From Eledone cirrhosa (lineage: Eukaryota): a stretch of 64,000 bases of DNA. Position numbers and translations under genes: made by a program. Below the pieces are notes generated by a model. It was not told where the DNA came from, searched no databases, and saw only the letters and a program-made list of their open reading frames with translations. Shown one piece after another: positions 1 through 64,000 of the stretch. The stretch lies in contig OZ024747.1 of the NCBI GenBank assembly GCA_964016885.1, positions 42,718,001-42,782,000 on the forward strand, read 5' to 3'. How positions within the stretch are numbered: the stretch's first letter is position 1; every line of letters starts with the position of its first letter.

Positions 1-794
1 TGCTTTTATTTTTAATTTTATTTTCATTTGTCCGACGGGTCCCCGGGAGATGGGTAAAGGGACAATCCCGGTCTAAACACAATCTGTCTCGCAGGGAAAA
101 CCGGCAGATTTGTGGATTCCTTGTTTGAGTTATTGGTGGTTGTGTTGGTGTTAAATTAGAGTATGTATTATGGTGGTGGCTGTTTGTGGGGATAGATCGT
201 TTTGTCCTAGGTAAATTGGGTGAATTTGCAGCCACTATCCGTACATATTCTATAGCGTAGAGAGTAGCGGCAAATGATGGGGTTTCGAGTGGGTGGGTAT
301 GTGGGTGTGTGTGTTGTGAGAGGTGTAGATGATGGTTTGAGTAGGATTTGACGACCTTTGTGGACTGTGGGAGGGAGAGTTCTTGTTCTGGTATTAGAAG
401 GTAAATTCCTTGAAATAGCAGTAGCCAAAGATGTTGTAGTAGTAGTAGTAGGCAGAGAAGATGTTGGCAGTGGTGATGATTGGACTGCTGGGCCAGAGAA
501 AGGATGTGGCGTTTCCTGCTGTGAGACAGAGGCTACTGGGAGGTCAATAGTTTCATTTAGTAGATCGGCCATTGTTGATGAATCAAGGAGTGGTTCACAC
601 TGTTGTTGTTGTTGTCGTTGTTGCTGTTGTTGATGTTGTTGTTGCTGCAGCTGTTGTGGTTGTTGCCGTTGTAGCTGCTGTTGTTGTTGTTGCTGCTGCT
701 GGACAGCATTCGAAGAAAAAACACACCGTAGTTTATCCAAATGTTTATTGATTAATTTAAAAGCAATTTCGATTTGCTTTAATTTATTTTGAAT
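1..794 (-). pseudogene. Frameshifted reading frame with polyQ, a Pro/Thr/Ser-rich linker and two tandem CCCH-type zinc fingers (possible LINE ORF1-like remnant or exon)
   Basis: Minus strand reads IQNKLKQIE...QQQQ...[24 protein letters not shown]. Removing one base at 216-217 restores H-LPRTKR, and the frame stays open through a second unit TRNPQICRFSLRDRLCLDRDCPFTHLPGTRR to the window edge. Both units are C-X8-C-X4-C-X3-H. An in-frame TTTACAG acceptor-like site precedes 794. Confidence 0.6.
601..700. repeat. Imperfect (TGT/TGC)n trinucleotide repeat, CAA/CAG polyQ on the minus strand
   Basis: tgttgttgttgttgtcgttgttgctgttgt...tgctgctgct seen directly. Confidence 0.9.
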
Positions 795-796
795 CT

Positions 797-862
797 GTAA
801 ATATACATATATATATAAATATATATATATAAATATACATATATATAAATATATATATATAA

Positions 863-901
<39 letters not shown>

Positions 902-924
902 TACATATATATATATATATATAA

Positions 925-955
<31 letters not shown>

Positions 956-1072
956 AATATACATATATATATATATATATAAATATACATATATATATAT
1001 ATATATATATAAATATACATATATATATATATATATATAAATATACATAAATATACATATATATAAATATAC

Positions 1073-1103
<31 letters not shown>

Positions 1104-1206
1104 CATATAAATATACATATATATATATATATAAATATACATATATATATATATAAATATACATATATATATATATATATAAATATACATATATATATAA
1201 ATATAC

Positions 1207-1247
<41 letters not shown>

Positions 1248-1248
1248 A

Positions 1249-1287
<39 letters not shown>

Positions 1288-1306
1288 TACATATATATAT
1301 ATATAA

Positions 1307-1343
<37 letters not shown>

Positions 1344-1488
1344 TACATATATAAATATACATATATATATATATATATATATAAATATACATATATATAT
1401 ATATAAATATACATATATAAATATACATATATAAATATACATATATATATATATAAATATACATATATATATATATACATATATATAA

Positions 1489-1519
<31 letters not shown>

Positions 1520-1978
1520 AATATACATATATATATATATATATATATAAATATACATATATATATATATACATATATATATAAATATACATATATATAT
1601 ATACATATAAATATACATATACATATATATATAAATATATATATACATATATATATAAATATATATATATAAATATACATATATATATATATACACATAT
1701 ATATATATATACACATATATATATATATATACATATATAAATATACATACATATATATATATAAATATATACATATATAAATATACATATAGATATATAT
1801 ACATATATATATATACATATATAAATATACATACATATATATATATAAATATACATATAGATATATATACATATAGATATATATACATATATATATATTT
1901 ATATACATATATATATATATATATATACATATATAAATATATATACATATATAAATATATATACATATATAAATATAT
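797..1978. repeat. Interrupted (AT)n microsatellite
   Basis: (TA)n punctuated by AAATATAC / TAC motifs. Confidence 0.97.
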
Positions 1979-2182
1979 GTATTAGTTATACTATTTATGG
2001 TTATGCAAATACAAAACCTTAAGCAGTTGTAAGTATTTTACACACACCCTAAATAGTGGTAGGCAGTAATGTATTACTACCTTATTACCAGTAAGTTAAG
2101 TAGCTCAATGTAAAAACATCAGATGATTTACAGAGCAGTTATATGAAATATAAGAATCAAAGAACTGCTCAAAACATTATTG

Positions 2183-2229
2183 TGCTTACAGCTGTTTCCT
2201 CCAAACCGAGGTTTGGATTCTTCGGAGCA
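2183..2229 (-). ncRNA. Minimal type I hammerhead ribozyme motif (variant core CCGAAGA)
   Basis: Minus strand: TGCT-CCGAAGA-a-TCCAAAC-ctcg-GTTTGGA-g-GAAA-CAGCTG-TA-AGCA. Stem I is TGCT/AGCA, stem II has 7 bp, stem III is palindromic (A-CAGCTG-T) and the cleavage triplet is GUA. Deviations are U4C and an A.G mismatch at the base of stem II. Confidence 0.7.
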
Positions 2230-3088
2230 ATTTATTAATGCATGGACAGTTATATGACCTCCTTTTCAGCCCAGAGACATACCAAATACATATTCAAACA
2301 TTGATACATATTCAAACATTGTGGGTCAACATTCATTTAAAATCCGGAGAAAATATGGTGAAGAAGTTTATGAAATGGAAATGCGGGTATACAGAATTTA
2401 TTAGGTAACAATTGTTTCTATAGTGTATGGGTTACCTATACCTCGCTATTTGAATAATATAAAAATATTATCATAAACCGAAGGTACACTGTAAGCAAAC
2501 ACACCATGTCGTCAGACCTTTGTATTGGAATGATATGAAAATATTTTATACACTAGATAAAAGATAAAGAAGGAGGTAGGAAGAGAAGGGGAAGAGGGAA
2601 GTGAGTAAGGTGGAGGGAGTCTTAGGATTTAAGACTGTCAGACTAGTAGAGATTGTAAGGAGAGAATGTTTTGGCAGCAGTTAGCTTAATGAGGTGTGTT
2701 AGGGTTGGCGGGGGAAGTAAATTCTTCTAGTGGTGTTGTTCGGACAAAATTTAGTTAAAGGGGTCAAAGTGGTACAGTGTCACAGACAAGTTATTGGGGC
2801 TATTATAGTAGCAGGTTATTTCTAAAGGGGTTCAGAAAACAGTGTTTAGTACTATTATTATAGAAAGCCATATCTTGTGTATAAACATAGTATTATGACC
2901 TATAAAAACTAACACCCTCCCATCCCCTCTGGCTTTCGGCTGACTACCACAGTAGCGATGGGTAGCAGTAATCTTTGGCAAGGCATAGGTGGGCCACTGA
3001 CAGCGAATTTCGTTGAAATCTGCGGTGCTAATGGTCAACTTCCTTCGGACATGCGCTTGCGCAGACCGGTGGAGGTGAATTGGTACTC

Positions 3089-3140
3089 ACATGGGAACGG
3101 ATGAAAAACCCAAAGGCACAAACTTCATCCGTTCCCATGT
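3089..3140. other. Perfect 17-bp hairpin upstream of a hammerhead motif
   Basis: ACATGGGAACGGATGAA (3089-3105), 18-nt loop, TTCATCCGTTCCCATGT (3124-3140). Confidence 0.9.
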
Positions 3141-3185
3141 CGATTCAATTTGGATTGCCTCGGAAACAACCTTATTATGTAACAG

Positions 3186-3259
3186 GCTGTCTGATGATGT
3201 CACGACACTCGCACACAGAACATTGTGGCCAGTGTCGTCATTGAAATATATATCACAGC
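3186..3259 (+). ncRNA. Type I hammerhead ribozyme motif with long stem II
   Basis: GCTGT-CTGATGA-tgtc-ACGACACT...AGTGTCGT-catt-GAAA-TATATA-TC-ACAGC. Stem I is GCTGT/ACAGC, stem II contains an 8-bp helix, stem III is palindromic and the triplet is AUC (cut predicted after 3254). The base of stem II is imperfect. Confidence 0.7.
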
Positions 3260-3385
3260 ATTATTATTAAAGGACTTGAACATCTGAAACTAATTCGCTT
3301 TTACTTATTCGATATTTACTCCATCACTCCTATGTGGAAAAAGTACGTTGAGTGCTTGAGTTGAATTTCATCAATGTTTACCCTA

Positions 3386-7621
<4,236 letters not shown>

Positions 7622-8165
7622 AAAAACAAATAACGAAACAAAATTAAATTTTGTTTCGTTTGTAACTCACTTTTGTATGACTGACGTTTAAATAATTAAG
7701 TTAAAAATGTACATCCACATATGTATACTGAAATACTAGTATGCATATGAATACACACACGTGTACATATGTAGATGTACCGAGTTTTTCACTGGATACT
7801 TTACTGTGAGTGTTCAGCTATTCTGTATGTAAACACACAGACAAACCGGTTTTTAGAGTCATACTGGTTTTCGAGGAAACATTCCTTTCCTCTATTCCCC
7901 AGAAAGCCAGACAGGAATATTGGACTAGTTTCGATGTTGTTACATCTCATCAGCAATATTTACCTATCCTCCGGCCTTTCTATCGAAAACCAGTATGACT
8001 CTAAAAACTGGTTTGTCTGTGTGTTTACATACAGAATAGCTGAACACTCACAGTAAAGTGTCCAGTGAAAAACTCGGTACATCTACATATGTACACGTGT
8101 GTGTATTCATATGCATACTAGTATTTCAGTATACATATGTGGATGTACATTTTTAACTTAATTAT
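7622..8165 (-). mobile_element. Fold-back element: 183-bp inverted arms around a hammerhead-containing spacer, embedded in (AT)n (probably Penelope-like/retrozyme-derived)
   Basis: Arms 7692-7874 and 7983-8165 are reverse complements with 2 mismatches (7797/8060, 7848/8009). The spacer is 108 bp. An unpaired extension at 7622-7691 contains a 13-bp hairpin (7632-7660). Confidence 0.75.
7916..7960 (-). ncRNA. Canonical type I hammerhead ribozyme
   Basis: Minus strand: AATATTG-CTGATGA-GATGT-aaca-ACATC-GAAA-CTAG-TC-CAATATT. The core is fully conserved, with 7-bp stem I, 5-bp stem II closed by G-C, palindromic stem III A-CTAG-T and a GUC triplet (cut between 7923 and 7922). Stem I extends past a TA bulge via GGATAGG/CCTGTCT and AGAAAG/CTTTCT. 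Confidence 0.92.
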
Positions 8166-8197
8166 ATACATATATATATATACATATATATATATAC

Positions 8198-8228
<31 letters not shown>

Positions 8229-8312
8229 CACATATTTAAATATATATACATATATATATATATACATATATATATAATATATATACATATATATATATAT
8301 AAATATATATAC

Positions 8313-8349
<37 letters not shown>

Positions 8350-8750
8350 CATAAATATATATACATATATATATACATATATATATAAATATGTATACAT
8401 ATATATATAAATATGTATATGTATATATATATATAAATATATATACATATATATATACATATATATATAAATATGTATACATATATATATATATAAATAT
8501 ATATACATATATATATACATATATATATAGATATGTATACATATATGTATAAATATGCTTACATATATATATATATATATAAATATATATACATGTATAT
8601 ATACATATATATATAAATATGTATACATATATATATAAATATGTATACATATATATATACATATATATATAAATATGTATACATATATATATACATATAT
8701 ATATAAATATGTATACATATATATATAAATATATATATAAATATGTATAC

Positions 8751-8811
<61 letters not shown>

Positions 8812-8958
8812 CATAAATATATACATATATATATATATATATAAATATATATACATATATATAAATATATATACATATATATATACATATATATATAAAT
8901 ATGTATACATATATATATACATATATATATATATAAATATATATATACATATATATAT

Positions 8959-8989
<31 letters not shown>

Positions 8990-9000
8990 CATATATAAAT
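8166..9000. repeat. Interrupted (AT)n microsatellite
   Basis: (TA)n with CA, AA and TGTA interruptions. Confidence 0.97.
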
Positions 9001-9632
9001 TAATAAAATATTCGCAATCTTCAGGTTCAAAATATGTGGTGACAGTCAAGTTTGCAATTTTCAACTGTAATAAGATGGGTAAATTTCCTACCTTTTATAC
9101 ATTTTATACAGAGAAAAGTGGCTCCAGAATGCTAAGCCCTGTAAACTCTATTTCGACCAATCAGTGTGTAGTTTCACTGAATTACTAAAGCTGATTGGTT
9201 TAAGCGTCACGGCTGGTTGAGCATGTCTAAAGACCAATAATCATATCCAAAGCATCAATTGTTTTGCTATTTTTAGAAATGATGAAAATAGCATTTTCTA
9301 TTAATCATCACCATCACTTTTATTAATATTATTATTGTTGTTGTTGTTGTTAGTGGTCGTAGTCAAAGTGGTAGTAGAAGTAATACCCCTAAGCGTTATT
9401 ATTGTTCATTTAGCTTGGGTTTGAATTTCTTAATAAAATTCTTTTCTTTGATTTTTCTCTTGATTTCACTTGGGCTGTGTAATTTGTAGAATGGGAATAT
9501 TATAAATATTCCCTGACCACATGTTGCTAGATGGTTGCTTAGGGGTATCTGACGGACATTTGGGTCTCTGATTTGTTGATGGTGTACCCGTGCACGTTCC
9601 GATAGTGTATTTCCAGTTTGACCGACATATAG
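9001..9632 (-). mobile_element. 5'-truncated Penelope-like element: C-terminal GIY-YIG endonuclease fragment plus 3' non-coding region ending at (AT)n
   Basis: 9632-9399 (-) translates without stops to LYVGQTGNTLSERARVHHQQIRDPNVRQIPLSNHLATCGQGIFIIFPFYKLHSPSEIKRKIKEKNFIKKFKPKLNEQ*. It has the YVGQT motif, conserved R and H, catalytic E and terminal P-x-LN of PLE GIY-YIG domains. It is absent from the ORF track, presumably for lack of a start codon. Confidence 0.85.
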
Positions 9633-9637
9633 CTACA

Positions 9638-10390
9638 TTTATAAGTGCCTTAGATACTTAAGGACATTCTAGTGTTATACTTGTTAAATATTTTCTAAAT
9701 TATATAATGATTATTATTTTTTAATATAATTAAATTCGGGTTACCTCCGGGTCGATGAAAATCTAAGTCTTCTCTTTCTCATGTTTGCAGACTCTTTAAA
9801 TATGATATTATACTATAATATAGATCCTTAAAAATTTTCTTGTATTTTTTAATTATATAGCTTAGATATTTGGCACTTATAGGATCGCAAACCATTTATT
9901 TATTTTGAATCTGGTTCTTATCTTTTATGATTCATGAAGTTTGATTTGTATATTTATAGTATATATGTATTACATGATCCTAATATAATAATTGATGTAA
10001 AACCTTAATTTTAACAATATTAACAGTAACTTATTTATTATATTATATTATATTATATATAACTGACTAATATCGTCTTAAACTTTAAACAATATACTCT
10101 TTGTGTAAATTTAGACAAATGCGTATATCTAGTTTAATAATACCCTTTTAAAGTATAATTATAAGGCCTTTGGATACTTTAGGGCATTCTAATTGTTAAT
10201 TTTAAATTTTTAAAGTTATAATTGTAATTACTTTCTAAATTATATAAGGATTATTATTTTTTAATATAAAATCTCTTTAATATGAAATTTTTTAAAAATA
10301 TAATTTAATATGGATTACCTTCGAGATGAAGAAAATATTAAGTCTCTTCTTTCTCATGTTTGCAAATACTTTAAATATGATATTATAAAT
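9638..10390. repeat. Diverged direct duplication in very AT-rich DNA (about 9638-9812 vs 10158-10390)
   Basis: Shared blocks GATACTT.AGG.CATTCTA, TTTCTAAATTATATAA.GATTATTATTTTTTAATATAA, TCTTTCTCATGTTTGCA and CTTTAAATATGATATTATA occur in the same order. Confidence 0.75.
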
Positions 10391-10699
10391 TAAATATGAT
10401 AGTATACTTTAATATAAATACTTATAAATTTTTCTAGCCCGAAATATTATACCTTTAGATTAATTCACTATTCTGAACTAACATAAATGATTCGAAATTT
10501 AACGGTCATCCGGATACGTTTAGATATATATAATTGATTAATAGTATATTTCTAATTAACTTAAGGACTCGAAATTAAACCCTCATATAACTACACCCAG
10601 ATATATTTAATATTTAGATTGATTGATTATTTCTAGATAATTCAAAGATTTGAAATTATTCTTTCACAAAGCTATGCCCAAATGTATATTTATGTATTT

Positions 10700-12270
10700 A
10701 TCATCATCATCATCGTTTAACGTCCATATTCCACGCTTGCATGGGTTTGGACGGGAGTTTTCCTACTTGAGGCAAGAGTGGTTGTCTTGCTCGCATAGGA
10801 CTGTCTGGCGGGTTTTCTACAGCTGGATGCCCTTCCTAACACCAACCACATTTACAGTGTGGGACTGGGAGGTTTTTACCGTGTTGCCTACACGGCCACA
10901 TTACAGTGTAGACTGTGTTTTTTTTTTTTTTGTCGTGACACCTACACGACCTCATTTGTTTCGGCCTGGATGTTGTGGCACCAACATAACTTTACATTGA
11001 AAGGGGCGGTGTGGATGGGGTGGGGTTGGTGGGACGGGGGTGTATTTTGTTAGAGGTGCCTACTGACTGTAGTAGGTTTTACTTTGTATTTAGGTAAGGC
11101 GGGTCTTCTCTATTACTGAGTACCGCCAAAGATCTCGGTCCAGTGACATTGTCTTGGAGAGGTGTAAGTGTGTGAGGTCGGAATTTATCAAGTCGTCCCA
11201 GGTTTTTCTGGGTCTGCCTACTCCGTGGCTACCGTCTATCTTTATTGCCCTGCACTTTTTTATACAGCTGTCGTCTTTCATGCGCATCACGTGACCATAC
11301 CAACGTAGCCTTCTCTCGAGTAAACAACATCTGATCCCTCTTATTTCTAATTTTTCCCTTAGTTCGTTAATGCTTTGCCGTTCACATATATTACTATTAC
11401 ACATCCAGCGGAGCATGCAAGCTTTGTTCCTCTCTAATCTGCGTATATCCTCTGCACACAATGCCCAGGTCTCACTGCCATGCAACATTGCTGTTCGCAT
11501 ACAGGCATCATACAACCTGCCTTTCATTTTTAGGGAGAACCCTTTAGCGTCTAATAGTGGTATAAGCTCTCTGAACTTTTTCCATCCAGTTCTGACTCTA
11601 GCTACTGTACTTTCAGAGCACCCTCCCCCACTGCTGATTTTGTCACCCAGGTAACGGAAGCTGTCCACTATTTCTATAGAACCCTCTGCGCTATTGAAAG
11701 AGCTAATATTTTGTGGGCACTTGCTGCTACTTATTGCACCAGAGCACCGGCCACATGTAAAATCTATGTTCTTAGTTAGCTTACCTGTGATACCACTACA
11801 TCTTTTATGCACCCATACTTTGCATTTGGGACATAAAATGGAGTTTCTACCTACGCCTTTCCTACACACTGAGCATGGCCATTTCCCGGAAGGGACCGTC
11901 GCCTTATAGAACTTTAGTCTTAGCCAGGTTAATTTTAAGGCCTTTTGATTCTAGGTCGTGCTTCCATATTTGGAATTTCTTCTCTAGCTCGGCCATTGAT
12001 TCAGCTATGAGCGTTAGATCATCTGCGTATAGGAGTTCCCATGGGCAGCCGGTCTTGAACTCCACTGTTATAGCCTGAAGGGCAATAATAAATAGTAGGG
12101 GGCTAAGAACAGAGCCCTGATGAACACCAACTTTTACGCTAAACTCTTCACTATATTCGTTGTTAATTCTAACCTTGCCGACTGTTTCTTTATACATGGC
12201 TTGTATAGCTCTCACAAGCCATTCATCAACACCTAGTTTTCTAAGAGCCCACCAGATAATGGAACGGGGG
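10700..12270 (-). mobile_element. 5'-truncated RTE-clade LINE, copy A (frameshifted)
   Basis: ORFs 11904-12215 (GVHQGSVLSPLLF, LLYADD reverse-transcriptase motifs) and 11090-11869 (FRYLG, RRLRWYGHV, GRPRKTW) are split by a net 17-bp deletion near 11905 relative to copy B. The 3' UTR ends GGACGTTAAACGATGATGATG, a (GAT)n tail. Confidence 0.95.
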
Positions 12271-12618
12271 TTTATATATATATATATTTTTTTGCATCAT
12301 CTAATTATATGCTATTTATCCAGGACAATACAAATCTCCCTCCCTATGCTTTATACTATAAAAATTATTCTTCCTTGTCTCTCTATCCTTAATCAAATCT
12401 CTGTTGCTTTCGTGCATAAGATATTTCTATGCTTCTAGTAGCTATCTTTTTCCTCATCTGTTTCTCTCTCTGTCTTTCTTCTTTCTTCAATAATATAAAT
12501 TATTTGAATCTCTAACAGTTATGTAAATTGCTATTATGTATTTTTTTAAGCTTTCTCACACGCACCCTCTTTATTATATGTAATTTTTTCATGTGTCAAT
12601 CTTAAGGTATATAAATAT

Positions 12619-12686
12619 CATCATCATCATCATATATATATATATATATCAGCATCATCTAACGTCCATCTTCCACGCTAGCATGC
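12619..12686 (-). mobile_element. Short RTE LINE 3'-tail remnant
   Basis: (TCA)n followed by TAACGTCCATCTTCCACGCTAGCATG resembles the tail of copy A at 10701-10743. Confidence 0.65.
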
Positions 12687-12721
12687 ATTATGTTTTTATA
12701 TATATATATATACACATATAT

Positions 12722-13162
12722 AACGTCCTGCTTCCTTGGGCATGGATACATTGAAACGCTGACGTCTGGCAACTGACTTGGTAAACACCCAGAAAATGAT
12801 TAACCATCTTGCCAACAACAACCTTGAGCACCTTTTTGAATTCCATGTGTCTAACACCTGTGGGCATACCTACAAAGTCAGAAAACAACACAGCTCCCAT
12901 GACTTTCGGAAATATTTTTTCACACTCAGAGTTGCTGAAGCATGGAACAAACTACCTGCATTGGTTGTTAGCTGTCGAGATACTGCATCCTTCAAAACCT
13001 CCATGCTCCCGAAATAAGCCAACACTATACCTGATATTCCACCTCTGTACACATGCATGCATGTATCTGTGTGTATATCATGACATTTGTACATTATTCT
13101 ATGTACTATATATGCACCTTTGATGAATTGTAGAGCACCTGAGCTCTGTACACAATAATTTC

Positions 13163-13165
<3 letters not shown>
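12722..13165 (+). mobile_element. CR1-type LINE 3' fragment
   Basis: Reads SLGMDTLKR*RLATDLV...NTCGHTYKVRKQHSSHDFRKYFFTLRVAEAWNKLPALVVSCRDTASFK. This matches the CR1 ORF2 C-terminal pattern TRGH..K...R..FF..RV...WN.LP..VV....SFK, followed by a short 3' UTR. Confidence 0.85.
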
Positions 13166-13198
<33 letters not shown>

Positions 13199-13380
13199 TG
13201 TGTGTGCAGTTATGTCATCCCTGCTGGAGTCAAGAAGATGCCATAGTGACATACAATGTTTCTAAGGCATTTTAATCTTGATGGATCCCATCCCTCTCCA
13301 AATCAGATCACAGCCAATTTCTTCTAGAGAAAGAAGAGCTGGAGAGGAAGTGAGAAAAAGATACAGAGGAAGAATCTACT

Positions 13381-13523
13381 CAAGTACTGAACTGGCACTT
13401 CATTTATCGACCTTGAAAGGCTGAAATGCAAAGTTGACCTCGGCAGGAATTGAGTGCAGAGTGCTAAAACAGATACTGCAAAGTATTCTATCCAATGTCC
13501 TAATAAGACTGCCAATTCACCAT
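13381..13523 (-). mobile_element. tRNA-derived SINE, degenerate copy
   Basis: Contains the family core ...TTTATCGACCTTGAAAGGCTGAAATGCAAAGTTGACCTCGGCAGGAATTGAG, shared with other copies in the window. Confidence 0.75.
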
Positions 13524-13670
13524 CTGCTTTTACTCAATATGACTACTTATTTAAAAGAAAAATCTTTTAGTTCTATTTTGTTTCTGAAGATGAAAAAGAT
13601 ATGGAGAACTGATTCTGGTCAATGAACCAGCAAAATGGTCAGTTTAGAGATTAAAATAGATACCAATAAA

Positions 13671-13873
13671 CATTGGCACTAGACCAGTAATTGAAAGAAG
13701 GAGAAAGTCAATTACATTGACTCAGTATTTTACTGGTACTTTATTTTATTGACCACACAAAGATGAAAGGCAAAGTTGACCTCGGTGGGATTTGAACTCA
13801 GAACTTAAAGGTCAGTATCTAAATGTCACAAAACATTTTGTTAGATGCTCTAACAATTTTGTTAATCACCACC
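13671..13873 (-). mobile_element. tRNA-derived SINE
   Basis: TACTGGTACTTTATTTTATTGACC...GATGAAAGGCAAAGTTGACCTCGGTGGGATTTGAACTCAGAA; Pol III B-box GTTCAAATCC on the minus strand. A partial tail copy follows at about 13878-13945. Confidence 0.85.
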
Positions 13874-14658
13874 ATCTTTCTTTCTAACATTAGCACAAGG
13901 CCAGTAATTTGAAGGATAATTTTATCAACCCTGGAAGGATGATAGAAATCAATAATAACAATAATTACTAAACCTGAGGAAATTTTTTGGCTGTTGACAA
14001 CTAAAACACAATAATTACTCTGACATATTTGTACAAGCACACATAATTTTGTTGAAGCAATTTATCATATATTTAATTAGGAGAATGGAATTAATTTATT
14101 TGGTCTCAAACACTTAATAATAACATTACAATGATTATACTGCCGAATCAACATAATTACATAATTTTAATTATTACATCATTAATTATCATTATCATAA
14201 TTTATACCATTAATCTAATACTTATTTATATGCAATGTTTTTAGTGATACTTATTCCTATTTGTTTTCCTTGGTATTAACTGCCCTAACAAAAACATCAA
14301 CTAATTTCCTCATCCCAGAGAATGTAACATATCTCTGTCTATGACTAAATGCTTGACCCTGTGATTAATTGTGATTGAATAAGCTAATCTAATTGGAAAC
14401 TGAGTTAGCTATAAAAGGTTTAGTTTCGTAGATAACAGTTAACTGCACTAAAGTTCATGTATTAAATATTTGACGATTTAAAAAAAAAAGAATATTAGTT
14501 TAATGGAAAATAAAATAATACAGCCTTTATCTTCCCTTCGTTAGTACACCAACTGCCACCTCCATTAGGTAGTATCCCTACCAATAACACCACTACCTTA
14601 ACAGCTACTGTGGTTATCAAATATGTGTGTATATATTTGCATGTCATATGTCAGCAAA

Positions 14659-14797
14659 TGGGTTCAAATCCTACTGAGGTTAGCTTTACCTTTCATCCTT
14701 ACAGGGTTAATAAAATACATTACCAGTAAAGTACTAAAGTACTATAATCGATTTTACCCTTCCCCCAAATTGTTGCCTTTTGCCTAAATTAGAAACC
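14659..14797 (+). mobile_element. tRNA-derived SINE, 5'-truncated
   Basis: GGTTCAAATCC B-box followed by GAGGTTAGCTTTACCTTTCATCCTT...TAAAATACATTACCAGT and the family tail. Confidence 0.8.
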
Positions 14798-14804
14798 ACT
14801 GCCA

Positions 14805-15018
14805 GCAGATGCGACAACATCACTAGAGTGCTGTAACAAAATGCTTTGTATCCTTTTGTTACAGCCCCCTACATTCTGGTTTTAAATCCCATCAAAGTTG
14901 ACTTTGCCTTTCATCCTTCCAGGATCAATAAAATGAAGTACCATTAAAGTATTATGGTTGTATGATCGACTTTCCCCTCCTCTCCCCTAATTGTTGGCCT
15001 TGTGGCTAAATAAGAAAC
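14805..15018 (+). mobile_element. tRNA-derived SINE, degenerate
   Basis: AAATCCC...GTTGACTTTGCCTTTCATCCTTCCAGGATCAATAAAATGAAGTACC...GGCCTTGTGGCTAAATAAGAAAC. Confidence 0.8.
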
Positions 15019-16120
15019 TTATGTCAATAAATGTTCTCTTTCTTCTGTCTCTCACTATTTCTACATTCCCTTCAATAAACACTAGTTTCACTTTTTCCTT
15101 CAACCTCTTAACAAATTGTCAGTAAACTGTATTCCCATCTGTCTCTCATCATCACAATATTCCCTCCAATAAATAATTTTCTATCTCTCTTTTTGTCTCT
15201 TCCTCCAACAGCAAAGCATGCTGTCAATACCTAGCATTCTCTTTCTTTTGTCTCTTGCCATTACCCCTTTCTTCTTTTTGCATGTACATAAGTATATTAA
15301 TATCATAGAGTAAAGAAAAACGTTGCTGGTTCCTCAGAAATATATACTGAGAGGTTGAAAGCCTTGAAATGTTTTATTCGTTTAATTAGTCATATAATAT
15401 AAGAAAATGTTATTTTCAAGTGATTGGCATAATGCTATTTTTATAAATTGCTGCAAAGATAAATGTGATGCCCCGGAGAAAAAAAAAGAAATTACCATTT
15501 TCCTTATTTTCTCTAATATTTTAAGTAGAGTTAATATGAAGCTAATGATTGACAGAAATAGGTCAGATAGAATGCTATTTGGGTCTTTACTAGTTCATAG
15601 AACCTCAGATGTCTTATTTCTACTAAGACAATTAAGAACAAGTAATTATTCTAAGCATATTAATCTCTTTGATACCAAACTGCCTGGAACTGGCCCTGGT
15701 TCCATTATACTAAATAGTTTAAATGTTGACACTTATCTAAAACCTTCCATCAACATTTTATGCAAAAACCTATATCAAGTTATGTTCCAAGCACCAGCTT
15801 AATAATGAGAAAGTTAATTATATTACTAAACCCCTCCATATTTTTTATAGTTTTTAAAATCATAGACAGTGTCTTTCATTAAAAATATGGTAAGGAGCCG
15901 ATTAATATAGTATCAACATGGAAATGTGACTGAACTCTGCCAATGTATTGCTCCTAGTTCTTAACTATTTTAATTAGTCTTTGAGATAATGATAGAGTTC
16001 AAACCTGAATATCCTTGGGAATATCTACAAATTAATTCTCTGTTGACAACTAATTTTAATCAGATTTTAAAAAAAAAAACTCAAAACGTTTTTGCAAAGA
16101 AAATTAAACAAATTTATGAA

Positions 16121-16393
16121 AAATTTATCAGCAATCTATACCATAGTTACCATAATGATATATGTCTGGACATTATGGGAGAATTCTCTCTGGGGTGCAG
16201 AACACCAGGTGCAAGATGCCTCATAGTCTTAGCTAATGCATTTCCTTCACTATCCTCCATCCTTTCCCTATACTAATCTGCTTGTACTATGAGGAATCTT
16301 GCACCAGAGGCTCTGCACAACAGAGAGCATTCTCCTACATAGCCTAGGCATATATATCATTTAGGTAACAATAAAATAGCTCACTGAAATTTA
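16121..16393. mobile_element. Old fold-back/MITE-like inverted repeat
   Basis: 16146-16227 (GTTACC...GGAGAATTCTCTCTG...GGTGCAAGATGCCTCATAGT) is an imperfect reverse complement of 16286-16369 (ACTATGAGGAATCTTGCACC...CAGAGAGCATTCTCC...GGTAAC). Outer limits are uncertain. Confidence 0.75.
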
Positions 16394-16667
16394 TGCTTAC
16401 ACACATTTATTTAATTTTCAGAAAATCTCCAAATAATCAAATGATTATGAAATAATGAATTTTTATCTGATTGTAATTAAAACATGTGCACAGCAGCAAA
16501 ATTTTAATTAAAACAAAACTTAAATAGGCTTTCAAATTTGCTGACATTACAATAAAAAATAAAAATTGATAAAATTATGTGATTCTATAAAACAGAAACA
16601 AAAAACACTAACACTGAAGATAAAGACAAGTATTATATGGTATTAATATGTGAATTTTACACAATGT

Positions 16668-16907
16668 CAGTATCTCAGCAACTATCCCTGAAGGTCCAGC
16701 TGCCTTGCCTGTCTTCATATCTTTGATTGCCTTACTTAATATACTACTACTAACTTGCACAGCCAGTCCCTCTGTTGGGTCAACTTGGAGCAAACTATCT
16801 TCATCCCATTCATTATCTTCATGTAGTAGTCTTTCATAGTGGCACTTCCATGCTACCTTCTTTTCAGCATCAGTGAGGGCAAGTACTTTATTATCACCAC
16901 AGACACA
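16668..16907 (-). mobile_element. Internal RTE-clade LINE fragment (region preceding the RT domain)
   Basis: Reads CVCGDNKVLALTDAEKKVAWKCHYERLLHEDNEWDEDSLLQVDPTEG...KAIKDMKTGKAAGPSGIVAEIL. W..HY..LL and KAAGPxG are RTE/BovB-like motifs. Confidence 0.8.
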
Positions 16908-17707
16908 TCATGATTAAGTAAACCTAGCATCATAGGTATTGAAATCATGATTATCCTGTCACTTTTTTTCATGCAATGTGATCTGGAACTACATTATCTA
17001 ATATGCTGCTGTTCTTTTTAAGATGACAAGGTCTGATTTGGGGAAGATATGGCAGAGCTAGCACATAGAGCCTCTCTAGGTGGCTCACAGTTATCAAAGT
17101 TGCTAGCCATGCTAATTGGGGTGCTGCTACAAAAGGTCATTTGTATTGAATAGATAAAAAAAGTGAGGTTGCCCAATGTTAGTGAACTTGTTAGCTGTAT
17201 CTGAAAAGAAAGTAGATCTCTTTGGGGGTCTACAGAAGAGAAAATGTAATTTGCTTTCCTAATGATTATTTTCCAGACTTTATGCATGGTGATAGTTCTC
17301 AGGCTGAGAGAGATCTATTGGTTTGTTTATTAGCTGTGATCTCCCATTTCTATTTGAAAACTACGTGAGAGCTTAGATTTGGATAAAATCAAATATATAA
17401 CTGGAATTACATCCATTAATTTTAAAACTTTAATCAGGGAAGCCCGTGCTTAAACCTTGCCACATATGACAACCTTCTTTGTTATGGTGCCACAAAAGTG
17501 TACTTGGGACACTGAAGAGAGAGATGGGATGCAGGAATATATGTGAGATACAGCCCTCAGCTTGTCTGAAAGGTCAATAGCTCTGATTAACCCTTTAACA
17601 TTTAAACCGGCCATATCGGGCCAGAATTCTCTCACCTCTTTCTGTTCAAACCGACCATAACTGCCTGCTCATATTTATGTTAAGGTATTGTTCTCAAAAT
17701 AAATAAT

Positions 17708-17894
17708 TGTTTCTATTTTTGGCACAAGGCCAACAATTATCCCAGTGCATTACTGGTACTTTATTTTATCGACTCCGTAAGGATGAAAGGCAAAGTTAAC
17801 CTCGGCGGGATTTGAACTCAGAATGGCAAGGGCCGTAACTCTATGTGTCAAAGCATGGTGTCCGACCCTCTACCGATACTGCCAATCCACCGCC
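17708..17894 (-). mobile_element. Full-length tRNA-derived SINE (first of tandem pair)
   Basis: Minus-strand 5' end GGCGGTGGATTGGCAGTATCGGTAGAG (A-box-like), B-box GAGTTCAAATCC, family core; flanked by AAAATAAATAAT. Confidence 0.9.
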
Positions 17895-17906
17895 AAAATA
17901 AATAAT

Positions 17907-18081
17907 TGTTTCTACTTTTGGCACAAGGCCAGTAATTACCCAGTACATTACTGGTACTTTATTTTATCGACCACGTAAGGATGAAAGGCAAAGTTAACCT
18001 TAACGGGATTTGAACTCAGATCATAAAGGGACGTAACTCTATGCTTCAAAGCATGGTGTCCGACTCTCTACCGATACTGCC
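17907..18081 (-). mobile_element. tRNA-derived SINE (second of tandem pair)
   Basis: Same family and orientation, slightly shorter at the 5' end; flanked by AAAATAAATAAT. Confidence 0.9.
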
Positions 18082-18235
18082 AAAATAAATAATATCAAAA
18101 TCTCGTAGATTCGATAACATGTGAGATAATTAAGTGAAATAAAGCCTTTACTGTGAAAATATAATAGTAACTATAGAGTAATGTAAATGCTAAAGGGTTG
18201 AGGTTAAAATTAGAGAGAGATCAGTAGCAAAGATG

Positions 18236-18337
18236 TTAGTATACCTATCAGTGGTGGTGGTTTAGAGACATCAGTGGTGGTGGTAGTTTAGTATACCTAT
18301 CAGTGGTGGTGGTGGTGGTAGTTTAGAGACATCAGTA
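18236..18337. repeat. Short tandem duplication with (GGT)n
   Basis: TAGTATACCTATCAGTGGTGGTGG...TTTAGAGACATCAGT occurs twice. Confidence 0.75.
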
Positions 18338-18598
18338 GAAGATATGTTTTACATTTTTAACGAAGACATGGAGTTTTAGTGTTTAGAGTACTATCAGGTA
18401 AATATTGTTAGATGACTGCACAAGACATATCAAATCTAATCAGCTAATTGTGGAAACAATTAAATAAATAAATCAATAAAGTAAGAAATAAATAGAGAGA
18501 TAAATAAATTACAGTAAATAGTAATTTTAAAGAAAATTTAGTTCTGAATTCCCAAATGTCGATCAACTAATAGATCAGGAGGATATTGTCTAAGATAC

Positions 18599-18790
18599 TG
18601 AGAGAGAGAGAGAAAGTGGAGAGGGAGAAATAGTAAGGGAGAAAGAGAGAAATACAGAGAGAGGGGAGAGGGGGTAATATAGAGAGATAATGAGAGAAAG
18701 GAAGAGAGAGAAATACAAAAGGCAAGAAAGATATAGAAAGAGAGAGAGAGAAATACAAAGAACAACAAAGATATAGAAAGAGAGAGAGAA
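18599..18790. repeat. (AG)-rich low-complexity tract
   Basis: Purine-rich, degenerate GAGA repeats. Confidence 0.85.
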
Positions 18791-19123
18791 CTACCAGAGA
18801 ATGAAGGAAAAAAAACAACAAAAACAAAACCAAGTAAATTCAATAGAAATTCAATTTTCTATTTTATTTTGTTTTCTGTAAAATAATAGAAATTGAACAG
18901 CATAATAGCAATTGTCATTGCTGTGTGAAAAACAAAAGATGGCTGCTATTGTGATGTGACCACTGACAGTGTGAATCTAAATGATGACGGTAACAAACAG
19001 AAGAAGATAAAAACAAGACAAGCGGAATAAAAGAGGAATTTAAAAAAAAATTCTTGAGAGAAAGGGGGAAAAGTTGTGGAAGGTGAAGAAGAAGACATGT
19101 TCAGTGATGTAAACACCTTAGTC

Positions 19124-19312
19124 ATATGCAACAGTTTTGAATATAATACCAGTAATTATACAAAGCACAATAAGACATCACTTCAGAGATATGCAACACT
19201 GCTTTGAATATAATACCATAGATTATACAATGCACAATAAGATATTACCTCAGTGATATGCACCACTGGTTTGAATATAATACCACTAATTATACAAAGG
19301 ACAATAAGACAC
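19124..19312. repeat. Minisatellite, about 66 bp x 3
   Basis: ATGCA...TTTGAATATAATACCA...ATTATACAA.G.ACAATAAGA starts at 19126, 19191 and 19258. Confidence 0.9.
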
Positions 19313-19377
19313 GAGTCAATTGAATGTAAGCAGAAAATGTACAGAACATATTATATAAGGTGATATCTACATTGAAT

Positions 19378-19548
19378 AACTACCACCACTATTATTATTA
19401 TCATTACCACATCACCACTACAACCACCACCACTCCCACCACTATTACAACCCCATACCTTTTCTACTATTACTATCACCACCACTCCAACTACCATCAC
19501 CACTACCGCTATTATCAATACCACTACTAACACCAGCTATTATTACCG
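19378..19548. repeat. Degenerate (ACC/ACT/ATT)n trinucleotide tract
   Basis: Seen directly. Confidence 0.8.
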
Positions 19549-19861
19549 TCTGTACAATTTCCTCTCTGTTGTTGTGAGTACGTGAGACTTAGACACTACT
19601 GGTCATATATTTCTGATCAATATCGAAAGATAATGATATGGCAAAATCAGAATCTGTAGAATATCAGACTAACTTCCTGCAGATGTTTAGTTGAAATCTT
19701 CTATATTCACAGTTAAAAATCACACAGATATCAGCTGGCCCTTTCATTACTCTAGAAGCAATAAAATAGAGTAGCAGATACGTACTAGGGTAAATTTAAT
19801 TTTATTGAAACAATGTCCTTATAAATTACAACTATGAAAAACCAGTTGGTTACAACATTGA

Positions 19862-20301
19862 TTTCTAGTTTAGGTACAAGGTCAAGGTCAGCAAATTTTG
19901 GGGAAAGGGTAAAGTCTCAGGAAAGAATTGCTGGACAGATTTTACCAGCAAAACCAACCGACAGGAGACCCAGGAACATGGTTGGATAACATTCATGAGC
20001 TTGGCTGGTCTCGCTTGGGAATCCAGCTGGATCAGTTGGAGACGGTTGCTTCTGACAGGACCTTCTGAAAGGAGTGTTTGAGGACTCTGCCTCCATGAGC
20101 CTCTCAAGGAGGAGGAGGAGGTGGAGGTAAAGTTGATTAAACCAACCCCAGTACTTGACTGGTACTTTATTTTATCGACCTTGGAAGAATGAACTGCAAA
20201 GTTGATCATGTCGAGATTTGAACTCAGAATGCAAAGAATCAAAACAAATACCACAATGACATTTTATCTGATGATCTACCAACTCTGTCAATCCACCATC
20301 C
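19862..20301 (-). mobile_element. tRNA-derived SINE split by a LINE fragment
   Basis: The SINE tail (TTTCTAGTTTAGGTACAAGG...TTTTGGGGAAAGGGTAAAGT) lies at 19862-19915. The body (GGTACTTTATTTTATCGACC...GATTTGAACTCAGAA...AATCCACCATCC) resumes at 20126-20301. Confidence 0.75.
19916..20125 (+). mobile_element. RTE-clade (Expander/Rex3-like) LINE 3' end with (GGA)n tail and TSD
   Basis: Degenerate translation RRPR/TWLDNIHELGWSRLGIQLDQLETVASDRTF*KECLRTLPP resembles the Expander-type C-terminus GRPRTRW.D....L.W.RLG...L.LLPP. GGTAAAGT is duplicated at 19908-19915 and 20126-20133. Confidence 0.7.
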
Positions 20302-20540
20302 TTAATAACAATATTGATGATTGTCTACATTGGCACAAGGTTTCACATTTAGTAAAGAACCTAGCGGTTTATTAAGGCATTTGGATGATTTGAAATTTGA
20401 AACATTGGAATTCAATCACAGAATCACTATAAATAATATGTTTAGATTAAAGCTGTTAAATCAGGTAAAATACCATTAAGGACAGAAAAAGTGACCACTT
20501 TTTTCTGCATCTGATTTTCTAATGTTATTATCATTTACAG

Positions 20541-20748
20541 GGCAGTGGATTGGTAGTATCAGTAGAGCAACACACACCATGATTCACAGCATAGAGTTAC
20601 AGACCTTTATTTTCTGAGTTCAAATCCCGCCGAGGTTAGCTTTGCCTTCCATCCTTATGGGGTAGATAAAATAAAGTACCAGTAATGCACTGGGGTTGAT
20701 TCAATCAACTTTCCCCTCCCCCCAAAATTGGATTCCAACATTTCAAAC
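20541..20748 (+). mobile_element. Full-length tRNA-derived SINE
   Basis: GGCAGTGGATTGGTAGTATCAGTAGAG...GAGTTCAAATCCCGCCGAGGTTAGCTTTGCCTTCCATCCTTATGGGGTAGATAAAATAAAGTACCAGT. Confidence 0.9.
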
Positions 20749-21124
20749 TATTAGAGAATGTCAAGAGGTACATCCATTCACTCTTTTACAAATGGAATTA
20801 ATCAACATCATTAAAATGGTTACCAGCTGAAAACTGAAACCCAAACCATAGATTCAACTAAACAAGCATTCACTACCAATATATAACAACACAGATAGTA
20901 ACAATACTTTACTAATGATTAAGATCACAGTAATGATACCCTCAATAGAATACAGTGTATTCATAGAAATTCTAGAAACGTGATGAAAATTCAAAGAGAA
21001 TAAAAGACGCTTTGCTGATGAGATTAGGAAAAATGGTAAGAATCCGTTTGGAGTCTAATGATGGTGGAGTAGAAAGTTACAGAGATAAGCAAATTGAATA
21101 ACATGCAGGAAATTAAGATATTAT

Positions 21125-21568
21125 TATACATATAAAATATATATATATAATATATAATATATATATAATATATATATAATATATATATATATAATATAAA
21201 TATATACATATATAATATATATATATATATTATATATATATATAATATATAGCGAGGGAAAAGTGGTAAGGAACCAGGTGGACCATAACGCACCAAAGTA
21301 CTCAATACTTAGGGTAGTAGAGTGGGTAATATATATATATATAATATATAATATATAATATATATATATATAATATATATATATATAATATATATTATAT
21401 ATATATATAATATATAATATATATAATATAATATATATATAATATAATATAATATATAATATAATATAATATATATATAATATAATATATATATAATATA
21501 ATATATATATAATATATATATAATATATATATAATATATATATATATGTCTTTCTCCCATTTATTCTC

Positions 21569-21612
<44 letters not shown>

Positions 21613-22043
21613 ATTATATATATATATATTATATATATATATTATATATATATATATTATATATATATATATTATATATATTATATATAATATATATATA
21701 TAATATATATAATATATATATAATATATATATATATAATATATATATATGTAATATATATAATATATATATATGTAATATATATAATATATATAATATAT
21801 AATATATATATATATATAATATATAATATATATATATATGTAATATATATAATATATATAATATATAATATATATATATATATATGTAATATATATAATA
21901 TATATGTAATATATATAATATATAATATATATATATATATATATATAATATATATAATATATATATATAATATATATAATATATATATATATAATATATA
22001 TATATAATATATATAATATATATATATATAATATATATATATA

Positions 22044-22084
<41 letters not shown>
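21125..22084. repeat. Interrupted (AT)n microsatellite containing short unique stubs (21251-21328, 21547-21571)
   Basis: (TA)n with AA or TT interruptions. Confidence 0.95.
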
Positions 22085-22087
<3 letters not shown>

Positions 22088-22119
22088 GAGAATAAATGGG
22101 AGAAAGACAGTCTCCCCCA

Positions 22120-23670
22120 TATCGAATGGCTTGTGAGGGCTATACAAGCCATGTATAAAGAAACAGTCAGCAAGGTTAGAATTAACAACGAATATAGTGA
22201 AGAGTTTAGCGTAAAAGTTGGCGTCCATCAGGGCTCTGTTCTCAGCCCACTACTATTTATTATTGCCCTTCAGGCTATAACAGAGGAGTTCAAGACAGGC
22301 TGCCCATGGGAACTCCTATACGCAGACGACCTGACACTCATAGCGGAATCAATGGCCGAGCTAGAGAAGAAATTCCAAACATGGAAGCACGGCCTAGAGT
22401 CAAAAGGACTTAAAATTAACCTGGCTAAGACCAAAGTACTAGTTTGTAGGAAAGAAAACAAGGCGGCGGTCCCTTCTGGGAAATGGCCGTGCTCGGTGTG
22501 TAGGAAAGGCGTAGGTAGAAACTCCATTTTATGTCCTAAATGCAAAGTATGGGTGCATAAAAGATGTAGTGGGATCACAGGTAAGCTAACTAAGAACATA
22601 GATTTTACATGTGGCCGGTGCTCTGGTGCAATAAGTAGCAGCAAGTGCCCACAAAATACTAGCTCTTTCAATTGCGCAGAGGGTTCTATAGAAATAGTGG
22701 ACAGCTTCCGTTACCTGGGCGATAAAATCAGCAGTGGGGGAGGGTGCTCTGAGAGTACTGTAGCTAGAGTCAGAACTGGTTGGAAAAAGTTCAGAGAGCT
22801 TATACCACTATTAGCTGCTAAAGGGTTCTCCCTAAAAATGAAAGGCAGGTTGTACGATGCTTGCATACGAACAGCAATGCTGCATGGCAGTGAGACCTGG
22901 GCATTGTGTGCAGAGGATATACGCAGACTAGAGAGGAACGAAGCTTGCATGCTCCGCTGGATGTGTAACAGTAATATACGTGAACGGCAAAGCATAAACG
23001 AACTAAGGAAAAAATTAGAGATAAGAGGGATCAGATGTTGTTTACTCGAGAGAAGGCTACGTTGGTATGGACACGTGATGCGCATGAAAGTCGATAGCTG
23101 TATAACAAAGTGCAGGGCAATAAAGATAGACGGTAGTCACGGAATAGGCAGACCTAGAAAAACCTGGGACGAGCTGATAAACTCCGACATCACACACTTA
23201 CACCTCTCCAAGACAATGTCACTGGACCGAGACCTTTGGCGGTACTCAGTAACAGAGAAGACCCGCCTTACCTAAATATATAGTAAAACCTACTCCAGCC
23301 AGTAGGCATCTCTAACAAAATACACCCAGTCCCACCACCACCACCCCCACCCCATACACACCACCCCGTTCTATGTAAAGTTATGTTGGTGCCGCGCCAT
23401 CGAGGCCGAAACAAATGAGATCGTGTAGGTGTCACGACAAAAAAACACACAGTCCACGCTGTAATGTGGCCGTGTAGGCAACACGGTAAAAACCTCCCAG
23501 ACCCACACTGTAAATGTGGTTGGTGTTAGGAAGGGCATCCAACTGCAGAAAACCTGCCAGACAGTCCTATGCGAGCAAGACAATCACTCTTGCCTCAAGT
23601 GGGACTACCCCCGTCCAAACCCATGCAAGCGTGGAACACGGACGTTAAACGTTGATGATGATGATGATGA
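22120..23670 (+). mobile_element. 5'-truncated RTE-clade LINE, copy B
   Basis: Homologous to copy A in the opposite orientation; ends GGACGTTAAACGTTGATGATGATG. Confidence 0.95.
22133..23275 (+). CDS. Uninterrupted C-terminal 380 aa of an RTE LINE ORF: partial reverse transcriptase, PHD finger and C-terminal domain (N-terminally truncated, not a functional gene)
   Basis: GVHQGSVLSPLLF, LLYADDL, GLKINLAKTK, C4-H-C3 motif, FRYLG, RRLRWYGHV, GRPRKTW, DRDLWR. Confidence 0.9.
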   Translation: MRAIQAMYKETVSKVRINNEYSEEFSVKVGVHQGSVLSPLLFIIALQAITEEFKTGCPWELLYADDLTLIAESMAELEKKFQTWKHGLESKGLKINLAKTKVLVCRKENKAAVPSGKWPCSVCRKGVGRNSILCPKCKVWVHKRCSGITGKLTKNIDFTCGRCSGAISSSKCPQNTSSFNCAEGSIEIVDSFRYLGDKISSGGGCSESTVARVRTGWKKFRELIPLLAAKGFSLKMKGRLYDACIRTAMLHGSETWALCAEDIRRLERNEACMLRWMCNSNIRERQSINELRKKLEIRGIRCCLLERRLRWYGHVMRMKVDSCITKCRAIKIDGSHGIGRPRKTWDELINSDITHLHLSKTMSLDRDLWRYSVTEKTRLT

Positions 23671-24016
23671 TATATAATATATATAATATATATATATATA
23701 ATATATATATATAATATATATATATATATAATATATATATATATAATATATATAATATATATATATATAATATATATAATATATATATATATAATATATA
23801 TAATATATATATATATAATATATATATATATATATAATATATATATAATATATATAATATATATATAATATATATATATATATAATATATATATATATTA
23901 TATATATGTAATATATATATATATATATGTAATATATATATAATATATAAATATATATATATATAATATATATAATATATATATAATATATAAATATATA
24001 TATATATAATATATAT

Positions 24017-24047
<31 letters not shown>

Positions 24048-24128
24048 ATATATATATAATATATATAATATATATATAATATATATATATATATAATATA
24101 TATATAATATATATATAATATATATATA

Positions 24129-24210
<82 letters not shown>

Positions 24211-24292
24211 AGATATATAATATATATATAATATATATAATATATATATAATATATATATATAATATAATATATATATATATATATAATATA
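23671..24292. repeat. Interrupted (AT)n microsatellite
   Basis: (TA)n with AA interruptions. Confidence 0.97.
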
Positions 24293-24453
24293 TCTATCTA
24301 TCTATCTAAGGCGGGTAAAATTCCCGAGATCCATGGACGAGTTCTCTCCAGCGGTCTCTGTCCCTCATCATCGCTGCCATATCCTGCATCTCCAACAGAC
24401 CAGTGTCTGTCCTTAGGGCATCAACATATGTTAACCTTGGTCTTCCTCTTCTA
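24293..24453 (-). mobile_element. RTE-type LINE extreme 3' fragment with (ATAG)n tail
   Basis: Minus strand reads RRGRPRLTYVDALRTDTGLLEMQDMAAMMRDRDRWRELVHGSREFYPP*, followed immediately by ATAGATAGAT. Confidence 0.8.
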
Positions 24454-24575
24454 GTGTGTCTATGTATAATATATATATATATTTCGTTTCTGAATATATA
24501 TATATATAATATATATATATATATAATATATATATATAATATATATATATATATATAATATATATATATATATAA

Positions 24576-25613
24576 TCTATATATATAAAACTGTGGTTGT
24601 CTGTCTGTCTATCGATTTTTGGCACACATCTCCTCTTAGAATCTCTCACGGAATTGCACCGAAATTGCTATACTTGTACATTGAGCCCCAGCGAAGACAT
24701 CGGAAAAAAATATTTCAAATTGACCCACCCAATGTGACGAAATCGAATATAATGTATCGATTTTTGAGCGTAAGTTATCAGTTATTTCCCTTTGTTCTGT
24801 TTACATTGAGCGTCTTACGTAAAAAATTACGCTGGCTTTCTCAGCGTTTAAAATGACATTAACACAATACACGAACAGTTGTCGAGCCAGCAAAATATTG
24901 ACCTGCAAAATTCATCAGTTCGAACACTAAGCTTCCGTTTTGCTTCATTTCCATTTAAAAGCATTTTAAAACAATATTTTTACTTGAAAACAAGTCTATT
25001 TAAAGACTACGTAAAACAAGCAAATATTTCGTAAAAAAAAGCAAAAATTATATAAGTTTATTTAAAATATATGTATCTGTAAATTTCGTTAGGCGTACAG
25101 ACAGACAGTCGTGCAGACAGACAGTCGTGCAGAGAGGTGATATACGCGTGCAGACAGATAGTCGTGCAGAGAGGTGATATAGGCGTGCAGACAGACAGTC
25201 GTGCAGAGAGGTGATATAGGCGTGCAGACAGACAGTCGTGCAGAGAGGTGATATAGGCGTGCAGACAGACAGTCGTGCAGAGAGGTGATATAGGCGTGCA
25301 GACAGACATAACTGATAATTTGGTTACGCTAATGTTTTTCTCTGCGTTGCAGTGTTTACATTTTCGATCTTTGTTAATAAATAACCAGTGCAGTTTTTAT
25401 CCCCAGCATCCTCTTTTGTTATAACATTCGGGTTATCGTTATGTTTTCTTAACTTCATAAGGCATATTGTTGGTTGAGGGAATATTAATCAAAAACACCA
25501 CATGCAAGTCTGCACAGTAGACACTACAGTTTTTAAGCCAAAAAAGAAACTTAACATTGTAACTTTAACACAGCTACTGAGCGACCCCAGGCAACGCCGG
25601 GCTTTACTGCTAG
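24576..25613 (+). mobile_element. Complete non-autonomous Helitron (1,038 bp)
   Basis: Starts A|TCTATATATATAAAA and ends with a GC-rich hairpin CCCAGGCAACGCCGGG, then CTTTACTG-CTAG|T. It sits between A and T with no TSD and contains an internal minisatellite. Confidence 0.9.
25091..25308. repeat. 37-bp minisatellite inside Helitron copy 1 (5 units)
   Basis: GTGCAGAGAGGTGATATAGGCGTGCAGACAGACAGTC. Confidence 0.95.
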
Positions 25614-26062
25614 TATATATAATATATATAATATATATATATAATATATATAATATATATAATATATATATATAATATATATATATATAATATATATATA
25701 TGTAATATATATATATATAATATATATATATATAATATATATATATAATATATATAATATATATATATGTAATATATATATAATATATATATATATAATA
25801 TATATATATAATATATATATATATATAATATATATATATATAATATATATATATAATATATATATATGTAATATATATATATATAATATATATATATAAT
25901 ATATATATATAATATATATATATAATATATATATATGTAATATATATATATATATAATATATATATATATATAATATATATATATATATAATATATATAT
26001 ATAATATATATATATATATAATATATATATATATAATATATATAAATAATATATATATGTAA
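25614..26062. repeat. Interrupted (AT)n microsatellite
   Basis: Seen directly. Confidence 0.97.
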
Positions 26063-26798
26063 TCTATATATATAAAACTGTGGTTGTCTGTCTGTCTATC
26101 GATTTTTGGCACACATCTCCTCTTAGAATCTCTCACGGAATTGCACCGAAATTGCTATACTTGTACATTGAGCCCCAGCGAAGACATCGGAAAAAAAATA
26201 TTTCAAATTGACCCACCCTATGTGACGAAATCGAATATAATGTATCGATTTTTGAGCGTAAGTTATCAGTTATTTCCCTTTGTTCTGTTTACATTGAGCG
26301 TCTTACGTAAAAAATTACGCTGGCTTTCTCAGCGTTTAAAATGACATTAACACAATACACGAACAGTTGTCGAGCCAGCAAAATATTGACCTGCAAAATT
26401 CATCAGTTCGAACACTAAGCTTCCGTTCTGCTTCATTTCCATTTAAAAGCATTTTAAAACAATATTTTTACTTGAAAACAAGTCTATTTAAAGACTACGT
26501 AAAACAAGCAAATATTTCGTAAAAAAAAGCAAAAATTATATAAGTTTATTTAAAATATATGTATCTGTAAATTTCGTTAGGCGTACAGACAGACAGTCGT
26601 GCAGACAGACAGTCGTGCAGAGAGGTGATATACGCGTGCAGACAGATAGTGGTGCAGAGAGGTGATATAGGCGTGCAGACAGACAGTCGTGCAGAGAGGT
26701 GATATAGGCGTGCAGACAGACAGTCGTGCAGAGAGGTGATATAGGCGTGCAGACAGACATAACTGATAATTTGGTTACGCTAATGTTTTTCTCTGCGT
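26063..26798 (+). mobile_element. Second, near-identical Helitron copy cut off by the assembly gap (4 minisatellite units)
   Basis: Same A|TCTATATATATAAAACTGTGGTTGTCTG start; only a few substitutions and small indels relative to copy 1. Confidence 0.9.
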
Positions 26799-26998
26799 NN
26801 NNNNNNNNNNNNNNNNNNNNNNNNNNNNNNNNNNNNNNNNNNNNNNNNNNNNNNNNNNNNNNNNNNNNNNNNNNNNNNNNNNNNNNNNNNNNNNNNNNNN
26901 NNNNNNNNNNNNNNNNNNNNNNNNNNNNNNNNNNNNNNNNNNNNNNNNNNNNNNNNNNNNNNNNNNNNNNNNNNNNNNNNNNNNNNNNNNNNNNNNNN
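26799..26998. other. Scaffold gap (200 N)
   Basis: Run of exactly 200 N, probably a placeholder of unknown true size. Confidence 0.99.
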
Positions 26999-29900
26999 GT
27001 AACTGTCATGATGTGACAATAGTAACTGTCATGATGTGACAATAGTAACTGTCATGATGTGACAATAGTAACTGTTACGATGTGACAGTATCTGTTATGA
27101 TGTGACAATAGTAACTGTCATGATGTGACAATAATAAATGTTATGATGTGACAATAGTAACTGTCATGATGTGACAATAGTATCTGTCATGATGTGACAA
27201 TAGTAACTGTCATGATGTGACAATAGTAACTGTCATGATGTGACAATAGTAACTGTCATGATGTGACAATAGTAACTGTCATGATGTGACAATAGTAACT
27301 GTCATGATGTGACAATAGTAACTGTCATGATGTGACAATAGTAACTGTCATGATGTGACAATAGTAACTGTCATGATGTGACAATAGGAACTGTTATAAT
27401 GTGACAATAGTAACTGTCATGATGTGACAATAGTATCTGTCATGATGTGACAATAGTAAATGTCATGATGTGACAATAGTAACCGTTATGATGTGACAAT
27501 AGTAGCTGTTATGATGTGACAATAGTAACTGTCATGATGTGACAATAGTAACTGTCATGATGTGACAATAGTAACTGTCATGATGTGACAATAGTAACTG
27601 TCATGATGTGACAATAGTAACTGTCATGATGTGACAATAGTAACTGTTATGATGTGACAATAGTAAATGTCATGATGTGACAATAGTAACTTATGATTTG
27701 ACAATAGTAACTGTCATGATGTGACAATAGTAACTGTCATGATGTGACAATAGTAAGTGTCATGATGTGACAATAGTAACTGTCATGATGTGACAATAGT
27801 ATCTGTCATGATGTGACAATAGTAAATGTCATGATGTGACAATAGTAACTGTCATGATGTGACAATAGTAACTTATGATGTGACAATAGTAATTGTCATG
27901 ATGTGACAATAGTAACTGTCATGATGTGACAATAGTAACTGTCATGATGTGACAATAGTAACTGTCATGATGTGACAATAGTAACTGTCATGATGTGACA
28001 ATAGTAACTGTCATGATGTGACAATAGTAACTGTCATGATGTGACAATAGTAACTGTCATGATGTGACAATAGTAACTGTTATGATGTGACAATAGTAAA
28101 TGTCATGATGTGACAATAGTAACTGTCATGATGTGACAATGGTAACTGTCATGATGTGACAATAGTAACTGTTATGATGTGACAATAGTAAATATCATGA
28201 TGTGACAATAGTAACTGTTATGATGCGACAATAGTAACTGTCATGATGTGACAATAGTAACTGTTATGATGTGACAATAGTAAATGGCATGATGTGACAA
28301 TAGTAACTGTCATGATGTGACAATAGTAACTGTCATGATGTGACAATAGTAACTGTTATGATGTGACAATAGTAAATGTCATGATGTGACAATAGTAACT
28401 GTCATGATGTGACAATAGTAACTGTCATGATGTGACAATAGTAACTGTCATGATGTGACAATAGTAACTGTCATGATGTGACAATAGTAACTGTTACGAT
28501 GTGACAGTATCTGTTATGATGTGACAATAGTAACTGTCATGATGTGACAATAATAAATGTTATGATGTGACAATAGTAACTGTCATGATGTGACAATAGT
28601 ATCTGTCATGATGTGACAATAGTAACTGTCATGATGTGACAATAGTAACTGTCATGATGTGACAATAGTAACTGTCATGATGTGACAATAGTAACTGTCA
28701 TGATGTGACAATAGTAACTGTCATGATGTGACAATAGTAACTGTCATGATGTGACAATAGTAACTGTCATGATGTGACAATAGTAACTGTCATGATGTGA
28801 CAATAGTAACTGTTATGATGTGACAATAGTAACTGTCATGATGTGACAATAGTAACTGTCATGATGTGACAATAGTAACTGTTAATATGTGACAATAGTA
28901 ACTGTTATAATGTGACAATAGTAACTGTCATGATGTGACAATAGTATCTGTCATGATGTGACAATAGTAAATGTCATGATGTGACAATAGTAACTGTTAT
29001 GATGTGACAATAGTAACTGTTATTATGTGACAATAGTAACTGTCATGATGTGACAATAGTAACTGTCATGATGTGACAATAGTAACTGTCATGATGTGAC
29101 AATAGTAACTGTCATGATGTGACAATAGTAACTGTCATGATGTGACAATAGTAACTGTTATGATGTGACAATAGTAAATGTCATGATGTGACAATAGTAA
29201 CTGTTATGATTTGACAATAGTAACTGTCATGATGTGACAATAGTAACTGTCATGATGTGACAATAGTAAGTGTCATGATGTGACAATAGTAACTGTCATG
29301 ATGTGACAATAGTATCTGTCATGATGTGACAATAGTAAATGTCATGATGTGACAATAGTAACTGTCATGATGTGACAATAGTAACTTATGATGTGACAAT
29401 AGTAATTGTCATGATGTGACAATAGTAACTGTCATGATGTGACAATAGTAACTGTCATGATGTGACAATAGTAACTGTCATGATGTGACAATAGTAACTG
29501 TCATGATGTGACAATCGTAACTGTCATGATGTGACAATAGTAACTGCCATGATGTGACAATAGTAAATGTTATGATGTGACAATAGTAACTGTCATGATG
29601 TGACAATAGTAACTGTCATGATGTGACAATAGTAACTGTCATGATGTGACAATAGTAACTGTTATGTGACAATAGTAACTGTCATGATGTGACAATAGTA
29701 ACTGTCATGATGTGACAATAGTAACTGTCATGATGTGACAATAGTAAATGTCATGATGTGACAATAGTAAATGTCATGATGTGACAATAGTAACTGTTAT
29801 GATGTAACAATAGTAACTGTCATGATGTGACAATAGTAACTGTCATGATGTGACAATAGTAACTGTCATGATGTGACAATAGTAACTGTCATGATGTGAC

Positions 29901-32900
29901 AATAGTAACTGTCATGATGTGACAATAGTAACTGTCATGATGTGACAATAGTAACTGTCATGATGTGACAATAGTAACTGTCATGATGTGACAATCGTAA
30001 CTGTCATGATGTGACAATAGTAACTGTCATGATGTGACAATAGTAACTGTCATGATGTGACAATAGTAACTGTTATGATGTGACAATAGTAAATGTCATG
30101 ATGTGACAATAGTAACTGTCATGATGTGACAATATTAACTGTCATGATGTGACAATAGTAACTGTTATGATGTGACAATAGTAAATGTCATGATGTGACA
30201 ATAGTAACTGTTATGATGTGACAATAGTAACTGTCATGATGTGACAATAGTAACTGTTATGATGTGACAATAGTAAATGGCATGATGTGACAATAGTAAC
30301 TGTCATGATGTGACAATAGTAACTGTCATGATGTGACAATAGTAACTGTTATGATGTGACAATAGTAAATGTCATGATGTGACAATAGTAACTGTCATGA
30401 TGTGACAATAGTAACTGTCATGATATGACAATAGTAACTGTCATGATGTGACAATAGTAACTGTTACGATGTGACAGTATCTGTTATGATGTGACAATAG
30501 TAACTGTCATGATGTGACAATAGATAAATGTTATGATGTGACAATAGTAACTGTCATGATGTGACAATAGTATCTGTCATGATGTGATAATAGTAACTGT
30601 CATGATGTGACAATAGTAACTGTCATGATGTGACAATAGTAACTGTCATGATGTGACAATAGTAACTGTCATGATGTGACAATAGTAACTGTCATGATGT
30701 GACAATAGTAACTGTCATGATGTGACAATAGTAACTGTCATGATGTGACAATAGTAACTGTCATGATGTGACAATAGTAACTGTTATGATGTGACAATAG
30801 TAACTGTCATGATGTGACAATAGTAACTGTCATGATGTGACAATAGTAACTGTTAATATGTGACAATAGTAACTGTTATAATGTGACAATAGTAACTGTC
30901 ATGATGTGACAATAGTATCTGTCATGATGTGACAATAGTAACTGTTATTATGTGACAATAGTAACTGTCATGATGTGACAATAGTAACTGTCATGATGTG
31001 ACAATAGTAACTGTCATGATGTGACAATAGTAACTGTCATGATGTGACAATAGTAACTGTCATGATGTGACAATAGTAACTGTCATGATGTGACAATAGT
31101 AACTGTTATGATGTGACAATAGTAAATGTCATGATGTGACAATAGTAACTGTTATGATTTGACAATAGTAACTGTCATGATGTGACAATAGTAACTGTCA
31201 TGATGTGACAATAGTAAGTGTCATGATGTGACAATAGTAACTGTCATGATGTGACAATAGTATCTGTCATGATGTGACAATAGTAACTGTCATGATGTGA
31301 CAATAGTAACTGTCATGATGTGACAATAGTAACTTATGATGTGACAATAGTAATTGTCATGATGTGACAATAGTAACTGTCATGATGTGACAATAGTAAC
31401 TGTCATGATGTGACAATAGTAACTGTCATGATGTGACAATAGTAACTGTCATGATGTGACAATAGTAACTGTCATGATGTGACAATAGTAACTGTCATGA
31501 TGTGACAATAGTAAATGTTATGATGTGACAATAGTAACTGTCATGATGTGACAATAGTAACTGTTCATGATGTGACAATAGTAACTGTCATGATGTGACA
31601 ATAGAAACTGTCATGATGTGACAATAGTAACTGTCATGATGTGACAATAGTAACTGTCATGATGTGACAATAGTAACTGTCATGATGTGACAATAGTAAC
31701 TGTATGATGTGACAATAGTAACTGTCATGATGTGACAATAGTAACTGTCATGATGTGACAATAGTAACTGTCATGATGTGACAATAGTAAATGTCATGAT
31801 GTGACAATAGTAAATGTCATGATGTGACAATAGTAACTGTCATGATGTGACAATAGTAACTGTCATGATGTAACAATAGTAACTGTCATGATGTGACAAT
31901 AGTAACTGTCATGATGTGACAATAGTAACTGTCATGATGTGACAATAGTAACTGTCATGATGTGACAATAGTAACTGTCATGATGTGACAATAGTAACTG
32001 TCATGATGTGACAATAGTAACTGTTATGATGTGACAATAGTAACTGTCATGATGTGACAATAGTATCTGTCATGATGTGACAATAGTAACTGTCATGATT
32101 GTGACAATAGTAACTGTCATGATGTGACAATAGTAACTGTCATGATGTGACAATAGTAACTGTCATGATGTGACAATAGTAACTGTCATGATGTGACAAT
32201 AGTAACTGTCATGATGTGACAATAGTAACTGTCATGATGTGACAATAGTAACTGTTATGATGTGACAATAGGTAACTGTCATGATGTGACAATAGTAACT
32301 GTTCATGATGTGACAATAGTAACTGTCATGATGTGACAATAGTAACTGTTATGATGTGACAATAGTAACTGTCATGATGTGACAATAGTAACTGTCATGA
32401 TGTGACAATAGTAACTGTCATGATGTGACAATAGTAACTGTCATGATGTGACAATAGTAACTGTCATGATGTGACAATAGTAACTGTCATGATGTGACAA
32501 TAGTAACTGTCATGATGTGACAATAGTAAATGTCATGATGTGACAATAGTAACTGTCATGATGTGACAATAGTAACTGTCATGATGTGACAATAGTAAAC
32601 TGTCATGATGTGACAATAGTAACTGTTATGATGTGACAATAGTAACTGTCATGATGTGACAATAGTAACTGTCATGATGTGACAATAGTAAACTGTCATG
32701 ATGTGACAATAGTAACTGTTATGATGTGACAATAGTAACTGTCATGATGTGACAATAGTAACTGTCATGATGTGACAATAGTAACTGTCATGATGTGACA
32801 ATAGTAACTGTTATGATGTGACAATAGTAACTGTCATGATGTGACAATAGTAACTGTTATGATGTGACAATAGTAACTGTCATGATGTGACAATAGACTG

Positions 32901-35900
32901 TTATGATGTGACAATAGTAACTGTCATGATGTGACAATAGTAAGTGTCATGATGTGACAATAGTAACTGTCATGATGTGACAATAGTAACTGTCATGATG
33001 TGACAATAGTAACTGTCATGATGTGACAATAGTAACTGTCATGATGTGACAATAGTAACTGTCATGATGTGACAATAGTAACTGTCATGATGTGACAATA
33101 GTAACTGTCATGATGTGACAATAGTAACTGTCATGATGTGACAATAGTAACTGTCATGATGTGACAATAGTAACTGTCATGATGTGACAATAGTAACTGT
33201 CATGATGTGACAATAGTAACTGTCATGATGTGACAATAGTAACTGTCATGATGTGACAATAGTAACTGTCATGATGTGACAATAGTAACTGTCATGATGT
33301 GACAATAGTAACTGTCATGATGTGACAATAGTAACTGTCATGATGTGACAATAGTAACTGTCATGATGTGACAATAGTAACTGTTATGATGTGACAATAG
33401 TAACTGTCATGATGTGACAATAGTAACTGTCATGATGTGACAATAGTAACTGTCATGATGTGACAATAGTAACTGTCATGATGTGACAATAGTAACTGTC
33501 ATGATGTGACAATAGTAACTGTCATGATGTGACAATAGTAACTGTATGATGTGACAATAGTAACTGTCATGATGTGACAATAGTAACTGTCATGATGTGA
33601 CAATAGTAACTGTCATGATGTGACAATAGTAACTGTCATGATGTGACAATAGTAACTGTCATGATGTGACAATAGTAACTGTCATGATGTGACAATAGTA
33701 ACTCGTCATGATGTGACAATAGTAACTGTCATGATGTGACAATAGTAACTGTCATGATGTGACAATAGTAACTGTCATGATGTGACAATAGTAACTGTCA
33801 TGATTGTGACAATAGTAACTGTCATGATGTGACAATAGTAACTGTCATGATGTGACAATAGTAACTGTCATGATGTGACAATAGTAACTGTCATGATGTG
33901 ACAATAGTAACTGTCATGATGTGACAATAGTAACTGTTATGATGTGACAATAGTAACTGTCATGATGTGACAATAGTAACTGTCATGATGTGACAATAGT
34001 AACTGTCATGATGTGACAATAGTAACTGTCATGATGTGACAATAGTAACTGTCATGATGTGACAATAGTAACTGTCATGATGTGACAATAGTAACTGTCA
34101 TGATGTGACAATAGTAACTGTCATGATGTGACAATAGTAACTGTCATGATGTGACAATAGTAACTGTCATGATGTGACAATAGTAACTGTCATGATGTGA
34201 CAATAGTAACTGTCATGATGTGACAATAGTAACTGTCATGATGTGACAATAGTAACTGTCATTGATGTGACAATAGTAACTGTCATGATGTGACAATAGT
34301 AACTGTTATGATGTGACAATAGTAACTGTCATGATGTGACAATAGTAACTGTCATGATGTGACAATAGTAACTGTCATGATGTGACAATAGTAACTGTCA
34401 TGATGTGACAATAGTAACTGTCATGATGTGACAATAGTAACTGTCATGATGTGACAATAGTAACTGTCATGATGTGACAATAGTAAATGTCATGATGTGA
34501 CAATAGTAACTGTCATGATGTGACAATAGTAACTGTCATGATGTGACAATAGTAACTGTCATGATGTGACAATAGTAACTGTTATGATGTGACAATAGTA
34601 ACTGTTATGATGTGACAATAGTAACTGTCATGATTTGACAATAGTAACTGTCATGATGTGACAATAGTAACTGTCATGATGTGACAATAGTAACTGTCAT
34701 GATGTGACAATGGTAACTGTCTATGATGTGACAATAGTAACTGTCATGATGTGACAATAGTAACTGTCATGATGTGACAATAGTAACTGTCATGATGTGA
34801 CAATAACTGTTATGATGTGACAATAGTAACTGTCATGATGTGACAATAGTAACTGTCATGATGTGACAATAGTAACTGTCATGATGTGACAATAGTAACT
34901 GTCATGATGTGACAATAGTAACTGTCATGATGTGACAATAGTAACTGTCATGATGTGACAATAGTAACTATCATGATGTGACAATAGTAACTGTCATGAT
35001 GTGACAATAGTAACTGTCATGATGTGACAATAGTAACTGTCATGATGTGACAATAGTAACTGTCATGATGTGACAATAGTAAACTGTCATGATGTGACAA
35101 TAGTAACTGTCATGATGTGACAATAGTAACTGTCATGATGTGACAATGGTAAATGTATGATGTGACAATAGTAACTGTCATGATGTGACAATAGTAACTG
35201 TCATGATGTGACAATAGTAACTGTCATGATGTGACAATAGTAACTGTCATGATGTGACAATAGTAACTGTCATGATGTGACAATAGTAACTGTCATGATG
35301 TGGACAATAGTAACTGTCATGATGTGACAATAGTAACTGTCATGATGTGACAATAGTAACTGTCATGATGTGACAATAGTAACTGTCATGATGTGACAAT
35401 AGTAACTTATGATGTGACAATAGTAACTGTCATGATGTGACAATAGTAACTGTCATGATGTGACAATAGTAACTGTCATGATGTGACAATAGTAACTGTC
35501 ATGATGTGACAATAGTAACTGTCATGATGTGACAATAGTAACTGTCATGATGTGACAATAGTAACTGTCATGATGTGACAATAGTAACTGTCATGATGTG
35601 ACAATAGTAACTGTTATGATGTGACAATAGTAAATGTCATGATGTGACAATAGTAACTGTCATGATGTGACAATAGTAACTGTCATGATGTGACAATAGT
35701 AACTGTTATGATGTGACAATAGTAAATGTCATGATGTGACAATAGTAACTGTTATGATGCGACAATAGTAACTGTCATGATGTGACAATAGTAACTGTTA
35801 TGATGTGACAATAGTAATGGCATGATGTGACAATAGTAACTGTCATGATGTGACAATAGTAACTGTCATGATGTGACAATAGTAACTGTTATGATGTGAC

Positions 35901-38900
35901 AATAGTAAATGTCATGATGTGACAATAGTAACTGTCATGATGTGACAATAGTAACTGTCATTGATGTGACAATAGTAACTGTCATGATGTGACAATAGTA
36001 ACTGTCATGATGTGACAATAGTAACTGTTACGATGTGACAGTATATGTTATGATGTGACAATAGTAACTGTCATGATGTGACAATAATAAATATTATGAT
36101 GTGACAATAGTAACTGTCATGATGTGACAATAGTATCTGTCATGATGTGACAATAGTAACTGTCATGATGTGACAATAGTAACTGTCATGATGTGACAAT
36201 AGTAACTGTCATGATGTGACAATAGTAACTGTTATAATGTGACAATAGTAACTGTCATGATGTGACAATAGTATCTGTCATGATGTGACAATAGTAAATG
36301 TCATGATGTGAATAGTAACTGTTATGATGTGACAATAGTAACTGTTATGCTGTGACAATAGTAACTGTTATGATGTGACAATAGTAACTGTCATGATGTG
36401 ACAATAGTAACTGTCATGATGTGACAATAGTAACTGTCATGATGTGACAATAGTAACTGTCATGATGTGACAATAGTAACTGTTATGATGTGACAATAGT
36501 AAATGTCATGATGTGACAATAGTAACTGTTATGATGTGACAATAGTAACTGTCATGATGTGACAATAGTAACTGTCATGATGTGACAATAGTAAGTGTCA
36601 TGATGTGAAAATAGTAACTGTCATGATGTGACAATAGTAACTGTCATGATGTGACAATAGTATCTGTCATGATGTGACAATAGTAAATGTCATGATGTGA
36701 CAATAGTAACTGTCATGATGTGACAATAGTAACTTCATGATGTGACAATAGTAATTGTCATGATGTGACAATAGTAACTGTCATGATGTGACAATAGTAA
36801 CTGTCATGATGTGACAATAGTAACTGTCATGATGTGACAATAGTAACTGTCATGATGTGACAATCGTAACTGTCATGATGTGACAATCGTAACTGTCATG
36901 ATGTGACAATAGTAAATGTTATGATGTGACAATAGTAACTGTCATGATGTGACAATAGTAACTATCATGATGTGACAATAGTAACTGTCATGATGTGACA
37001 ATAGTAACTGTCATGATGTGACAATAGTATCTGTCATGATGTGACAATAGTAACTGTCATGATGTGACAATAGTAACTGTCATGATGTGACAATAGTAAC
37101 TGTCATGATGTGACAATAGTAAACTGTCATGATGTGACAATAGTAACTGTCATGATGTGACAATAGTAACTGTCATGATGTGACAATAGTAACTGTCATG
37201 ATGTGACAATAGTAAATGTTATGATGTGACAATAGTAACTGTCATGATGTGACAATAGTAACTGTCATGATGTGACAATAGTAACTGTTATGATGTGACA
37301 ATAGTAACTGTCATGATGTGACAATAGTAACTGTCATGATGTGACAATAGTAACTGTCATGATGTGACAATAGTAACTGTCATGATGTGACAATAGTAAC
37401 TGTCATGATGTGACAATAGTAAGTGTCATGATGTGACAATAGTAACTGTCATGATGTGACAATAGTAAATGTCATGATGTGACAATAGTAACTGTCATGA
37501 TGTGACAATAGTAACTGTCATGATGTGACAATAGTAACTGTCATGATGTGACAATAGTAACTGTTATGATGTGACAATAGTAACTGTTATGATGTGACAA
37601 TCGTAACTGTCATGATTTGACAATAGTAACTGTCATGATGTGACAATAGTAACTGTCATGATGTGACAATAGTAACTGTCATGATGTGACAATGGTAAAT
37701 GTTATGATGTGACAATAGTAACTGTCATGATGTGACAATAGTAACTGTTATGATGTGACAATAGTAACTGTCATGATGTGACAATAACTGTTATGATGTG
37801 ACAATAGTAACTGTCATGATGTGACAATAGTAACTGTCATGATGTGACAATAGTAACTGTCATGATGTGACAATAGTAACTGTCATGATGTGACAATAGT
37901 AACTGTCATGATGTGACAATAGTAACTGTCATGATGTGACAATAGTAACTATCATGATGTGACAATAGTAACTGTCATGATGTGACAATAGTAACTGTCA
38001 TGATGTGACAATAGTAACTGTCATGATGTGACAATAGTAACTGTCATGATGTGACAATAGTAAATGTCATGATGTGACAATAGTAACTGTCATGATGTGA
38101 CAATAGTAACTGTCATGATGTGACAATGGTAAATGATATGATGTGACAATAGTAACTGTCATGATGTGACAATAGTAACTGTCATGATGTGACAATAGTA
38201 ACTGTCATGATGTGACAATAGTAACTATCATGATGTGACAATAGTAACTGTCATGATGTGACAATAGTAAGTGTCATGATGTGACAATAGTAACTGTCAT
38301 GATGTGACAATAGTATCTGTCATGATGTGACAATAGTAAATGTCATGATGTGACAATAGTAACTGTCATGATGTGACAATAGTAACTTATGATGTGACAA
38401 TAGTAATTGTCATGATGTGACAATAGTAACTGTCATGATGTGACAATAGTAACTGTCATGATGTGACAATAGTAACTGTCATGATGTGACAATAGTAACT
38501 GTCATGATGTGACAATAGTAACTGTCATGAAGTGACAATAGTAACTGTCATGATGTGACAATAGTAACTGTCATGATGTGACAATAGTAACTGTTATGAT
38601 GTGACAATAGTAAATGTCATGATGTGACAATAGTAACTGTCATGATGTGACAATAGTAACTGTCATGATGTGACAATAGTAACTGTTATGATGTGACAAT
38701 AGTAAATGTCATGATGTGACAATAGTAACTGTTATGATGCGACAATAGTAACTGTCATGATGTGACAATAGTAACTGTTATGATGTGACAATAGTAAATG
38801 GCATGATGTGACAATAGTAACTGTCATGATGTGACAATAGTAACTGTCATGATGTGACAATAGTAACTGTTATGATGTGACAATAGTAAATGTCATGATG

Positions 38901-41900
38901 TGACAATAGTAACTGTCATGATGTGACAATAGTAACTGTCATGATGTGACAATAGTAACTGTCATGATGTGACAATAGTAACTGTCATGATGTGACAATA
39001 GTAACTGTTACGATGTGACAGTATCTGTTATGATGTGACAATAGTAACTGTCATGATGTGACAATAATAAATATTATGATGTGACAATAGTAACTGTCAT
39101 GATGTGACAATAGTATCTGTCATGATGTGACAATAGTAACTGTCATGATGTGACAATAGTAACTGTCATGATGTGACAATAGTAACTGTCATGATGTGAC
39201 AATAGTAACTGTCATGATGTGACAATAGTAACTGTCATGATGTGACAATAGTAACTGTCATGATGTGACAATAGTAACTGTCATGATGTGACAATAGTAA
39301 CTGTCATGATGTGACAATAGTAACTGTTATGATGTGACAATAGTAACTGTCATGATGTGACAATAGTAACTGTCATGATGTGACAATAGTAACTGTTAAT
39401 ATTTGACAATAGTAACTGTTATAATGTGACAATAGTAACTGTCATGATGTGACAATAGTATCTGTCATGATGTGACAATAGTAAATGTCATGATGTGACA
39501 ATAGTAACTGTTATGATGTGACAATAGTAACTGTTATTATGTGACAATAGTAACTGTCATGATGTGACAATAGTAACTGTCATGATGTGACAATAGTAAC
39601 TGTCATGATGTGACAATAGTAACTGTCATGATGTGACAATAGTAACTGTCATGATGTGACAATAGTAACTGTTATGATGTGACAATAGTAAATGTCATGA
39701 TGTGACAATAGTAACTGTTATGATTTGACAATAGTAACTGTCATGATGTGACAATAGTAACTGTCATGATGTGACAATAGTAAGTGTCATGATGTGACAA
39801 TAGTAACTGTCATGATGTGACAATAGTATCTGTCATGATGTGACAATAGTAAATGTCATGATGTGACAATAGTAACTGTCATGATGTGACAATAGTAACT
39901 TATGATGTGACAATAGTAATTGTCATGATGTGACAATAGTAACTGTCATGATGTGACAATAGTAACTGTCATGATGTGACAATAGTAACTGTCATGATGT
40001 GACAATAGTAACTGTCATGATGTGACAATCGTAACTGTCATGATGTGACAATAGTAACTGTCATGATGTGACAATAGTAAATGTTATGATGTGACAATAG
40101 TAACTGTCATGATGTGACAATAGTAACTATCATGATGTGACAATAGTAACTGTCATGATGTGACAATAGTAACTGTCATGATGTGACAATAGTAACTGTC
40201 ATGATGTGACAATAGTAACTGTCATGATGTGACAATAGTAACTGTTATGTGACAATAGTAACTGTCATGATGTGACAATAGTAACTGTCATGATGTGACA
40301 ATAGTAACTGTCATGATGTGACAATAGTAAATGTCATGATGTGACAATAGTAAATGTCATGATGTGACAATAGTAACTGTTATGATGTAACAATAGTAAC
40401 TGTCATGATGTGACAATAGTAACTGTCATGATGTGACAATAGTAACTGTCATGATGTGACAATAGTAACTGTCATGATGTGACAATAGTAACTGTCATGA
40501 TGTGACAATAGTAACTGTCATGATGTGACAATAGTAACTGTCATGATGTGACAATAGTAACTGTCATGATGTGACAATAGTAACTGTCATGATGTGACAA
40601 TCGTAACTGTCATGATGTGACAATAGTAACTGTCATGATGTGACAATAGTAACTGTCATGATGTGACAATAGTAACTGTTATGATGTGACAATAGTAAAT
40701 GTCATGATGTGACAATAGTAACTGTCATGATGTGACAATATTAACTGTCATGATGTGACAATAGTAACTGTTATGATGTGACAATAGTAAATGTCATGAT
40801 GTGACAATAGTAACTGTTATGATGTGACAATAGTAACTGTCATGATGTGACAATAGTAACTGTTATGATGTGACAATAGTAAATGGCATGATGTGACAAT
40901 AGTAACTGTCATGATGTGACAATAGTAACTGTCATGATGTGACAATAGTAACTGTTATGATGTGACAATAGTAAATGTCATGATGTGACAATAGTAACTG
41001 TCATGATGTGACAATAGTAACTGTCATGATATGACAATAGTAACTGTCATGATGTGACAATAGTAACTGTTACGATGTGACAGTATCTGTTATGATGTGA
41101 CAATAGTAACTGTCATGATGTGACAATAATAAATGTTATGATGTGACAATAGTAACTGTCATGATGTGACAATAGTATCTGTCATGATGTGATAATAGTA
41201 ACTGTCATGATGTGACAATAGTAACTGTCATGATGTGACAATAGTAACTGTCATGATGTGACAATAGTAACTGTCATGATGTGACAATAGTAACTGTCAT
41301 GATGTGACAATAGTAACTGTCATGATGTGACAATAGTAACTGTTATGATGTGACAATAGTAACTGTCATGATGTGACAATAGTAACTGTTATGATGTGAC
41401 AATAGTAACTGTCATGATGTGACAATAGTAACTGTCATGATGTGACAATAGTAACTGTTAATATGTGACAATAGTAACTGTTATAATGTGACAATAGTAA
41501 CTGTCATGATGTGACAATAGTATCTGTCATGATGTGACAATAGTAACTGTTATTATGTGACAATAGTAACTGTCATGATGTGACAATAGTAACTGTAATG
41601 ATGTGACAATAGTAACTGTCATGATGTGACAATAGTAACTGTCATGATGTGACAATAGTAACTGTCATGATGTGACAATAGTAACTGTCATGATGTGACA
41701 ATAGTAACTGTTATGATGTGACAATAGTAAATGTCATGATGTGACAATAGTAACTGTTATGATTTGACAATAGTAACTGTCATGATGTGACAATAGTAAC
41801 TGTCATGATGTGACAATAGTAAGTGTCATGATGTGACAATAGTAACTGTCATGATGTGACAATAGTATCTGTCATGATGTGACAATAGTAAATGTCATGA

Positions 41901-44900
41901 TGTGACAATAGTAACTGTCATGATGTGACAATAGTAACTTATGATGTGACAATAGTAATTGTCATGATGTGACAATAGTAACTGTCATGATGTGACAATA
42001 GTAACTGTCATGATGTGACAATAGTAACTGTCATGATGTGACAATAGTAACTGTCATGATGTGACAATCGTAACTGTCATGATGTGACAATAGTAACTGT
42101 CATGATGTGACAATAGTAAATGTTATGATGTGACAATAGTAACTGTCATGATGTGACAATAGTAACTATCATGATGTGACAATAGTAACTGTCATGATGT
42201 GACAATAGAAACTGTCATGATGTGACAATAGTAACTGTCATGATGTGACAATAGTAACTGTCATGATGTGACAATAGTAACTGTCATGATGTGACAATAG
42301 TAACTGTTATGTGACAATAGTAACTGTCATGATGTGACAATAGTAACTGTCAGGATGTGACAATAGTAACTGTCATGATGTGACAATAGTAAATGTCATG
42401 ATGTGACAATAGTAAATGTCATGATGTGACAATAGTAAATGTCATGATGTGACAATAGTAACTGTTATGATGTAACAATAGTAACTGTCATGATGTGACA
42501 ATAGTAACTGTCATGATGTGACAATAGTAACTGTCATGATGTGACAATAGTAACTGTCATGATGTGACAATAGTAACTGTCATGATGTGACAATAGTAAC
42601 TGTCATGATGTGACAATAGTAACTGTTATGATGTGACAATAGTAACTGTCATGATGTGACAATAGTATCTGTCATGATGTGACAATAGTAACTGTCATGA
42701 TGTGACAATAGTAACTGTCATGATGTGACAATAGTAACTGTCATGACGTGACAATAGTAACTGTCATGATGTGACAATAGTAACTGTCATGATGTGACAA
42801 TAGTAACTGTCATGATGTGACAATAGTAACTGTCATGATGTGACAATAGTAAATGTTATGATGTGACAATGGTAACTGTCATGATGTGACAATAGTAACT
42901 GTCATGATGTGACAATAGTAACTGTTATGATGTGACAATAGTAACTGTTATGATGTGACAATAGTAACTGTCATGATGTGACAATAGTAACTGTCATGAT
43001 GTGACAATAGTAACTGTCATGATGTGACAATAGTAACTGTCATGATGTGACAAGAGTAACTGTCATGATGTGACAATAGTAACTGTCATGATGTGACAAT
43101 AGTAACTGTCATGATGTGAAAATAGTAAATGTCATGATGTGACAATAGTAACTGTCATGATGTGACAATAGTAACTGTCATGATGTGACAATAGTAACTG
43201 TCATGATGTGACAATAGTAACTGTTATGATGTGACAATAGTAACTGTTATGATGTGACAATCGTAACTGTCATGATTTGACAATAGTAACTGTCATGATG
43301 TGACAATAGTAACTGTTATGATGTGACAATAGTAACTGTCATGATGTGACAATAGTAACTGTCATGATGTGACAATAGTAACTGTCATGATGTGACAATG
43401 GTAAATGTTATGATGTGACAATAGTAACTGTCATGATGTGACAATAGTAACTGTTATGATGTGACAATAGTAACAGTCATGATGTGACAATAACTGTTAT
43501 GATGTGACAATAGTAACTGTCATGATGTGACAATAGTAAGTGTCATGATGTGACAATAGTAACTATCATGATGTGACAATAGTAACTATCATGATGTGAC
43601 AATAGTAACTGTCATGATGTGACAATAGTAACTGTCATGATGTGACAATAGTAACTGTCATGATGTGACAATAGTAAATGTCATGATGTGACAATAGTAA
43701 CTGTCATGATGTGACAATAGTAACTGTCAGGATGTGACAATGGTAAATGATATGATGTGACAATAGTAACTGTCATGATGTGACAATAGTAACTGTCATG
43801 ATGTGACAATAGTAACTGTCATGATGTGACAATAGTAACTGTTATAATGTGACAATAGTAACTGTCATGATGTGACAATAGTATCTGTCATGATGTGACA
43901 ATAGTAAATGTCATGATGTGACAATAGTAACTGTTATGATGTGACAATAGTAACTGTTATGCTGTGACAATAGTAACTGTTATGATGTGACAATAGTAAC
44001 TGTCATGATGTGACAATAGTAACTGTCATGATGTGACAATAGTAACTGTCATGATGTGACAATAGTAACTGTCATGATGTGACAATAGTAACTGTTATGA
44101 TGTGACAATAGTAAATGTCATGATGTGACAATAGTAACTGTTATGATGTGACAATAGTAACTGTCATGATGTGACAATAGTAACTGTCATGATGTGACAA
44201 TAGTAAGTGTCATGATGTGAAAATAGTAACTGTCATGATGTGACAATAGTAACTGTCATGATGTGACAATAGTATCTGTCATGATGTGACAATAGTAAAT
44301 GTCATGATGTGACAATAGTAACTGTCATGATGTGACAATAGTAACTTATGATGTGACAATAGTAATTGTCATGATGTGACAATAGTAACTGTCATGATGT
44401 GACAATAGTAACTGTCATGATGTGACAATAGTAACTGTCATGATGTGACAATAGTAACTGTCATGATGTGACAATCGTAACTGTCATGATGTGACAATAG
44501 TAAATGTTATGATGTGACAATAGTAACTGTCATGATGTGACAATAGTAACTATCATGATGTGACAATAGTAACTGTCATGATGTGACAATAGTAACTGTC
44601 ATGATGTGACAATAGTAACTGTCATGATGTGACAATAGTATCTGTCATGATGTGACAATAGTAACTGTCATGATGTGACAATAGTAACTGTCATGATGTG
44701 ACAATAGTAACTGTCATGATGTGACAATAGTAACTGTCATGATGTGACAATAGTAACTGTCATGATGTGACAATAGTAACTGTCATGATGTGACAATAGT
44801 AACTGTCATGATGTGACAATAGTAAATGTTATGATGTGACAATAGTAACTGTCATGATGTGACAATAGTAACTGTCATGATGTGACAATAGTAACTGTCA

Positions 44901-47900
44901 TGATGTGACAATAGTAACTGTCATGATGTGACAATGGTAAATGTTATGATGTGACAATAGTAACTGTCATGATGTGACAATAGTAACTGTTATGATGTGA
45001 CAATAGTAACTGTCATGATGTGACAATAACTGTTATGATGTGACAATAGTAACTGTCATGATGTGACAATAGTAACTGTCATGATGTGACAATAGTAACT
45101 GTCATGATGTGACAATAGTAACTGTCATGATGTGACAATAGTAACTGTCATGATGTGACAATAGTAACTGTCATGATGTGACAATAGTAACTATCATGAT
45201 GTGACAATAGTAACTGTCATGATGTGACAATAGTAACTGTCATGATGTGACAATAGTAACTGTCATGATGTGACAATAGTAACTGTCATGATGTGACAAT
45301 AGTAAATGTCATGATGTGACAATAGTAACTGTCATGATGTGACAATAGTAACTGTCATGATGTGACAATGGTAAATGATATGATGTGACAATAGTAACTG
45401 TCATGATGTGACAATAGTAACTGTCATGATGTGACAATAGTAACTGTCATGATGTGACAATAGTAACTATCATGATGTGACAATAGTAAATGTTATGATG
45501 TGACAATAGTAAATGTTATGATGTGACAATAGTAACGGTCATGATGTGACAATAGTAACTGTCATGATGTGACAATAGTAACTGTTATGATGTGACAATA
45601 GTAACTGTCATGATGTGACAATAGTAACTGTTATGATGTGACAATAGTAACTGTCATGATGTGACAATAGTAACTGTCATGATGTGACAATAGTAACTGT
45701 CATGATGTGACAATAGTAAATGTCATGATGTGACAATAGTAACTGTCATGATGTAACAATAGTAAATGTCATGATGTGACAATAGTAACTGTCATGATGT
45801 AACAATAGTAAATGTCATGATGTGACAATAGTAACTGTCATGATGTGACAATAGTAACTGTCATGATGTGACAATAGTAACTGTCATGATGTGACAATAG
45901 TAACTGTCATGATGTGACAATAGTAACTGTCATGATGTGACAATAGTAACTGTTATGATGTGACAATAGTAACTGTCATGATGTGACAATAGTAACTGTT
46001 ATGATGTGACAATAGTAACTGTCATGATGTGACAATAGTAACTGTCATGATGTGACAATAGTAACTGTTAATATGTGACAATAGTAACTGTTATAATGTG
46101 ACAATAGTAACTGTCATGATGTGACAATAGTATCTGTACTGATGTGACAATAGTAACTGTTATTATGTGACAATAGTAACTGTCATGATGTGACAATAGT
46201 AACTGTCATGATGTGACAATAGTAACTGTCATGATGTGACAATAGTAACTGTCATGATGTGACAATAGTAACTGTCATGATGTGACAATAGTAACTGTCA
46301 TGATGTGACAATAGTAACTGTTATGATGTGACAATAGTAAATGTCATGATGTGACAATAGTAACTGTTATGATTTGACAATAGTAACTGTCATGATGTGA
46401 CAATAGTAACTGTCATGATGTGACAATAGTAAGTGTCATGATGTGACAATAGTAACTGTCATGATGTGACAATAGTATCTGTCATGATGTGACAATAGTA
46501 AATGTCATGATGTGACAATAGTAACTGTCATGATGTGACAATAGTAACTTATGATGTGACAATAGTAATTGTCATGATGTGACAATAGTAACTGTCATGA
46601 TGTGACAATAGTAACTGTCATGATGTGACAATAGTAACTGTCATGATGTGACAATAGTAACTGTCATGATGTGACAATCGTAACTGTCATGATGTGACAA
46701 TAGTAACTGTCATGATGTGACAATAGTAAATGTTATGATGTGACAATAGTAACTGTCATGATGTGACAATAGTAACTATCATGATGTGACAATAGTAACT
46801 GTCATGATGTGACAATAGAAACTGTCATGATGTGACAATAGTAACTGTCATGATGTGACAATAGTAACTGTCATGATGTGACAATAGTAACTGTCATGAT
46901 GTGACAATAGTAACTGTTATGTGACAATAGTAACTGTCATGATGTGACAATAGTAACTGTCATGATGTGACAATAGTAACTGTCATGATGTGACAATAGT
47001 AAATGTCATGATGTGACAATAGTAAATGTCATGATGTGATAATAGTAAATGTCATGATGTGACAATAGTAACTGTTATGATGTAACAATAGTAACTGTCA
47101 TGATGTGACAATAGTAACTGTCATGATGTGACAATAGTAACTGTCATGATGTGACAATAGTAACTGTCATGATGTGACAATAGTAACTGTCATGATGTGA
47201 CAATAGTAACTGTCATGATGTGACAATAGTAACTGTTATGATGTGACAATAGTAACTGTCATGATGTGACAATAGTATCTGTCATGATGTGACAATAGTA
47301 ACTGTCATGATGTGACAATAGTAACTGTCATGATGTGACAATAGTAACTGTCATGACGTGACAATAGTAACTGTCATGATGTGACAATAGTAACTGTCAT
47401 GATGTGACAATAGTAACTGTCATGATGTGACAATAGTAACTGTCATGATGTGACAATAGTAAATGTTATGATGTGACAATGGTAACTGTCATGATGTGAC
47501 AATAGTAACTGTCATGATGTGACAATAGTAACTGTTATGATGTGACAATAGTAACTGTTATGATGTGACAATAGTAACTGTCATGATGTGACAATAGTAA
47601 CTGTCATGATGTGACAATAGTAACTGTCATGATCTGACAATAGTAACTGTCATGATGTGACAAGAGTAACTGTCATGATGTGACAATAGTAACTGTCATG
47701 ATGTGACAATAGTAACTGTCATGATGTGAAAATAGTAAATGTCATGATGTGACAATAGTAACTGTCATGATGTGACAATAGTAACTGTCATGATGTGACA
47801 ATAGTAACTGTCATGATGTGACAATAGTAACTGTTATGATGTGACAATAGTAACTGTTATGATGTGACAATCGTAACTGTCATGATTTGACAATAGTAAC

Positions 47901-50900
47901 TGTCATGATGTGACAATAGTAACTGTTATGATGTGACAATAGTAACTGTCATGATGTGACAATAGTAACTGTCATGATGTGACAATAGTAACTGTCATGA
48001 TGTGACAATGGTAAATGTTATGATGTGACAATAGTAACTGTCATGATGTGACAATAGTAACTGTTATGATGTGACAATAGTAACTGTCATGATGTGACAA
48101 TAACTGTTATGATGTGACAATAGTAACTGTCATGATGTGACAATAGTAAGTGTCATGATGTGACAATAGTAACTATCATGATGTGACAATAGTAACTATC
48201 ATGATGTGACAATAGTAACTGTCATGATGTGACAATAGTAACTGTCATGATGTGACAATAGTAACTGTCATGATGTGACAATAGTAAATGTCATGATGTG
48301 ACAATAGTAACTGTCATGATGTGACAATAGTAACTGTCAGGATGTGACAATGGTAAATGATATGATGTGACAATAGTAACTGTCATGATGTGACAATAGT
48401 AACTGTCATGATGTGACAATAGTAACTGTCATGATGTGACAATAGTAACTGTTATAATGTGACAATAGTAACTGTCATGATGTGACAATAGTATCTGTCA
48501 TGATGTGACAATAGTAAATGTCATGATGTGACAATAGTAACTGTTATGATGTGACAATAGTAACTGTTATGCTGTGACAATAGTAACTGTTATGATGTGA
48601 CAATAGTAACTGTCATGATGTGACAATAGTAACTGTCATGATGTGACAATAGTAACTGTCATGATGTGACAATAGTAACTGTCATGATGTGACAATAGTA
48701 ACTGTTATGATGTGACAATAGTAAATGTCATGATGTGACAATAGTAACTGTTATGATGTGACAATAGTAACTGTCATGATGTGACAATAGTAACTGTCAT
48801 GATGTGACAATAGTAAGTGTCATGATGTGAAAATAGTAACTGTCATGATGTGACAATAGTAACTGTCATGATGTGACAATAGTATCTGTCATGATGTGAC
48901 AATAGTAAATGTCATGATGTGACAATAGTAACTGTCATGATGTGACAATAGTAACTTATGATGTGACAATAGTAATTGTCATGATGTGACAATAGTAACT
49001 GTCATGATGTGACAATAGTAACTGTCATGATGTGACAATAGTAACTGTCATGATGTGACAATAGTAACTGTCATGATGTGACAATAGTAAATGTTATGAT
49101 GTGACAATAGTAACTGTCATGATGTGACAATAGTAACTGTTATGATGTGACAATAGTAACTGTTATGATGTGACAATAGTAACTGTCATGATGTGACAAT
49201 AGTAACTGTCATGATGTGACAATAGTATCTGTCATGATGTGACAATAGTAACTGTCATGATGTGACAATAGTAACTGTCATGATGTGACAATAGTAACTG
49301 TCATGATGTGACAATAGTAACTGTCATGATGTGACAATAGTAACTGTCATGATGTGACAATAGTAACTGTCATGATGTGACAATAGTAACTGTCATGATG
49401 TGACAATAGTAACTGTCATGATGTGACAATAGTAAATGTTATGATGTGACAATAGTAACTGTCATGATGTGACAATAGTAACTGTCATGATGTGACAATA
49501 GTAACTGTTATGATGTGACAATAGTAACTGTCATGATGTGACAATAGTAACTGTCATGATGTGACAATAGTAACTGTCATGATGTGACAATAGTAACTGT
49601 CATGATGTGACAATAGTAACTGTCATGATGTGACAATAGTAAGTGTCATGATGTGACAATAGTAACTGTCATGATGTGACAATAGTAAATGTCATGATGT
49701 GACAATAGTAACTGTCATGATGTGACAATAGTAACTGTCATGATGTGACAATAGTAACTGTCATGATGTGACAATAGTAACTGTTATGATGTGACAATAG
49801 TAACTGTTATGATGTGACAATCGTAACTGTCATGATTTGACAATAGTAACTGTCATGATGTGACAATAGTAACTGTCATGATGTGACAATAGTAACTGTC
49901 ATGATGTGACAATGGTAAATGTTATGATGTGACAATAGTAACTGTCATGATGTGACAATAGTAACTGTTATGATGTGACAATAGTAACTGTCATGATGTG
50001 ACAATAACTGTTATGATGTGACAATAGTAACTGTCATGATGTGACAATAGTAACTGTCATGATGTGACAATAGTAACTGTCATGATGTGACAATAGTAAC
50101 TGTCATGATGTGACAATAGTAACTGTCATGATGTGACAATAGTAACTGTCATGATGTGACAATAGTAACTATCATGATGTGACAATAGTAACTGTCATGA
50201 TGTGACAATAGTAACTGTCATGATGTGACAATAGTAACTGTCATGATGTGACAATAGTAACTGTCATGATGTGACAATAGTAACTGTCATGATGTGACAA
50301 TAGTAAATGTCATGATGTGACAATAGTAACTGTCATGATGTGACAATAGTAACTGTCATGATGTGACAATGGTAAATGATATGATGTGACAATAGTAACT
50401 GTCATGATGTGACAATAGTAACTGTCATGATGTGACAATAGTAACTGTCATGATGTGACAATAGTAACTATCATGATGTGACAATAGTAAATGTTATGAT
50501 GTGACAATAGTAAATGTTATGATGTGACAATAGTAACGGTCATGATGTGACAATAGTAACTGTCATGATGTGACAATAGTAACTGTTATGATGTGACAAT
50601 AGTAACTGTCATGATGTGACAATAGTAACTGTTATGATGTGACAATAGTAACTGTCATGATGTGACAATAGTAACTGTCATGATGTGACAATAGTAACTG
50701 TCATGATGTGACAATAGTAAATGTCATGATGTGACAATAGTAACTGTCATGATGTAACAATAGTAAATGTCATGATGTGACAATAGTAACTGTCATGATG
50801 TAACAATAGTAAATGTCATGATGTGACAATAGTAACTGTTATGATGTGACAATAGTAACTGTCATGATGTGACAATAGTAACTGTCATGATGTGACAATA

Positions 50901-53900
50901 GTAACTGTCATGATGTAACAATAGTAAATGTCATGATGTAACAATAATAAATGTTATGATGTAACAATAGTAACTGTCATGATGTGACAATAGTAACTGT
51001 CATGATGTAACAATAGTAAATGTCATGATGTGACAGTAGTAACTGTCATGATGTGACAATAGTAACTGTTATGATGTGACAATAGTAACTGTCATGATGT
51101 GACAATAGTAACTGTCATGATGTGACAATAGTAACTGTCATGATGTGACAATAGTAACTGTCATGATTTGACAATAGTAACTGTTATGATGTGACAATAG
51201 TAACTGTCATGATGTGACAATAGTAACTGTTATGATGTGACAATAGTAACTGTTATGATGTGACAATAGTAACTGTCATGATGTGACAATAGTAACTGTC
51301 ATGATGTGACAATAGTGACTGTCATGATGTGACAATAGTAACAGTCATGATGTGACAATAGTAACTGTCATGATGTGACAATAGTAACTGTCATGATGTG
51401 ACAATAGTAACTGTCATGATGTGACAATAGTAACTGTTATGAGGTGACAATAGTAAATGCCATGATGTGACAATAGTAACTGTCATGATGTAACAATAGT
51501 AAATGTCATGATGTAACAATAATAAATGTTATGATGTAACAATAGTAACTGTCATGATGTGACAATAGTAACTGTTATGATGTGACAATAGTAACTGTCA
51601 TGATGTGACAATAGTAACTGTCATGATGTGACAATAGTAACTGTCATGATGTGACAATAGTAACTGTCATGATGTGACAATAGTAACTGTTATGATGTGA
51701 CAATAGTAACTGTCATGATGTGACAATAGTAACTGTTATGATGTGACAATAGTAACTGTTATGATGTGACAATAGTAACTGTCATGATGTGACAATAGTA
51801 ACTGTCATGATGTGACAATAGTGACTGTCATGATGTGACAATAGTAACAGTCATGATGTGACAATAGTAACTGTCATGATGTGACAATAGTAACTGTCAT
51901 GATGTGACAATAGTAACTGTCATGATGTGACAATAGTAACTGTTATGAGGTGACAATAGTAAATGCCATGATGTGACAATAGTAACTGTCATGATGTGAC
52001 AATAGTAACTGTCATGATGTGACAATAGTAACTGTTATGATGTGACAATAGTAACTGTTATGATGTGACAATCGTAACTGTCATGATGTGACAATAGTAA
52101 CTGTCATGATGTGACAATAGTAACTGTCATGATGTGACAATAGTAACTGTCATGATGTGACAATGGTAAATGTTATGATGTGACAATAGTAACTGTCATG
52201 ATGTGACAATAGTAACTGTTATGATGTGACAATAGTAACTGTCATGATGTGACAATAACTGTTATGATGTGACAATAGTAACTGTCATGATGTGACAATA
52301 GTAACTGTCATGATGTGACAATAGTAACTGTCATGATGTGACAATAGTAACTGTCATGATGTGACAATAGTAACTGTCATGATGTGACAATAGTAACTGT
52401 CATGATGTGACAATAGTAACTATCATGATGTGACAATAGTAACTGTCATGATGTGACAATAGTAACTGTCATGATGTGACAATAGTAACTGTCATGATGT
52501 GACAATAGTAAATGTCATGATGTGACAATAGTAACTGTCATGATGTGACAATAGTAACTGTCATGATGTGACAATGGTAAATGATATGATGTGACAATAG
52601 TAACTGTCATGATGTGACAATAGTAACTGTCATGATGTGACAATAGTAACTGTCATGATGTGACAATAGTAACTATCATGATGTGACAATAGTAAATGTT
52701 ATGATGTGACAATAGTAAATGTTATGATGAGACAATAGTAACGGTCATGATGTGACAATAGTAACTGTCATGATGTGACAATAGTAACTGTTATGATGTG
52801 ACAATAGTAACTGTCATGATGTGACAATAGTAACTGTTATGATGTGACAATAGTAACTGTCATGATGTGACAATAGTAACTGTCATGATGTGACAATAGT
52901 AACTGTCATGATGTAACAATAGTAAATGTCATGATGTAACAATAATAAATGTTATGATGTAACAATAGTAACTGTCATGATGTGACAATAGTAACTGTCA
53001 TGATGTAACAATAGTAAATGTCATGATGTGACAGTAGTAACTGTCATGATGTGACAATAGTAACTGTTATGATGTGACAATAGTAACTGTCATGATGTGA
53101 CAATAGTAACTGTCATGATGTGACAATAGTAACTGTCATGATGTGACAATAGTAACTGTCATGATGTGACAATAGTAACTGTTATGATGTGACAATAGTA
53201 ACTGTCATGATGTGACAATAGTAACTGTTATGATGTGACAATAGTAACTGTTATGATGTGACAATAGTAACTGTCATGATTTGACAATAGTAACTGTCAT
53301 GATGTGACAATAGTGACTGTCATGATGTGACAATAGTAACAGTCATGATGTGACAATAGTAACTGTCATGATGTGACAATAGTAACTGTCATGATGTGAC
53401 AATAGTAACTGTCATGATGTGACAATAGTAACTGTCATGATGTGACAATAGTAACTATTATGAGGTGACAATAGTAAATGCCATGATGTGACAATAGTAA
53501 CTGTCATGATGTGACAATAGTAACTGTCATGATGTGACAATAGTAACTGTCATGATGTGACAATAGTAACTGTCATGATGTGACAATAGTAACTGTCATG
53601 ATGTGACAATAGTAACTGTCATGATGTGACAATAGTAACTATCATGATGTGACAATAGTAAATGTTATGATGTGACAATAGTAAATGTTATGATGTGACA
53701 ATAGTAACGGTCAATGATGTGACAATAGTAACTGTCATGATGTGACAATAGTAACTGTTATGATGTGACAATAGTAACTGTCATGATGTGACAATAGTAA
53801 CTGTTATGATGTGACAATAGTAACTGTCATGATGTGACAATAGTAACTGTCATGATGTGACAATAGTAACTGTCATGATGTGACAATAGTAACTGTCATG

Positions 53901-56900
53901 ATGTGACAATAGTAACTGTCATGATGTAACAATAGTAAATGTCATGATGTGACAATAGTAACTGTTATGATGTGACAACAGTAACTGTCATGATGTGACA
54001 ATAGTAACTGTTATGATGGGACAATAGTAACTGTCATGATGTGACAATAGTAACTGTCATGATGTGACAATAGTAACTGTCATGATGTAACAATAGTAAC
54101 TGTCATGATGTGACAATAGTAAATGTCATGATGTAACAATAGTAACTGTCATGATGTGACAATAGTAACTATCATGATGTGACAATAGTAACTGTCATGA
54201 TGTGACAATAGTAACTGTCATGATGTGACAATAGTAACTGTCATGATGTGACAATAGTAAATGTCATGATGTGACAATAGTAACTGTCATGATGTGACAA
54301 TAGTAACTGTCATGATGTGACAATGGTAAATGATATGATGTGACAATAGTAACTGTCATGATGTGACAATAGTAACTGTCATGATGTGACAATAGTAACT
54401 GTCATGATGTGACAATAGTAACTATCATGATGTGACAATAGTAAATGTTATGATGTGACAATAGTAAATGTTATGATGAGACAATAGTAACGGTCATGAT
54501 GTGACAATAGTAACTGTCATGATGTGACAATAGTAACTGTTATGATGTGACAATAGTAACTGTCATGATGTGACAATAGTAACTGTTATGATGTGACAAT
54601 AGTAACTGTCATGATGTGACAATAGTAACTGTCATGATGTGACAATAGTAACTGTCATGATGTAACAATAGTAAATGTCATGATGTAACAATAATAAATG
54701 TTATGATGTAACAATAGTAACTGTCATGATGTGACAATAGTAACTGTCATGATGTAACAATAGTAAATGTCATGATGTGACAGTAGTAACTGTCATGATG
54801 TGACAATAGTAACTGTTATGATGTGACAATAGTAACTGTCATGATGTGACAATAGTAACTGTCATGATGTGACAATAGTAACTGTCATGATGTGACAATA
54901 GTAACTGTCATGATGTGACAATAGTAACTGTTATGATGTGACAATAGTAACTGTCATGATGTGACAATAGTAACTGTTATGATGTGACAATAGTAACTGT
55001 TATGATGTGACAATAGTAACTGTCATGATGTGACAATAGTAACTGTCATGATGTGACAATAGTGACTGTCATGATGTGACAATAGTAACAGTCATGATGT
55101 GACAATAGTAACTGTCATGATGTGACAATAGTAACTGTCATGATGTGACAATAGTAACTGTCATGATGTGACAATAGTAACTGTCATGATGTGACAATAG
55201 TAACTATTATGAGGTGACAATAGTAAATGCCATGATGTGACAATAGTAACTGTCATGATGTGACAATAGTAACTGTCATGATGTGACAATAGTAACTGTC
55301 ATGATGTGACAATAGTAACTGTCATGATGTGACAATAGTAACTGTCATGATGTGACAATAGTAACTGTCATGATGTGACAATAGTAACTATCATGATGTG
55401 ACAATAGTAACTGTTATGATTTGACAATAGTAACTGTCATGATGTGACAATAGTAACTGTCATGATGTGACAATAGTAAGTGTCATGATGTGACAATAGT
55501 AACTGTCATGATGTGACAATAGTATCTGTCATGATGTGACAATAGTAAATGTCATGATGTGACAATAGTAACTGTCATGATGTGACAATAGTAACTTATG
55601 ATGTGACAATAGTAATTGTCATGATGTGACAATAGTAACTGTCATGATGTGACAATAGTAACTGTCATGATGTGACAATAGTAACTGTCATGATGTGACA
55701 ATAGTAACTGTCATGATGTGACAATCGTAACTGTCATGATGTGACAATAGTAACTGTCATGATGTGACAATAGTAAATGTTATGATGTGACAATAGTAAC
55801 TGTCATGATGTGACAATAGTAACTATCATGATGTGACAATAGTAACTGTCATGATGTGACAATAGAAACTGTCATGATGTGACAATAGTAACTGTCATGA
55901 TGTGACAATAGTAACTGTCATGATGTGACAATAGTAACTGTCATGATGTGACAATAGTAACTGTTATGTGACAATAGTAACTGTCATGATGTGACAATAG
56001 TAACTGTCATGATGTGACAATAGTAACTGTCATGATGTGACAATAGTAAATGTCATGATGTGACAATAGTAAATGTCATGATGTGATAATAGTAAATGTC
56101 ATGATGTGACAATAGTAACTGTTATGATGTAACAATAGTAACTGTCATGATGTGACAATAGTAACTGTCATGATGTGACAATAGTAACTGTCATGATGTG
56201 ACAATAGTAACTGTCATGATGTGACAATAGTAACTGTCATGATGTGACAATAGTAACTGTCATGATGTGACAATAGTAACTGTTATGATGTGACAATAGT
56301 AACTGTCATGATGTGACAATAGTATCTGTCATGATGTGACAATAGTAACTGTCATGATGTGACAATAGTAACTGTCATGATGTGACAATAGTAACTGTCA
56401 TGACGTGACAATAGTAACTGTCATGATGTGACAATAGTAACTGTCATGATGTGACAATAGTAACTGTCATGATGTGACAATAGTAACTGTCATGATGTGA
56501 CAATAGTAAATGTTATGATGTGACAATGGTAACTGTCATGATGTGACAATAGTAACTGTCATGATGTGACAATAGTAACTGTTATGATGTGACAATAGTA
56601 ACTGTTATGATGTGACAATAGTAACTGTCATGATGTGACAATAGTAACTGTCATGATGTGACAATAGTAACTGTCATGATCTGACAATAGTAACTGTCAT
56701 GATGTGACAAGAGTAACTGTCATGATGTGACAATAGTAACTGTCATGATGTGACAATAGTAACTGTCATGATGTGAAAATAGTAAATGTCATGATGTGAC
56801 AATAGTAACTGTCATGATGTGACAATAGTAACTGTCATGATGTGACAATAGTAACTGTCATGATGTGACAATAGTAACTGTTATGATGTGACAATAGTAA

Positions 56901-59900
56901 CTGTTATGATGTGACAATCGTAACTGTCATGATTTGACAATAGTAACTGTCATGATGTGACAATAGTAACTGTTATGATGTGACAATAGTAACTGTCATG
57001 ATGTGACAATAGTAACTGTCATGATGTGACAATAGTAACTGTCATGATGTGACAATGGTAAATGTTATGATGTGACAATAGTAACTGTCATGATGTGACA
57101 ATAGTAACTGTTATGATGTGACAATAGTAACTGTCATGATGTGACAATAACTGTTATGATGTGACAATAGTAACTGTCATGATGTGACAATAGTAAGTGT
57201 CATGATGTGACAATAGTAACTATCATGATGTGACAATAGTAACTATCATGATGTGACAATAGTAACTGTCATGATGTGACAATAGTAACTGTCATGATGT
57301 GACAATAGTAACTGTCATGATGTGACAATAGTAAATGTCATGATGTGACAATAGTAACTGTCATGATGTGACAATAGTAACTGTCAGGATGTGACAATGG
57401 TAAATGATATGATGTGACAATAGTAACTGTCATGATGTGACAATAGTAACTGTCATGATGTGACAATAGTAACTGTCATGATGTGACAATAGTAACTGTT
57501 ATAATGTGACAATAGTAACTGTCATGATGTGACAATAGTATCTGTCATGATGTGACAATAGTAAATGTCATGATGTGACAATAGTAACTGTTATGATGTG
57601 ACAATAGTAACTGTTATGCTGTGACAATAGTAACTGTTATGATGTGACAATAGTAACTGTCATGATGTGACAATAGTAACTGTCATGATGTGACAATAGT
57701 AACTGTCATGATGTGACAATAGTAACTGTCATGATGTGACAATAGTAACTGTTATGATGTGACAATAGTAAATGTCATGATGTGACAATAGTAACTGTTA
57801 TGATGTGACAATAGTAACTGTCATGATGTGACAATAGTAACTGTCATGATGTGACAATAGTAAGTGTCATGATGTGAAAATAGTAACTGTCATGATGTGA
57901 CAATAGTAACTGTCATGATGTGACAATAGTATCTGTCATGATGTGACAATAGTAAATGTCATGATGTGACAATAGTAACTGTCATGATGTGACAATAGTA
58001 ACTTATGATGTGACAATAGTAATTGTCATGATGTGACAATAGTAACTGTCATGATGTGACAATAGTAACTGTCATGATGTGACAATAGTAACTGTCATGA
58101 TGTGACAATAGTAACTGTCATGATGTGACAATAGTAAATGTTATGATGTGACAATAGTAACTGTCATGATGTGACAATAGTAACTGTTATGATGTGACAA
58201 TAGTAACTGTTATGATGTGACAATAGTAACTGTCATGATGTGACAATAGTAACTGTCATGATGTGACAATAGTATCTGTCATGATGTGACAATAGTAACT
58301 GTCATGATGTGACAATAGTAACTGTCATGATGTGACAATAGTAACTGTCATGATGTGACAATAGTAACTGTCATGATGTGACAATAGTAACTGTCATGAT
58401 GTGACAATAGTAACTGTCATGATGTGACAATAGTAACTGTCATGATGTGACAATAGTAACTGTCATGATGTGACAATAGTAAATGTTATGATGTGACAAT
58501 AGTAACTGTCATGATGTGACAATAGTAACTGTCATGATGTGACAATAGTAACTGTTATGATGTGACAATAGTAACTGTCATGATGTGACAATAGTAACTG
58601 TCATGATGTGACAATAGTAACTGTCATGATGTGACAATAGTAACTGTCATGATGTGACAATAGTAACTGTCATGATGTGACAATAGTAAGTGTCATGATG
58701 TGACAATAGTAACTGTCATGATGTGACAATAGTAAATGTCATGATGTGACAATAGTAACTGTCATGATGTGACAATAGTAACTGTCATGATGTGACAATA
58801 GTAACTGTCATGATGTGACAATAGTAACTGTTATGATGTGACAATAGTAACTGTTATGATGTGACAATCGTAACTGTCATGATTTGACAATAGTAACTGT
58901 CATGATGTGACAATAGTAACTGTCATGATGTGACAATAGTAACTGTCATGATGTGACAATGGTAAATGTTATGATGTGACAATAGTAACTGTCATGATGT
59001 GACAATAGTAACTGTTATGATGTGACAATAGTAACTGTCATGATGTGACAATAACTGTTATGATGTGACAATAGTAACTGTCATGATGTGACAATAGTAA
59101 CTGTCATGATGTGACAATAGTAACTGTCATGATGTGACAATAGTAACTGTCATGATGTGACAATAGTAACTGTCATGATGTGACAATAGTAACTGTCATG
59201 ATGTGACAATAGTAACTATCATGATGTGACAATAGTAACTGTCATGATGTGACAATAGTAACTGTCATGATGTGACAATAGTAACTGTCATGATGTGACA
59301 ATAGTAACTGTCATGATGTGACAATAGTAACTGTCATGATGTGACAATAGTAAATGTCATGATGTGACAATAGTAACTGTCATGATGTGACAATAGTAAC
59401 TGTCATGATGTGACAATGGTAAATGATATGATGTGACAATAGTAACTGTCATGATGTGACAATAGTAACTGTCATGATGTGACAATAGTAACTGTCATGA
59501 TGTGACAATAGTAACTATCATGATGTGACAATAGTAAATGTTATGATGTGACAATAGTAAATGTTATGATGTGACAATAGTAACGGTCATGATGTGACAA
59601 TAGTAACTGTCATGATGTGACAATAGTAACTGTTATGATGTGACAATAGTAACTGTCATGATGTGACAATAGTAACTGTTATGATGTGACAATAGTAACT
59701 GTCATGATGTGACAATAGTAACTGTCATGATGTGACAATAGTAACTGTCATGATGTGACAATAGTAAATGTCATGATGTGACAATAGTAACTGTCATGAT
59801 GTAACAATAGTAAATGTCATGATGTGACAATAGTAACTGTCATGATGTAACAATAGTAAATGTCATGATGTGACAATAGTAACTGTTATGATGTGACAAT

Positions 59901-62900
59901 AGTAACTGTCATGATGTGACAATAGTAACTGTCATGATGTGACAATAGTAACTGTCATGATGTAACAATAGTAAATGTCATGATGTAACAATAATAAATG
60001 TTATGATGTAACAATAGTAACTGTCATGATGTGACAATAGTAACTGTCATGATGTAACAATAGTAAATGTCATGATGTGACAGTAGTAACTGTCATGATG
60101 TGACAATAGTAACTGTTATGATGTGACAATAGTAACTGTCATGATGTGACAATAGTAACTGTCATGATGTGACAATAGTAACTGTCATGATGTGACAATA
60201 GTAACTGTCATGATTTGACAATAGTAACTGTTATGATGTGACAATAGTAACTGTCATGATGTGACAATAGTAACTGTTATGATGTGACAATAGTAACTGT
60301 TATGATGTGACAATAGTAACTGTCATGATGTGACAATAGTAACTGTCATGATGTGACAATAGTGACTGTCATGATGTGACAATAGTAACAGTCATGATGT
60401 GACAATAGTAACTGTCATGATGTGACAATAGTAACTGTCATGATGTGACAATAGTAACTGTCATGATGTGACAATAGTAACTGTTATGAGGTGACAATAG
60501 TAAATGCCATGATGTGACAATAGTAACTGTCATGATGTAACAATAGTAAATGTCATGATGTAACAATAATAAATGTTATGATGTAACAATAGTAACTGTC
60601 ATGATGTGACAATAGTAACTGTTATGATGTGACAATAGTAACTGTCATGATGTGACAATAGTAACTGTCATGATGTGACAATAGTAACTGTCATGATGTG
60701 ACAATAGTAACTGTCATGATGTGACAATAGTAACTGTTATGATGTGACAATAGTAACTGTCATGATGTGACAATAGTAACTGTTATGATGTGACAATAGT
60801 AACTGTTATGATGTGACAATAGTAACTGTCATGATGTGACAATAGTAACTGTCATGATGTGACAATAGTGACTGTCATGATGTGACAATAGTAACAGTCA
60901 TGATGTGACAATAGTAACTGTCATGATGTGACAATAGTAACTGTCATGATGTGACAATAGTAACTGTCATGATGTGACAATAGTAACTGTTATGAGGTGA
61001 CAATAGTAAATGCCATGATGTGACAATAGTAACTGTCATGATGTGACAATAGTAACTGTCATGATGTGACAATAGTAACTGTTATGATGTGACAATAGTA
61101 ACTGTTATGATGTGACAATCGTAACTGTCATGATGTGACAATAGTAACTGTCATGATGTGACAATAGTAACTGTCATGATGTGACAATAGTAACTGTCAT
61201 GATGTGACAATGGTAAATGTTATGATGTGACAATAGTAACTGTCATGATGTGACAATAGTAACTGTTATGATGTGACAATAGTAACTGTCATGATGTGAC
61301 AATAACTGTTATGATGTGACAATAGTAACTGTCATGATGTGACAATAGTAACTGTCATGATGTGACAATAGTAACTGTCATGATGTGACAATAGTAACTG
61401 TCATGATGTGACAATAGTAACTGTCATGATGTGACAATAGTAACTGTCATGATGTGACAATAGTAACTATCATGATGTGACAATAGTAACTGTCATGATG
61501 TGACAATAGTAACTGTCATGATGTGACAATAGTAACTGTCATGATGTGACAATAGTAAATGTCATGATGTGACAATAGTAACTGTCATGATGTGACAATA
61601 GTAACTGTCATGATGTGACAATGGTAAATGATATGATGTGACAATAGTAACTGTCATGATGTGACAATAGTAACTGTCATGATGTGACAATAGTAACTGT
61701 CATGATGTGACAATAGTAACTATCATGATGTGACAATAGTAAATGTTATGATGTGACAATAGTAAATGTTATGATGAGACAATAGTAACGGTCATGATGT
61801 GACAATAGTAACTGTCATGATGTGACAATAGTAACTGTTATGATGTGACAATAGTAACTGTCATGATGTGACAATAGTAACTGTTATGATGTGACAATAG
61901 TAACTGTCATGATGTGACAATAGTAACTGTCATGATGTGACAATAGTAACTGTCATGATGTAACAATAGTAAATGTCATGATGTAACAATAATAAATGTT
62001 ATGATGTAACAATAGTAACTGTCATGATGTGACAATAGTAACTGTCATGATGTAACAATAGTAAATGTCATGATGTGACAGTAGTAACTGTCATGATGTG
62101 ACAATAGTAACTGTTATGATGTGACAATAGTAACTGTCATGATGTGACAATAGTAACTGTCATGATGTGACAATAGTAACTGTCATGATGTGACAATAGT
62201 AACTGTCATGATGTGACAATAGTAACTGTTATGATGTGACAATAGTAACTGTCATGATGTGACAATAGTAACTGTTATGATGTGACAATAGTAACTGTTA
62301 TGATGTGACAATAGTAACTGTCATGATGTGACAATAGTAACTGTCATGATGTGACAATAGTGACTGTCATGATGTGACAATAGTAACAGTCATGATGTGA
62401 CAATAGTAACTGTCATGATGTGACAATAGTAACTGTCATGATGTGACAATAGTAACTGTCATGATGTGACAATAGTAACTGTCATGATGTGACAATAGTA
62501 ACTATTATGAGGTGACAATAGTAAATGCCATGATGTGACAATAGTAACTGTCATGATGTGACAATAGTAACTGTCATGATGTGACAATAGTAACTGTCAT
62601 GATGTGACAATAGTAACTGTCATGATGTGACAATAGTAACTGTCATGATGTGACAATAGTAACTGTCATGATGTGACAATAGTAACTATCATGATGTGAC
62701 AATAGTAAATGTTATGATGTGACAATAGTAAATGTTATGATGTGACAATAGTAACGGTCAATGATGTGACAATAGTAACTGTCATGATGTGACAATAGTA
62801 ACTGTTATGATGTGACAATAGTAACTGTCATGATGTGACAATAGTAACTGTTATGATGTGACAATAGTAACTGTCATGATGTGACAATAGTAACTGTCAT

Positions 62901-64000
62901 GATGTGACAATAGTAACTGTCATGATGTGACAATAGTAACTGTCATGATGTGACAATAGTAACTGTCATGATGTAACAATAGTAAATGTCATGATGTGAC
63001 AATAGTAACTGTTATGATGTGACAACAGTAACTGTCATGATGTGACAATAGTAACTGTTATGATGGGACAATAGTAACTGTCATGATGTGACAATAGTAA
63101 CTGTCATGATGTGACAATAGTAACTGTCATGATGTAACAATAGTAACTGTCATGATGTGACAATAGTAAATGTCATGATGTAACAATAGTAACTGTCATG
63201 ATGTGACAATAGTAACTATCATGATGTGACAATAGTAACTGTCATGATGTGACAATAGTAACTGTCATGATGTGACAATAGTAACTGTCATGATGTGACA
63301 ATAGTAAATGTCATGATGTGACAATAGTAACTGTCATGATGTGACAATAGTAACTGTCATGATGTGACAATGGTAAATGATATGATGTGACAATAGTAAC
63401 TGTCATGATGTGACAATAGTAACTGTCATGATGTGACAATAGTAACTGTCATGATGTGACAATAGTAACTATCATGATGTGACAATAGTAAATGTTATGA
63501 TGTGACAATAGTAAATGTTATGATGAGACAATAGTAACGGTCATGATGTGACAATAGTAACTGTCATGATGTGACAATAGTAACTGTTATGATGTGACAA
63601 TAGTAACTGTCATGATGTGACAATAGTAACTGTTATGATGTGACAATAGTAACTGTCATGATGTGACAATAGTAACTGTCATGATGTGACAATAGTAACT
63701 GTCATGATGTAACAATAGTAAATGTCATGATGTAACAATAATAAATGTTATGATGTAACAATAGTAACTGTCATGATGTGACAATAGTAACTGTCATGAT
63801 GTAACAATAGTAAATGTCATGATGTGACAGTAGTAACTGTCATGATGTGACAATAGTAACTGTTATGATGTGACAATAGTAACTGTCATGATGTGACAAT
63901 AGTAACTGTCATGATGTGACAATAGTAACTGTCATGATGTGACAATAGTAACTGTCATGATGTGACAATAGTAACTGTTATGATGTGACAATAGTAACTG
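26999..64000. repeat. 23-bp tandem satellite array (GTAACTGTCATGATGTGACAATA)n, about 1,600 units, running off the window
   Basis: Continuous head-to-tail units with recurrent variants (GTTATG, AAATGT, GTATCT, AACTTATG, TACGATGTGACAGTATC); no spacers and no insertions seen. Confidence 0.99.

Follow-up and report, generated by a model that had tools for sequence, protein, structure and literature searches.

A hammerhead-bearing fold-back in the Eledone cirrhosa genome is a short stub of an abundant 465-469-nt tandem family with retrozyme-like features and Penelope-type ends

A 64,000-nucleotide stretch of Eledone cirrhosa contig OZ024747.1 (hereafter the window) contains a long fold-back with a hammerhead ribozyme motif in its loop, which raises the question of whether the structure is a dedicated hairpin element or one copy of something more widespread. 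Recomputed pairing of the 183-nt arms (7692-7874 and 7983-8165) gave 181 of 183 positions paired, with differences only at 7797/8060 and 7848/8009. The near-perfect 183-bp fold-back described in an earlier note on this DNA therefore stands, and so do two other features that it reported, an extension of 70 bp (7622-7691) and flanks of (TA)n. The right end of the arm was only partly correct, as pairing does run to 8165 but the match to the family unit described below stops at 8163, the last two positions (8164-8165) being target DNA that pairs by chance. The features of the insertion are as follows, with unit positions referring to the 465-nt family unit.

3386 to 8997, no strand: (TA)n-rich target array holding the insertion, from the repeat composition of the window
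7611 to 7622, plus strand: left copy of a candidate 12-bp target-site duplication, overlapping the element end by 3 nt, with the identical 12 letters at 8163-8174
7620 to 7982, minus strand: tail-bearing (T) arm, unit 1-361, RNA 3' end leftward, 98.1% to the 465-nt unit
7620 to 7693, minus strand: tail, about 74 nt between the family's two fixed outer ends; its extension 7622-7691 folds into its own hairpin (7632-7660)
7916 to 7960, minus strand: predicted type I hammerhead with a 7-bp stem I, a 5-bp stem II and a palindromic CUAG replacing a stable stem III; predicted cut 7923|7922
7982 to 7983, no strand: inversion junction, where unit 361 abuts unit 255 with neither overlap nor insert; it varies among copies
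7983 to 8163, plus strand: short (S) arm, unit 255 to 75, inverted, RNA 3' end rightward, 98.3% to the unit
8163 to 8174, plus strand: right copy of the candidate target-site duplication, the same 12 letters as 7611-7622

The window copy is made of unit 1-361 and inverted unit 255-75, with unit 362-465 missing; it amounts to under one unit with a single hammerhead, and its T arm carries a private 2-nt insertion near 7882. The longest stop-to-stop frame within the element is 93 amino acids, and a reading frame with reverse transcriptase and GIY-YIG domains is absent from it. Contigs of unknown kind cover the unit, and among the contigs listed none bridges 7982|7983, a count that is uninformative for the junction.

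Searching the 3.0-Gb genome with the 544-nt stretch yielded matches at many places at 97-99% (1,026 candidates), most of them tandem arrays of a 465-nt unit, with an older 469-nt subfamily at about 90%. The unit is about 36% GC, non-coding and without LTR structure; arrays reach 31 units on one arm with nothing between units, and units within a long array differ by 0.2-0.8%. Genome-wide, the pattern of the hammerhead core was counted 4,196 times (0 times for the reversed control), and the first 100 listed matches represent 26 places, extrapolating to about 1,100 insertions. The fold-back in the window is a short stub of this abundant 465-469-nt tandem family and not a fixed hairpin element, and the locus itself is an ordinary one among roughly a thousand insertions. 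The genome also contains at least three other families of hammerhead repeats (B, C and E; loci L025:1-1310, L049:5000-8000, L111:7580-9900, L157:56-600 and L159:1228-1800) that carry the same octamer and TATA-like motifs; in family B the basal pair of stem II is U-U and the cut triplet is GUA. At L068:2680-2700, a short-end arm of the 465-nt family faces a stub of about 20 nt that resembles the tail end of family B, a possible cross-family chimera. Single contigs of about 495 nt, at low depth, were also seen in two other organisms.

To define the form that these insertions take, 75 were mapped after merging overlapping loci, 26 of which constitute a positional sample from the core-pattern list. 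Two opposite arms were present in 59, one detected arm in 15 and three pieces in one; at least three of the "one-armed" copies carry a second-end stub too short for BLAST. In all 59 two-armed copies the RNA 3' ends point outward. One outer end lies at unit 1-5 (tail) and the other at unit 57-88, mostly 69-80 (short), in 53 of these 59, with no tail/tail or short/short combinations and six rearranged copies. The positional sample alone gave one tail and one short end in 18 of 20, with a single duplicated insertion counted twice among them. As the family ends at unit ~1 on one side and at ~70-80 on the other, the 70-bp extension of the window copy is read as a Penelope-type tail. Both outer ends fuse to (TA)n. 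Duplications of 11-16 bp flank about ten other insertions in which the target has letters other than (TA)n, and three periodic targets gave 29-33 bp; most targets are pure (TA)n and hence uninformative, and the duplication in the window is weak evidence by itself because its background is AT/AC-rich.

The point of inversion follows no such rule. The earlier note had raised the possibility of an arm-hammerhead-arm unit with fixed boundaries and had named variable inversion points as the result that would speak against it; the inversion points are spread over the whole unit. Among 45 insertions not chosen for their likeness to the fold-back in the window they showed no departure from uniform (KS p = 0.47, with some values at 465 arising artefactually where short pieces went undetected), and the loop contains the whole hammerhead in 21 of these 45 versus 15 expected by chance, so that the arm-hammerhead-arm arrangement is one draw of a variable junction. 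Many junctions show overlaps of 1-9 nt. Two independent insertions, L002 and L003, have an identical inversion junction (unit 252/377, with a 7-nt overlap), which suggests a microhomology hot spot.

These results weigh directly on the proposal that the locus is a dedicated hairpin retroelement or dsRNA source, whose loop would be opened by self-cleavage. The predicted minus-strand RNA is a rod of -357.5 kcal/mol, and the common junction of L002 and L003 lies nearby, but variable junctions, a hammerhead-in-loop count near chance, the lack of the promoter motif in the window copy and the absence of an A-to-G skew have largely refuted this idea, and we regard it as highly improbable. The possible A-to-I editing imprint raised for the arms did not materialize either, as within-insertion differences number 27 T>C versus 31 A>G; distinct lineage-fixed alleles give 13 versus 7, too few to call a skew, and one of the two arm mismatches in the window sits in a CpG. 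That the palindrome is an assembly or long-read fold-back artefact is scarcely credible at all: the surroundings are of low complexity, but the arms mismatch at two places, the ends follow the family rule, a duplication of 12 bp is present and 58 other copies are two-armed.

The two-armed form is familiar from another group of elements. Penelope-like insertions are described as containing an inverted copy, with a tail on one side only and duplications of 8-10 bp (Arkhipova et al. 2013, PMC3846280; Craig et al. 2021, PMC8557442), and a Penelope protein was reported to nick and extend both strands, to prefer AT-rich DNA and to use two start sites inside the RNA, between which the tail lies (Frangieh et al. 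2024, PMC11167929). As in endonuclease-bearing Penelope-like insertions described in these works, the insertions here consist of a head-to-head inverted, 5'-truncated copy with a tail at one end only, lie in AT-rich or microsatellite targets and have two start sites bounding the tail, the 8-10-bp duplications being those of rotifer elements. Start-site use in vitro showed no difference between strands (PMC11167929), so that the strict one-of-each rule is not explained by that work. Relative to the published Penelope-like elements, the family differs in having no reverse transcriptase or GIY-YIG frame, in a tail of about 74 nt versus 30-40 nt, in arms that are whole-unit tandem arrays, and in that a matching autonomous terminal repeat was not found in 53 GIY-YIG loci. 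The earlier note's reading of a non-autonomous retroelement with a Penelope link is supported. Its simpler alternative, a one-off inverted Penelope 5' junction, came close as to the type of junction but was wrong about its rarity, since this is the normal form of the family (59 of 75 two-armed).

The predicted ribozyme was located part by part on the minus strand: stem I at 7960-7954 with 7922-7916, CUGAUGA at 7953-7947, stem II at 7946-7933, GAAA at 7932-7929 and the palindromic CUAG at 7928-7925, followed by GUC with C17 at 7923. Stem I extends to about 7898-7982. All parts of a type I hammerhead are therefore accounted for within the 108-nt spacer, as the earlier note had claimed, and the predicted cut site (7923|7922) agrees. 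The Rfam HH9 model matches 7971-7901 with 34.2 bits and an E-value of 7.6e-7, under its gathering score of 52, and an Rfam scan of the window gave no match at or above any gathering score. Rfam microRNA matches on the arms were rejected, with scores far under their cut-offs.

Among 852 locus-level calls at the 12 core positions there are 0 changes, versus 2.6% across the unit, the loci being related and not independent, and C17 is U in seven loci. A comparison of four families, with seven hammerheads in all, shows both sides altered in 7 of 12 stem pairs, with an alignment that places families C and E poorly; family B is colinear with the 465-nt family over the entire unit. Together, the compensatory changes across related families and the unchanged core support the predicted ribozyme. 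In the predicted minimum-energy fold of the monomer, the first three core bases are paired and stem III is unformed, the alternative core pairing being 1.5 kcal/mol lower in this model. Such hammerhead motifs have been described as cleaving in pairs (PMC4209133), and the modelled monomer, with stem III unformed and the core otherwise paired, would fit cleavage as a pair. A circular unit is predicted to fold at -147 kcal/mol (z about -9.6 versus 40 shuffles), with the extended stem I closing its ends.

A second conserved feature lies in the part of the unit that the window copy lacks. In four diverged hammerhead families, ATGCAAAT lies upstream of the core at a distance of 80-92 nt, and a TATA-like box follows the motif after 40-42 nt, a region that corresponds to unit 384-432. 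Three distinct U6 upstream regions carry the same element at -76 to -78, one of them matching the 465-nt family at 14 of 14 letters, and the best U6atac gene has a one-letter variant of it. The element was found in none of the ten U1/U2 upstream regions examined (0/10). A Pol II snRNA-type promoter was rejected on this count, RNase P carrying a U1/U2-like element. Two features argue against a plain Pol III reading: each unit contains two T5 and two T4 runs on the sense strand, through which Pol III would have to transcribe, and the motif lies 3-6 nt closer to the TATA-like box than it does in U6. Since the U6-like promoter motif is missing from it, the window copy is likely to be transcriptionally silent. 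In this genome two proximal elements can be distinguished, an octamer-like one at about -77 (U6, U6atac) and TCAGT near -55 to -65 (U1, U2, RNase P), which places RNase P on the Pol II-like side by its proximal element (gene loci L166-L168 and L188 versus L172-L183 and L193). The U6atac copies L189 and L190 have no promoter and directly abut (TA)n, as retrocopies arising from the same target choice might.

How the two arms were copied can be approached through the variants that they share. At informative polymorphic sites, arms of the same insertion agree at 65 of 73, versus 10.6% for arms of different insertions; the eight disagreements count against our preferred explanation of a shared template. 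Eleven variants, each seen in only one of 57 young loci, occur on both arms of their insertion, and a 2-nt deletion is common to all 18 units, on both arms, of L083+84. Most arms reach past the hammerhead cut site, 44 of 52 on the tail side and 43 of 52 on the short side, and of 116 inner arm ends only 2 fall within 6 nt of that site. A cut linear monomer is for this reason not the template, and this candidate, in which arms would end at the hammerhead cut, was rejected. Shared alleles, together with arms that pass through the cut site for up to 31 units, fit rolling reverse transcription of a circle primed by both target strands. A circle is the simplest template; because the variants are "private" only among the 57 sampled loci, a uniform linear multimer could also have served.

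This last option forms part of an alternative that we consider doubtful, in which the arrays arose from a linear multimeric transcript of a uniform source or by unequal crossover after insertion, with no circle and a hammerhead unused in copying. It draws on a report that ribozyme mutants left insertion unaffected and that uncut RNA was the main template (PMC11167929), and on a preprint favouring local amplification (bioRxiv 10.64898/2026.07.22.740005). It sits poorly with arrays on both arms that begin at fixed ends, with the deletion common to the 18 units of L083+84 and the within-array difference of 0.2-0.8%, and with a core that stays constant while the unit drifts.

A different alternative keeps the family and the helper and derives the inverted arm from fold-back copying, either by self-priming or by a switch onto the new strand, with no second primer. 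Head-to-head inverted repeats of rotifer Penelope elements have been interpreted as self-priming (PMC3846280). In the window copy the short arm lies wholly inside the tail arm, as it does in 21 of 52 insertions; alleles common to both arms would equally fit copying, and the 1-9 nt overlaps at many junctions point the same way. Two primers are nevertheless favoured, because either arm may be the longer one (27 versus 25 in 52 insertions) and because in two of the 52, L069 and L111, both arms include sequence that the opposite arm lacks. In L063, described below, the second arm is mostly a different RNA. We consider fold-back copying distinctly unlikely.

[quoted passage not shown] A CX4CXXC motif, given for Neptune/Nematis (PMC8557442), is present in most of 16 such frames examined. 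The autonomous elements L103 and L113 likewise have one tail end and one short end in (TA)n, their tails measuring about 38-40 nt. One insertion joins the two kinds of sequence: L063:2653-6390 is a chimera whose left side is a retrozyme tail arm; 41 nt of the unit in inverted orientation follow, and then 2.4 kb of L108-family sequence, which stops at that family's short end on the right. This chimera, a single case, is suggestive of a link between a Penelope-like helper and the retrozyme. Two other candidates for joined retrozyme-Penelope elements, L156 and L076, were rejected as mere neighbours in a shared (TA)n tract.

Alternatively, the unit could be a terminal repeat belonging to an as yet undiscovered autonomous Penelope-like element, with the window copy as its 5'-truncated stump. 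The architecture equals that of Penelope insertions point by point, and only about one third of the listed GIY-YIG loci have been read. No terminal repeat homologous to the unit was found in those 53 of 150 listed loci (10,597 candidates), a result that counts against our preferred explanation. Against the terminal-repeat reading, none of the 75 insertions leads on from the unit into a coding frame belonging to it, arrays of up to 31 units have no intervening sequence, and the unit has a hammerhead of canonical size and its own promoter-like motif. We judge this explanation very unlikely. With regard to other Penelope-like sequence nearby, window positions 9011-9632 (minus strand) hold a 5'-truncated copy, 93% to the L104 family, with the end of a GIY-YIG frame and a 3' region; the hammerhead of this copy breaks off halfway, at its border with the (TA)n array of the fold-back. 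By descriptor, the autonomous families L101, L103 and L108 have no canonical hammerhead near their 3' ends, unlike the L104 family.

Taken together, we hold with good confidence that the window locus is a short, likely silent copy of the 465-nt retrozyme whose arms were likely written in trans by a Penelope-like reverse transcriptase and endonuclease. The steps that we infer for this route are given with confidence falling from the promoter, through monomer excision and circles, to two-strand priming and finally joining. Tandem source copies would be transcribed from the internal U6-like promoter, and the hammerheads, probably paired since stem III is only a palindromic loop, would excise 465-nt monomers that are ligated into circles. 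The Penelope enzyme would then nick both target strands about 12 bp apart, and begin two cDNAs on a shared template, one at unit ~1 and one at ~75; each would roll for a random length before the two are joined 5' to 5'. In the window copy the cDNAs would have ended after 361 and 181 nt, stop points that by chance would leave one hammerhead in the loop and drop unit 362-465 with the promoter motif. A fuller version, which we put forward tentatively as possible, specifies a U6-type Pol III promoter in the circle, a Penelope dimer that primes both strands on one circle with strictly one tail start and one short start, roles set by the enzyme and not by the RNA, and the Neptune-like L063/L108/L113 family as helper. 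The one-tail-one-short rule holds in L063 too, though its arms derive from different RNAs.

The family can be placed among elements already defined. Animal non-LTR retrozymes were defined with a proposal of circle-templated tandem cDNA and Penelope-like elements as strong candidates for copying (Cervera and de la Pena 2020, PMC7229834), and vertebrate co-occurrence and terminal-repeat kinship of retrozymes and Penelope-like elements have been described (Li, Clavereau and Pollet 2026, bioRxiv 10.64898/2026.07.22.740005). In both works Penelope-like elements are put forward as the likely helper, on grounds of co-occurrence or of kinship in sequence. As described there, these retrozymes are short, non-coding tandem repeats of low GC content in which every unit bears a type I hammerhead; they occur in thousands of copies, have target duplications of more than 4 bp and share their genome with Penelope-like elements, all of which applies here. 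The 465-469-nt unit is slightly above the 150-450 bp given in PMC7229834 and inside the 51-972 bp of the 2026 preprint. By these sequence features, the family is an animal non-LTR retrozyme, a known type of parasitic element. Expression and cleavage have been demonstrated for published retrozymes, whereas for the Eledone cirrhosa family both are predictions from sequence. Newt satellite 2 and the schistosome hammerhead satellites (as cited in PMC2220036) likewise combine a hammerhead tandem repeat with an internal promoter of small-RNA type; the newt promoter is described there as Pol II snRNA-type, in contrast to the motif of the 465-nt family, which matches the U6/U6atac element of the same genome and not that of U1/U2.

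The present analysis adds a counted rule for the ends, evidence of a template shared by both arms, the U6-like motif and a single chimeric insertion. The main text of PMC7229834 does not use the word "inverted", no two-arm or tail analysis was seen in the 2026 preprint, and nothing was found in the literature on cephalopod retrozymes or two-arm retrozyme insertions, although supplements could hold cases. The origin of tandem and inverted ends in Penelope-like elements is still called undefined in PMC8557442. The family is of modest importance, in that the helper and copying route of animal retrozymes have so far only been proposed. Its ends supply rules that can be counted, namely one tail and one short end, a stagger of about 12 bp, a shared template and read-through of the cut site. 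With these end rules, a small 465-nt template and a named candidate helper, a two-primer rolling-circle model could be tested in the existing in vitro Penelope assay.

Elsewhere in the window, positions 26999-64000 are occupied by a 37-kb satellite of about 1,612 copies of a 23-nt unit (95% match), preceded by a 200-N gap at 26799-26998. In addition, reverse-transcriptase-like frames at 11090-12296 (minus strand) and 21995-23275 (plus strand) belong, as judged by eye, to one LINE-type family.
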